DNA of 64,000 nt from an uncultured delta proteobacterium (GTDB taxonomy: Bacteria; Desulfobacterota; Desulfomonilia; UBA1062), in the NCBI GenBank assembly GCA_963785235.1, contig CAWAUM010000003.1, positions 384,001 to 448,000 of the forward strand, in the 5' to 3' direction. The notes below the pieces were generated by a model. It saw only the letters and a program-made list of their open reading frames with translations. It was not told the DNA's origin and made no database searches. Made by a program: the position numbers and the translations under genes. The stretch's first letter is position 1, and every line of letters starts with the position of its first letter. Shown one piece after another: positions 1 through 64,000 of this stretch.

Positions 1-174
1 GAGAGCATCTTTGCAATCCCCGGTCTCGGCAAACTCTTTTATGAGGCCATCATGATGCGCGATTACAACATGATCATGGGCAGCCTTACCATCGGCGCAG
101 TGCTTACGCTGCTGGGCAATTTGATTGCAGACATTGCCTACAGCATTGCGGACCCACGCATACGGGTGACATAA
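1..174 (+). CDS. ABC peptide/nickel transporter permease, OppB/DppB family (3' end only)
   Basis: Frame 1 reads [27 protein letters not shown]...[18 protein letters not shown], the typical OppB C-terminus; directly followed by an OppC-like gene. Confidence 0.9.
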
Positions 175-175
175 T

Positions 176-1003
176 ATGGGTTTCTGGCCACGGCTCTTGA
201 AGGATAAGCTGGCAGTGATCGGGCTGTTGATCGTGCTCGGTTTTGTCGTACTGTCCGCGCTTACGCCAGCCATCGCGCCATACAACCCCAGCACCATCGA
301 TGTGAACAACATCCTGGCGCCCCCTTCGGCGGCACACTTTTTCGGCACCGACGACCTGGGCCGCGACGTGTTCACCCGCATGCTCTACGGAACAGGCATC
401 TCGCTTAAGGTGGGGTTCGTCGCAGTGGGCATTGCCGTGCTCATCGGGACCGTGCTCGGGGCCATATCGGGCTATTATGGCGGGATCCTGGATATGATCA
501 TCATGCGCTTCGTGGACATCATGCTCTGCTTCCCGTCCTTCTTCCTGATCCTGGCCGTGATCGCCTTCATGGAGCCTTCCATCTACAACATCATGGCAGT
601 CATCGGGTTCACCTCGTGGATGGGCATCACGCGCCTGGTGCGTGCCGAGTTCCTGAGCCTGAAGGAGCGTGACTTCGTGCTGGCTGTCAGGGCCATGGGC
701 GCGAGCAACATGCGCATCATCTTCGGCCACATCCTGCCCAATGCCATGGCCCCTGTGCTCGTGTCCGCCACTCTCGGCGTCGCTGCAGCAGTGCTCACCG
801 AATCCGCGCTGTCCTTTTTGGGCATCGGCGTGCAGCCGCCCACACCAAGCTGGGGAAACATGCTGACCCAGGGTCAGAACGTCCTGGGCATCGCGTGGTG
901 GCTCTCCTTTTACCCGGGTATGGCCATTTTAATCACCGTACTAGGATACAACCTGTTGGGTGAAGGCATCAGAGATGCTATAGATCCGAGGTTGAGGCAG
1001 TAG
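176..1003 (+). CDS. ABC peptide transporter permease, OppC/DppC family
   Basis: HFFGTDDLGRD motif, EAA-like loop (DFVLAVRAMGAS), ESALSFLGIG..PSWG, C-terminal GEGIRDAIDPR. Confidence 0.93.
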   Translation: MGFWPRLLKDKLAVIGLLIVLGFVVLSALTPAIAPYNPSTIDVNNILAPPSAAHFFGTDDLGRDVFTRMLYGTGISLKVGFVAVGIAVLIGTVLGAISGYYGGILDMIIMRFVDIMLCFPSFFLILAVIAFMEPSIYNIMAVIGFTSWMGITRLVRAEFLSLKERDFVLAVRAMGASNMRIIFGHILPNAMAPVLVSATLGVAAAVLTESALSFLGIGVQPPTPSWGNMLTQGQNVLGIAWWLSFYPGMAILITVLGYNLLGEGIRDAIDPRLRQ

Positions 1004-1352
1004 GGCATGACGACATTATTCATGAATATATACATTGACAAGAACACCCCCCCTCTCCCACCAGGGGAGAGGAAACCGGGCTTACCTCGAGCTCAGTTTA
1101 CGTAACCATATATCCATAACCCTTCTGCTCATCATGGTGGCCTTGAGCGCAGGCTGCGCCCACAGACCGGATGTGCCGCCGAGCCGTCAGATGGGGAAGC
1201 CGTGAGATACGTGCATACAATTTGGTCACATCTATCTGCAGCTTGTCCGAGCATACTTGCTTGCTGCCCACCATTGCTTTCCTATTCTCTGAGGATTATT
1301 ACTTCTTTATAAGCCAGTGCAATAAATACCATACCAATGGAGCATATAGTTA

Positions 1353-3209
1353 ATGTCTCAACCGCAAGATTATGAAAAAACCATAAAAGAAATAGAGATC
1401 CTGAGACAGCGGGTTTATGAACTCGAGGCCTCGGAAACTCGTCTGAAACAGGCCGAGGAAGAGCTACAGGCCTCGGAGAAGAAATACCGTACCATCTTTG
1501 AAAACACAGGCGCGGCCACCATCCTCATCGAGGCGGATACGGTTATCACCATGGCAAATACGGAGTTCGAAAAGCTCACTGGCTTTTCCCGTAAGGAAAT
1601 CGAAGGCGCCATGTCCTGGGTCAACTTCATCCACTATGAGGATCGTCCCAGGATGGTCGACTACCACAACCTCCGCCGCGTCAATCCCGCATTGGCACCG
1701 AGAAACTACGAATGCCGGTTCATCAACAGATCCGGCAGGACACTCACCTGCTACCTTACGGTAGCGGTACTACCCGGAACAACCCGGAGCATCGCATCGT
1801 TCCTGGACATCACCGATATGCGTGAGGCGGAAAAGGCACTGAAGGCCCAGGAAGAACAGTACCGCCTGCTCGTGGAAACCATGAACGACGGCATCGGTGT
1901 GCAGGACGCGCATGGGGTCGTCACCTATGTGAACGACCGGGTCTGCGAGATGCTCGGCTACACCCGTGGCGAGATCATGGGCAGGCAAGCATCCGAACTT
2001 CTCAACGAGGCATCAAAGGGCATCTGGCTCGGTGAGATGGCCAAGCGCAAGGTCAACGAGTATGAACCGTACGAGGTGGCCTGGCAAAACCGCGATGGTG
2101 AGTTCATCCACACCATCGTGTCCCCCATGCCGCTCCACGATGCCGACGGGAACTTCACCGGCAGCTTCGCAGTGTTCACCGATATCACCAGCAGGAAAAA
2201 GGCGGAAGAGGACCTGAGGCTCTCGGAAGAAAAGTTTGCCAAGGCCTTCAGGTCGAGCCCGGATGCAGTCACCATAAGCACCCTCAAGGAAGGGCGCTTC
2301 TTGGACGTCAACGAAGGATTCCTCAAGATCACGGGTTACGACCGCAGCGAGGTGATCGACCACACGTCCATAGAGCTGGGCATCTGGCCGTCGCCTGAAT
2401 TCCGCCAGGACATCATGGGCCAGGTGACGGCCAAAGGCGGCATCAGCAATCTCGAGGTGGAATTCCGCATCAAGTCAGGCGAGCTCCGCAAGATCGTCTA
2501 TGCAGCCGAGTCCATCGACCTCCAGGGCGATCCGTGCCTCATATCCATCTTCACCGATGTCACGGAGCAGCGCCGGCTTGAGCGCGAGATCCTGGATGTG
2601 GGCGAGCGCGAGCGGCAGAAGATCGGCCAGGACCTGCACGACGACCTCCAGCAGCACCTCATCGGCATCGAAGCCCTTGCCCTGCTGCTGGAGAACCGCC
2701 TGGACCAGTCCTCAAAGCCCAATGCCTCTCTGGCACATGACATGGTCGCGCTGATCCGTGAGGCCATTGCCAAGACCCGGACCATTGCGCGAGGCCTGAG
2801 CCCGGTATACATAGACGAGGCCGCACTGTTCTCCGCCATACGGGACCTCGCCAAGCAGCTTGAATCCATCTTCGGCGTTTCCTTCCAGCTGGATGTGAGC
2901 AAAGCAGTTCATGTGAAAGACAACGCAACCGCGGTGCACCTCTTCCGCATCATCCAGGAGGCGCTCAACAATGCAGTGCGCCATGGCAAGGCCAGGCACA
3001 TCGCCATCACCCTCAAGCCAAAAAAGGGCTCCATCATGCTCTCCGTTATCGATGACGGCATCGGCCTGCCTGATGAGATCGACCCGAAAAAGGGCCTGGG
3101 CTTGAGCATCATGCGCCACCGCGCACGCATGATCGGCGCCGAGCTGGCAATCAAGAAAAACCCCAAGGGAGGGACCTCTGTCATATGTCAGCTCATTCAC
3201 GCATCATGA
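1353..3209 (+). CDS. Cytoplasmic triple-PAS sensor histidine kinase (HisKA_3, NarX/UhpB type)
   Basis: Three PAS/PAC repeats, ERQKIGQDLHDDLQQ H-box, QEALNNAVRH N-box, DDGIG and GLGL motifs; no TM segment. Confidence 0.92.
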   Translation: MSQPQDYEKTIKEIEILRQRVYELEASETRLKQAEEELQASEKKYRTIFENTGAATILIEADTVITMANTEFEKLTGFSRKEIEGAMSWVNFIHYEDRPRMVDYHNLRRVNPALAPRNYECRFINRSGRTLTCYLTVAVLPGTTRSIASFLDITDMREAEKALKAQEEQYRLLVETMNDGIGVQDAHGVVTYVNDRVCEMLGYTRGEIMGRQASELLNEASKGIWLGEMAKRKVNEYEPYEVAWQNRDGEFIHTIVSPMPLHDADGNFTGSFAVFTDITSRKKAEEDLRLSEEKFAKAFRSSPDAVTISTLKEGRFLDVNEGFLKITGYDRSEVIDHTSIELGIWPSPEFRQDIMGQVTAKGGISNLEVEFRIKSGELRKIVYAAESIDLQGDPCLISIFTDVTEQRRLEREILDVGERERQKIGQDLHDDLQQHLIGIEALALLLENRLDQSSKPNASLAHDMVALIREAIAKTRTIARGLSPVYIDEAALFSAIRDLAKQLESIFGVSFQLDVSKAVHVKDNATAVHLFRIIQEALNNAVRHGKARHIAITLKPKKGSIMLSVIDDGIGLPDEIDPKKGLGLSIMRHRARMIGAELAIKKNPKGGTSVICQLIHAS

Positions 3210-3841
3210 TCGTTGACGATCACCCCATCTTCCGCAAAGGTCTTGCACAGCTCATTGGTGAGGAGTCGGACATGGAGGTGTGCGGCGAGGCCGAGGATGT
3301 CCCTGAGGCCAAGAAACTCCTGGAACGGCTCAAGCCGGATATGGTGATTGTGGACCTCTCCCTGAAAGGGGCGAGTGGCCTTGAGCTGATAAAATATACC
3401 CATGATCTCAACCCCGGCCTGCCCGTGCTAGTCATCTCCATGCACGACGAGCAGGTGTATGCCGAGCGGGCACTGAAGGCCGGCGCCAGGGGCTATATCA
3501 TGAAGCAGGAGATGACGGGCAAGGTAGTGACAGCCATCCGCCAGGTGCTTAATGGCAAGATGTTCTTCAGCGAAGACATCGTCGACACCATCCTCGGCCG
3601 CGTCGCGGTCGCATCCTCGGCTGTCCATAAAGACCCTGTGTCCACCCTGTCGGACCGGGAGCTGGAAGTCTTCACCTTCATCGGGAGGGGTCTGGGCAGA
3701 AAGGAGATGGCTTCTGCCCTGAACGTAAGCATCAAGACCATCGGAACCTACCGGGAGAAGATCAAGGAGAAGCTCAGCATCAGAAGCTCGCCGGAGCTGG
3801 CCAAACGCGCCGTGGAATGGGTGCAGTCGCAGGGGGGATGA
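3185..3841 (+). CDS. NarL/FixJ-family response regulator (REC + LuxR HTH)
   Basis: IVDDHPIFR, DLSL, GYIMK, LSDRELEVF...SIKTIGTYR; overlaps kinase 3' end. Confidence 0.93.
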   Translation: MSAHSRIMIVDDHPIFRKGLAQLIGEESDMEVCGEAEDVPEAKKLLERLKPDMVIVDLSLKGASGLELIKYTHDLNPGLPVLVISMHDEQVYAERALKAGARGYIMKQEMTGKVVTAIRQVLNGKMFFSEDIVDTILGRVAVASSAVHKDPVSTLSDRELEVFTFIGRGLGRKEMASALNVSIKTIGTYREKIKEKLSIRSSPELAKRAVEWVQSQGG

Positions 3842-3875
3842 AATCCGGGATGGAAAGATTTATATGGTGAAATAA

Positions 3876-3976
3876 CTGGATTCCCGCCTTCGCGGGAATG
3901 ACGCATGCAAAATCTTTCGCCCCGGAATATGATACAATCAGTTTCGCGGGAATATTTGTGTTTCGCAGGAATGACG
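3876..3976. repeat. REP-like palindrome CTGGATTCCCGCCTTCGCGGGAATGAC plus degenerate half copies
   Basis: Full unit at 3876-3902; partial TTTCGCnGGAAT copies at about 3915, 3942 and 3961; same family as 5510, 6799 and 59834. Confidence 0.8.
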
Positions 3977-4121
3977 TTTTAAAGATATCGATGTACCTAG
4001 GCATTTTACCTACCCCACCCGCCTCGTTAAACACACCCCACATTCAGCCCTGTGCCGATTTTATATGAAAGCCGCCTGCCGTATAGACATACATGAGAGA
4101 AAAATATTAAGGAGGTGGCCC

Positions 4122-5462
4122 ATGAACCACAAGGAAGAATATGAAAGGAAGCTTGTAAACGCCGAGGATGCCGTACACGTGGTGAAGTCCGGTGACTGGG
4201 TCGACTACGGCCATTTCACCTGCGCGCCCACGTATCTAGATGCGGCGCTTGCCAGGAGGGCCACAGAGCTCCGCGATGTCAAAGTCCGTGCGCTAACCTT
4301 CCCGGGCACCGTGGCCATCGCCGCTGTTGACCCAGGGCAGGACCACTTCACGTACAATAACTGGCACTTCAGCGGAGGCGACCGCTCGCTGCACGACAAG
4401 GGCCTGTGCAACTATATCCCCCTGCTCTACCACGAGGGCCCTTCCCTTTACAGCATCATCGATACGGACGTCTTCATGGTGAAAGTGGCACCCATGGACA
4501 AGGACGGCAATTTCAACTTCGGCCCTTCCAACTCCATCTCGAAACATATCGCAGACCGTGCAAAGACAGTCATCGTGGAGGTGAACACGAACGTGCCCTA
4601 CTGCCACGGCGGCAGGAACGAGTCCATACACATCTCAAAGGTGGACTTTATCGTGGAGTCCGACAACAGGCCCCTGTTCTGCGTGCCCGAGCCAAAAATC
4701 AGTGAGGTGGACAGGAAGATCGCATCGCTCATCGTGGAAGAAATCCCTGACGGCGGCTGCCTGCAGCTGGGCATAGGGGCCATGCCCAACGCTGTGGGCA
4801 AGCTCATCGCCGAAAGCGACCTCAAGGACCTGGGCGTGCATACCGAGATGCTCGTGGATTCCTACGTAGACATGTACATGGCAGGCCGTGTCACCAACAT
4901 GAAAAAACATGCAGACAAGGGCAAGATGGTCTACACCTTTGCGCTGGGCAGCCAGAAGCTCTATGACTTCATCGACCAGAACCGCTGCTGCGCATCCTAC
5001 TCGGTGGACTACACGAACAACCCTGAAAACATCCGCGCCAACGACAACACCATCGCCATCAACAATGCCGTGGAGGTGGACCTCTTCTGTCAGGTGTCTT
5101 CCGAATCTTCAGGCACGCGCCAGATCTCGGGCACGGGCGGCCAGTTCGATTTCGTGTTCGGTGCCTTCCATTCAAAGGGCGGCAAGTCCATCATCTGCCT
5201 GACCTCAACCACCAAGGACAAGAACGGCACGGTGAAATCACGCATCCGCCCCATGCTCGAGCCCGGCTCCATCGTCACCGTGCCGCGGACCATCGTGCAT
5301 TACGTGGTAACCGAATACGGCAAGGCCATGCTCAAGGGCAAGAGCACCTGGGAACGGGCCGAGGCGCTCATCAACATCGCCCACCCCGACTTCCATGACG
5401 AACTCATCTGCGAGGCAGAGAGGATGGGCATATGGAGAAGGTCCAATAGGCTGGCAGCGTAG
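4122..5462 (+). CDS. Acetyl-CoA hydrolase/transferase family protein, butyryl-CoA:acetate or 4-hydroxybutyrate CoA-transferase-like
   Basis: [17 protein letters not shown] (catalytic Glu), [22 protein letters not shown]; AGGAGG RBS before ATG 4122. Confidence 0.9.
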
Positions 5463-5469
5463 GTTATCC

Positions 5470-5604
5470 GGCCGTATACAAACCTCGAAGTGAGATAGCC
5501 ACCTCCTGCGTCATTCCCGCGAAGGCTTCGAATCCAGTCTCTTCAAGAACTTCTGGACCCCCGCCTTCGCGGGGGTGACACTTTTTGAGTTTTGTATTTG
5601 CATC
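5470..5604. repeat. REP-doublet element with imperfect terminal inverted repeats (MITE-like)
   Basis: GTCATTCCCGCGAAGGC..GAATCCAG at 5510-5537 and inverted CTGGACCCCCGCCTTCGCGGGGGTGAC at 5553-5579; ends ATACAAACCTC / GAGTTTTGTAT. Confidence 0.7.
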
Positions 5605-5756
5605 AAACGCTATAAATCCCTCATGTCCTCCCTTTTCAAAAAAGCAGCAATCTGCATGCATGGATCAATCACAGGATATCAACTGCCTTATGATTCAGTT
5701 TCCAGAAGACACCGGGACATAATTGCAATATACCTTTGTGATTACGGAGGAAGACC

Positions 5757-6764
5757 ATGACCAGAAGCGCCGACTTCGCGCACCTCACACCCGAGGTGCT
5801 GCTCGATGTAATAGAGGATGCCACGGGCATACCCATGACCGGGCTTACCATGCCGCTGCCCAGCTATATCAACCGGGTCTACGAGCTTCAGAGCAAGGCG
5901 GGCGAGCGCCTCATCGCCAAGTTCTACCGGCCCGGGCGCTGGAGCAAGGAGGCCCTCGAGGACGAGCACCAATTCCTGGCCGACTGCGCGGAAGACGAGA
6001 TACCCGTGGTATGCCCCCTGAAGCTCTCCGACGGCAGCACCCTGGGAAAGACCGACAGCACGTATTTCGCTCTGTTTCCCAAAAAGGCCGGACGCGCCTT
6101 TGAGCTGAACAACGATGAAGACTGGACACGGGTGGGCACGCTCATCGGGCGCATCCACCTGGCAGGCGAGCGGCGCAACACCCCAGGACAGGATCACCCT
6201 GCTCCCCCTGAAATCCACCCGGGACGACCTGGATTACCTCATCAGAGGGCGGGTTCGTCACCCCCGAGCACAAGAGCGCCTTTACGGACCTGACATCGAG
6301 CATCGTCGAAGGCTATCTCCGGCCTCTTTGACGGCGCCGAACTGATCCGCATCCATGGGGACTGCCACAGGGGCAACCTCCTTGAACGTCCGGGCGAGGG
6401 GCTCATGGTGATCGATTTCGACGACATGATGGTGGGCCCCCCTGTCCACGACCTCTGGCTGCTCCTGCCCGACCATGCGGGCCATTCGCGCCGCGAGATC
6501 GACCTTCTGCTCACGGGCTATGAGCAGTTCCGCGAGTTCGACCACTCATCCGTCCTCCTCATAGAGCCCTTGCGGTTCATGCGCATCGTCTATTTCCTGG
6601 CCTGGTGGGCAAGGCAGGCAGACGATTTCGACTTCAGGAACAACCACCCCGACTGGGGCACCGACGCCTTCTGGAACAAGGAGATCCTTGACCTTAACCA
6701 CCAGTTCCAGGTCATCATGGAGCACAAGGTGGCATGGGAGGAAGGCAGGTTCTTCGGGGAGTGA
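5757..6764 (+). CDS. srkA: Stress-response Ser/Thr kinase SrkA/RdoA (YihE); apparent frameshifts at about 6180-6320
   Basis: N-terminal SYINRVY, AKFYRPGRWS..EHQF; IHGDCHRGNLL at about 6351; IDFDD and DLWLLL in the downstream frame. Confidence 0.85.
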
Positions 6765-6798
6765 AACCTTATTGGGCTAACTGCAAGTCTCTCCATCC

Positions 6799-6909
6799 GT
6801 CATTCCCGCGGAAGCGGGAATCCAGTATTTATCAGGATCCCTGGGTCCCCGCTTTCGCGGGGACGACAAAAAACACCCTTTAGCGACCGCCTCCTTCGCG
6901 GGGGGTGAC
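6799..6909. repeat. REP-doublet element plus a partial third unit, between convergent genes
   Basis: GTCATTCCCGCGGAAGCGGGAATCCAG at 6799-6825, CTGGGTCCCCGCTTTCGCGGGGACGAC at 6841-6867, partial copy at 6893-6909. Confidence 0.8.
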
Positions 6910-7003
6910 GCCTATAATGAGTATGCAATTATCTTTTCAGATCTGAAGGGTTTTTTAGATGAATCTCAGGTTGGGTTCGTTTTTCGCTCACCCCTTTGAA
7001 CCA

Positions 7004-8303
7004 TCACCGCAAGGCTATTTTATGAAGGAGCCGCTTCATGCGGTGTTCCAGGGATTGACGTTCCGTCTCGGCCAGATGCCTGGCTTCATCGAGGATCCTT
7101 TGCATGAGCTCCATAGCCAAACCCAGTTCCCGGGCGTGGTGCTCATACCATTTGGCAAGCTCTTCTGCGGCAAACACGTCATGCGGGTGCATGGCGATGA
7201 TGTCTTTCCACAAGCTGACAGCCTCCTCCCACTGAAGTGCCCTTTTGTGGATGAGCGAGAGCGATTTCCGTGCGTTCAGCGCTACCTCCGGCTGTGTACA
7301 TCCCTTCAGCGGCTCGAGCATCCGCCTGGCCGATTCAAGGTCGCCCCGGTCGTGATGCAGCCGCGCCGCGCACAGGAGGTCGCCGGGATGGGCCTCAGGC
7401 ATTTCATGGCCGCCTTCCACAAGGCCGGCCAGGTGCTTCAAAAGCGATGCCATGGACACGATGTCCAGCCGGTTGTGGCGGAACACTGCATCCATGAGCC
7501 TGCCGTCGCGCCTCTTGAGCCAGTCGAAATAGCGCTGGGGTATCTCGTAGCCCGGCACGTCGTCTTCACGCCTGACGCCCAGCACATGGGCCTCGATGGT
7601 CACGAGCCTGGCATTCTCCAGGCGGTGCGCAAGCATCCTCCTGCTCGGGTGCAGCAGGTCGATGTGCGGCATGCCCGACGAGCACGTCTTGTGCGCGGTT
7701 GAGGATGTACCGGCTGGAAAGCAGGTTCAGGTCATAGGCGCGTCCGTTGAAGGTCACCAGGAACCTCTTTGAGGATGCCAGCTCGCTCAGGAATGCAAGC
7801 ATGGACCTCTCTTCGGAGAAGTCGCGGGCAAAGAGCTGGCTGGTAATGAACGTGCCCTTTTCAAACCACCCGAGCCCGATGAGGAAAGGGAACGTCCCGG
7901 TGCCTCCTGCCAGGCCGGTGGTCTCGGTGTCGAGGAACAGGCCGTCCTCAAGCGAGAAACCCCTGAGCGCCTGGGTGCCTGCAAGGAAGGCTGCCGTGTC
8001 CATGCTCAAGCAGGCAAGATCGCCCACCCGTGAATGCCCGTGGAAATCCTTTTCCGTAAGGGTGCTGCGCGAGCAGAAGAACCTGCCGTGCTCCGTTTCC
8101 AACTCTTCGCCCTCAACCACCCGCTCCAGCGCGACCGCTGCGCTTCTCGGCTGAGGTGCAATTGCCGGGGTAATATGCTCCCTGCGGTTCATGACCTCTT
8201 CGATCCGTCTGCGCAGCTCGCTTATGCGTTCCTGCTTGGGATCTGCCTGGACGGACTTGACACCATCTCCGGTGAGGCGGTTTATCCGGTCCTTGAGGCT
8301 CAT
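7004..8303 (-). CDS. yprB: YprB/MrfB-like DEDD exonuclease (RNase_H_2) with C-terminal TPR region; frameshift at about 7680
   Basis: FLDTETTGL, TFNGRAYD, then HIDLLHPSRR, DDVPGYEIP, HNRLDI and ELAKWYEH in the second frame; ATGA overlap with the helicase. Confidence 0.85.
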
Positions 8304-10662
8304 GACTTGTCCATGAGAGAAAGGATGGCAAGGGAGGCGGCCTTGGCGGTCAGCCCCACCTCCAACGACGGCCCCACGCACATGGGGCACCCGTGGTCGC
8401 ACGGGCACGTTTTGATGAGCGAGTGAGCCGCAAGGATCAGTTCGTCATGCCTGTACGAACAGGAGGTCTGAGAACCCGATGCCGCCAGGGTAGGCGTCGA
8501 AGATGAAAATTGTCGGGTCATAGGCGTTTTCCATGACATTCATGGGCTGGCCGGGCGTTGCGGTGATGACCCTTTTATCCTTGCCGTAGCGCACGAACCA
8601 CTCGCCGCTCTTGTCGCCGATGCAGCGGTCCATGTCGCGGATGTCCGACATGACGAGCATGGCCGAGAGGTGGTGGAGGCAGTATGCCAGGCCTGAAAGT
8701 CCGTCGATGATATCCTCGCGGGAGAGCTGCAGGAAGTCCAGCAGGTCCCAGGGGATGGTGAACCAGTAGCTGGTGGTGTGCATTGCCTTTTCCGGCAGGG
8801 TCACGTCGCCGTAGCCCACGTTCTCCGAGGTGTAGAACTTGATCTTCTTGTAGCCCACCACCTTGCGCGACACCTGGACCTCGCCGTGCTCCACGATGAT
8901 GCTGCCTTTCATCTTCCTGTCGAAGTCGTCGATGACGCGGACATTGGTGTAGGTCATGGCGTCGGTGTAGTAATCCACATCCACCTTCTTCACGTATGCC
9001 TTGTTGCGCTCCAGGTCGAGCTTGTCCACGTGGTACTGCTGGGATTCCACCATGTAGATGGCCCCGTCGTGCACCGTGGTGAAGGCGCTGTCCCAGTCCA
9101 CCTCCGCGATCACCTTGTGGCTGGCGGTGTCGGTGGTGTCCACCACCACCACGTTCTCGGGGTTGATGGTGCGCAGGCTCACCTCGTCGGCCGGATAGCT
9201 CTCGGCCGCCCAGTGCCAGCGCGCCTCCACCCGGTGGAGAACACCCTTTTCCTCCAGGTAGGCCAGGAGCTCCATGAGGTCTTCCTTGCCGAAACGCTCG
9301 CCCTGTTCAAAGGGCAGCTCAAAGGCGGCGCTCTTTATGTGGTGCAGCAGGATCAAGAGGTTGTCGGGATTCACCCGGCAGTGCTCCGGCGTGCGGGTGA
9401 AGAAGTAGTCCGGATTCTCCACGATGAACTGGTCCATGGGGTTGCTCTTGGCAATCAGGATGGCAAGGCTGTGCCCGGCCCTGCGCCCGGCCCTGCCCGC
9501 CTGCTGCCAGGTGCTGGCGATGGATCCAGGGTAGCCCGCCATGATGCACGCCTCCAGGTCGCCGATATCGATGCCCAGCTCCAGGGCATTGGTGCTCACC
9601 ACGCCCATGACCGTGCGGTCGCGCAAGCCCTTTTCAATGTCGCGCCTGAGGTGCGGCAGATAGCCGCCCCGGTAGCCGGTGACATAGTGGTCATCGCCGG
9701 GGATCTTTGCCCTGAAGGAATCCTTGAGGTACTTGGTGAGCACCTCCACGTTGAGCCTGCTGGTGGTGAACACGATAGTCTGTATCTTGTTGTCAATGAG
9801 GTCGCCCGCTATCTTGCGCGCAGGGGTAAGCGCAGACTGGCGGATGCCCAGCTCGCGGTTGACCATGGGCGGGTTGTAGAGGATGAAGGTCTTCTCGGCC
9901 CGGGGCGCCCCGCTCTCATCGATGAGCGCCACCTCGCGCTCCAGCAGGTTCTGGGCATGCTCCTTGGGGTTGGCCACCGTGGCCGAGCAGCAGATGAACA
10001 CCGGGTCTGCCCCGTAGAACCGGCAGATCCTCTTCAAGCGGCGGAACACGTTGGTCAGATGGCTGCCGAACACCCCGCGGTAGACGTGCAGCTCGTCCAC
10101 CACCACATATTTCAGATTGGAAAAGAGCTTCTGCCATTTGGTGTGGTGCGGCAGGATGCCGGTATGCAGCATGTCGGGGTTGGTGACCACCACATGGCCC
10201 TGCTTGCGGATGGCCTGCCGCGCGTCATCGGGCGTGTCGCCGTCATAGGTGAAGGTCTTGATGTCGGCCTTCAATTCGCCGATGAGGCCGTGCACCTCGT
10301 TCATCTGGTCATTGGCCAGGGCCTTGGTGGGAAAGAGGTAGATGGCCCGCGTCTCCGGCTCCTCCAGTATCTTCTGGAGCACCGGGATATTGTAGCACAG
10401 CGTCTTGCCGCTGGCCGTAGGCGTCACCAGGACCACGTCGCTGCCCTGCGCGCACTAGGTCGATTGCCTGTGCCTGGTGGGAATAGAGCTGCGCCATGCC
10501 GCGCCTTTGAAGCACTGCCTTCAACAGGGGGTTCACCCAGTAAGGATACGGCGCAAAACTGCCCGGCGAGGCAGGGATGTGCGTGATGGAGGTTGCATTC
10601 TCCCTGAAGCGCCGGTCGCTTTTCAAGCGGGCCAGCCATTCCTTGAGGCTTAATGTCGCCAT
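8300..10662 (-). CDS. yprA: DEAD/DEAH-box helicase YprA/MrfA (Hrq1-like) with C-terminal DUF1998 Cys cluster; frameshifts at about 10440 and 8460
   Basis: LYSHQ, TASGKT, PTKALANDQ, DELH, SAT, YRGG, ALELGID, QQAGRAGR; FDAYPGGIG and CPCDHGCPMC tail in the adjacent frame. Confidence 0.9.
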
Positions 10663-10874
10663 TGCCCTGCCTGACGGATGCATGATGAACGGTTTCGCAT
10701 GTCTGACTATAGAAACGGGTGCGAGCCGCTGTCAACTTGGAATTCTTTGGGGCCTTATTATGTGCTGATTCCAATAGCTAGGGGAAAAATATAAGGGATG
10801 CATCCATAGCTTTAATCCAAGTACCTCAAACAAGTGTTGTTTTGATTTCACTTAAAGTAAGCATCGACAACCTA

Positions 10875-21410: not shown

Positions 21411-21578
21411 CTCCACCTCATAGAGGGTGGGAAACAGACCGTTTGAAGGACAGGTAATTTTGGGAGTTATGAGAGTGAATGGGCATTCATTTCAGATCCT
21501 AGCGGCACGGCTGATAGATGCCGCACCGCATTGACGATCATTTAAGATGATAGTCGCTCGCGGGCATACAAACCTCCC
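21411..21578 (+). promoter_or_regulatory. Candidate structured 5' leader RNA of the kamA operon
   Basis: Hand-folded: hairpin 21412-21431, then P1 GGGAG-UUAUG/CAUA-CAAAC-CUCCC enclosing three stems (21473-21492, 21502-21524, 21526-21563); no match to a riboswitch consensus I recognise. Confidence 0.45.
21469..21534 (+). CDS. Possible leader peptide MRVNGHSFQILAARLIDAAPH
   Basis: ATG...TGA with GGGAG immediately upstream (better spaced for the in-frame GTG at codon 3); lies inside the structured leader. Confidence 0.25.
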   Translation: MRVNGHSFQILAARLIDAAPH

Positions 21579-21665
21579 CCCCCGGTGTAATCCAATTTCT
21601 TCAGCAATTATTATTCATCATCGAAAAATATCATGCCGATATTTCACCAAAGGAGGAGTTACAAA

Positions 21666-22973
21666 ATGAAGAACAACGGTCCTGCAGTTTCTGTTCCCCA
21701 TGATGATCCAGACCCCTTAGGTACGGAACCCCCCGAGGAGCCCCCATCGATATCACGCTCACTCGTCCAAGACTTGTTGTTCAAAACCGAGCCTGCACAA
21801 AAATTATCCCTTGTGGGCCGCATACCTGTCAGCCAGCATTCACGGTATTTTCTTCACCGCTTCTTCCCAAAGGTTACTGAGGCTGACTGGTCCAACTGGC
21901 ACTGGCAGATCCGCAACAGCATTACCAGCCTTGAACAGATAAAGAGAATCGTCAACCTCACACACGGTGAATACAGCGCTATCATGAGGCACACGTCGGG
22001 CCTGCCCTTAAGGATCACTCCCTATTATGCCAGCCTGATAAATGCCTGGGAACCATCACAGGCCATCAGACGCGCCGTGGTACCTGTCGGTGATGAGTAT
22101 CTATCATCGCCCGGTGAGGCATTAGACCCGCTGGGCGAGGAAAACCAAAGCCCCGTGCAGGGGCTGGTCCATCGCTACCCTGACCGGGCACTGTTCCTTA
22201 CCACAGGCTTCTGCTCAACATACTGCAGGTACTGCACACGTTCACGCATGGTAGGCAACCATGGCAAGTTCAAAGGCAGCATCGCCCAGTGGCAGGAGGC
22301 TATTGCCTATATCGAAAAGACACCCCGGATCCGCGACGTCCTCCTTTCGGGTGGAGATCCACTGACACTGACAGACAGCCACCTGGACTATCTTCTTTCC
22401 AGCATTTCCCGCATACCCCACGTGGAGGTCATCCGCATCGGCACCAAGGTTCCCGTGGTGTTGCCGCAGAGATTAACGGCACGGCTGCTGAAGATCCTGA
22501 AAAAGTACCAGCCCCTGTGGCTGAGCATCCACTTCACCCATCAAGATGAGCTGACACCCGAGACAAGCGCGGCATGCAATCTCCTGGCTGATGCCGGCAT
22601 ACCGCTCGGCAGCCAGACCGTCCTGCTCAAAGGCATCAACGACGATATACCAACTTTAAAGGCTCTCTTCCATGGCCTTATGAAAATCCGTGTACGGCCA
22701 TACTACCTCTATCAGTGTGACCCTATCCTCGGCTCCTCGCATTTCCGGACCACTGTGGATAAAGGCCTTGAAATGATCGAGGGCCTGCGAGGGCATACTT
22801 CAGGTTATGCAGTGCCGCACTATGTAATTGATGCACCAGGTGGCGGCGGCAAAATCCCGCTCCTGCCCGATTACTATCAGGGCCGGCATAAAGATGAGAT
22901 CATCCTGAGAAACTATGAGGGCAGGACGTTTAGATACCCGGACAAACATACCGAGTGTCCTGTGGCACCTTAG
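21666..22973 (+). CDS. kamA: KamA-family radical SAM/PLP aminomutase (lysine 2,3-aminomutase-like)
   Basis: WSNWHWQ, HRYPDR, CSTYCRYC, LSGGDPL, RPYYLYQCD, YVIDAPGGGGK (PLP lysine); AGGAGGAG RBS. Confidence 0.9.
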   Translation: MKNNGPAVSVPHDDPDPLGTEPPEEPPSISRSLVQDLLFKTEPAQKLSLVGRIPVSQHSRYFLHRFFPKVTEADWSNWHWQIRNSITSLEQIKRIVNLTHGEYSAIMRHTSGLPLRITPYYASLINAWEPSQAIRRAVVPVGDEYLSSPGEALDPLGEENQSPVQGLVHRYPDRALFLTTGFCSTYCRYCTRSRMVGNHGKFKGSIAQWQEAIAYIEKTPRIRDVLLSGGDPLTLTDSHLDYLLSSISRIPHVEVIRIGTKVPVVLPQRLTARLLKILKKYQPLWLSIHFTHQDELTPETSAACNLLADAGIPLGSQTVLLKGINDDIPTLKALFHGLMKIRVRPYYLYQCDPILGSSHFRTTVDKGLEMIEGLRGHTSGYAVPHYVIDAPGGGGKIPLLPDYYQGRHKDEIILRNYEGRTFRYPDKHTECPVAP

Positions 22974-22975
22974 AT

Positions 22976-23953
22976 ATGAACATCGGCATCACCTACGACC
23001 TGAGAGACGACTACCTGAGCCAGGGATACAGTTACGAGGAGACCGCCGAGTTCGACCGGATCGACACGATAGACGGGATTGATGAGGCACTTCAGGCTCT
23101 GGGGCACACCACGGACCGTATCGGCAACGTCAAACAGCTCGTTAAAAGACTCGCAGCAGGCCATAGGTGGGACCTGGTGTTCAACATCGCCGAGGGCATG
23201 CACGGCGCTGGAAGAGAGGCGCTGGTGCCTGCTCTTCTGGATGCATATCTTATTCCCTACACATTCTCCGATCCTTTCGTGCTCACGCTCACCCTGCATA
23301 AGGGCCTGACCAAGACCGTCATACGTGCCGCAGGTATTCGCACTGCGGATTTCGCAGTGGTCGAAACGCCAGGTGAAGTCGATTCAATACGCCTTCCCTT
23401 TCCGCTTTTTGTCAAACCCGTAGCAGAAGGTACGGGAAAAGGCATTAATGATTCATCAAAGGTTGACACAACCGAACAACTCTCTGTACTATGTACGCAT
23501 CTGTTGGAAGAGTTCAACCAGCCGGTGCTTGTGGAGACTTACCTGCCCGGCCGTGAATTCACCGCAGGCATCGTAGGAACTGGTCAGGGGGCGCAAGTTA
23601 TAGGCGTTATGGAGGTCCTGTTCAGGAAACACCATGAAGGTGAGAAGATTTACTCTTTTAGCAACAAGTCGAATTACGAAGAGGTCATCGACTATCATAT
23701 CCCCGAGCAGGAGACTGTCCGGGCATGTGCCGATATTGCACTTAAATCGTGGAAGGCCCTTGGGTGCAGGGATGGCGGGAGGGTTGACATCAGGATGGAC
23801 AGACTAGGCCAGCTGAACTTCATTGAGGTAAACCCTTTAGCGGGCCTCAACCCGGCCCATTCGGACCTGCCCATTATATGCAGGCTTCTTAACATCTCAT
23901 ACCAGGATCTCATCGAGGGTATCCTGGCAAGCACAATAAAAAGGCTCTCCTAA
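22976..23953 (+). CDS. D-Ala-D-Ala-ligase-like ATP-grasp enzyme (copy 1)
   Basis: VFNIAEG, IPYT, FVKPVAEGTGKGI, ETYLPGREF, GRVDIR, FIEVNPLAGL. Confidence 0.88.
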   Translation: MNIGITYDLRDDYLSQGYSYEETAEFDRIDTIDGIDEALQALGHTTDRIGNVKQLVKRLAAGHRWDLVFNIAEGMHGAGREALVPALLDAYLIPYTFSDPFVLTLTLHKGLTKTVIRAAGIRTADFAVVETPGEVDSIRLPFPLFVKPVAEGTGKGINDSSKVDTTEQLSVLCTHLLEEFNQPVLVETYLPGREFTAGIVGTGQGAQVIGVMEVLFRKHHEGEKIYSFSNKSNYEEVIDYHIPEQETVRACADIALKSWKALGCRDGGRVDIRMDRLGQLNFIEVNPLAGLNPAHSDLPIICRLLNISYQDLIEGILASTIKRLS

Positions 23954-23963
23954 AAGGGCGTTT

Positions 23964-24953
23964 ATGAGCGAGACCATTCTTATACTCCATCAGCCTGTCC
24001 CAAAAAAAGCAGGACCTGATGACTGGGATGTACTGGACCAGGTAGAAGCAGTGGACATTGAACTGAAAAAGATGGGCTATGATACGCAAATCATACCCTT
24101 TGAGCTCGGGAAAAGAGGTTTCTTATCCGGACTGAAAAACCTTAAGCCCCTTTGTGTATTCAACCTGGTGGAGTGTATCAACGGCGATGGACAGCTCATT
24201 CACCTTGCCTGCTCCTACCTTGACCATCTCAAGATCCCCTATACCGGTGCCGGGGCTGAGGCCATGTTCATCACTTCAAACAAGGTGCTGGCCAAAAGAT
24301 GGATGCAGCTTATGGAAATACCCACTCCGGAGTGGGTCGTGCCGGGCAAACAGATCGAATGTGAGCCCCCCTTCCCTTGCCGGTATATTATTAAGGCCCA
24401 GTGGGAGGAAGCATCCATCGGACTCGATAGTGAATCAGTGGTGGATGTCCGTGACATGGACGAGCTCATGGACCTTCTCCATCAGAAGGCCCTGAAAATC
24501 GGGAAGCCGTGCTTTGCAGAGCGTTATATAGACGGCCGGGAGTTCAACCTTGCACTGCTTGCAGGCAAAGACGGTCCACAAGTTCTTCTGCCGGCCGAGA
24601 TAACCTTTGACTATGCAGAGCATATGCCCAGGATCGTGGACTACAAGGCCAAGTGGATAGAGGGCTCACCTGAATATGAAGGCACGACGCGTGTTCTTGA
24701 CTTTCCACCCGAAGATGCGCCACTGCTCTCAGAGCTCAGGTGCCTTGCGAAGAAGTGTTGGGAAGGCTTTGATCTGAAGGGTTATGCCAGGGTAGATGTC
24801 AGGGTGGACTCCGATAACAAGCCCTGGGTCCTTGAGATAAACGCCAACCCATGCATATCACCCAACGGCGGCTTCATGGCGGCTTCTGAAAAGTCCGGTA
24901 TTCTCTACCACGACATGATAGCCTGCATTGTTCAGGACGCCTTGCGTCAGTAA
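23964..24953 (+). CDS. D-Ala-D-Ala-ligase-like ATP-grasp enzyme (copy 2)
   Basis: VFNLVE, IPYTG, IIKAQWEEASIG, ERYIDGREF, DYKAKW, YARVDVR, LEINANP. Confidence 0.88.
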   Translation: MSETILILHQPVPKKAGPDDWDVLDQVEAVDIELKKMGYDTQIIPFELGKRGFLSGLKNLKPLCVFNLVECINGDGQLIHLACSYLDHLKIPYTGAGAEAMFITSNKVLAKRWMQLMEIPTPEWVVPGKQIECEPPFPCRYIIKAQWEEASIGLDSESVVDVRDMDELMDLLHQKALKIGKPCFAERYIDGREFNLALLAGKDGPQVLLPAEITFDYAEHMPRIVDYKAKWIEGSPEYEGTTRVLDFPPEDAPLLSELRCLAKKCWEGFDLKGYARVDVRVDSDNKPWVLEINANPCISPNGGFMAASEKSGILYHDMIACIVQDALRQ

Positions 24954-24989
24954 TCTAAGGGCATCCGCGCCAAGAAAGCACGCCGGTAC

Positions 24990-25472
24990 ATGAAATATTC
25001 CTTTCGAAATCATGTGATTCCTACGGACATGAAAACCGTGAAAGGTATAGTGGAATCAACAGGGTTCTTCACTGCCGAAGAAATCGAGGTTGCAGTTGAG
25101 CTTGTGGATGCAGGACTCTCAGGTGGGTCAATCAGCGACTACCTCTTTCTCTTCTGTGAAGATGAGAGCGGCAAGGTCCTTGGTTATACCTGTTATGGCC
25201 GCATTCCTTGCACTGTTGGCAGCTTCGACCTCTATTGGATAGCTGTACACAAAGACCACCAGGGCTTAAGCATCGGCAAGAAACTTCTGGTAAAGACCGA
25301 AAAGAAAATAAAAACCATGGGCGGCATGGGCGTGTACATCGAGACCTCTTCCCGAGACCTCTACAAGCCCACCCAGGGATTCTACCTTAATGCCGGCTAC
25401 CACCAAGAGGCCACGCTCAAGGATTATTACTCACCGGGCGACAGCAAGATCATCTATGTGAAGCACCTGTAA
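24990..25472 (+). CDS. GNAT-family N-acetyltransferase
   Basis: LGYTCYG, DLYWIAVHKDHQGLSIGKKLL (acetyl-CoA motif A), FYLNAGY. Confidence 0.88.
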   Translation: MKYSFRNHVIPTDMKTVKGIVESTGFFTAEEIEVAVELVDAGLSGGSISDYLFLFCEDESGKVLGYTCYGRIPCTVGSFDLYWIAVHKDHQGLSIGKKLLVKTEKKIKTMGGMGVYIETSSRDLYKPTQGFYLNAGYHQEATLKDYYSPGDSKIIYVKHL

Positions 25473-25476
25473 TGCA

Positions 25477-27027
25477 TTATTTCTTGTCTGCCGGACCACT
25501 CCCCTCGTCTTTCTTGAGCCATTCGATACGGTTCAGTGCATTGATATAGGCCTTTGCCGAGGCCACCAGCACATCAGGGTGTGCACCGTGTCCGGCAACA
25601 GAGCGATTGATATATTTCAGCAGCACCGTGGCTTCGCCCTGGGCATCCGTGCCTCCGGTAACGGCGTTGACGGTATATTTCATCAGGTCATAGCTGGTGC
25701 CGGTGATCTTCCGGATGGCAGCGAAGGTTGCATCAACAGGTCCGACGCCAAATCCCGCATCCTGGACGATCTCCCCGACAATCTCCATCTGCATGGTCGC
25801 AGTAGGGATGGCAACATTACCACTGACCACATTGAGATAAACAAGCTTAAACTTTTCTTCAATCCTCAATACCTCTTCGTAGAGGACGGTCTCGAGGTCT
25901 TCATCAAATATCTCTTTCTTCACATCCGCCAGTTCCTTGAAGCGGACAAAGACCCTGTTCAGTTCATCATCGCTCAGGTCATACCCAAGCTGCTTGAGAT
26001 GCTTGATAATGGCATGACGTCCGGAATGCTTGCCTAATACCATATGGCTCTCAGGTATTCCCACTGACTGCGGGGTCATGATCTCATAGGTGAGCTTATC
26101 TTTTATCAGGCCGTCCTGGTGAATGCCGGATTCGTGGGCAAAGGCATTGGCTCCCACAATGGCCTTGTTCGGCTGGACACGTACACCGGTTATCTGGGTG
26201 AGCAGCCTGGAGGTTTGGTAGATATTTTCCGTCTTGATCCCAGTATGGAGTCCGAACAGGTCTTTGCGCGTCGTAATGGCCATGACAAGTTCTTCCATGG
26301 CGGCATTACCCGCACGCTCACCGATGCCGTTTATGGTGCATTCAACCTGCCTTGCACCGTTTCGAATGGCTGAAAGTGAATTGGCAACCCCCAGGCCGAG
26401 GTCGTTGTGGCAGTGCACGGAAATGATGGATTGAGAGATGTTCTTCACCTTTTCAAACAGAAGGGCAATCAATGCACCGAATTCCTCCGGCATAGCATAA
26501 CCGACTGTGTCCGGGATGTTTACCGTGGTTGCCCCGCTCTCAATGACCGCCTCCACCATTTCACACAGATAGCCTTTGTCGCTTCGTGTGGCATCCATGG
26601 GAGAAAACTCGACATTCTTCGTATACCCGCAGGCATGTTTAACCGCTTCGCACGCCTCTTTCAAGACCTCATCCCTTGTCTTGCGGAGTTGATACTTGAG
26701 GTGGATATCAGATGAAGAAATGAATGTATGGATACGCGGACGGGCGGCATCTTTAATGGCATCCCAAGCCCGATCGATATCCTTGAGGTTGGCCCTTGCC
26801 AGCCCTGCAATCTGCACCCCCCTTATTTCACGGGCAATCTGTCTGACAGAAACAAAGTCGCCCTCGGATGCCACAGGGAAACCTGCTTCGATTATGTCGA
26901 CCCCGAGTTTTTCGAGCTGGCGGGCCAGAAGGAGCTTTTCATCCAGGTTCATACTGCAGCCGGGAGACTGCTCACCATCCCTGAGTGTAGTGTCGAAGAT
27001 AAATACCTTATTCCGAGAGTCATCCAT
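25477..27027 (-). CDS. leuA: 2-isopropylmalate synthase
   Basis: FDTTLRDGEQSPG, EAGFP, HCHNDLG, GIGERAGN, AHESGIHQDG, GKHSGRH, C-terminal regulatory domain (G.GPVDA). Confidence 0.95.
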   Translation of the reverse strand: MDDSRNKVFIFDTTLRDGEQSPGCSMNLDEKLLLARQLEKLGVDIIEAGFPVASEGDFVSVRQIAREIRGVQIAGLARANLKDIDRAWDAIKDAARPRIHTFISSSDIHLKYQLRKTRDEVLKEACEAVKHACGYTKNVEFSPMDATRSDKGYLCEMVEAVIESGATTVNIPDTVGYAMPEEFGALIALLFEKVKNISQSIISVHCHNDLGLGVANSLSAIRNGARQVECTINGIGERAGNAAMEELVMAITTRKDLFGLHTGIKTENIYQTSRLLTQITGVRVQPNKAIVGANAFAHESGIHQDGLIKDKLTYEIMTPQSVGIPESHMVLGKHSGRHAIIKHLKQLGYDLSDDELNRVFVRFKELADVKKEIFDEDLETVLYEEVLRIEEKFKLVYLNVVSGNVAIPTATMQMEIVGEIVQDAGFGVGPVDATFAAIRKITGTSYDLMKYTVNAVTGGTDAQGEATVLLKYINRSVAGHGAHPDVLVASAKAYINALNRIEWLKKDEGSGPADKK

Positions 27028-27049
27028 TTCATTCTCCTTTCATATAAAT

Positions 27050-27083
27050 AAAAAGGCCATGGACTTTATTGCCCATGGCCTTT
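27050..27083 (-). terminator. Attenuator terminator upstream of leuA
   Basis: Minus strand AAAGGCCATGG-GCAATAAAGT-CCATGGCCTTT followed by TTATTT, about 25 nt before the leuA start. Confidence 0.85.
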
Positions 27084-27108
27084 AGGTTTTTGTCAAAATC
27101 TTTTAGTT

Positions 27109-27198
27109 CTAGGGGCAACCTAAAAACGACGGGCGTCGGTTAATTGTTTTAAGGCATAGGAGGAGGAGTGGCTGATAGGTATTCTTGAAAAGCTTCAT
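27109..27198 (-). CDS. Leucine attenuator leader peptide MKLFKNTYQPLLLLCLKTINRRPSFLGCP
   Basis: Four consecutive Leu codons (CTC CTC CTC CTA) plus one more Leu two codons later; immediately upstream of the antiterminator/terminator before leuA. Confidence 0.75.
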   Translation of the reverse strand: MKLFKNTYQPLLLLCLKTINRRPSFLGCP

Positions 27199-27375
27199 CT
27201 TGACCCTTCCTCTCCCTTTCGTAGAGTTTGATATAGTGCTATTAATCCATTTCTATGAGAACTCTCAACATGTCAAGCGAGAAACATTGTATTCAAAAAT
27301 GAACTCGTCAATGGACCAACCAGATCAGACTTTATACTTGACTGTGTATGCATCAGAATCTTACAAGACCTTTTC

Positions 27376-27939
27376 ATGACCGGGGTTGTACTCATTGGCG
27401 GTAAATCCGAGCGATTCGGCAGCGACAAGGTTTTCTCTCAATTCAAGGGCAAGCCGCTGATAGAGCATGTGGTTGATACCATACAACCACTCTTCCATGA
27501 GATTATCCTTATCGGGCATATACGAAAAGGACTGGAAGACTTCCGTGTAGCAGAAGACATCAGACCTGGTTGTGGTCCGCTGGGAGGCATCTATACGGCC
27601 CTTATGGCCACTGATGAAGAGTACTGCTTTGTCTGTGCCACAGATATGCCCAACCTGAATACCGGTCTCATTTCTCATATGATCTCCCAGACAGATGGCC
27701 ATGATATCGTCATGCCCGTCTGGTCCAAGGGCAGGGAGCCTCTCCATGCCGTCTATCGCAGGTCTCTCATCTCCTCTATTGCCACACTGCTTGACCATAA
27801 CATCCTGAGGATCTTCTCTCTCATTGAAAAGGCTGATACCCTTTTCATCCCTGAGGAAACCATAAGGTTGTATGGCGACCCGGCAGTACTGTTCTCGAAC
27901 ATCAACACCCAGCATGACATGATGCGCATCACTTCCTAA
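27376..27939 (+). CDS. mobA: Molybdenum cofactor guanylyltransferase
   Basis: LIGGKSERFGSDK, GPLGGI, ATDMP, EPLHAVY, NINT. Confidence 0.9.
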   Translation: MTGVVLIGGKSERFGSDKVFSQFKGKPLIEHVVDTIQPLFHEIILIGHIRKGLEDFRVAEDIRPGCGPLGGIYTALMATDEEYCFVCATDMPNLNTGLISHMISQTDGHDIVMPVWSKGREPLHAVYRRSLISSIATLLDHNILRIFSLIEKADTLFIPEETIRLYGDPAVLFSNINTQHDMMRITS

Positions 27940-28060
27940 TATATCGGGGGCTCTCGGATAAATCCGGATTTTGTGTTTGAATGTACCCATAAATACACTG
28001 TGCACTTCAGGTGGCCTTAAGCAAAAACATCGTGGCTATGGATTTGTTTTTTAAAATAGG

Positions 28061-28145
28061 TCCGTTCAAAACATGCATCTCGCAGCCTCTGTGGAACGGT
28101 AGTTATATCGGTCCTGAAGGTTGCGATATGCATGTTTTGAACGGA
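28061..28145. repeat. 28-bp imperfect inverted repeat with 29-nt spacer (MITE-like or RNA hairpin)
   Basis: TCCGTTCAAAACATGCATCTCGCAGCCT (28061-28088) versus AGGTTGCGATATGCATGTTTTGAACGGA (28118-28145); 26 of 28 positions complementary. Confidence 0.75.
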
Positions 28146-28253
28146 TTATCCTTTTTATATGCAAGATCTGGGTTAACCGCATATTCTCGAAAAAATCCTT
28201 CTCCATCCCATACCCTTTGATAACCATTACCCCCTTGTGCTATAGGAAGTGCC

Positions 28254-29132
28254 ATGGACAACAGCCGGGTTCAGAAAAGCATGTATGAGCTCATCCACCA
28301 GACATGCACCATACTTCCCCAAGACATCACCTTGGCCCTTGAGAATGCCCTTTCCCATGAAGAAAATGGTTCCATTGCACATGAGACACTTGGCATCATC
28401 ACACAAAGCGCATCCCTTTCATGCAATAAAAGGCTTCCTGTCTGTCAGGATACCGGGGCACTCCTGGCCATCATTGAGGGTCATCCGGATAAATCGGTCT
28501 TCCTGATAGAAAAAGCTATCATAGATGCAACAAGGGCACTCACCAAAGAAGGCATCCTCAGGCAGAACTGCGTGGACCCCCTGAGCGAGAAAAATACCCT
28601 CGACAATACGGGTTTGTACGTCCCGCAGATTCACTTCGAACCCAAAGATGGGCCCACACGGATAGGCATAATGCTCAAGGGTGGGGGCTCTGAGAACATG
28701 AGTACCCAATACAACCTTCCCCTTCAGAGGATACAGGCCCAAAGAGATATGGAAGGCGTAAGGCGCTGCATCCTAGACGGTGTTTTCCAGGCCCAGGGCC
28801 AGGGATGCGCCCCCGGGATCCTTGGGGTATGCATAGGAGGCGACAGGGCTTCAGGCTACCTGATTGCCAAGAAACAGCTTTTCCGTAAACTCCAGGATAT
28901 GAACCCATTGCCTGTTCTGGCTTCTTTGGAGCAGATCATCCTTCAGGAGGCTAACACCTTAGGGATTGGACCCATGGGCCTCGGCGGGAATACCACGCTC
29001 CTGGGGGTGAAGATAGGAACAGCGGGTAGGCACCCTGCGAGTTACTTTGTTACCGTGAGTTATTCGTGCTGGGCCACCAGGCGTTACATGGTTGAGCTCA
29101 CGAATGAAGGGGGCATCCACAAATGGATGTAA
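28254..29132 (+). CDS. Class I fumarate hydratase / tartrate dehydratase, alpha subunit
   Basis: PVCQDTG, LRQN, KGGGSENMS, GCAPG..GVCIGG, GIGPMGLGG, RHPAS, CWATR. Confidence 0.9.
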   Translation: MDNSRVQKSMYELIHQTCTILPQDITLALENALSHEENGSIAHETLGIITQSASLSCNKRLPVCQDTGALLAIIEGHPDKSVFLIEKAIIDATRALTKEGILRQNCVDPLSEKNTLDNTGLYVPQIHFEPKDGPTRIGIMLKGGGSENMSTQYNLPLQRIQAQRDMEGVRRCILDGVFQAQGQGCAPGILGVCIGGDRASGYLIAKKQLFRKLQDMNPLPVLASLEQIILQEANTLGIGPMGLGGNTTLLGVKIGTAGRHPASYFVTVSYSCWATRRYMVELTNEGGIHKWM

Positions 29133-29722
29133 ACCATATCACCTCTCCACTGCGGCCCGATGTCATTAAATGCCTTTGCGCAGGCGACATGGTGAGCATC
29201 TCCGGCCGTATCGTGACAGGCCGCGACCGGGTTCACAAATTCCTTGCAGAAGGTGGGGAGCCACCCATAAATCTCGAAGGGCTGGTGATCTACCATTGCG
29301 GCCCTATAGTTATCCAGAAAAACGGCCTGTGGGAGATCGTGGCAGCAGGCCCCACGACCTCCATACGGGAGGAGCCCTTTGAGGCGGATATTATTTCACA
29401 CTTCAAGCCCGGAGCCATTATGGGGAAAGGCGGCATGGGGGAAAAGACCCTGAAGGCATTGTCTTCAAACGGGTGCGTGTATCTCCATGCAACCGGCGGC
29501 GCAGCGCAGTTCCTGGCAGAGCGAATCATTCAGGTGGAAGGCGTATATCTTGCCGAGTTCGGTCAACCGGAGGCCATGTGGGTATTGACTGTGGACAATT
29601 TTCCGGCGATGGTGACCATGGACTCTCATGGAAGGTCCCTTCACTCAACTATCCAAGATGAATCATCGAAACGGCTCAAAGCGTTATATGAACACCCTAT
29701 CAAGAAAGATAGTCACACGTGA
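29123..29722 (+). CDS. Class I fumarate hydratase / tartrate dehydratase, beta subunit
   Basis: TGRDRVH, YHCGP, AGPTTSIREE, GKGGMG, PEAMW, MDSHG. Confidence 0.9.
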   Translation: MDVNHITSPLRPDVIKCLCAGDMVSISGRIVTGRDRVHKFLAEGGEPPINLEGLVIYHCGPIVIQKNGLWEIVAAGPTTSIREEPFEADIISHFKPGAIMGKGGMGEKTLKALSSNGCVYLHATGGAAQFLAERIIQVEGVYLAEFGQPEAMWVLTVDNFPAMVTMDSHGRSLHSTIQDESSKRLKALYEHPIKKDSHT

Positions 29723-29752
29723 CATAAACAAACCACCACAGGAGGTAGTTTA

Positions 29753-30538
29753 ATGAACGTACAAGAGATGTTTGATCTCAAGGGCAAGGTCGCCATCATC
29801 ACCGGTGGCGGCAGGGGCATCGGCAAATTCATCGCAACCGGAATGGCAGAGGCAGGTGCTCATGTAGTTCTAGCGTCCAGGAAGCTGGCCAACTGCGAAA
29901 AGGTAGCCCAGGAACTGGCCAAGCTCGGGGTAAAGACGCTCGCACTGAAGTGCGATACCGGTTCCGAGGAAGATATCACAAACCTGGTTGAAACCACCAT
30001 GAAGGAGTTCGGGAAGATCGACATCCTGGTGAATAATGCAGGCATCACATGGGGCGCACCTACCCTGGAATTTCCTCTGGACAGATGGGACAAGATCTTT
30101 GAGGTGAATGTCCGGGGCGTTTGGATCCTTACCCAGAAGGTCGCCAACATCATGAAGGAAAAAGGCGGCGGTAAGATCATAAACATCTCGTCCATCTTCG
30201 GCTCCCGCGGGTCCATTGAGGAAGGTCATCCTGCCGTTGCCTACAACTCATCCAAGGCAGCCATTGAGGTGCTCACTAAAAACCTTGCCGTGAAACTCTC
30301 CCGCTATAACATCTACATCAATTGCATCGCACCCGGTTTCTTCCGGACAGACATGATGGAATACATCTTCAAACCCGACATGAAGCCCATCCTCGACCTG
30401 ACAGTCGCACAGATCCCGCTTCTCAAGTACGGGGAGGAAGACCACGTCAAGGGCCTTGCAGTATTCCTGGCATCCAAGGCATCGGATTTCATGACAGGGA
30501 CCATTATCCCGTTAGATGGCGGAATGGCGGCGAAGTAA
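29753..30538 (+). CDS. Short-chain dehydrogenase/reductase (gluconate 5-dehydrogenase-like SDR)
   Basis: TGGGRGIG, NNAG, YNSSK catalytic motif, IAPGFF, DGG. Confidence 0.9.
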   Translation: MNVQEMFDLKGKVAIITGGGRGIGKFIATGMAEAGAHVVLASRKLANCEKVAQELAKLGVKTLALKCDTGSEEDITNLVETTMKEFGKIDILVNNAGITWGAPTLEFPLDRWDKIFEVNVRGVWILTQKVANIMKEKGGGKIINISSIFGSRGSIEEGHPAVAYNSSKAAIEVLTKNLAVKLSRYNIYINCIAPGFFRTDMMEYIFKPDMKPILDLTVAQIPLLKYGEEDHVKGLAVFLASKASDFMTGTIIPLDGGMAAK

Positions 30539-30557
30539 TAATAACAAAGAAAAGAAC

Positions 30558-30591
30558 CTTGTGAAGAGGGGGTTTTACCCCTCTTCACAAG
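30558..30591. terminator. Terminator hairpin between convergent genes
   Basis: CTTGTGAAGAGGGG...CCCCTCTTCACAAG. Confidence 0.75.
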
Positions 30592-30674
30592 ACGATTCAA
30601 AAAAGGTGTTATAGGGGGAGTGTCAGCCTGGCAGCATGAGATTGACTCCCCTGCAGGGATTATCTTTTTTACCC

Positions 30675-30983
30675 TTAAAGAACTACTACTGAATTCTCAG
30701 CGCCTCCATACTCAGAATAAACATACTTGTCTGCACTGCAGTCGTTTTTCCATACAGTTTCGTCGAGGAGATAACGGAACTGATATTCGTTTCCGCATGA
30801 GAGATTTGTAGAGGCCGCAAACGATCCATCTTTTGATTTCTTCATAGGTGTTGCTCCTACCTCCCAGTCATTGAAGTCCCCTACTACGCATGCTGAGTTG
30901 GCTGATCTGGCCATATCTCCGGACAAAGAGAATATCACCCTGCACACATCCCTATTCTTTACATACATCTTTCTGATTCCCAT
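30675..30983 (-). CDS. Isoamylase early-set / CBM48-like glycogen-binding protein
   Basis: VVGDFNDW, MKK.KDGSF, YQFRYLLD..W.ND..AD, NSVV. Confidence 0.88.
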   Translation of the reverse strand: MGIRKMYVKNRDVCRVIFSLSGDMARSANSACVVGDFNDWEVGATPMKKSKDGSFAASTNLSCGNEYQFRYLLDETVWKNDCSADKYVYSEYGGAENSVVVL

Positions 30984-31214
30984 AAAATCTGCCTCCTTAA
31001 AATTGTACTATGGGCCTGCATCATCTTTACAGCTGCCTCATGATAATTCTACAGGTTCCTTAAGGAAAAACCATGGTTAAGATTGATAAATTAATAACAG
31101 GTAAATGATACTATTTTTTAACAAAACAAAACGATGTACACCCATGGATCGGGGCAAGACTCGTGGATCACTCAGCCCCAAAGGACAGGAGCTCCCTCTT
31201 CCTCTTTCTTTACC

Positions 31215-32522
31215 TCAAAGCTTCCTGGTCAGATATCGGTCCTGATCCATATCCTGCAAATAAACGGCATAATAGTCCTCATCAGGATTATTATACCAGT
31301 TCATGCCCTGATCCCGGCACGCCTTGCAGGCGCCATGCGGTACATGTATGCCTAGGATTCGATAGCCCGTGGATGCAGCCGAGTCGAGCTTGAATGTACC
31401 CGGGCAGGCATCGCAGTAACGAAATACCTCCTGCTGGTTTTCCGTTATGCCGTCCGTGTCATAGAAGATGTTCCTGAACCTTTCTACGAACGGCCTTCTC
31501 TCCGGCCTCAAGCCTTCACGGGCCTGCCACATGGAAAGGATCTGATCGCACAGCCGTTTCGTGTAGTCTGAAATTCTCGGATCCTGCTGTAATTTTTCCC
31601 TGTCGAGGTCCGGTTCCAGCACGTAAGAATAATCCACACCGGCCAGGGCAAGAATAATACCCGTATTCACATAGGGAAGTGCGGCTTCTATGGAGTATCC
31701 GCCTTCCAGAACACAAATGTCGGGTTTGAGAATTTCGTTGAGCCTTGCATATCCCCCGGCAGTGAACGACATATTGGTGATGGGATCGGAATAATGATTA
31801 TCCTGACCTGCAGAGTTGATGATGAGGTCTGGCTTGAATTCATTGATAACCGGCATCACAAGATTTTCCATTGCATGGAGGATGCCCTCATCGCAGGTCT
31901 TAGGCGGCAAAGGGATATTCAGTGTATACCCGCAGGCATTGGGCCCGCCATACTCGGATGGAAACCCGGACCCCGGGTACAATGTTCTGCCGTCTTGGTG
32001 GATAGAGATATACAAAACATTGGGGTCATGCCAATAGATGTCCTGGGTACCGTCTCCATGATGGCAGTCCGTATCAACGATTGCTATCTTTTTAATTCTT
32101 GGGTAATGGCTCCTCACCCATTCCACCATCACGGCCTCGATATTGATGTTACAAAAGCCGCGGGCGCCCTGGACCACCCTCATGGCATGGTGCCCCGGAG
32201 GTCTCACCAGGGCAAAGGCGTTGTCCACTACGCCTTCCAGAACCAGACGGGCTGCCTCAATGCATCCACCTGCCGAGATATTGTGCGACTGAGTAATTCG
32301 TGAACCGACATCGGGGACGCAGAAATGAGCACGGTTGATGTCATGCTCATCTGCAAGACCGGCCTTGAATTCACGGATGCCCTCAATATCCAGTATCCCC
32401 TCTTCCAAGACCTGGTCTTGGGTATAGAGGAGTCTTTCCTTGCGTTCAGGATGGGTGGGTGTAATCTCCCAATCGTATGCAGGAAAAAAAATAAGCCCTG
32501 TCCTTTTTTTTGCCTTGATCAT
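31215..32522 (-). CDS. Histone deacetylase-family amidohydrolase
   Basis: HPER, RPPGHHA, GFC, DTDCHHGDGTQ, SAGQD, LEGGY; TAATG overlap with the upstream gene. Confidence 0.9.
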   Translation of the reverse strand: MIKAKKRTGLIFFPAYDWEITPTHPERKERLLYTQDQVLEEGILDIEGIREFKAGLADEHDINRAHFCVPDVGSRITQSHNISAGGCIEAARLVLEGVVDNAFALVRPPGHHAMRVVQGARGFCNINIEAVMVEWVRSHYPRIKKIAIVDTDCHHGDGTQDIYWHDPNVLYISIHQDGRTLYPGSGFPSEYGGPNACGYTLNIPLPPKTCDEGILHAMENLVMPVINEFKPDLIINSAGQDNHYSDPITNMSFTAGGYARLNEILKPDICVLEGGYSIEAALPYVNTGIILALAGVDYSYVLEPDLDREKLQQDPRISDYTKRLCDQILSMWQAREGLRPERRPFVERFRNIFYDTDGITENQQEVFRYCDACPGTFKLDSAASTGYRILGIHVPHGACKACRDQGMNWYNNPDEDYYAVYLQDMDQDRYLTRKL

Positions 32523-34174
32523 TAAGAGCTCCATTCACGCAGGATGCCGGGCCTTGTCTGTATCTTGACCCTCATGTTCCTTCCCACAGTGGAAAATCCC
32601 CTTATCATGTTGAAACATTGCTCCTCGATGACGCTAAAATCCATATCATCACTAAGCCCCAGAAGGGAAGCATTCGCCCTGATGGCTTCAAATCCAAAGG
32701 CCTTCAGCTCATCGATACTCAGAGTTCGAGCCGCCTCCTTTTCCAGGTTCAGTTCAGGACAGATTATCCTGCACAGCTGGGTATCGGCAAGCAAGGTGAT
32801 TTGAGCCGTTGTACGGGCAAGGGCTGCGCCCAGGGCATTGGCCACCATTGCATGCTCTGGCACCTCACATTCCATATTGAATGCAGCCTGGATATACGGC
32901 TTAAGCAACTGAGCCGGACCTCCGATGAGTATCACCCGGCTCGGCCTGATAATGTCAGGATGGAGCATCTCATAGATAGTATAAACAGGGTGACTGTTCA
33001 CCTCTTCCACAAACTCAAGGGCCGCCTTTTGGATATTATTTACCATAACCGAAAGTATCCTGGAACTGAGCTCCGTGATATCCATACCCAAGGACTCACT
33101 GATGGGCAGAAGAGCTTCTTTGGCCTTTTTAAGGTCTCCGATAGTGTGATTGCCGAGTACAGCCAAAGCATCCATGGGTGTCGGCGCAACACCGCCCATA
33201 CAGGCCGGCAGACCGCTTCTTCCAGGACCAACCCTGAGCTCGCCGGCTTCAGCGCGTACGCACGAATCACCACCGGTGCCCACAGAGATTACCTTGAGTC
33301 CGCGCACCAGTGTCTTGAGGCCGCCAATGTCCACACCTTGCGGTTCCAGAAGAGGGCTGCCATTCAGGAGGATCCCGATGTCCGTCGTCGTACCGCCGAC
33401 ATCCAGCACCAGTGCAGTCCCTTCCTGCTGATTTGTCAGCGCCAAGGCCCCCATCATGCTTGCAGCAGGACCGGACAGAATGGTCTCCACAGGGAGTCTG
33501 CTCGCTGCCGATGAGGCGTAGGTTCCTCCGTCTGCCTTGAGAAAAAACAACGGGGCATCAATCCCCAGCTTAACCATTGCCTTTTGTACGGCTGAAACGA
33601 ATCTTTCCTGCACAGGCATGACCGCTACATTGAGATACGTTGTGTTCAGACGCCTGGGAAAATTCAGACTTCCACTCATAGTATGGCCCTGGCATAGATA
33701 GCGGAAATCATCCTTGATCAAGGACGCTATGAACGATTCATGGGCGGTGTTCCTGACTGAAAATTTTGAGACAACACCAACACCTTCCACATTGGAGTCT
33801 GACATGCACCGTGATGCACGAAGAACCTCTTCTTTATCAATCGACACATATTCACGGCCCCGGTGGTCTATTGCACCACGGACCAGATGGAAGGAATCAG
33901 TCAGAAAATAGTGGCTGGGATCTATACCCGGGCCGGCAGAGATGATCATGCCCGTCTTTGCATATTTCTTCTCCACAATGGCATTTGTGGACAATGTTGT
34001 GGAAAGGACCACCCTCTTGACGCCCTTGAAATCAATGCCGAGGCTGCCCGCCGCCTCCAGGATGGAACCCACAAGATCATCTCCTGTAGGGGTTTTGACC
34101 GTAGAGAAAATCCTTTTTCCTGCCAGGCATACTGCGTCGGTGTGTGTGCCGCCGATATCAATACCTAAAATCAT
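32522..34174 (-). CDS. Hydantoinase A / oxoprolinase-family ATP-dependent protein
   Basis: GIDIGGTHTD, STTLSTN, LSGPAAS, DVGGTTTD, GGDS, ANALGAA. Confidence 0.9.
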   Translation of the reverse strand: MILGIDIGGTHTDAVCLAGKRIFSTVKTPTGDDLVGSILEAAGSLGIDFKGVKRVVLSTTLSTNAIVEKKYAKTGMIISAGPGIDPSHYFLTDSFHLVRGAIDHRGREYVSIDKEEVLRASRCMSDSNVEGVGVVSKFSVRNTAHESFIASLIKDDFRYLCQGHTMSGSLNFPRRLNTTYLNVAVMPVQERFVSAVQKAMVKLGIDAPLFFLKADGGTYASSAASRLPVETILSGPAASMMGALALTNQQEGTALVLDVGGTTTDIGILLNGSPLLEPQGVDIGGLKTLVRGLKVISVGTGGDSCVRAEAGELRVGPGRSGLPACMGGVAPTPMDALAVLGNHTIGDLKKAKEALLPISESLGMDITELSSRILSVMVNNIQKAALEFVEEVNSHPVYTIYEMLHPDIIRPSRVILIGGPAQLLKPYIQAAFNMECEVPEHAMVANALGAALARTTAQITLLADTQLCRIICPELNLEKEAARTLSIDELKAFGFEAIRANASLLGLSDDMDFSVIEEQCFNMIRGFSTVGRNMRVKIQTRPGILREWSS

Positions 34175-34296
34175 AACGACTCCTTCACTTCAAACCATAC
34201 CAATTCATGCCTTAAATGACAATCCTTCATGAAATCTTGCGTTGATCTTATGGATCTGATAGATCACGAAAGTGATAATCCCCTGGGAGGCAAATT

Positions 34297-35445
34297 TTGA
34301 ATAAAATGATACTTGCATGGATATTATTGGTCATGATCCTTGGGTGTTCCTCATCAGACCCACCTTGCCTGATACAGCATATCTGATGATAAGTCCGGTC
34401 TCAGGCCAGAGGATCTTTGCACAGGTCAATTCAGTGACAGACAATCCTCCAATGACCTACCAATGGACAACAACAGCACCAGGCGATGCGCTTGATGTTC
34501 CCGAGACCACACCGTATTCTGCATACTGGATAGCGCCGGAAACCGCAGGTCTCTTACACCATTTCCTGCACAGTTACTGACAAGGAAAAGAAACATATTA
34601 CCCATAACTTCAATATCCTGGTACGACCAAGGACTTTGGAGCGCAACCTTGTCGGGAATAGGATTTGATGTCTTGGCCATAGCCAAGGAAACCGAGTATA
34701 AAACTGGAGGGATCTGGGCTTCAGTAAGAGACAATAAAATCAGGTTCATTACATCAAAGACCAATGAAGAAAGCGTTTGGGGCAAGAATTTCTTCACCAT
34801 GCTCAGCCGGACAGATCCTACCACCCTGGAATTCAAGATATGGGGTGTTGAGGCCATAGGCAACAATATCATTGAGCTTACGGCGTCCTCAGAAGATACC
34901 CTGGCCTGTGGCACATGTTTGAATGTTGATACAATTAAAACTCTGGCTATAGATGTCAACGTACTGAGCACCCTCTGGGTTGGCTCCGATTCAGGCCTCA
35001 ATTATTACGATTCCACTGTCATCCCAACCCTGGAAGAATTATTTTTATGGACAGGTGAATGACCTGTCAGAGGGGCCTGATTATGTCTACGCTGCAACGA
35101 ATACCGGGGTATACAAGCTCGACTATGGGAAAAAGGAGCCGATCTATGGCGGCGATACCTGCGCAGTGCTTGCAGTAAGCAATGGATCAGCAACTGAAAT
35201 TTGGTCCGTAGTTCAGGGTGCGATACAAAAAGACGGCAAGCAGTTCGGTTCTCAGCCTCCGGAGGTAATTTGCAGCCTTGACAAGGATATCACGGGTAAT
35301 ATCTGGTGCGGGAAATACTGGTGGGATGGCAGCCATGTGGCATGAGGTGCCCGGCCTTGAATCCGTTACAATCGTCAAGGCCATTGCCAGCATGGAAGGC
35401 CTGACTTACCTGCTTTCGGACTCAGGGGTTCTGTACCGCTGGTAG
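34297..35445 (+). CDS. Putative lipoprotein with PKD-like and beta-propeller-like segments, reconstructed across several frameshifts
   Basis: GGAGG RBS, signal MNKMILAWILLVMILG-C, then TYQW..ISCTVTD, LWVGSDSGL, YAATNTGVY, GNIWCG, ending LSDSGVLYRW*; the pieces lie in different frames. Confidence 0.6.
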
Positions 35446-36003
35446 GTTTGTACGTGAGGCGATGTCCTTGGCGATGCGCTCAAGCATATTGTTCAAGACC
35501 TCTTCAATGTAAGGTGACGGAACGTCCACATTCTGCAGCCGGGTCATGTGAAATGCACTCATCTTTGAAGACGCCTTTGCCGTGCGATAAAAAAGTGTCT
35601 GGGAATCAGCCGCCCCGAGAACCTTGATCGTCAGGAACACCGTAGTGGGTGAATCATTCCCTCCATAAGAAATGTGATCCAGAGAGCCTGTAATGATGTA
35701 CCCTGTCACGGGTACCTTATCTTTTGTATAGACAACCTGACGGTAGGCCTTCTGCTCGATCAGGTATCCAGCCAACCTCTGTGCGGCATACGCGCCCCAG
35801 CTTTCATTGCCCTTTGCGTCAAGAGGCATAACAACTGCCATACTCAAATAAGTACCTGCAAGACCCTGATCAATGGGAGTAGACTCTTCAAAGATCCTGG
35901 TGGGTTTTACGAGGGCGCAGCCGCTTATAAAGATAAAGGCAAAGAACATTGACCAGAACAACAATGCGGCCCTGCAGTGATGACCTTCCGTTAGCATTCC
36001 CAT
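35422..36003 (-). CDS. Hypothetical lipoprotein
   Basis: Hydrophobic stretch and lipobox FISG-C; soluble alpha/beta body. Confidence 0.65.
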   Translation of the reverse strand: MGMLTEGHHCRAALLFWSMFFAFIFISGCALVKPTRIFEESTPIDQGLAGTYLSMAVVMPLDAKGNESWGAYAAQRLAGYLIEQKAYRQVVYTKDKVPVTGYIITGSLDHISYGGNDSPTTVFLTIKVLGAADSQTLFYRTAKASSKMSAFHMTRLQNVDVPSPYIEEVLNNMLERIAKDIASRTNLPAVQNP

Positions 36004-36114
36004 ACATTGATCCTCCCCTTGCCCTCTTACACTTAAATTATCGGGTTTGCAGCTCTGGATCTTTAATGAAGGCGCCTTATTATTATGAAAACTGAAGATA
36101 GATAGATACAATAA

Positions 36115-36140
36115 AAGGGCTGCCCCTGAGGACAGCCCTT
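36115..36140 (-). terminator. Terminator downstream of the pilin gene
   Basis: AAGGGCTG..CAGCCCTT hairpin followed by TTATT on the minus strand. Confidence 0.65.
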
Positions 36141-36172
36141 GTCGTCACTTAAGATGGAAGACTGGAGGAAGA

Positions 36173-36607
36173 TTACTGTCTCAGGCTGTTCCACATCTGG
36201 GTGTTTACAACCACTACGCCCGCATTTAATGTTCCCCGATTACCATTATTATCAATGGCAAATACAATTCCATCCCCTGCCTGAGCATTCATACCAGTAG
36301 CACTGGCAACAAATCCGGCCTGCCATCCTCCTGCAGCAGCAATCACTTGTATATTATAATTCCTGTTCCCATCGGCATTGGGGTCTTGGAACCCCCTGGC
36401 TACCAGATTAGCAAGGGTGTCGTAACTGTTCCTTTCAGCAAAATTCTTCTCTTCCTGAAGGGCCAGTGTTTCCAGGGCTGTAACTGCTTCTGCCCTCCGT
36501 GTCCTGGTCACGTATGCGGTATATGAAGGAATAGCAATGGCAGCAAGGATCCCTACTATAACCACGACAACCATGATCTCCATGAGGGAAAAACCCTTCT
36601 TATTCAT
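36173..36607 (-). CDS. Type IV minor pilin (PilE/ComP-like)
   Basis: Prepilin motif KKG|FSLMEIMVVVVIVGILAAIAIPSY, then RTRRAEA. Confidence 0.9.
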   Translation of the reverse strand: MNKKGFSLMEIMVVVVIVGILAAIAIPSYTAYVTRTRRAEAVTALETLALQEEKNFAERNSYDTLANLVARGFQDPNADGNRNYNIQVIAAAGGWQAGFVASATGMNAQAGDGIVFAIDNNGNRGTLNAGVVVVNTQMWNSLRQ

Positions 36608-36759
36608 CAACTGTCTCCTTTTCGGATATGGCTCAACCTTACTTATCGGCAGTTTTACCGATGTTGCAATAGGGGACTTCAATTATACCATGTAAAATAT
36701 GCACCCATTGCCGGGCAACCCTTGACTCTCTTGATCCTCTTCGATATATGGATGGGTTC

Positions 36760-38075
36760 ATGAAGGGTCGCATCAAGATATTCACCTATGGCTGCCAGAT
36801 GAACGACCTTGACAGCCTCAAGATGTACTCGGAGCTTTCCACCATGGGGTTTACACCCACCCAGGAGACGGCAGAGGCGGATATCATCATCCTCAACACC
36901 TGCTCTGTCAGACAAAAGGCCTATGAAAAGGCACTCAGCAACCTGGGGAGACTGAAGCGTCATAAGTCGAGGAAGCCTTCTTTAATTATAGCTGTGACAG
37001 GCTGCGTTGCCCAGCAGGAGGGTGATACGCATCAGGGAGCGCATGCCCCATGTGGACATCATCCTTGGCACCCATCAACTCCATCGCCTGCCCGATCTCA
37101 TTAGAGCACATACACAATGCCTCCTATCCAATGACTGAGACCGAGTTTTCCGAGGACATCCCTTCCATGGATATTGTCCCTGACCAGGGTTTATCGGACC
37201 ATCCGCACCGCTCATATATCAATATCATGCAGGGATGCGACAACTACTGCTCATACTGCATCGTACCCTATGTGCGGGGCCATGAGGTCAGCAGGGATTA
37301 CAAAAAAGTTCTCGATGAGATTGACCTGCATGCCTCTCGAGGGGTCAAGGAGGTCTTCCTGCTTGGCCAGAATGTAAATTCCTACAATGGCGGTATAACC
37401 TTCCCGGGGTTATTGAGAAGTATTCATGGTATCGACGGGATCGAACGGATCCGCTTTACCACATCCCACCCCAAGGATGTGAGCGATGGCCTTATTGAGT
37501 GTTTTCAAGACCTCGACAAATTGTGCAGCAATATACACCTCCCCTTCCAGTCCGGCTCCGACAGTGTTCTCAAGGCAATGAACCGGCACTACACCCACGA
37601 TTCATACCTGGGTCTCATTGAACGGCTTCGCTCTGCAAGGCCTGACATTTCCTTCAGCGCGGATGTTATGGTGGGTTTTCCGGATGAGTCGGAGCAGGAT
37701 TACCTGGATACCCTTGCCATCATCAAGACTGTCCGGTTTGATGTGCTCTACTCATTTAAATATTCGGTACGACCCGGCACTGCAGCGGCAGCACAGCTCA
37801 ATGATAATGTTTCTTCTGAAGAAAAGATCGAGAGACTGAAACAACTGCAGGCCCTTCAAAAAAGGATAACCCTTGAAAATAATCAAGACCGCATTGGAAA
37901 GATATATGAAGTCCTTGTAGATGGGATAAGCCCTAAAAACCTGCTTCAGGTCCATGGAAGGACCTCACAAAATGCCATAGTGAACTTCTTGGGTGACCAA
38001 GGTCTTATGGGAAAAACTCAACGGGTCCGCATCACACGCGCCAACCAAAATTCACTCACCGGGGAGATGGCCTGA
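36760..38075 (+). CDS. miaB: tRNA-2-methylthio-N6-dimethylallyladenosine synthase; apparent frameshifts at about 37030-37100
   Basis: TYGCQMN, NTCSVR, GCVAQ; GCDNYCSYCIVPYVRG, FTTSHP, HLPFQSGS, VGFPDES, C-terminal TRAM domain. Confidence 0.9.
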
Positions 38076-38136
38076 TATTTACTAATCAGGTTTTATGTTT
38101 GATCGCTTAGGCCTCTAGTGGTATTAATGGAGAGTC

Positions 38137-39052
38137 ATGGAACAGCCCAAGCGATGGCCTACCATCCTTCTCCTCATCATTATTCAGATTGCCTGGCTTA
38201 TTGTCCTGGTCATAGGGATGGTCTGGTATATTCATTACCGCCAGATCCGCATACGACCCATAGGCGTTTGGGATATTGTCATCATAAGCGAGGTTTCTAT
38301 CCTGTTTACCCTCATCCTTGCAGGGATCTATGCACTCTTCATTCTCTATCAGAGGCAGCTCACCCTCTTGAGGACCCAGATACATATCCTCCAGTCCGTC
38401 ACCCATTCCTTTAAAACACCTTTGGCCACTATGCAGCTCTACCTCGAAACAATCACCAAGAGGGAACTCCCTGAAAGCACAAAGGCAGAGCTCTTTGATG
38501 GCATGCGAACCGTAAACCAGCGATTGAAATCCCTGGTCTATAACTTCCTGGAGAGCGCCCGTCTGAGCTCCAAGCAAAGACCCTATATATTCTCCCCCAT
38601 TTCCTTGCCTCAACTCATTTCGTCCTACATAATGAATAACGAGGTGTTTCTCAAAGATGTGGAGCTGCATATCCACGCACTCGATGAGTACTATCCCCGT
38701 CTTAGTGGATAGCGATGCATTTGAAATGGTCTTTTCAAATCTTATCGAAAACGCCATCCATTATTCAACCTCATCACCCCGGGTGGAGATCAAGATGTGG
38801 AAAGAAGACAAGTGGGCATTTATCGAATTATCTGATAGAGGGATCGGCATACCCGAAGAACAACACCGGGATGTATTCAAGATGTTCAAGAGGCTCCCGG
38901 AGGGAGCCAGCCTCTGGGGTTCGGGAACAGGCATGGGCCTGTATGTGGTCAAGGGTATCATAAAATCACATGGAGGGAATATCAGGGTGAACGTTATCGA
39001 TAAGGGAGAGGGCACCTCCTTCAGAATCCGGTTGCCCCTTGCACGCTCATGA
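38137..39052 (+). CDS. Two-TM sensor histidine kinase; frameshift at about 38690
   Basis: Two TM helices, VTHSFKTPL H-box; NLIENAIHY, DRGIGI, GTGMGL in the second frame. Confidence 0.85.
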
Positions 39053-39738
39053 CAATCAAATGGCGCATCCTTATTGTCGAAGATGACCATGCACTCTCAC
39101 TGGGCCTCAGAATAAATCTTGAAGCGGAAGGGTATGAGGTCCTCCATGCACTAACAGCGGAAGAAGGCTTGACCATCCTTGACAACTCCAGTGTAGACCT
39201 TGTTGTTCTCGATCTCATGCTGCCTGGCATGGACGGTATTGAAGCGCTTGAGCGTATACGGGGCGAGAACCTTAAGCTGCCTGTGCTCATCCTCACCGCA
39301 CGTTCTTCAGTGGATGACAAGATTGAGGGTCTGAAGGCCGGGGCCGATGACTACCTTACCAAGCCCTTTCACCTGGAGGAATTTCTCCTCAGGGTACATA
39401 GGATGCTCGACCGTTACCAGTGGTATAAAAATGAGGACTCTCTGTTAATCGGTAAAACGAAAATCGACTTCAACACCCTTGAGATCATTGATCCTGCAGG
39501 AAAGATCTCACGCATCACCCCCCATGAAGCAAACCTCATCCAGTATCTCACCCTTCACCAGGACCGTATTGTCACTCGTTCCGAGCTTCTTAAGAATGTC
39601 TGGGGCCTCGATCCTGATATCGAGACCAGGACCGTGGACACGTTCATTTCCCGGATAAGAAGATATCTGGAGAGAGACCCCTCCAAACCCGAACACATCA
39701 TCAGCATCAGGGGCAAGGGATACCGTTTCATCCCCTAA
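39049..39738 (+). CDS. OmpR/PhoB-family response regulator
   Basis: IVEDD, LDLMLP, GADDYLTKPF, TRTVDTFI, RGKGY. Confidence 0.93.
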   Translation: MTIKWRILIVEDDHALSLGLRINLEAEGYEVLHALTAEEGLTILDNSSVDLVVLDLMLPGMDGIEALERIRGENLKLPVLILTARSSVDDKIEGLKAGADDYLTKPFHLEEFLLRVHRMLDRYQWYKNEDSLLIGKTKIDFNTLEIIDPAGKISRITPHEANLIQYLTLHQDRIVTRSELLKNVWGLDPDIETRTVDTFISRIRRYLERDPSKPEHIISIRGKGYRFIP

Positions 39739-39778
39739 GGAGTTAAGTAAGCTACTATATACAGGAGGCATTCATAGT

Positions 39779-40567
39779 ATGAAAACTCATATAAATAAGC
39801 TGCTGCTGTCCGTTATAACGTTAAGCCTTGTCCTTGTAACCATGTACGGATGTGCTTCCGCCCCCTATTCCGGCAGAAAACAGATCCTCCTGATTTCCGA
39901 AGGTGAAGAGATGTCTCTTGGTGTTAAGGCCTACCAGGATATCCTTAAGAAGGAAAAAATTTCCACAGACCCCAAGGTTAATGCCATGGTCAAACGGGTT
40001 GGTACCCGCATTGCGGCTGTTGCCAACAAACCCGAATATGCCTGGGAGTTCACGGTAATCGACAATCCCAAGACCGTTAATGCCTTTGCGCTTCCGGGCG
40101 GGAAGGTAGCGGTCTACACCGGTATCCTCCCTTACACCCAGACCGAGGCAGGACTTGCATTTGTGGTGGCTCACGAAGTAGGTCATGCCATCGCCCGTCA
40201 TGGCGGTGAGAGGATGAGCGAACAGCTCCTATTCCAGCTCGGCCAGCAGGGCCTAAACATAGCCATTGCAAGCAAGAGTCCTGCAGCCATTGAAGCCATC
40301 AATACCGGATATGGGTTGGCATCAACTGTTGGCGTAATACTTCCCTTCAGCAGGACAATGGAATATGAAGCGGACCACATCGGCCTGATCCTCATGGCAA
40401 AGGCCGGATATGACCCAAGAGAAGCCCCCGGTTTCTTCGAGCGCATGATGAAGGCCTCAAAGAATGCAAAACCACCGGAATTCCTATCCACTCACCCTGC
40501 AGACCAGGCGCGTATCAGGCAGATCAATGCGTTCATACCGGAAGCTATGACATATTATCATAAGTAA
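39779..40567 (+). CDS. M48-family Zn metallopeptidase lipoprotein
   Basis: Lipobox MYG-C, NAFALPGG, HEVGH, FSR.MEYEAD, LSTHP. Confidence 0.92.
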   Translation: MKTHINKLLLSVITLSLVLVTMYGCASAPYSGRKQILLISEGEEMSLGVKAYQDILKKEKISTDPKVNAMVKRVGTRIAAVANKPEYAWEFTVIDNPKTVNAFALPGGKVAVYTGILPYTQTEAGLAFVVAHEVGHAIARHGGERMSEQLLFQLGQQGLNIAIASKSPAAIEAINTGYGLASTVGVILPFSRTMEYEADHIGLILMAKAGYDPREAPGFFERMMKASKNAKPPEFLSTHPADQARIRQINAFIPEAMTYYHK

Positions 40568-40575
40568 TCTCTCCT

Positions 40576-40624
40576 TTGACACGTTCGACACAATGATTTA
40601 TATGAATCTTATAGTTTAACTTCA
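40576..40624 (+). promoter_or_regulatory. Sigma70-like promoter plus operator palindrome of the MerR-family gene
   Basis: TTGACA at 40576, TATATG 17 nt later, operator TATAGTTTAACTTCA at 40610-40624. Confidence 0.65.
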
Positions 40625-40640
40625 TGCTTAAGAGGAGCAG

Positions 40641-41336
40641 GTGATGGGGCTGAAAATCGGAGAGATTGCAAAGAAGAGCGGCGTGCCCCCGTCAACAATA
40701 CGGTACTATGTACGGCAAGGACTCCTTCCGGAGCCGGACAAGGTCAACAAGAGCATGGCCTATTATGATGAGCGATGCATAGAAAATATTCTTGCCATCC
40801 GCCATCTTCAGGAACGAAAATATTTTCCTCTGTCGGTGATCAAAAACATCCTGAGGAGAATGGACCAGGGACTCAGTCTGGATGAGGCTGAAGCCATCGA
40901 GGATGCTGTCTTTGGGGCCCAACCCGAGACACCCGATAATGTTATGGACAAGGCACAGTTCCTTGATGCATCCGGACTTACGAACGATGAACTCCTCACT
41001 GCCCTTAAAATCGGGCTTATGATACCTTACCTCCAGGAAAAAGGACGCACCCTTTATAATCAGGAAGATGTCCGTTTTGCCAGGGAGGTCCTTAAGAAGA
41101 TCATCTCCTTTGGTCAGGATCTCCATGAGTTGAGCTTTTATGTGGAACTGGGAAAACAGATTGTCGACCACGAAATGAACCTTCGAAAGGTTGCTGTCAA
41201 AGGGAAAACGCAGCAGGAAAATATCCGCGTCACAACTGAGATTTCAAAGATGGCGGATCTCCTGAGGGGTTACATCATCCGGAGACTATTCCAGAGAAGG
41301 GTTCAGGCTGTTATCCAGAAGAGTCTGAGCGAATGA
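40641..41336 (+). CDS. MerR-family transcriptional regulator with duplicated HTH
   Basis: KIGEIAKKSGVPPSTIRYYVRQGLLP; second degenerate HTH (FLDASGLT..GLMIP..YNQED). Confidence 0.88.
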   Translation: MMGLKIGEIAKKSGVPPSTIRYYVRQGLLPEPDKVNKSMAYYDERCIENILAIRHLQERKYFPLSVIKNILRRMDQGLSLDEAEAIEDAVFGAQPETPDNVMDKAQFLDASGLTNDELLTALKIGLMIPYLQEKGRTLYNQEDVRFAREVLKKIISFGQDLHELSFYVELGKQIVDHEMNLRKVAVKGKTQQENIRVTTEISKMADLLRGYIIRRLFQRRVQAVIQKSLSE

Positions 41337-41736
41337 TGCCCCCGGTATGCGAGGAATATTACGGTAAAGATAGTTGAACCTGGATACTTTTTTTCCATAA
41401 ATTATGTAATTCTTTTCCAATGTTCTTGAAGATTTATTGGTGTGCCGTCATAACGCACCGAATTTTCAAGCCCATGCATTGAGCATGAATCTTGCAACAC
41501 AAGCATATGATTGCTTTTTTTGTGATGTATCCGGTTACGTTTTTCATTTAGGGTAGCATCTCTTCATGGAGGGAATGAAACGGGGACAGAAATAAATCCA
41601 TAAATATCTGCACCCCACAATAAGCATGTTTGTCTTTGTCTGTTCAGGGCATATGGATAAAGGCAACCATTACTTTAGAACTATGCTGCAGATACAATAC
41701 AAAGCGATATAAGTTATAAGGCAGAAAGGACATACA

Positions 41737-43013
41737 ATGATGCAGCATCTTCTCCTGGGAATACGTACTCGCATGATCCTTATCATGGGTATGAGCGCAC
41801 TATTCTCTCTCCTACTCGGGATCACGGGATGCAGCCAAGGAGGGGGTGGGCCTGCCGTATTTAAAGCTGAAGGTACTTATAAAACCGGATTTTTCGTTGA
41901 TAGCCCGGTACAAGGTCTTCAGTACCGATCTATTACCTGGTCAGGCACAACGGATTCACAAGGGAGTTTTAAATATCATGATGGAGAACAAATAACCTTT
42001 TTCATCGGTGGTGTCGTCCTTGGCAGCACACAGGCCAAAGGCATTATCACCCCGGACGATCTATACAGCTCTTCTCAACCAAACTTCAGCACAGAAGCCA
42101 TTAATATAAGCCGGTTTCTTCTGTCCCTTGATGAAGACCTCAATCCTGATAACGGCATCTTAATTCCCCAGAGTGTCACTGATGCCCTGAAGGACATCGA
42201 AGTGGATTTTTCAAACCCTGATCTAGACAATGATGCTGGTGTACAAGAGATGTTCGAAATATTAAATGGCAGCGGAATCTACCCCGAAGAAGAAACCCGA
42301 GGCCTTGTATCTTCCGAGGATGCGCAAATCCATCTGGAAAATACCGTAAACCAGATTGCACAAGCGGAAGCAGAGGCGGAAGATGCGCTTTCAAACTTAG
42401 AACTCCACGCATCCATAGATTTACTATATTCAAGCATCATAATGGTTGAAGGCCAGTCATTAAACCTGCAGGGTTCAGTCTATGGCGGTAAGGCTCCATA
42501 CACCTATTCCTGGCAAATCAATGATAAACCGTTCTCCACAAAGCAGAGTCCTGGTAATTATCCCTTCAAGACACAAGGTTCATATACCCTCACCTTTACA
42601 TCATCCGACAGCACCGGCGATAAAAAGACGGATGTGCGCCACATTACCGTTTTAGGACCAGAGACCCAGGAAGGCCCAATCGATAGTGATCCATCCCCAC
42701 TGCCTCGATCATCTCACCCTCTGGAGGGACAACAATTAAAGCAGGGAGCACCGTGGATTTCCAGGCAATGATTTATAACGGAAATGTTCCGTTATATTAT
42801 GGATGGCTTCTGGGGGCTGTTCCGGGAAATTCCTATAATCCCAGAATGAGTCAGAAGTTCATACATTTCAACCTCGAACCTATATGATAACACAGGGCAT
42901 AACCCTAAATGTCTCCAGGGACATATTCTATTACTCTTGTAGTAAAGGATACTGCTCAAGGGGGTAAAACCCCTGATGATCATGCCGCGAGTGTATTGAT
43001 TACGGTTAAGTAG
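41737..43013 (+). CDS. Surface lipoprotein with PKD-like domains; frameshifts after about 42690
   Basis: Lipobox ITG-C, GFFVDSPVQGLQY, LDED.NPDNGI.I, GGKAPYTYSW; coding-like sequence continues in other frames to ..LITVK* at 43013. Confidence 0.65.
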
Positions 43014-43085
43014 GCACACAGGTGATGCCTTCTTTAATTACCGGCTATCTTCACCGTCATGTTCAAATCGTAAAGAAAACTGATC

Positions 43086-43134
43086 TTGACAATGCCGCGA
43101 TTTATCCAGTATAAAACCTTATAGTTTAACTTTA
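43086..43134 (+). promoter_or_regulatory. Sigma70-like promoter plus the same operator palindrome
   Basis: TTGACA at 43086, TATAAA at 43110, TATAGTTTAACTTTA at 43120-43134; same 34-nt offset from the -35 as at 40576. Confidence 0.7.
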
Positions 43135-43208
43135 ATCTTTACAACTTACACGGAGCATTATCGAAAGGTAGTCCTCTTTATGAAAAACAAATCTTAGGGG
43201 AGTCACGC

Positions 43209-44348
43209 ATGAAAACACGCATAACTGAGCTCTTCGGCATCAAGCATCCCATTGTCCTTTCAGGCATGAGCTGGATCAGCGTACCGAAGATGGTTGCGGC
43301 CGTATCCAATGCAGGCGGCCTGGGTATTCTTGCCACCGGCCCGTTCGATGCCGAACAGACAAGAGCTGCCATCAAGGAAATCAAATCGCTTACCAACAAG
43401 CCCTTCGGCACCAATACCACCCTTCTCTTTCCCGGTGCGGCTGATAATGCACGGGTGGCACTTGAAGAAAAGGTTCCTGTCATCAACTTCTCCCTGGGCA
43501 AAGGCGACTGGATCGTGAAGGCCGCGCATCAATATGGCGGCAAAGTCGTTGCAACGGTAGTCAACCATAAGCATGCAAAACGCGCCCAGGACTATGGGTG
43601 TGATGCGCTGCTCGTTACCGGCCATGAAGCCGCAGCCCATGGCGGAGATGCCACCACCTTCTGCCTCGTTCCGAGTATAGCGAATGCAGTCACCATTCCC
43701 ATCATAGCAGCAGGTGGTATTGCAGACGGAAGAGGACTCGCTGCAGCCATTGCGCTGGGCGCAGATGCCGCTGCCATGGGGACCAGGCTTATGACAACCA
43801 AAGAAAGCCCTCTCCATGATAATTATAAACAGCTCTCCATCCAGAAAGAAGTTTATGATACACTGTATTCCACCCGTTTTGACGGCCTTGGCTGCAGGGT
43901 GCTTGATACCAAGGCAGCCAGAAATGCCGTCCGTCAGGGGCTGAACATCAGAAAACTCATTGAGGCCCTTCCCAATTCAGTCGGCATTGCCAATCAGCTC
44001 CACCTTCCCTACTTCAAGCTCTTTCTGGGTGTCATGGCCTCAGGATGGAAGAACGCCAGACAGCTGGCCTTCATGGCAAATGCCTTCAAGGCGATTCGCA
44101 TTGCCACCGAGGATGGCGACATTCAAAAGGGCGTGCTTCCCGTAGGTCAGGTAACCGGCTTGATGAGAGATATCCCGACAGTTGCAGAGGCCATCGAGCG
44201 TACAGTGAAAGAGGCAGAAGAGATAGCCATGAATCTCGCAAAGATGGCAAATGGTTCTGTAGAGTTCTTAGCAGCTGATGCCCCAAAGGCTAAGCGTACA
44301 AAAACTCCCAGGAAGACTGCATCAAAGAAGAAGACCAGCGAGATTTAA
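43209..44348 (+). CDS. Nitronate monooxygenase / FabK-like flavoenzyme
   Basis: MKTRITELFGIKHPI, AAVSNAGGLG, GHEAAAH, AAGGIADGRG, MGTR, GQV.G. Confidence 0.9.
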   Translation: MKTRITELFGIKHPIVLSGMSWISVPKMVAAVSNAGGLGILATGPFDAEQTRAAIKEIKSLTNKPFGTNTTLLFPGAADNARVALEEKVPVINFSLGKGDWIVKAAHQYGGKVVATVVNHKHAKRAQDYGCDALLVTGHEAAAHGGDATTFCLVPSIANAVTIPIIAAGGIADGRGLAAAIALGADAAAMGTRLMTTKESPLHDNYKQLSIQKEVYDTLYSTRFDGLGCRVLDTKAARNAVRQGLNIRKLIEALPNSVGIANQLHLPYFKLFLGVMASGWKNARQLAFMANAFKAIRIATEDGDIQKGVLPVGQVTGLMRDIPTVAEAIERTVKEAEEIAMNLAKMANGSVEFLAADAPKAKRTKTPRKTASKKKTSEI

Positions 44349-44368
44349 TTACCTTTAGAAAACTAATG

Positions 44369-44415
44369 AGCGGTCATGCCCTCCGTATCCGGATAGGGCA
44401 TGACCGCTTTCTTTT
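44369..44415. terminator. Terminator hairpin between convergent flavoenzyme genes
   Basis: AGCGGTCATGCCCT...AGGGCATGACCGCT followed by TTCTTTT. Confidence 0.8.
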
Positions 44416-44423
44416 CTGGAATA

Positions 44424-45413
44424 TTACTGGATGAGGCTTGATGTCTTCTTGAGGCAGGCAATTGCATCATCGTGCATCTTCTTGAGCAGTTCCTTACAGG
44501 TGATAATATCCCTGATATGTCCGATGGACTGCCCTACCATCATAGGTGCGTCTTCAACGTCCCCGGTCTCCCAGGCCTTTTTGATGCGCTGCCCGGCGAT
44601 AAGAGGTATCAGCGCCTCGATCCCTTTTCCCGCAGCTTCAGCGGCAAGCACCTCGGATATGATCCTGTTCTTCAAGGCCCTGCCCTGAAGGCCGATGGTC
44701 TTGCACATAATAGTGGTCTCGTATTCCTGTCGCTTGATGAGCTCCTGCTTGATATTCTCATGAACATCGCATTCTTTTGTGGCAATAAACCTGCTCGCCA
44801 TCATGACGCCTTGCGCCCCAAGGGTTAGTGCTGCAGCAAGGGATCTGCCATCAGCAATGCCTCCCACGGTAACAACAGGGATTTTAATAGAATCAGCAAT
44901 CCTCGGGGTGAGAACCATGGTGGTAACATCATCTCCGAGCGGGTGTCCACCCTCTTCAAACCCTGCGGCATACACACCATCGTATCCGGCCTTTTCGGCA
45001 TGCACCGCATGCCTCACAGAGCCCAGCTTATGGAACAGTTTCACACCGGCATTCTTCAGCTCTTCAAAGGCCTTTTTGCCCAGCGCCTTGTCAAGAGGTG
45101 TACCCGAGACCTCAATCCCTGCAACTTTTTCTTCTGCGCACACCTTGGCATACATGGCATGATGTTCTGATGTAATGCGTACCGATGGGAGAATCGTGAT
45201 GCCCACCATGAATGGCTTGTCTGTAAGCTTCCTCACCTCTTTGATGGCAGCGCGGAACTGCTCTTCGGTTTCATAATTACCGGCCGTGAGATTTCCCATA
45301 CCCCCGGCATTGGAGATGGCTGCGCACAGATTTGGAGTGCAAAGCCACATCATGGCGCCGCAGATAACAGGGTACTCAATGTTGAACATGTCTGTAATGG
45401 CGGTCTTGATCAT
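44424..45413 (-). CDS. Nitronate monooxygenase / FabK-like flavoenzyme (paralog)
   Basis: KTAITDMFNIEYPVI, AAISNAGGMG, GFEEGGHP, GGIADGRS, ASRF, GQSIG. Confidence 0.9.
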   Translation of the reverse strand: MIKTAITDMFNIEYPVICGAMMWLCTPNLCAAISNAGGMGNLTAGNYETEEQFRAAIKEVRKLTDKPFMVGITILPSVRITSEHHAMYAKVCAEEKVAGIEVSGTPLDKALGKKAFEELKNAGVKLFHKLGSVRHAVHAEKAGYDGVYAAGFEEGGHPLGDDVTTMVLTPRIADSIKIPVVTVGGIADGRSLAAALTLGAQGVMMASRFIATKECDVHENIKQELIKRQEYETTIMCKTIGLQGRALKNRIISEVLAAEAAGKGIEALIPLIAGQRIKKAWETGDVEDAPMMVGQSIGHIRDIITCKELLKKMHDDAIACLKKTSSLIQ

Positions 45414-45439
45414 TTCTTCCCCCTAAGAAGATAGTAGGT

Positions 45440-45466
45440 TAAAGTTGTACTTTATGCTTTATACCA
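45440..45466 (-). promoter_or_regulatory. Extended -10 promoter plus third copy of the operator palindrome
   Basis: Minus strand TGG-TATAAA-GCA-TAAAGTACAACTTTA upstream of the 45413 start. Confidence 0.6.
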
Positions 45467-45610
45467 AGTACACTGATCACCCTCCCCAGTCAATATATTT
45501 CTTGTTCTTCTGGAGGGGGAACATTCTTCTTATGAACCTCACTTTATGCATGAGCCACACAGAGGACATTGTCTTGCCACACCCATCCATCAGGGCAAGT
45601 AAAAAATTGA

Positions 45611-45661
45611 ACCATAAAAATCTATTGAGTTCCTCGGAGGAACTCAATAGATTTTTATGGT
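45611..45661. repeat. Perfect 25-bp inverted repeat with 1-nt spacer (51-bp palindrome)
   Basis: ACCATAAAAATCTATTGAGTTCCTC-G-GAGGAACTCAATAGATTTTTATGGT. Confidence 0.95.
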
Positions 45662-45892
45662 CTAAAGTAAGGCTTCCGTATATCATAAATGATCCGTTCA
45701 ACCATGGATGGAGACACACAGGTGAAGTACGCGTGTCCCATAAACAAAACCCAAAGGGTAAGGTGAATAAATAAGGTATGCAAGCATGTGATGAACTATC
45801 ATACCTGCGCCCGCAGTGAAAACAGCAGCATCTTGTTCTTTCATAAACCCTATGGTAGGTATAGCCCGCACATTCCATAGAGGAGGTACATC

Positions 45893-47098
45893 TTGAATTA
45901 CAGATTCCAGGCGAAAGATTATATCATCTTTTTATTAAGTTATGTCTTCTTCTTTCTTTATATAACTGATGCCCGGGCACTCCTTGTCATCCCTGTTGTT
46001 GCAGACATCCCTTCTTGGATTTATCTCATCATTGCGGTCGCACTCAACGCATGGGCACTGCCCTTACCGGGTATCCACCCCAGATTGCCCAAACCGTCTG
46101 AAATCGAGGCATTACCCTCTCCTGGTGAGGCCCCTGCTTTGCCAGGTAAGCCTGCTGAACCAGTAATAAAGGCCCCGCCTAAACCAACACGGGAAGAAAA
46201 ACTCGGTAAAGGATTATCAAAGACCCACAAGGGATTCATTGACAGGATATCCGCCGTATTTAAAAAATCATCCACCATTGATGAAGGTTTGCTTGCCGAT
46301 TTGGAAGAGACCCTCGTGGGAACCGATATCGGGATGAAAACCGCCTATTCCCTTTTCGAGTCCATCAAGAAAAATGCCTCGTCTCTCGACGGTCCTGACT
46401 CAGCCTTAAACGCTATCCGAATCGAGGTCGAGTCCATCCTGAAAAAGTGTGAATCGCCCTTAGAAGTCCCTGAGGGTGTTAAACCTTATGTAATTATGGT
46501 GACCGGGGTAAACGGCTCAGGGAAAACAACTACCATTGCCAAGATCGCCTACCACCTTAAAAACATTGGTAAATCGGTAATAATAGCCTCAGGTGACACT
46601 TTCAGGGCTGCTGCCATTGAACAGCTTGAGCACTGGGCCAACAAGGTAGGAGCCGACTTTGTCAAGGCTCAGGAAGGTGCAGACCCTTCCGCCGTTGCCT
46701 TTGATGGGCTGCAGGCAGCCATTGCCAGGAACCATGACGTTCTCATTATCGATACGGCAGGAAGGCTCCATACCAAAGAAAACCTCATGGAGGAGTTAAA
46801 AAAGACAAAGAAGGTGCTCGGAAAAAAATTTGAAGGCGCCCCCAATGAGATCCTCCTTGTGCTGGATGCCACCATCGGCCAGAATGCCATAGAACAGACC
46901 AGGCAATTCAACAATGCCCTGGGCATTACCGGGATTGCACTCACAAAGCTTGACGGATCATCCAAAGGAGGGGTCATCGTAGGGATCGCCAACGAGTTCG
47001 AGATTCCCATCAGGTTCATCGGCATAGGCGAAGATATGGACGATCTCCAGCCGTTCTATGCGAAAGACTTTGTGAATGCCCTTTTCCTTGACAATTAA
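45893..47098 (+). CDS. ftsY: SRP receptor FtsY with hydrophobic N-terminus and Pro-rich linker
   Basis: GVNGSGKTTT, DTFRAAA, DTAGRLH, DATIGQN, TKLDG, GIGE..DL. Confidence 0.93.
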   Translation: MNYRFQAKDYIIFLLSYVFFFLYITDARALLVIPVVADIPSWIYLIIAVALNAWALPLPGIHPRLPKPSEIEALPSPGEAPALPGKPAEPVIKAPPKPTREEKLGKGLSKTHKGFIDRISAVFKKSSTIDEGLLADLEETLVGTDIGMKTAYSLFESIKKNASSLDGPDSALNAIRIEVESILKKCESPLEVPEGVKPYVIMVTGVNGSGKTTTIAKIAYHLKNIGKSVIIASGDTFRAAAIEQLEHWANKVGADFVKAQEGADPSAVAFDGLQAAIARNHDVLIIDTAGRLHTKENLMEELKKTKKVLGKKFEGAPNEILLVLDATIGQNAIEQTRQFNNALGITGIALTKLDGSSKGGVIVGIANEFEIPIRFIGIGEDMDDLQPFYAKDFVNALFLDN

Positions 47099-47122
47099 AT
47101 AAAGACCCAAGATAGTTAGCTC

Positions 47123-48121
47123 ATGCTGAATATCAATAAGAAAAGGCTCCGGGTCATATTCGATGCCATGAAATCAAAAAGGATCATGGTTGTCGGCGAC
47201 CTCATGCTGGATGAATACATCTGGGGTAAGGTGGACCGCATCTCTCCGGAGGCCCCGGTTCCTGTTGTAGAGGTTCAAAGCGAGCTCTTCAAGCTCGGCG
47301 GCGCCGGCAACGTTGCGAACAATCTCCTGAGCCTCGGGGCAAAGGTGATCATCAATGCAGTAAAAGGCAATGACCGCCATGGCGACATCCTGAAAAATAT
47401 CTTTGAAGACCTTAAAATACCAACAGATTCCATTTTCACCGACCAAAAGCGGTCATCTACGGTAAAAACCAGGATCATCGCCCATACCCAGCAGATTGCA
47501 AGGATCGACAAAGAGGATACATCCCTGATCTCGGAAGCATTGCTGAAAAAACTCGTCTCGTCATTCCGGGATTGCCTGAGCAATATCGATGCACTCATTA
47601 TTTCCGACTACGGGAAAGGCGTGGTGAGCAAAAAACTTATAAATCAGATTGTTCCCCTTGCCCGCCAGAACAGCATCCCCATATGCGTAGACCCCAAGGA
47701 AAGAAATTTTCCGCATTACAAGAACGTAAGCGTCATCACACCTAACATCAAGGAACTGAGCTTTGGTGCAGGGATAAAGATAGAGAATTACGAACACATC
47801 ATCCAGGCTGCCCGGAAGGTTAAGGCCATGCTCGGCTGCGATATGGTTCTGGTGACTCGAGGGGAACATGGGATGAGCCTCTTTACCAAAGACAACACAA
47901 CCACTGACATACCTACCACGGCAAAGGCAGTCTATGATGTAACCGGTGCAGGCGACACGGTTATTGCGTGCTTCACCCTGGCATTGGCTTCAGGGGCAAC
48001 CCCGAAAGAAGCCGCCATCATAGCCAACATCGCAGCAGGGCTTGTAGTTGCAGAGGTCGGGGCGGCAAGCGTGCTATGGGAAAAGCTCTACAAGGTATGC
48101 ATGGAGGAGATAGGTGGGTAA
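47123..48121 (+). CDS. rfaE1: D-glycero-beta-D-manno-heptose-7-phosphate kinase (RfaE domain I / HldA)
   Basis: GDLMLDEY, RISPEAPVPV, GGAGNVA, SDYGKG, DVTGAGDT. Confidence 0.92.
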   Translation: MLNINKKRLRVIFDAMKSKRIMVVGDLMLDEYIWGKVDRISPEAPVPVVEVQSELFKLGGAGNVANNLLSLGAKVIINAVKGNDRHGDILKNIFEDLKIPTDSIFTDQKRSSTVKTRIIAHTQQIARIDKEDTSLISEALLKKLVSSFRDCLSNIDALIISDYGKGVVSKKLINQIVPLARQNSIPICVDPKERNFPHYKNVSVITPNIKELSFGAGIKIENYEHIIQAARKVKAMLGCDMVLVTRGEHGMSLFTKDNTTTDIPTTAKAVYDVTGAGDTVIACFTLALASGATPKEAAIIANIAAGLVVAEVGAASVLWEKLYKVCMEEIGG

Positions 48122-48647
48122 GGTGTCTTATCCCGATAAGGTTATGCTCTTTTGCAGCATGATCTATAACGAGAAGGCGCCTGTGGATCAAGCAGTTTCA
48201 ATGCTCATTGAAAAGTTCGGACAGCCTTACATTACTACTGACTCAACAGCTTTTAACTACACGGACTACTACTGCCGTGAGATGGGATCTCCACTCTATC
48301 GGCTTATCCTCGTATTCTCGGAGCCCGTAGAAAGGGACTCCATGCCTGAGATAAAAACTGAAGCGAATACCATTGAAAACCATTTTCTCGAACAGGGGAA
48401 AAGAAGAATCAATATCGACCCGGGGCTTATCACTCTGGAGAATATTTGCCTTGCCACAACCAAACCCTACACCCATCGTATCTATCTGAGTAAGGGCATA
48501 TGGATTGAGATCACCCTCATTTACAAGGGAGATTCTTATCAGAAACTGGAATGGACCTACCCCGACTATGGTTCGAATGAGCTCATAGAATTCTTCAACG
48601 GTGTTAGGGAACAATACAAGAGGAGGCTAAGATGCCATCAAGCATGA
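48114..48647 (+). CDS. DUF4416-family protein
   Basis: TDYY..EMG, R.INIDPG, LATTK...HRIYL..GI, WTYPDY. Confidence 0.8.
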   Translation: MGKVSYPDKVMLFCSMIYNEKAPVDQAVSMLIEKFGQPYITTDSTAFNYTDYYCREMGSPLYRLILVFSEPVERDSMPEIKTEANTIENHFLEQGKRRINIDPGLITLENICLATTKPYTHRIYLSKGIWIEITLIYKGDSYQKLEWTYPDYGSNELIEFFNGVREQYKRRLRCHQA

Positions 48648-49495
48648 CCGGGTTCGGCCAGGCAGATGTCCATGGTTATCATGTGGAGATCAAGGGGGTC
48701 AACCACCGGTACAAAGACATAAGGGTGAAGATGCCCCGCGATTTATCAGCCTTTGAAATCCTTGTGCGGGACATGATTTCCGAGCATGTAAGCAGGGGAA
48801 AGGTCGATGTGACTCTCACCAGGGACACAGCATCGGGTGCGCAGGAGAAGATGGCCATAAACTGGGAACTTGCAAAGGTCTACTTTGAAGACCTTTCCTC
48901 CATGGCAAAAATCTTCGGAGGTGAAGTGACCTTCCGCGATATCCTCCTCATACCTGGTGTCTTCGGCGAAGCCTCGCCTCAGATGGAAGATCAGTTGCCA
49001 AAAGTCCAGCAGGCAGTACAGCAAGCAATTGAAGTTTTCTTGAGGGCACGGCAGAACGAGGGAACGACCTTAACAAAAGATATTCACACACGGGTTGCCA
49101 ATCTGCTTAGCCTGGCCGCGAGCATGAAAGATCTTGCATCGGATATTACAAACGTATATAGAGATAGGCTGCATGCCAATCTAACGGTGCTTCTCTCAGA
49201 CAAGTCAAGTATGATTGATGCGGTACGTCTGGAGCAGGAAGTGGCGTTGCTGGCTGATAAATGCGATATCACCGAAGAACTGGTAAGACTGAACAGCCAT
49301 ATCCGTGTACTTGAGGAGACAATAGTAAATCAGACAGGACCTATTGGCAGACAAACCGATTTCATCCTTCAGGAAATCAACCGCGAGATAAACACCATCG
49401 GGTCCAAAAGTCAGATTAACGCTCTAAGCCGTATCGTTATTGATGCAAAGACCGAAATGGAAAAAGTCAGAGAGCAGATCCAGAATATTGAATAG
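48632..49495 (+). CDS. yicC: YicC/YloC-family endoribonuclease
   Basis: SMTGFG, VNHRY, RGKV, DITEELVRL, QEINREINTIGSK, REQIQNIE. Confidence 0.92.
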   Translation: MPSSMTGFGQADVHGYHVEIKGVNHRYKDIRVKMPRDLSAFEILVRDMISEHVSRGKVDVTLTRDTASGAQEKMAINWELAKVYFEDLSSMAKIFGGEVTFRDILLIPGVFGEASPQMEDQLPKVQQAVQQAIEVFLRARQNEGTTLTKDIHTRVANLLSLAASMKDLASDITNVYRDRLHANLTVLLSDKSSMIDAVRLEQEVALLADKCDITEELVRLNSHIRVLEETIVNQTGPIGRQTDFILQEINREINTIGSKSQINALSRIVIDAKTEMEKVREQIQNIE

Positions 49496-49522
49496 CTACT
49501 TTGTAGGAAAAGGAGAGTGAGC

Positions 49523-49807
49523 ATGGGCAAGCTTGACACCAGACTGCTTAATATCGGCTTCAACAATGGGGTCGTAGCATCGAGAATCATAGCCATCGTT
49601 AATCCGTCATCATCCCCAATGAAGCGCCTCAGAGAGGAAGCCAGGGAAAGAGGTCAACTTATCGACGCGACCCAGGGAAGAAAGACAAGGTCCATCATCA
49701 TTACCGATAGTTCGCATATTATTTTAAGCGCCATCCAGGCGGAAACTATTTCAAACCGCCTGTCCGACGGCAGCGGCTCGAAAGAGAATATGGCACTGAA
49801 GGAGTAG
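49523..49807 (+). CDS. remA: RemA (DUF370) regulator
   Basis: [38 protein letters not shown]; yicC-remA-gmk synteny. Confidence 0.9.
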
Positions 49808-50406
49808 TGGTGAGAATCTTCATCTCCGGTCCTTCCGGCGTTGGAAAATCAACTATTATCAAAGAAATACTCGAGAAGAACCCTGGTATAGCACTTTCAG
49901 TTTCCTATACGACCCGTCCCCCAAGGACGCTCGAGAAAGACGGTGTTGACTATTTCTTTATCTCAAAGGAATCATTTGAAAAGATGATTCTTTCGGAGAC
50001 ATTCCTTGAATGGGCCCGCGTGCATGACCAATTCTACGGCACATCCTTAGAATGGATCCAATCCAAAGAACAAGAGGGGTTCCATATCCTGTTTGATATA
50101 GATGTCCAAGGCGTTATTCAAGCAAAAGAAAAGGCATCACCAGGATGCTTCATATTCATTATCCCTCCCGACATGGAGGAACTTGCCAGACGCCTGCGCG
50201 GCCGGGGCACGGAAGATCCTGGGGCAGTAAAACTCAGGCTTGAAAATGCAAGAAAAGAACTTTCCTATTGGGACATGTATGACTATCTTGTGGTGAATGA
50301 CACCATTGACAAGACAGTTGAGGACATCAACTCCATAGTGAATGCATATAAATCCTCAAAAGAGGTTGTAATCGGAGAACTGCCATGGATCAAAACAATC
50401 GTATAA
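49807..50406 (+). CDS. gmk: Guanylate kinase
   Basis: SGPSGVGKST, SYTTRPPR, DYFF, YGT, DIDVQG, RGTE. Confidence 0.95.
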   Translation: MVRIFISGPSGVGKSTIIKEILEKNPGIALSVSYTTRPPRTLEKDGVDYFFISKESFEKMILSETFLEWARVHDQFYGTSLEWIQSKEQEGFHILFDIDVQGVIQAKEKASPGCFIFIIPPDMEELARRLRGRGTEDPGAVKLRLENARKELSYWDMYDYLVVNDTIDKTVEDINSIVNAYKSSKEVVIGELPWIKTIV

Positions 50407-51101
50407 TTTTCGCCCTAGATGTGGACACTATGGACCTGGCCCAGCAATGGGTGGGCACCCTGAAAGGGCATGTGGGCTGGTTCAAGGTGGGACTCGAGCT
50501 TTTTACAGCTGTTGGACCCGATGTGGTGAAGCTGGTGAAAGATAATGACATCAAGTGCTTCCTCGACCTCAAGCTCCATGACATACCGAACACCGTTGCC
50601 GGGGCGGTCAAGTCGGCAGTAAGAACCGGTGCAGACATGATGACGATCCATCTCTCGGGCGGCAGGGCCATGATCAATGCGGCCATCAAGGCAGCACAGG
50701 AAGAGTCCCAGGCCCTTGGTATCGAAAGGCCAAGGATCGTGGGGGTAAGTGTCCTCACCTCATTGGGCAAGGAAGATCTCAACGAGATGGGCATAGACAA
50801 GACACCGTCCGAGCAGGTTGCACACCTGGCACAGTTTGCCGCTTCATGCGGGGCCGATGGCCTCGTCTGCTCTGCAGAGGATCTCGTGCAGATCCGTTCG
50901 AAGGTTCCCAAAACCCTCATACTCATCACACCCGGGATCAGGCCGAGCTGGTCGCAGAAAGGGGACCAGAAGCGCATTGCCACGCCACAGATTGCAATAC
51001 AATCAGGGGCGAATCTCCTGGTGATCGGCAGGCCCATCAGTGATGCCCCGGACCCTGTCCAGGCTGTGCATTTGATCGCTCAGGAGATGGAATCTGATTA
51101 G
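50385..51101 (+). CDS. pyrF: Orotidine-5'-phosphate decarboxylase
   Basis: ALD, KVGLEL, FLDLKLHDIPNTV, TPGIR, DQKR, VIGRPI. Confidence 0.95.
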   Translation: MDQNNRIIFALDVDTMDLAQQWVGTLKGHVGWFKVGLELFTAVGPDVVKLVKDNDIKCFLDLKLHDIPNTVAGAVKSAVRTGADMMTIHLSGGRAMINAAIKAAQEESQALGIERPRIVGVSVLTSLGKEDLNEMGIDKTPSEQVAHLAQFAASCGADGLVCSAEDLVQIRSKVPKTLILITPGIRPSWSQKGDQKRIATPQIAIQSGANLLVIGRPISDAPDPVQAVHLIAQEMESD

Positions 51102-51210
51102 GAAAATAATGTATCTCAAGGATCATCTCATTAATTAAATAGAGGGCATTTACACTCGCGCTGTTGATGTCGTATTGACCTCCCGAGCGTTCTCCCCTAT
51201 CCTACCGGCC

Positions 51211-51741
51211 ATGTCTACCAGGATATGCGGTGGCCAATACCGCTCTATTCGTCTTGATTGCCCTGCCTCAAAGGTGCGGCCGACAACAGACCGCGTAAAG
51301 GAGGCAATCTTTTCTACGCTCATCCATCACCTTCAGGATTCTGTTGTCCTGGATCTCTTTGCAGGCACCGGCGGACTGGGGATCGAAGCCATAAGCAGGG
51401 GTGCGGCCCGGGTCACCTTTATCGAGAAAGCCACGGAGTGCATCAAGGTCATTGAACGGAACATCCGTGTCATCGATGCCAATCAGCTTGCGATCATCAT
51501 CAAGGCCGATGCCCGCACCTATATAAATACATGCAGCTCATCCTTTGACCTTATATTCATGGACCCCCCCTACCATAAAGATCTTGCCTCGCAATTGACG
51601 CCTCATGTATATAACCTCCTCAACCCTGGAGGGATATTGGTGGTGGAACACTCGACGAAAGAGGAGATGCCATTGACTGCTTGGAAAACGAAAAGGTATG
51701 GGGACACCGCCATCTCATATTTTATGAGGAGTGAGGAATGA
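51211..51741 (+). CDS. rsmD: 16S rRNA m2G966 methyltransferase
   Basis: RPTTDRVKEAIF, LDLFAGTGGLGIEA.SRGA, DPPY. Confidence 0.93.
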   Translation: MSTRICGGQYRSIRLDCPASKVRPTTDRVKEAIFSTLIHHLQDSVVLDLFAGTGGLGIEAISRGAARVTFIEKATECIKVIERNIRVIDANQLAIIIKADARTYINTCSSSFDLIFMDPPYHKDLASQLTPHVYNLLNPGGILVVEHSTKEEMPLTAWKTKRYGDTAISYFMRSEE

Positions 51742-52247
51742 AAAGGAAAAAGATCGCGGTCTGCCCCGGCTCCTTTGACCCCATCACCAACGGACACCTT
51801 GATATCGTCCGCCGGGGCCTTTGTGTCTTCGACAAGGTGATAATCGCAGTGGGCCATAACCCCCTGAAGCAAGACCTGTTCACCACGGATGAAAAGATCG
51901 ACATGATTCAAAAATCCGTTGACGGAAACCCTCGGATAGAGGTCGATTCATTCCAGGGCCTGCTGGTTGACTACATCAAAAAGGTCGGCGCCTGCGCCAT
52001 CCTTAGAGGGCTAAGGGTCATCTCTGACTTTGAGCTCGAAATGCAGCTCGCCCTCATGAACAGGAGGCTCTGTAAAGAGGCAGAGACGTTTTTCCTTATG
52101 ACTGACTACAACCATCTCTTTGTGAGTTCAACCATTGTAAAGGCAACAGCCGCGGCAGGCGGGTGGGTCGAGGGCCTGGTACCGCAGTCTGCATTGGATA
52201 AACTCCTTGAGAAGTACCCTCATATGAATACTAAGCACCATGACTAG
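51738..52247 (+). CDS. coaD: Pantetheine-phosphate adenylyltransferase
   Basis: PGSFDPITNGHLD, RGLR..SDFE.E, SSTIVK. Confidence 0.95.
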   Translation: MKRKKIAVCPGSFDPITNGHLDIVRRGLCVFDKVIIAVGHNPLKQDLFTTDEKIDMIQKSVDGNPRIEVDSFQGLLVDYIKKVGACAILRGLRVISDFELEMQLALMNRRLCKEAETFFLMTDYNHLFVSSTIVKATAAAGGWVEGLVPQSALDKLLEKYPHMNTKHHD

Positions 52248-52259
52248 GGAGGATTTGCA

Positions 52260-53438
52260 TTGAAGATATCTAAGCTCGTATCAAAGATTCCGGGGTCACC
52301 GACACTAGCCTTGACCGCCAAGGTCAATGAGCTCAAGGCAAAGGGCAAGGATGTTATCGGGTTCACTGCCGGAGAACCGGATTTCGATACCCCTGAAAAT
52401 ATAAAAACCTCTGCCATTGATGCAATTGGAAGAGGAAGCACGAAATACACAGCGGTCGGTGGCACCCCCAAGCTCAAGGAGGCCATCTGTGCGAACATCA
52501 AGAAGGATTATGCCCTGAGCGTTGCCCCTGAAAATGTCATCGTCTCCTGTGGAGCCAAACACAGCCTCTATAACCTGTTCCTCACCCTGTTCGAAGAAGG
52601 AGATGAGGTAATCCTCCCCGGTCCGTACTGGGTATCATACCTTCCCATGGTGGAAATGACAGGGGCAAAAACAATTACCATCGACACCAGGCCTACCGGC
52701 ATGAAGCTCCATGCGGACATGGTGGACGAGGCAATCACCAAGCGCACGAAAGGCATCATTATCAACTCTCCTTCTAACCCAACAGGTGTTGTCATCGACA
52801 GGTTGGAACTCGAGAAGATAGCAGAGCTTTGTGTGAAGCATGATATTATAATCATATCAGACGATATCTACCGCAAGATCATCTTTGATGGGCTGGAGTT
52901 TTTCAGTGCCGCCATGATCTCGCCCGAGGTGGCCCAAAGAACCTTCATCGTGGATGGGTCTTCAAAAACCTATTCCATGACAGGCTGGCGTATCGGGTAC
53001 TGCATAGGTGACAGCAAGGTCATCAAAGCCATGGAGAGGCTGCAAAGTCAGAGTACATCTAACCCTACCAGCTTCGCCCAGGATGGCGCCATTACCTCTC
53101 TAATAGACGACCAAAACCTGTTGATTGTGGAGGAGAGAAGAAAAATCTTTGAAACCAGGCGAGATCTTATCGTTACCAAGCTCAGAGAAATCCCGGGGAT
53201 CGATATCATACCCCCGGACGGGTCTTTCTACGCATTCCCCTCCATTAACGGCTATATGGAGCGGTTCGGCAATGCAACCGCCTTCTCGGAATATCTTATC
53301 GATAAGGCCTTGGTTGCGCTTGTCCCCGGTGATGAGTTCGGCGCACCGAACCATGTGAGATTCTCATTTGCCACCTCGGAAGAAAACATTACCAAGGGTC
53401 TTGCAAGGATCAAGGAGGCCCTTTCTTTACTCAAATAA
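52260..53438 (+). CDS. PLP-dependent class I aminotransferase (aspartate aminotransferase-like)
   Basis: GEPDFDTP, GAKHSL, NSPSNPTG, SDDIY, SKTYSMTGWRIG, RFSFA. Confidence 0.92.
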   Translation: MKISKLVSKIPGSPTLALTAKVNELKAKGKDVIGFTAGEPDFDTPENIKTSAIDAIGRGSTKYTAVGGTPKLKEAICANIKKDYALSVAPENVIVSCGAKHSLYNLFLTLFEEGDEVILPGPYWVSYLPMVEMTGAKTITIDTRPTGMKLHADMVDEAITKRTKGIIINSPSNPTGVVIDRLELEKIAELCVKHDIIIISDDIYRKIIFDGLEFFSAAMISPEVAQRTFIVDGSSKTYSMTGWRIGYCIGDSKVIKAMERLQSQSTSNPTSFAQDGAITSLIDDQNLLIVEERRKIFETRRDLIVTKLREIPGIDIIPPDGSFYAFPSINGYMERFGNATAFSEYLIDKALVALVPGDEFGAPNHVRFSFATSEENITKGLARIKEALSLLK

Positions 53439-53465
53439 TCCATGGGGGTCTTTTAAAGAATACTC

Positions 53466-53492
53466 TAAAGAAAAAAATGACAACACCGATAG
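53466..53492 (+). promoter_or_regulatory. Sigma28 (FliA)-type promoter of fliS
   Basis: TAAA-N15-ACCGATAG, close to the consensus TAAA-N15-GCCGATAA, 35 nt upstream of fliS. Confidence 0.7.
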
Positions 53493-53527
53493 TATTAGTA
53501 GAATAGAAGTTGGTGGAGGGGTCTTTA

Positions 53528-53905
53528 ATGAACATAAATACAGTCGGGTACCAAGCATACAAAAAGACCCAGATTCAAACCGCTGATCAGGGAAATCTGA
53601 TTCTCTTGTGTTATGACGGCGCCATAAACTTCATTAGGCAGGCTATTAAGGCTCACAATGAGAATAAACTTGAAGACATGAACGAATTGCTCACCAAAAG
53701 TCAAAACGTCTTGTGGGAATTGATTAACGGCCTGAACTTTGAGGCAGGTGATATCGCACACAAACTCGATTCTCTTTACAACTACATGATCAGACGCCTA
53801 ATTGATGCCCAGTACCATAATACAATGGAGCCTCTCAATGAGGTGATCGCTTATTTACAGGAGCTCAGGGAATCATGGCAGACCATCATTCTGAAACAGC
53901 CCTGA
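53528..53905 (+). CDS. fliS: Flagellar export chaperone FliS
   Basis: AYKKTQIQTA, LILLCYDGAI, EL..GLNFEAG.IA..L.SLY.YM, LRESW. Confidence 0.9.
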   Translation: MNINTVGYQAYKKTQIQTADQGNLILLCYDGAINFIRQAIKAHNENKLEDMNELLTKSQNVLWELINGLNFEAGDIAHKLDSLYNYMIRRLIDAQYHNTMEPLNEVIAYLQELRESWQTIILKQP

Positions 53906-54243
53906 ACCTCCTCAAGTCATGGCGCGTTATCCTGAATAAAGAAACTGGGGCCCTATCCCAGGGAAACATTCAGGAGTTGGAAAGGCTTTTTCAGGAAACT
54001 TCGAAAATTCAGCAACGGCTAAGCCGGATGTTTGCAGCATCAAACACCCTTGTAAAAGACAAGAATATCTCTATCCTGATCAGGGAGCTTCACGCGGAGC
54101 AGGAAAAGCTCATCGAGTCCCTGAAAAATCAAACGGAAGGGCTCGCACTAGAGATCGGCACATTAAGAAAAAGCCAAGCATCACTCAAGGGCTATAAACA
54201 AAAAAATCCTGCTCCGCCCCGCTTCACGAACGAACACACATAA
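53875..54243 (+). CDS. Helical protein, probable FliT/FlgN-like flagellar chaperone
   Basis: All-helical 122-aa ORF overlapping the fliS end, C-terminal ..KGY.. pattern; call based mainly on position. Confidence 0.5.
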   Translation: MADHHSETALNLLKSWRVILNKETGALSQGNIQELERLFQETSKIQQRLSRMFAASNTLVKDKNISILIRELHAEQEKLIESLKNQTEGLALEIGTLRKSQASLKGYKQKNPAPPRFTNEHT

Positions 54244-54300
54244 CTTACCTTACCTTCGATGAGTTGACAGACGCAATAATTTCTCTTAGTCTGTGGGACT

Positions 54301-54873
54301 ATGCAGATGTTACTCTCATCGGGCTCTCCGAGAAGAAAAGAACTGCTCTCGCTGCTTGGAATCCCTTTCCACGTTGTTGTCCCCAACATACCTGAAATTC
54401 AGCAACTTGATGAAACACCGGAAACATTTTGTTTGCGGGTCAGCAAGGAAAAGGCACTTCTCGTAGCCCAGAAACACCCTGACGCACTGGTCATCGGGGC
54501 AGACACAATTGTTGTGATAGATGGAAATATCCTTGGCAAACCTCGTAACCCAAGCGAAGCTTATAATTTTCTCATGCTCCTTCAAGATAAAATGCATCAT
54601 GTTCTCACCGGGTATACTATAGCATTAGGAAATCACTCCATATCAAATGTGGTCAAAACAAAGGTCCGTTTCAGGGCCATGACTGCAAAAGAAATCTCCT
54701 GGTATGTCTCAACCGGTGAACCTATGGACAAAGCCGGGGCATATGCAGTACAAGGCATTGGATCCTTGTTCATAGAAAAAATCCATGGGTGTTACACCAA
54801 TGTCATTGGTTTGCCGCTTTCCCATCTTTACAAAGATTTAAAAAAATTCGGAGTACAGCTGCAAGACGAATGA
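54301..54873 (+). CDS. maf: Maf-family nucleoside triphosphate pyrophosphatase
   Basis: SGSPRRKELL, EKA, GADT, GKP, DKAGAYAVQG, NVIGLP. Confidence 0.93.
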   Translation: MQMLLSSGSPRRKELLSLLGIPFHVVVPNIPEIQQLDETPETFCLRVSKEKALLVAQKHPDALVIGADTIVVIDGNILGKPRNPSEAYNFLMLLQDKMHHVLTGYTIALGNHSISNVVKTKVRFRAMTAKEISWYVSTGEPMDKAGAYAVQGIGSLFIEKIHGCYTNVIGLPLSHLYKDLKKFGVQLQDE

Positions 54874-54893
54874 GTGAGAAGGAGGCCCGAATC

Positions 54894-56390
54894 ATGAACG
54901 GCTATGTACTGGCATTTGATCAGGGAACAACAGGAAGCAGGGTTATGATCCTCAACCACAAGGGTCAGGTGGTAGGATCGGCTTACTCTGAATTTCCCCA
55001 GATCTTTCCCCAACCAGGCTGGGTTGAACATGACCCTGAGGTTATTTGGGATACAACCTTGAACGTAATGAGAAAGGCCTTTGATGCTGCATATGTCAAA
55101 CCCGAAGAGATCATATCCATTGGGATTACCAATCAGAGGGAGACAACCGTTTTATGGGACAGAAACACATTAAAGCCCGTTCATAATGCCATTGTCTGGC
55201 AATGCAGGAGATCAGCACAGATCTGTGAAGCATTAAAGCATGACGGGCATGAGAAGCTTTTCCAGGAAAAGACAGGGCTCGTTCTCGATGCATATTTTTC
55301 AGGCACCAAGGTCAAATGGCTCCTTGATACGATCCCGGGCTTAAGGTCCCGCGCAAACTCCGGTGAAATAGCCTTTGGTACTATTGATACCTGGCTTATA
55401 GCCAAGCTCACCAAGGGCAGGCTCCATGTAACGGACTACACCAATGCATCCAGGACATTGATGTTCAATATCCACGAAAGATCCTGGGATGATCAACTCT
55501 TAAAAATTCTCGATATTCCCCGCGCTATGCTTCCCCGGGTTGTGTCATCAGCAGAAATCATCGGCAAGTCCGATCCTGATGTCACGGGGGCTGCCATACC
55601 CATTGCGGGCATTGCAGGCGATCAGCAGGCTGCACTGTTCGGCCAGGGGTGCTTTCATGCAGGACAGGCAAAAAATACATACGGAACAGGCTGTTTTCTC
55701 CTGCTGAATGTCGGAACTCAAAAGATTGAACCGAAAAACGGCCTTATCCTTACACTGGCGTGCGATGACACGGGAAAACCCTGTTATGCTCTCGAAGGAT
55801 CAGTGTTCATTGCCGGAGCTGTGGTACAGTGGTTGCGCGACGGGCTTGGACTGATTGCCGATGCTGCACAATGCCAGGAGATTGCAGAGAGCGTGAGCGA
55901 TTCTCACGGAGTCTACATGGTGCCTGCCTTTGCCGGGTTAGGTGCACCCTACTGGGATATGTATGCACGGGGTGCCATCATGGGGATCACCCGAAGCACT
56001 ACCAAGGCACATATCGTACGTGCAGCACTTGAGGGCATAGCCTATGAGGTAAAAGATCTCATAAGCGCGTTCGAACAGAGCACGAGCACATTATTCTCTG
56101 ACATAAAAGTCGACGGAGGGGCATGCAGAAACGATTTCCTGATGCAGTTCCAATCCGATATCCTGGGTTTTCCAGTAGACAGATCCAATCATATTGAGTC
56201 AACAGGTATGGGGGCAGCTTATCTTGCAGGCATAGCAACGGGCTTCTGGAATCCAGGAGATGAAATCAGGTCTTTAAGGGGATCTGATCGCATCTTTTTA
56301 CCAAAGATCGATGGGAACACCAGGGAAAAAATGTATTCGGGCTGGAAGGAGATTGTGGCCAGAGTGATATCTAACCACACGAATACATGA
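54894..56390 (+). CDS. glpK: Glycerol kinase
   Basis: DQGTTGSR, TNQRET, WQCRR, YFSGTK, GDQQAALFGQ, KNTYGTG, GAPYW, DGG. Confidence 0.95.
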   Translation: MNGYVLAFDQGTTGSRVMILNHKGQVVGSAYSEFPQIFPQPGWVEHDPEVIWDTTLNVMRKAFDAAYVKPEEIISIGITNQRETTVLWDRNTLKPVHNAIVWQCRRSAQICEALKHDGHEKLFQEKTGLVLDAYFSGTKVKWLLDTIPGLRSRANSGEIAFGTIDTWLIAKLTKGRLHVTDYTNASRTLMFNIHERSWDDQLLKILDIPRAMLPRVVSSAEIIGKSDPDVTGAAIPIAGIAGDQQAALFGQGCFHAGQAKNTYGTGCFLLLNVGTQKIEPKNGLILTLACDDTGKPCYALEGSVFIAGAVVQWLRDGLGLIADAAQCQEIAESVSDSHGVYMVPAFAGLGAPYWDMYARGAIMGITRSTTKAHIVRAALEGIAYEVKDLISAFEQSTSTLFSDIKVDGGACRNDFLMQFQSDILGFPVDRSNHIESTGMGAAYLAGIATGFWNPGDEIRSLRGSDRIFLPKIDGNTREKMYSGWKEIVARVISNHTNT

Positions 56391-57154
56391 ATATCTTAGA
56401 ATTTATCGGCAGGATGACAATCTCCTTTGTGGAAGAGCTGGGCGCCTTTTTCCTCTTCTTCTTCCAGGCAATAACCCATCTTGTAAGACCACCCCTGTTT
56501 ATTAAGCAGCTCTTTAAACAGATGGAGTTTATCGGCATTCGCTCAACACCCGTGGTAATGCTCACAGGAATATTTTCCGGCATGGTGAGCGCGTTGCAGA
56601 CGTATCATGGATTCAGCCTCTTCGGGGCGGAGTCTCTTGTCGGCTCCACAACCGCCCTGGGCCTTCTCAGAGAACTCGGACCGGTACTTGCGGCTTTAAT
56701 GGTGACAGCCCGGGCAGGGTCGGCAATGACTGCGGAGATCGGGATAATGCGCGTGACACAACAGATCGATGCGCTGGTTGTCATGGGTGTTAACCCTTTT
56801 CAATACCTTATCATTCCTCGGATTGTCGCTACTATCATTATGATGCCCATGCTCACCCTTATCTTCGATAGTATCGGGATGATCGGGTCCTACCTTGTTG
56901 GAACACTAGTACTCGATATCGACAAAGGGGTATTCATGGCCCGCATTATCGAGTATGTCGGGTACACGGATCTTTTTTCCGGATTGATCAAGAGTGCCTT
57001 CTTCGGGGCAATACTGGCAATAGTCGGTTGCTACAAGGGATACAGCACAAGCGGGGGCGCGGAAGGCGTTGGGCAGGCGGCTACACAATCAGTAGTACTC
57101 TCTTCAGTAAGCATCCTGATTGCAGATTACATTCTAACCGCTATCATGTTCTAA
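56387..57154 (+). CDS. mlaE: MlaE-family lipid ABC transporter permease
   Basis: RELGPVLAALMV.ARAGSAMTAEIG.MRVTQQIDAL, GAEGVG. Confidence 0.92.
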   Translation: MNILEFIGRMTISFVEELGAFFLFFFQAITHLVRPPLFIKQLFKQMEFIGIRSTPVVMLTGIFSGMVSALQTYHGFSLFGAESLVGSTTALGLLRELGPVLAALMVTARAGSAMTAEIGIMRVTQQIDALVVMGVNPFQYLIIPRIVATIIMMPMLTLIFDSIGMIGSYLVGTLVLDIDKGVFMARIIEYVGYTDLFSGLIKSAFFGAILAIVGCYKGYSTSGGAEGVGQAATQSVVLSSVSILIADYILTAIMF

Positions 57155-57190
57155 GAAAATAAACGTTGTCTTGAACTTTTTAAGATTAGC

Positions 57191-57625
57191 TCAACCGGTG
57201 GCCTCAGTAATAGAAGAGATCATTTCGATAGCATCCACAGGGCACTCCAGCGCACAGAAACTACATCCAATACAAGCCTTCCCTTCTTTAAGGTAGGGAT
57301 GTCCATGAAGATTCCCCGAGTCGTGGGGCAACGAGAGTGCAAGGCAATTTACCGGGCATGTTTCGATGCACATATTGCATGACATGCATTGCTTCAGGTT
57401 TATCCGAGGTTTTTTCCACTGGGTACGCTTGACCAAGGCGCAAAGAATATCGAACTGGTCAAGAACCGAGGCATGCGGGCAAATCCGACCGCACGCCCCG
57501 CACTCGATGCATATCAAAGGGTCGATGGTGTGGACCTCTTTATTCACACCGGTAATAGCCGTGACAGGGCACACCTTCTTACATGCCTGGCAACCTACGC
57601 ACGATTTTGTGATGGTAAACGGCAT
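57191..57625 (-). CDS. Polyferredoxin (four 4Fe-4S motifs), probable AOR partner
   Basis: Four CxxCxxCxxxCP motifs; directly downstream of the AOR gene. Confidence 0.9.
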   Translation of the reverse strand: MPFTITKSCVGCQACKKVCPVTAITGVNKEVHTIDPLICIECGACGRICPHASVLDQFDILCALVKRTQWKKPRINLKQCMSCNMCIETCPVNCLALSLPHDSGNLHGHPYLKEGKACIGCSFCALECPVDAIEMISSITEATG

Positions 57626-57643
57626 ATCTCTCCTCCACCTTTC

Positions 57644-59605
57644 TTAGCTGATCTTAATACCGAGCCTGGCCATACACTGGGATGTCGGCTTTCCCGTTTC
57701 CGTGTCCCAACCGAACTGGGCCCAGTAATCGCTCATCATCTTCTCGATCTGAACGGTCCTGCCCTTGTTGGCGCCACGGGTGAGAGGAGCCCTTCCAATT
57801 GCGCGGTCGCTCAGTTTGTTTGATTTCGGCTCGATACCATGTTTAACATTGAAAGCCTGTTTCAGGGTCTGGATACGCTCCCCGATCTCCATGTACTCTT
57901 CGGGTGTCTTTCTCCAGCCTGTCACAGCATTCAGCCAGTCAAAGGTCGGTGTCCTCTTGATGCCGATAAAGGCACCGAACATACAGATCCCTGCCCCGTT
58001 GACCACACACATATACTTACTGCAAGCAGCAGATTCCTGTGCCTGCTTTTCACTTGCCTTATATCTGCTGTTCTTGAAATAAATCTCAAAGGGCCATTTT
58101 CGCGGCAGGCCTTTCACCTTCTTCCACAGCTGAAACATTTCATAGTAAAGGTAGGCGCCAATGGTGTGCCGCCCAGGGGTTGGCTCAACTGAATATGCCA
58201 ATGCAAATCCTGGGTCCATCCTGCCGTCATGCATAGCCGGCTCCTGCCCACCTGCATGGACGGTATACTTCTGTGCATCCTTGCCGATCTTTTTGGACGC
58301 CACCCTGGTCCCGTCTGCCAGGATGTCACCGATCCCCTCCCTACTGATCATCTTTTCAATGATCGCCTTAACTCCCTTGGTATTTCCCCAGGTGAGATCG
58401 ATACCTCCAGTGTCCTGACTGGTAAGGATACCGTTCTCATAGCATTCCTGGGCAAAGGCAACCGTGGCACCGGCCGATATGGTATCCATACCTGCCCGGT
58501 TCAGTGTTTCGTTAAGCTCGAAGAGGCTTCCAGTATCTTCATTCATACAGAGTCCGCCGAGTGCAAGGACAGATTCATATTCCGGCTTGTGTGTCTCCAT
58601 ATCCTTACCTGGCATTGTGCAGATTCCGCCACAGCCAAGGGGGCAGGAATAGCAGTGGTACTTGATCTTTTCTTGTTTTTTGATTCGGTCAGGATTGGCG
58701 GATTTGGATTTATTCATTGGCCAGTCCTCATTGCTGCCCTTCCAGTTCTTTATAGGAGAATCCCCCCATTCCACTGACATCTGGTTCAGGCCGCCTGTCC
58801 CCCACTGTTTCAGGATCATCTTGTAGATCATCCCGTCCATGGCCATAGCCGTAGGCAATATTCTCAGCAGGATACCCAACAAACCCATACCTGTGCCTGG
58901 TCCTAAGGGGAGCTGAAACTGCACCCACTTGTTACAGGTCTTGCTCAACCTCTTCACTTCATTTAGGTTAAAAGGTCTTATACGCTTCTTGCCGTCGAGG
59001 ACTACTGCCTTGAGTTTTTTGGAGCCCATTACAGCGCCAAGACCTGAGCGTGCCGCAAGTCTTCCCTTGTCATTGCTTATCCCCGAGATGAGAGAGAGTC
59101 TTTCACCTGCAGGCCCTATCGTTGCTATCCTTGCGCCGACACCAAATTCATTTTTCAGTGTTTCCTCAGTGTCTACGGTGTCTTTCCCCCATAACCCAGT
59201 AGCATCCCTGAGCTCTGCCTTGCCGTTTCTCACTAATAGCAGCACGGGTTTTTCGCTGATACCCTTAAAAAAGATCCCGTCGTATCCGCATCGTTTTATA
59301 GCCGGAGAAAATGACCCCCCGCAGTTTGCATCTCCCCATCCGCCGGTAAGCGGCGATTTGCCCACAACCATCCACCTGCCTGAAAACAGGCTGCCGGTCC
59401 CTGTCAGGAGGCCTGATACGAACCCGAGGATATTGTCCGGACCCAGTGGATCGGCACCTGCCGGTATCCTATTGTACAAAAGATGGGCAGCAAGGCCCGA
59501 CCCTGCCAGGTATTTCTCATAGACCTCATCAGGCACGACCTCTTCTTTGATATCTTGCGTCGTAAGATCCACCATCAAGATCTTCCCCATATAACCTTGA
59601 TCCAT
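57644..59605 (-). CDS. Aldehyde:ferredoxin oxidoreductase family protein (W/Mo pterin)
   Basis: GYMGKIL.VDL, KSPLTG, IGPAGE, AARSGLGAVMGSK.LKA, CYSCPLGC, EYE, GMDTIS. Confidence 0.92.
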   Translation of the reverse strand: MDQGYMGKILMVDLTTQDIKEEVVPDEVYEKYLAGSGLAAHLLYNRIPAGADPLGPDNILGFVSGLLTGTGSLFSGRWMVVGKSPLTGGWGDANCGGSFSPAIKRCGYDGIFFKGISEKPVLLLVRNGKAELRDATGLWGKDTVDTEETLKNEFGVGARIATIGPAGERLSLISGISNDKGRLAARSGLGAVMGSKKLKAVVLDGKKRIRPFNLNEVKRLSKTCNKWVQFQLPLGPGTGMGLLGILLRILPTAMAMDGMIYKMILKQWGTGGLNQMSVEWGDSPIKNWKGSNEDWPMNKSKSANPDRIKKQEKIKYHCYSCPLGCGGICTMPGKDMETHKPEYESVLALGGLCMNEDTGSLFELNETLNRAGMDTISAGATVAFAQECYENGILTSQDTGGIDLTWGNTKGVKAIIEKMISREGIGDILADGTRVASKKIGKDAQKYTVHAGGQEPAMHDGRMDPGFALAYSVEPTPGRHTIGAYLYYEMFQLWKKVKGLPRKWPFEIYFKNSRYKASEKQAQESAACSKYMCVVNGAGICMFGAFIGIKRTPTFDWLNAVTGWRKTPEEYMEIGERIQTLKQAFNVKHGIEPKSNKLSDRAIGRAPLTRGANKGRTVQIEKMMSDYWAQFGWDTETGKPTSQCMARLGIKIS

Positions 59606-59805
59606 AATCCCTCCTTCTTAAAATACTACCAGAGAATCCATTAATTTCTTGATTTCCACACTTCGAAAGATGGAGATATCGATAAACGATGTTATTTTAA
59701 CAGTGTTAATTTTATAAGATTGTTTATGCCAAAGCAAGCGCGGAATCAATCAGACATAGAGATTGTAAGAGAATAGATCCTCGACGAAACCTCAACCATC
59801 ATTGC

Positions 59806-59934
59806 TAAGAGGCAATTACAAAACTACCACTTTGTCGATTCCCGCGGAAGCGATACTCCTATTTATGTCAATGGATTCTAGACCCCCGCTTTCGTGGGGA
59901 TGACAGTTTTTATTAATTCTGCAAGAAGCTCTTA
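59806..59934. repeat. Degenerate REP-doublet element with terminal inverted repeats, abutting the trxC stop codon
   Basis: GTCGATTCCCGCGGAAGCG at 59834 and CTAGACCCCCGCTTTCGTGGGGATGAC at 59878-59904; ends TAAGAGGCAATTACAAAACT / AATTCTGCAAGAAGCTCTTA. Confidence 0.65.
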
Positions 59935-60384
59935 AGAAAGTATTTCCACCAACTGCCTCTCAAGTTCTTCTTGTGACTGGGCACCAATAATGTTTTTTAT
60001 GGCATTGCCTTTCTTGAAAAGAACAAGACTCGGGATGGACCGGATACCATAGCGTGAGGCTGTAACAGGATTTTCATCTACATTCACCTTCACAACTTTA
60101 AGCCTGCCAATATATTTTATAGCGAGATTATCAAGTATAGGTGAGACCATCTTGCACAGCCCGCACCATGGAGCCCAGAAATCAACAAGTACCGTCCCGG
60201 GGTAATTGAGGACTTCATTGCTAAAGTTTGCATCGCTCGCTACGGTAGGATGTACAGGAGCAGTTGCTGCATCAATAGGCCCATGGCACTTACCGCAGAA
60301 GGCCTTTTTATCAATGCGGCTCCTGGGTATTCTATTTTTGGCACCGCACTTGGAGCAGATTACAATAAAACTTTCATTATCCAT
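59932..60384 (-). CDS. trxC: Thioredoxin 2 with N-terminal Zn finger
   Basis: CSKC...NRI...CGKC Zn site, DFWAPWCGLC, IRSIP. Confidence 0.9.
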   Translation of the reverse strand: MDNESFIVICSKCGAKNRIPRSRIDKKAFCGKCHGPIDAATAPVHPTVASDANFSNEVLNYPGTVLVDFWAPWCGLCKMVSPILDNLAIKYIGRLKVVKVNVDENPVTASRYGIRSIPSLVLFKKGNAIKNIIGAQSQEELERQLVEILS

Positions 60385-60569
60385 TTTCTTTCCTTTATAC
60401 GCTTCAGGACGTACATGAACCTACCTACCAACCGATAATCTCCCTTTTTTCCTTTCTTGTCTTTTCCTTCCTTTCTTTTCTATAGGGGCTCATCCCATCA
60501 TTTTTCCAGGGGGGGGTAGATAATAATTTCCATTTATGTACGATTGGATTCAGCATAGTGAGAATCATA

Positions 60570-60624
60570 TTGACATGCGGATCAGGATTACTTATACTCA
60601 TGCCAGATTGATATATTGATCAAT
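60570..60624 (+). promoter_or_regulatory. Sigma70 promoter and downstream palindromic operator candidate
   Basis: TTGACA-N17-TATACT at 60570-60598; ATTGAT-ATATTG-ATCAAT at 60607-60624. Confidence 0.65.
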
Positions 60625-60710
60625 TTTATCTCTTTGTATTTATTCATTTTATCAAGCTGTTCAGATTAAAGTAAAGAGATAAGACTACTTAGCAAAGGAG
60701 AATAACAGCT

Positions 60711-62351
60711 ATGACAGCCTTCCGAGAGATCACCATGGGTAAACTCATCAGAGAAACCGCATTAAAATTTCCGGACAACGACGCCCTCATATACCCGGAT
60801 ATCAACCTCAGGTTGAGTTATCAGGAATTGCTTGAAAAAACTATAGGGGTCGCAAAGGGGTTTATGGCGCTGGGTATACAGAATGGTGATCATGTCTCGG
60901 TATGGACAACAAATATACCCGAATGGGTCTACTTGCAGTTCGGACTAGGGATGATAGGTGCAGTGCTTGTGACAGTGAACACAAATTATAAATCCAATGA
61001 GCTCGAATATATCCTCAACCAATCCGATTCCACTACCTTGGTTCTTATGGAGGAATACAAGGATACTAACTTCTACAAAACCACCCAAGAGGTTATCCCT
61101 GAGTTAAATTCCGCCACACCGGGAAAACTGGGCGTACCAAAATTGCCAGATCTCAAAAATGTGATTTATATTGGTAATAGGAAAGAAACCCCTGGGATGT
61201 TTTCTTTTGATCAGATTTTTGCCATGGGCAAGGACATATCTGATGAACAGCTAGCAAAACGCGAAAACATGGTTCAATTCAATGATGTTGTGAACATGCA
61301 GTATACATCCGGCACCACCGGCTTCCCTAAAGGTGTAATGCTCACACACTACAATATCATCAATAATGCACGGATGGTCGGCGATGTCATGGGCATGACC
61401 GAAAAAGACCGGTTGCTTATACAAGTCCCCCTTTTCCATTGCTTCGGATGCGTCATGAGCTCGCTTAACTGTATGGTGCACGGCTCAACAATGGTTCTCG
61501 TGGAGTATTTTGATCCTGCAAAGGCATTGAAATACATCGAGCAGGAAAAGTGCACAGCAATTAACGGCGTCCCGACCATGTTCATCGCCATCCTTGGTCA
61601 TGCAGAGTTCAGCAAGTATTCTATGAAGTCCCTCAGGACAGGAATTATGGCTGGGGCGCCCTGCCCGATTGATACAATGAATCAGGTAATCGAGATAATG
61701 CATTGCCCTGAGGTCGTGATCGCTTTCGGTCAGACAGAATCCTCTCCTGTGATGACCATGACAAGGAGAGATGATCCTATTGACTTTAGGGTAGCAACAG
61801 TTGGGAGACTGCTGCCTGACATAGAAGGTAAAATCATAGACCCGGCAACAGGAGATGATCTTCCCCCCGATATTCAAGGTGAAATCGTCACTAGGAGCTC
61901 ATGTGTCATGAAGGGTTACTATAAGATGCAAGATGAAACGGCCTATGCAATAGACAAGGATGGGTGGCTCCATACAGGCGACCTAGGCACCGTTGATGAA
62001 CTTGGGTACTTTAAAGTCACTGGCAGGATCAAGGAAATGATCATCCGTGGCGGGGAAAACATATACCCCAGAGAGATCGAGGAATATCTCCGAAAAAACA
62101 CAAAGGTAATGGATGTCTATGTAGTCGGCATCCCTGATAAAAAATATGGTGAACAGGTCCTTGCTGCTATTATGTTAAAACCGGGAGAGAATGCCACTGA
62201 CAATGAATTTATCTCCTTCTGTCAGGGAAAGATAGCCCGTCATAAGATACCAAGATATTGGGAATTTGTGGAATCAGTACCCATGACCGCGAGTGGAAAG
62301 GTGCAGAAATTTAAGATGGTGGAACAGTACGCCCAGAAATACTCAAATTGA
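60711..62351 (+). CDS. AMP-forming acyl-CoA synthetase (AMP-binding family)
   Basis: YTSGTTGFPKG, PLFHCFG, FGQTE, WLHTGD, IIRGGENIYPREIE, SGKVQK. Confidence 0.93.
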   Translation: MTAFREITMGKLIRETALKFPDNDALIYPDINLRLSYQELLEKTIGVAKGFMALGIQNGDHVSVWTTNIPEWVYLQFGLGMIGAVLVTVNTNYKSNELEYILNQSDSTTLVLMEEYKDTNFYKTTQEVIPELNSATPGKLGVPKLPDLKNVIYIGNRKETPGMFSFDQIFAMGKDISDEQLAKRENMVQFNDVVNMQYTSGTTGFPKGVMLTHYNIINNARMVGDVMGMTEKDRLLIQVPLFHCFGCVMSSLNCMVHGSTMVLVEYFDPAKALKYIEQEKCTAINGVPTMFIAILGHAEFSKYSMKSLRTGIMAGAPCPIDTMNQVIEIMHCPEVVIAFGQTESSPVMTMTRRDDPIDFRVATVGRLLPDIEGKIIDPATGDDLPPDIQGEIVTRSSCVMKGYYKMQDETAYAIDKDGWLHTGDLGTVDELGYFKVTGRIKEMIIRGGENIYPREIEEYLRKNTKVMDVYVVGIPDKKYGEQVLAAIMLKPGENATDNEFISFCQGKIARHKIPRYWEFVESVPMTASGKVQKFKMVEQYAQKYSN

Positions 62352-62373
62352 TCAAACTGCTGATAAATCTATA

Positions 62374-62433
62374 AAAGGTTGCGCCTTCATTCTGAGCTGA
62401 CCAGATTGGGAATCGAGGCGCAACCTTTCTTTT
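62374..62433. terminator. Bidirectional terminator hairpin
   Basis: AAAGGTTGCGCCT...AGGCGCAACCTTT followed by CTTTT, between convergent genes. Confidence 0.75.
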
Positions 62434-62470
62434 AAGGTCTATAATATACCCCTAAGTTTGAATGATCCGT

Positions 62471-64000
62471 TTATCTATCCACTTTTCTGACCCTCATTCG
62501 TGCATCAAGTGCAAGGAGACCTTTGTCTTCGGAAAAAACTCTGACCGGATTGACATCGAGTTCATCTATGCGGGCGAATCTGTTCATAAGGTGGGATACC
62601 CTCACCACGCAATCAACAAATGCATCGATGTCATAAGGATCTTGTCCCCGGTATCCCTTGAGTAAAGTAAATGATTTCAACCTTTCCAGTTTTTTCATAA
62701 CCTCCTGTGGCGTTGTCGGGCACAATACAGTAGCAACATCTTTTAAGATCTCAATAAACACACCTCCCATCCCGAAGAACACTACCGGCCCAAATGAGGT
62801 ATCATGTTTTGCACCGATGAACATATCGCATCCAGTCGACGCCATTTGTCCGATCCTTACACCCTTGAACCGTGCATCCCTCTTGTAAGCAAAGAGATTA
62901 TCTCTAAGTTCCTTATATGACCGCCTTACCTGGTTCACATCCCGAACATTGAGCACTACACCTCCTGCTTCGGACTTGTGGAGTGCATCTGGAGAGACAA
63001 CTTTCATTACAACAGGAAATCCTATCTTCTGAGCATACTTTGCAGCCTGATCTGCATCTTGCGTCACCATGCTTTTTGCTGCAGACACACCGAATGTCTC
63101 CAATAGCTCTATGGATTCTTCTCCTAAGTCACCGGACTTGTCCTGTATCCATGAGTCGGCCTTACGCAACCGGACCCCTCCCGGCATCTCAGTTTTGAAA
63201 GCAGGTTGCAACTTGTGCTCATGGAATTTCATCTGCATTGCCATGACCCGAACCATCTCTTCAGCGCTGTTGAAAACCGGGAAATTCACTGTCCGCTTTG
63301 TCTGCAAGATCATTCTCGAAGGTCCGAAGAGGCATATCCCGAGAGGTTTCCCCGAAGAGAGGATCGTTCCCCAGGCCTCTTTCGACATATCAGTGAGGAA
63401 CATGCGGTAAAAGACATTTTCCCCGGCCGGCATCTGGGGGCGTTGGCCAACAAAGAGCACACCATCAACCTGATCGCTGTGCATTACGGAATAGATCACA
63501 TGGGCTGAAAGCTGCGGATCGTAGATATCCCCCATATCCAGCGGGTTCGAGAACTTTATGACGCCGGCATTGGAAAACTTCTGCAAGCTTTCATAGAAAT
63601 CCTGACCAGGGTCAGCAAAGGTAAAGCCGGCCTTCTCACAAAGGTCTGTAGTGATGACGGAGAATCCTCCGGCAGGGCTCATCACCATGACCCTCCTTCC
63701 CTTCATGGGAGGGAGTTCGAATGCCTTCACCGTGGCAAAGAAATCATGGTAGTTGTGGATACGGATCACACCAGCGCGCTCAAAAGCTGTATCGAGGATT
63801 ACATCATCATTGCTGAGCGCAGCGGTATGGCTCATGGCAGCCTTTCTCCCGGCGCTCGTCGTATTTGATTTCAGTACAACAATAGGTTTGGGGCTCTGCA
63901 TGGCAACCTCGATGAACCGCTGCCCCCTTTCGATGCTCTCCAGATACAGACAGATAATCTTTGTATCCGGATCGGAAATGAAATATTCGAGGAAGTCTAC
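62471..64000 (-). CDS. ADP-forming acetate/acyl-CoA ligase family protein (fused alpha/beta); 5' end lies outside the window
   Basis: YLES, SHTAAL (phospho-His), NPLDM, HKSEAGGV, FGPVVFFGMGG, ELDVNP; frame stays open to the window edge. Confidence 0.92.
   Translation of the reverse strand, partial: VDFLEYFISDPDTKIICLYLESIERGQRFIEVAMQSPKPIVVLKSNTTSAGRKAAMSHTAALSNDDVILDTAFERAGVIRIHNYHDFFATVKAFELPPMKGRRVMVMSPAGGFSVITTDLCEKAGFTFADPGQDFYESLQKFSNAGVIKFSNPLDMGDIYDPQLSAHVIYSVMHSDQVDGVLFVGQRPQMPAGENVFYRMFLTDMSKEAWGTILSSGKPLGICLFGPSRMILQTKRTVNFPVFNSAEEMVRVMAMQMKFHEHKLQPAFKTEMPGGVRLRKADSWIQDKSGDLGEESIELLETFGVSAAKSMVTQDADQAAKYAQKIGFPVVMKVVSPDALHKSEAGGVVLNVRDVNQVRRSYKELRDNLFAYKRDARFKGVRIGQMASTGCDMFIGAKHDTSFGPVVFFGMGGVFIEILKDVATVLCPTTPQEVMKKLERLKSFTLLKGYRGQDPYDIDAFVDCVVRVSHLMNRFARIDELDVNPVRVFSEDKGLLALDARMRVRKVDR

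Follow-up and report, generated by a model that had tools for sequence, protein, structure and literature searches.

N-epsilon-acetyl-beta-lysine is made in methanogens and some bacteria by the AblA/AblB pathway, as outlined in two papers (PMC3543383, PMC9337991). The operon analysed here likewise combines a lysine 2,3-aminomutase of the long type with a GNAT acetyltransferase, and beta-lysine is again the presumed intermediate. Its logic is also that of pyrrolysine biosynthesis (PylB/PylC/PylD), in which lysine is first rearranged by a radical-SAM enzyme and then coupled to an amine by a Ddl-like ATP-grasp ligase; PylB, however, rearranges the carbon skeleton and is not a PLP aminomutase. In the Ngg system (NAGGN osmolyte) and in the microviridin enzymes MdnB/MdnC/MdnD, one or more ATP-grasp ligases act together with a GNAT and yield an N-acetylated peptide.

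The operon is located in a 64-kb window, which is the whole stretch of DNA that was analysed, and comprises four genes:

21666..22973, plus strand: kamA, predicted lysine 2,3-aminomutase (radical SAM/PLP) with an N-terminal extension of about 55 aa (Pfam, NCBIfam, alignment with PDB 2A5H)
22976..23953, plus strand: AG1, Ddl-fold ATP-grasp ligase, first paralogue (Pfam, NCBIfam, structure-sequence alignment, synteny)
23964..24953, plus strand: AG2, Ddl-fold ATP-grasp ligase, second paralogue and putative core ligase of the set (Pfam, NCBIfam, fold model)
24990..25472, plus strand: GNAT acetyltransferase, 160 aa (Pfam; orthologue of PDB 2R7H)

Gene starts were chosen by homologue alignments and tblastn. 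Together with the ORF list, these starts confirm the preliminary description of four same-strand genes spaced by 2, 10 and 36 nt. The motifs quoted there are present in the translations (YLYQCDP and YVIDAPGGGGK in KamA, EVNPLAG in AG1, EINANPC in AG2), and the neighbouring genes in the window agree with the statement that the ligase genes lie away from mur/dcw genes. The 5′ neighbour of the operon is a divergent HlyD/ABC/FtsX pump and the 3′ neighbour a convergent LeuA; genes for osmotic stress were not found beside the operon within the window.

The supposed co-occurrence of the four genes across genomes was borne out by a neighbourhood search. Among 67 related loci that extend far enough on the upstream side, 62 encode KamA and AG1 upstream of AG2, and this recurrence shows that the arrangement is more than chance. 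Of 53 loci with sufficient sequence on the downstream side, 41 have a GNAT there, and the complete four-gene set is present in 35 of 48 loci. AG1 is missing in two of the 67 loci, where AG2 stays with KamA, and the gene order is unchanged at protein identities of 31–36% (L115, L118, L120). Relatives of AG2 were found in at least 590 species representatives and, at E ≤1e-30, in 2151 cluster representatives of a library of 1.84 billion proteins; about one third of the sampled genomes in the phylum Desulfobacterota have a match. Altogether, hundreds of mostly anaerobic bacteria carry the operon. According to the record titles many of them were sampled in freshwater, peat or digesters, habitats that give no hint of a salt osmolyte.

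KamA is the only KamA-family protein encoded in the genome and belongs to the long form, with the Pfam domains LAM_C (PF12544, 80.3 bits, cut-off 26.7) and Radical_SAM (43.8 bits). It passes the subfamily model TIGR00238 (350.6 bits, cut-off 199.2) and stays below every curated equivalog cut-off: AblA, which is the best NCBIfam model (468.3 against 525.4), glutamate 2,3-aminomutase (410.1 against 650), arginine 2,3-aminomutase (375.3 against 600) and EpmB (246.5 against 369.3). The alignment with 2A5H (E 1.3e-129) places the Fe-S motif CSTYCRYC opposite CSMYCRHC (CxxxCxxC). YQCD and DAPGGGGK match column for column, and the equivalents of D293, D330 and K337 are kept (residue numbers of 2A5H, counted off the alignment). 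We take K337 to be the PLP-binding lysine and D293 and D330 to be the Asp pair that holds the epsilon-amine. These residues, the Fe-S motif and AblA as best model support the earlier proposal of a basic substrate, and we strongly infer from the sequence that KamA would turn L-lysine into beta-lysine.

Both ligases contain the Pfam domain Dala_Dala_lig_C (AG1 88.8 bits, AG2 66.2 bits) and are 27% identical to each other. The cut-offs for Ddl are missed by both: AG1 scores 140.1 and AG2 114.7 against 243 for NF002378, and 111.1 and 97.1 against 245.65 for TIGR01205. In both proteins the R-x-D motif, the E-x-N motif and the lysines that bind ATP align with their counterparts in Ddl and VanA, so that AG1 and AG2 look catalytically competent. 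The predicted structure of AG2 (pLDDT 90.7) has only Ddl structures as best Foldseek matches (TM 0.72–0.76). The alignment showed that the loop for the second D-Ala (EVNTxPG...H-S-L) is absent from both ligases; EVNPLAGLNPAHSD in AG1 and EINANPCISPNGGF in AG2 stand opposite EVNTAPGMTDHSL of Ddl. A true Ddl is encoded elsewhere in the genome, on contig C1 (356.7, cut-off 262), in line with the view that the operon ligases are distinct from the housekeeping enzyme. We regard AG1 and AG2 as old paralogues of each other that descended from Ddl; the label “D-alanine--D-alanine ligase” that they carry in public annotation is almost certainly wrong.

The idea of a ligase heterodimer gained support from natural fusions and from a complex model that passed its controls. 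AG1-AG2 fusion proteins exist in some organisms: among the best 150 cluster representatives, 14 are two-stretch proteins of 637–731 aa, and the three such long proteins that were checked all contain two Ddl_C stretches. The N-terminal half of one fusion (P0221) is 56% identical to AG1. Fusions of AG2 with a GNAT occur in many organisms. Modelling of AG1 with AG2 gave ipSAE values of 0.67, 0.80 and 0.80 (best control 0.00), with at least 91% of contacts in common between runs and a partner pLDDT of at least 86; the ipSAE mark is one that 116 of 157 solved complexes attain, against two of 215 mismatched pairs. The modelled interface may be a mere echo of solved Ddl homodimers. Taken together, fusions and model indicate that the two ligases most likely act together, in association with the acetyltransferase.

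The operon GNAT passes the Pfam cut-offs (PF13508, 38 bits against 27; PF00583, 32.8 bits against 20.7) and is a clear full-length orthologue of PDB 2R7H (E 5.9e-38). This structure has a putative name only, “Putative D-alanine N-acetyltransferase of GNAT family”, and a functional study of it was not found in the literature. NCBIfam does not place it with AblB, since the AblB model (TIGR03827) gave no match at E ≤0.01. Of the 53 loci that reach far enough downstream, 12 lack the GNAT, which is the set's most dispensable member; this indicates that acetylation is frequent in the pathway and not obligatory. In six of 80 loci (L039, L058, L065, L077, L081, L089) the GNAT after AG2 is replaced by a GNAT-HDAC-GNAT fusion of about 750 aa. 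Many further proteins of this type were found, one of which is labelled acetylpolyamine aminohydrolase by one source. These replacements point to acetylation and deacetylation of an amine.

New here is a conserved leader of about 290 nt in this lineage with two small reading frames, the second of which ends on the kamA start codon:

21372..21399, plus strand: putative sigma-70-type promoter, −35 TTGCAT (21372–21377), 16-nt spacer, −10 TAAAAC (21394–21399) (leader conservation)
21400..21665, plus strand: lineage-specific conserved 5′ leader of the operon (nucleotide alignment, nhmmer)
21475..21534, plus strand: uORF1, 19 codons, GTG start, TGA stop, VNGHSFQILAARLIDAAPH (leader comparison)
21547..21669, plus strand: uORF2, 40 codons, its TGA overlapping the kamA ATG (ATGA) (leader comparison)

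All aligned leaders contain a CTTGCW and a TAnnnN box at equal spacing; a consensus scan did not report this putative promoter because the −10 box has no final T. The leader is 74–94% identical at the nucleotide level to those of relatives with proteins that are 74–98% identical, and DNA farther upstream does not align among the relatives. With nhmmer it was found 5′ of kamA in 10 of 80 loci, and 18 extra copies came from metagenomes. A search of the window with Rfam 15 gave no match to the leader at gathering score, and at E ≤1 the only match in 21200–21700 was a chance snoRNA on the opposite strand. A GTG or ATG stands exactly 19 codons ahead of the uORF1 stop in 12 of 16 leaders (L013 and L103 differ at one base), and the other four have an ORF of 21–24 codons at this position. 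Synonymous and non-synonymous single-site codon differences number 64:86 in the frame of uORF1 against 24:102 and 43:82 in the other frames; the only leader hairpin with compensatory changes lies inside uORF1. uORF2 is open in every leader examined (33–62 codons, mostly 37–40 from the conserved GATGA ATG) and always ends between −5 and +3 relative to the kamA start. Its frame across the invariant block TGCCGATA..AAGGAGGA varies between lineages, and therefore the block, including the SD, is conserved as RNA and the peptide is not. The leader suggests translational control and not a riboswitch: it would set expression in this lineage, with the second small frame coupled to the kamA start codon.

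On balance, and with a little better than even confidence, we read the locus as an operon that by itself would produce a small amide derived from beta-lysine, with physically paired AG1 and AG2 and an acetylating GNAT. After the formation of beta-lysine, AG1 and AG2 would each use ATP to activate a carboxylate as acyl phosphate and then join it to an amine, so that beta-lysine, as one of the building blocks, might be linked through one or two amide bonds. AG2 would be the core ligase, as it stays with KamA when AG1 is missing and is the fusion partner of the GNAT, and the GNAT might acetylate a free amine of the substrate or product of AG2. The operon thus probably makes an acetylated beta-lysine compound, most likely a cytoplasmic small molecule that resembles a compatible solute or a polyamine-like cation with its charge tuned by acetylation. 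Profile searches for other users of beta-lysine in the genome, which is 93% complete, gave no EpmA above cut-off, no AblB and no KamD. We found no paper that describes a pathway or product of the four-gene set, as the preliminary description had stated. A more far-reaching form of this reading, which we put forward tentatively and rate below an even chance, is an undescribed metabolite class: a beta-lysine isopeptide or oligopeptide made without ribosome or NRPS by a dedicated heterodimeric Ddl-derived pair, with acetyl-switched charge (and deacetylation in some lineages), cytoplasmic and widespread in anaerobic bacteria, its synthesis gated in this lineage by a leader-peptide device tied to kamA translation. 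The chemistry behind such a product would be similar to that of PylC or of the beta-lysyl-lysine link of EF-P, but would take place on a free small molecule.

Alternatively, the operon might couple beta-lysine to a polyamine or diamine, or make an oligo-beta-lysine; the product would then be a polycation with its charge regulated by the GNAT and, where present, the fused HDAC-type deacetylase. Acetylation and deacetylation of polyamines is the work of just these enzyme types, a small GNAT and an HDAC/acetylpolyamine-amidohydrolase-type domain, as in the fusions at the GNAT position, and polyamine genes are commonly controlled through upstream reading frames. However, the GNAT has no SpeG-type NCBIfam match, and ordinary polyamines are already provided for by NspC and SpeA, both encoded in the genome, so that a conjugate would add to them rather than take their place. 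We consider this possibility rather unlikely.

Less probable again, and doubtful in our view, is the modification of a macromolecule. The ATP-grasp enzymes would then take over from EpmA and attach beta-lysine to EF-P, or would have a different protein or a peptidoglycan precursor as their target. Proteins are indeed the substrates of certain ATP-grasp enzymes, RimK and LysX among them. In favour of this reading, the genome encodes an EF-P with the loop lysine (PGKGGAF) but no EpmA above cut-off, and its one KamA-family gene is in the operon; the best match to the EpmA model (235.6, cut-off 286.9) is in a 537-aa frame of LysRS size. Pro-Pro codons, present in uORF2 of 8 of 16 leaders, could sense EF-P activity, but the sequence there is C-rich and the codons are not conserved. 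A separate EpmA scores above the NCBIfam cut-off in 29 of 50 operon-bearing genomes, and 15 of these 29 have an EpmB-like second, short KamA-family gene within about 2 kb of it. The canonical EF-P system therefore coexists with the operon, which argues against EF-P modification, as do the long LAM type of the operon KamA and its low EpmB score. Moreover, the closed three-domain Ddl fold acts on small substrates and a true Ddl exists elsewhere; a cell-wall building block is unlikely as product.

That the two ligases are unrelated passengers of an acetyl-beta-lysine-like operon is improbable to a still greater degree. AblA as best model and a GNAT in the same operon would fit, but KamA misses the AblA cut-off and AblB was found neither as the GNAT nor elsewhere in the genome. 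The ligases sit between KamA and GNAT in 62 of 67 loci, AG2 is fused to a GNAT in many organisms, and it is the GNAT that is lost most easily. A RiPP-like system, in which the leader peptides would serve as scaffolds or substrates for the ATP-grasp enzymes and the GNAT, is very improbable: the set of two ATP-grasp ligases, GNAT and small ORFs resembles microviridin MdnA-D and the C-terminus of uORF1 is semi-conserved, but the ligases are Ddl-type and not graspetide-type, a graspetide/microviridin precursor gene conserved with the ligases was not found, the uORFs occur in this lineage only (in the Smithella-type clade the leader is short and has no conserved uORF), and the uORF2 frame shifts between lineages.

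All four enzymes of the favoured amide pathway belong to well-known families, and their combination is common yet without a described product that we could find. Once the product is identified, thousands of annotations could be put right, the physiology of syntrophs, sulfate reducers, planctomycetes and other groups would gain a beta-amino-acid metabolite, and biocatalysis would have a new amide-forming ligase pair.

Compared with Ddl and VanA (PDB 1IOW, 2DLN, 8EVY, 3SE7), AG1 and AG2 have a common fold and the ATP-binding and Mg/catalytic motifs, and a dimer is predicted here as well. Unlike these enzymes, they are two distinct paralogues instead of a homodimer and kamA-linked instead of mur-linked, in a genome that keeps its own Ddl; they are 19–23% identical to Ddl/VanA, score far below all Ddl cut-offs, and have EVNPLAG...SD (AG1) and EINANPC...GG (AG2) in place of EVNTxPG...SL. 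The pyrrolysine system differs by PylD, tRNA and synthetase, which the operon does not have, and a PDB sequence search with AG1 and AG2 at E ≤1e-5 did not return PylC. In EpmA/EpmB, too, a KamA-family enzyme makes beta-lysine that is then joined to an amine, but EpmB is of the short type and a paralogue of LysRS serves as the ligase. Ngg has its ATP-grasp and GNAT fused, like AG2-GNAT; Ngg and MdnB/MdnC/MdnD belong to other ATP-grasp clades, have no aminomutase and use other substrates. From AblA/AblB, finally, the operon is set apart by two ATP-grasp ligases placed between an aminomutase below the AblA equivalog cut-off and a 160-aa GNAT that is not of the AblB type.

The four genes of the operon, encoding a lysine 2,3-aminomutase (KamA), two Ddl-fold ATP-grasp ligases (AG1 and AG2) and a GNAT acetyltransferase, are separated by gaps of 2, 10 and 36 nt, as given in the preliminary description; these values match the gene coordinates found here:

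17021-21242, HlyD/ABC/FtsX efflux set, divergent, upstream of the operon
21372-21669, conserved leader including a putative promoter, 5' of kamA
21475-21534, uORF1, small reading frame of 19 codons in the leader
21547-21669, uORF2, small reading frame of 40 codons in the leader, its stop overlapping the kamA start (ATGA)
21666-22973, plus strand, kamA (ORF listing)
22976-23953, plus strand, AG1 (ORF listing; start set by homologue alignment)
23964-24953, plus strand, AG2 (ORF listing)
24990-25472, plus strand, GNAT (ORF listing)
25477-27027, leuA, convergent, downstream of the operon

For AG1 the start at 22976 was chosen over a GTG at 22955 because the homologues all start with MxIGITYDL. Since the efflux set is divergent on one side and leuA convergent on the other, the four genes form a single separate unit, and apart from a weak consensus match within AG2 no plus-strand terminator-like site was found among them. 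The HlyD/ABC/FtsX pump was rejected as exporter of the product, its synteny with the operon being limited to the closest relatives.

With one genome scanned per species, at least 590 stretches encoding a relative of AG2 were identified, and the best 80 (45-99% identity) were examined. They come from Desulfobacterota (Syntrophales, Desulfomonilia, Desulfobacterales) and from genomes labelled Planctomycetota, Acidobacteriota, Chloroflexi, Spirochaetota, Krumholzibacteria and Clostridia. The four window proteins served as tblastn queries to score gene presence, for the upstream genes only at the 67 loci with at least 2.5 kb 5' of AG2. KamA and AG1 are both encoded upstream on the same strand in 62 of these 67, KamA without AG1 in two (L084 and L091, both spirochaete-labelled) and neither in three. 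GNAT is present at 41 of the 53 loci having at least 3.5 kb downstream, and 35 of the 48 loci with both flanks carry all four genes. Co-occurrence of the set in other genomes, proposed as a check on the operon, is thus borne out, with counts that may not extend to the whole family because the 80 loci are the closest relatives. The genome of one of these, L038, is flagged as unpublished, and none of the conclusions depends on this locus. Within the phylum of the window, the AG2 profile (E 1e-40 or better) is matched by 104 of 301 sampled genomes, or by 93 of 266 when high-quality genomes alone are counted, with a patchy distribution over families (e.g., 10/10 in one, 0/8 in another). Six matches were inspected: four have KamA, AG1, AG2 and GNAT in order, some with AG1 and AG2 just 31-36% identical to those of the window, and the two weakest are lone ATP-grasp genes without KamA, so that 104 is an upper bound. 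At 13 loci (L045:10574-11839 and 12 others) a lysA gene (299.9 bits, cut-off 297.9) lies approximately 2.5 kb downstream of the operon, preceded by a PhoU_div/PHO4 pair; these belong to a Smithella-type clade, and the arrangement may reflect lysine supply or chance synteny.

Several of the genes also occur fused. A HMMER search of 1.84 billion cluster representatives yielded 2151 at E 1e-30 or better, and among the best 150 of these 2151 there are 14 candidate AG1-AG2 fusions of 637-731 amino acids with two matched stretches. All three candidates checked contain two Ddl_C stretches; in one, protein P0221, the N-terminal half is 56% identical to AG1 and the C-terminal half matches AG2. Apparent AG1-AG2 and KamA-AG1 fusions at L027 and L083 were discarded as artefacts, being long open frames in a different reading frame. 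AG2-GNAT fusions of about 490-560 amino acids are frequent, and AG2 and GNAT share one reading frame at L064, L070, L061, L088, L119 and L120. At six of the 80 loci (L039, L058, L065, L077, L081, L089) AG2 is followed by a GNAT-HDAC-GNAT protein of approximately 750 amino acids. This protein (e.g., P0121; L065:7997-10246) substitutes for the small GNAT in several Desulfobacterota and other genomes.

The preliminary description had considered a heterodimer of the two ligases. The natural AG1-AG2 fusions favour it, and a model of the AG1-AG2 complex passes a mark that 116 of 157 solved complexes attained, against 2 of 215 mismatched pairs (0.67, 0.80 and 0.80; best control 0.00), a pass that, Ddl homodimers having been solved, expresses likeness to these homodimers and is not proof of AG1-AG2 binding. 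At least 91% of the contacts are common to the runs, with a partner pLDDT of at least 86. Independently of this model, the fusions support joint action of AG1, AG2 and GNAT.

The window itself contains, on the minus strand at 31215-34174, an HDAC-family gene (438 amino acids, no NCBIfam name) that overlaps a hydantoinase/oxoprolinase-like gene. The HDAC-family gene (31215-32531) shares only 36% identity, over 180 residues, with the HDAC domain in the fusions and lies 6 kb away on the opposite strand; with no evidence of linkage, it was rejected as a pathway member.

KamA aligns to the lysine 2,3-aminomutase of Clostridium subterminale (PDB 2A5H) at E 1.3e-129 across residues 65-426. The two aspartates from which a basic substrate had been proposed are present as equivalents of D293 and D330, together with the PLP lysine K337 and the Cys motif, all counted along the 2A5H alignment; in lysine 2,3-aminomutase these aspartates grip the substrate's epsilon-amine, and in glutamate 2,3-aminomutase other residues take their place. 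In NCBIfam, AblA, the aminomutase in N-epsilon-acetyl-beta-lysine synthesis, ranks first (468.3 bits), followed by the glutamate and then the arginine aminomutases; KamA stays under the equivalog cut-offs of all three and passes the KamA subfamily model. No KamA-family gene other than that of the operon occurs in the genome. Operon-linked KamA proteins (window 21666-21830; L026-L086) carry an N-terminal extension of approximately 55 residues that is missing from 2A5H and includes an acidic proline motif (TEPPEEPP in the window, MENETLFNEE-EPPG in the Smithella-type clade); this extension might act in docking.

Both ligases contain Dala_Dala_lig_C, yet score far under all Ddl and Van cut-offs. 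AG1 and AG2 share 27% identity, and a protein search of the genome at E 0.001 or better found for each no relative but the other. Alignments to DdlB and VanA revealed that both retain the R-x-D and E-x-N motifs as well as the lysines that bind ATP, and that the loop for the second D-Ala is altered in both, in agreement with the reported divergence from the Ddl motif. The best structural matches of the AG2 AlphaFold model (pLDDT 90.7) are Ddl structures (TM 0.72-0.76, 19-23% identity). Homologues of AG2 are numerous and all annotated as Ddl, and the Atlas look-alikes bear only automatic "Ddl family" names. A role in the cell wall is argued against by the D-Ala-binding loop of Ddl, conserved in neither ligase, and by a separate true Ddl on contig C1 of the genome (356.7 bits, cut-off 262), flanked by phosphoglycerate mutase and a GlpC-like gene.

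Beta-lysine could also serve to modify EF-P. EpmA, which acts with EpmB in EF-P beta-lysylation, is over its curated cut-off in 29 of 50 operon-bearing genomes, and 15 of the 29 have, no more than approximately 2 kb from EpmA, a further KamA-family gene that is short; the canonical EpmA/EpmB pair thus coexists with the operon, which argues against EF-P modification by the latter. In many Syntrophales-type relatives EpmA adjoins the short, EpmB-like gene (G043:C50:7364-9995 and 14 other genomes). No EpmA over the cut-off was found in the clade of the window (G001-G007), nor in its own genome, where the best match is LysRS-sized and EF-P has a PGKGGAF loop.

The GNAT is a clear orthologue of 2R7H, deposited as a "putative D-alanine N-acetyltransferase", for which a literature search found no functional paper. 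It has no match to AblB, the acetyltransferase partner of AblA, in NCBIfam, and AblB was not found on any of the 13 contigs of the genome, which is 93% complete. A plain AblA/AblB pathway was rejected: the GNAT is not AblB and is the least constant member of the set, the ligases being the constant partners of KamA. Six Smithella-type loci (L025:1270-1617, L028, L045, L072, L078, L079) have, between AG2 and GNAT, an inserted 116-amino-acid DMT_6 (DUF486) membrane protein, possibly a transporter of the product. D-lysine 5,6-aminomutase (KamD) had no match in the genome, a negative of no weight, as the control genomes were likewise silent. Replacement of ordinary polyamines was rejected, NspC and SpeA both being present; their matches (416.8 and 747.1 bits) share one open frame of 1060 amino acids (contig C10:12795-15830), possibly a fusion of carboxy(nor)spermidine decarboxylase with arginine decarboxylase.

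Conservation is lacking in the first part of the 423-nt spacer 5' of kamA; from approximately 21350 on, the spacer is 74-94% identical to relatives. nhmmer located this leader before kamA at 10 of the 80 loci, and a motif scan added 18 copies in metagenomes. A riboswitch was rejected and translated uORFs preferred: Rfam has no match, the single-sequence fold is not unusually stable against shuffles (z -0.93), and RNAalifold on 15 leaders supports one hairpin and no other, with a compensatory change at 1 of 42-46 pairs in a close clade. In 12 of 16 leaders compared, a GTG or ATG starts a uORF1 of exactly 19 codons, the other four having 21-24 codons at the same place; an excess of synonymous changes is confined to its frame. 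uORF2 is open in all leaders examined (33-62 codons, mostly 37-40 from the conserved GATGA ATG) and ends at -5 to +3 relative to the kamA ATG, but its frame across the invariant block TGCCGATA..AAGGAGGA varies between lineages; what is kept is therefore translation reaching the kamA start and not the peptide. We infer that the leader combines leader-peptide control with translational coupling to kamA; speculatively, a C-rich, G-poor stretch 3' of uORF1 might act as an anti-SD or as an entry site for Rho. Leaders of the Smithella-type clade are short, with a TTGACA promoter and one hairpin before the SD; they contain no conserved uORF, and the uORF device is thus lineage-specific. In this clade (L026-L086) the promoter, a near-consensus TGTTGACA, lies approximately 100 nt 5' of kamA, and the hairpin, a small GGAAG...CTTCC, directly 5' of its SD. 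For the lineage of the window, the conserved leader is new.

In line with the statement that no product had been characterised for this set, a full-text search of literature outside subscription journals found no paper linking an aminomutase to ATP-grasp ligases in this way, and passages of PMC3543383, PMC9337991, PMC12419801, PMC4045070 and PMC4001038 contain nothing relevant on the ligases. A survey of amidoligases by Iyer et al. may bear on the novelty of the operon.

The analysis shows a conserved gene set, fused forms of its members, the catalytic motifs and a KamA pocket of the lysine type; beyond this, we propose as the most likely mechanism a pathway in which KamA would convert lysine to beta-lysine and AG2 would form an amide involving it; AG2 is the ligase retained beside KamA where AG1 is missing, and the one fused to GNAT. 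AG1, as partner of AG2, might add or prepare a second unit. GNAT would acetylate a free amine, which the fused deacetylase could reverse in some lineages. As product we favour a small molecule of the cytoplasm, similar either to a solute or to a polyamine. In the logic of its chemistry, this pathway would be like those of PylB/PylC, of the NAGGN enzyme Ngg and of AblA/AblB.
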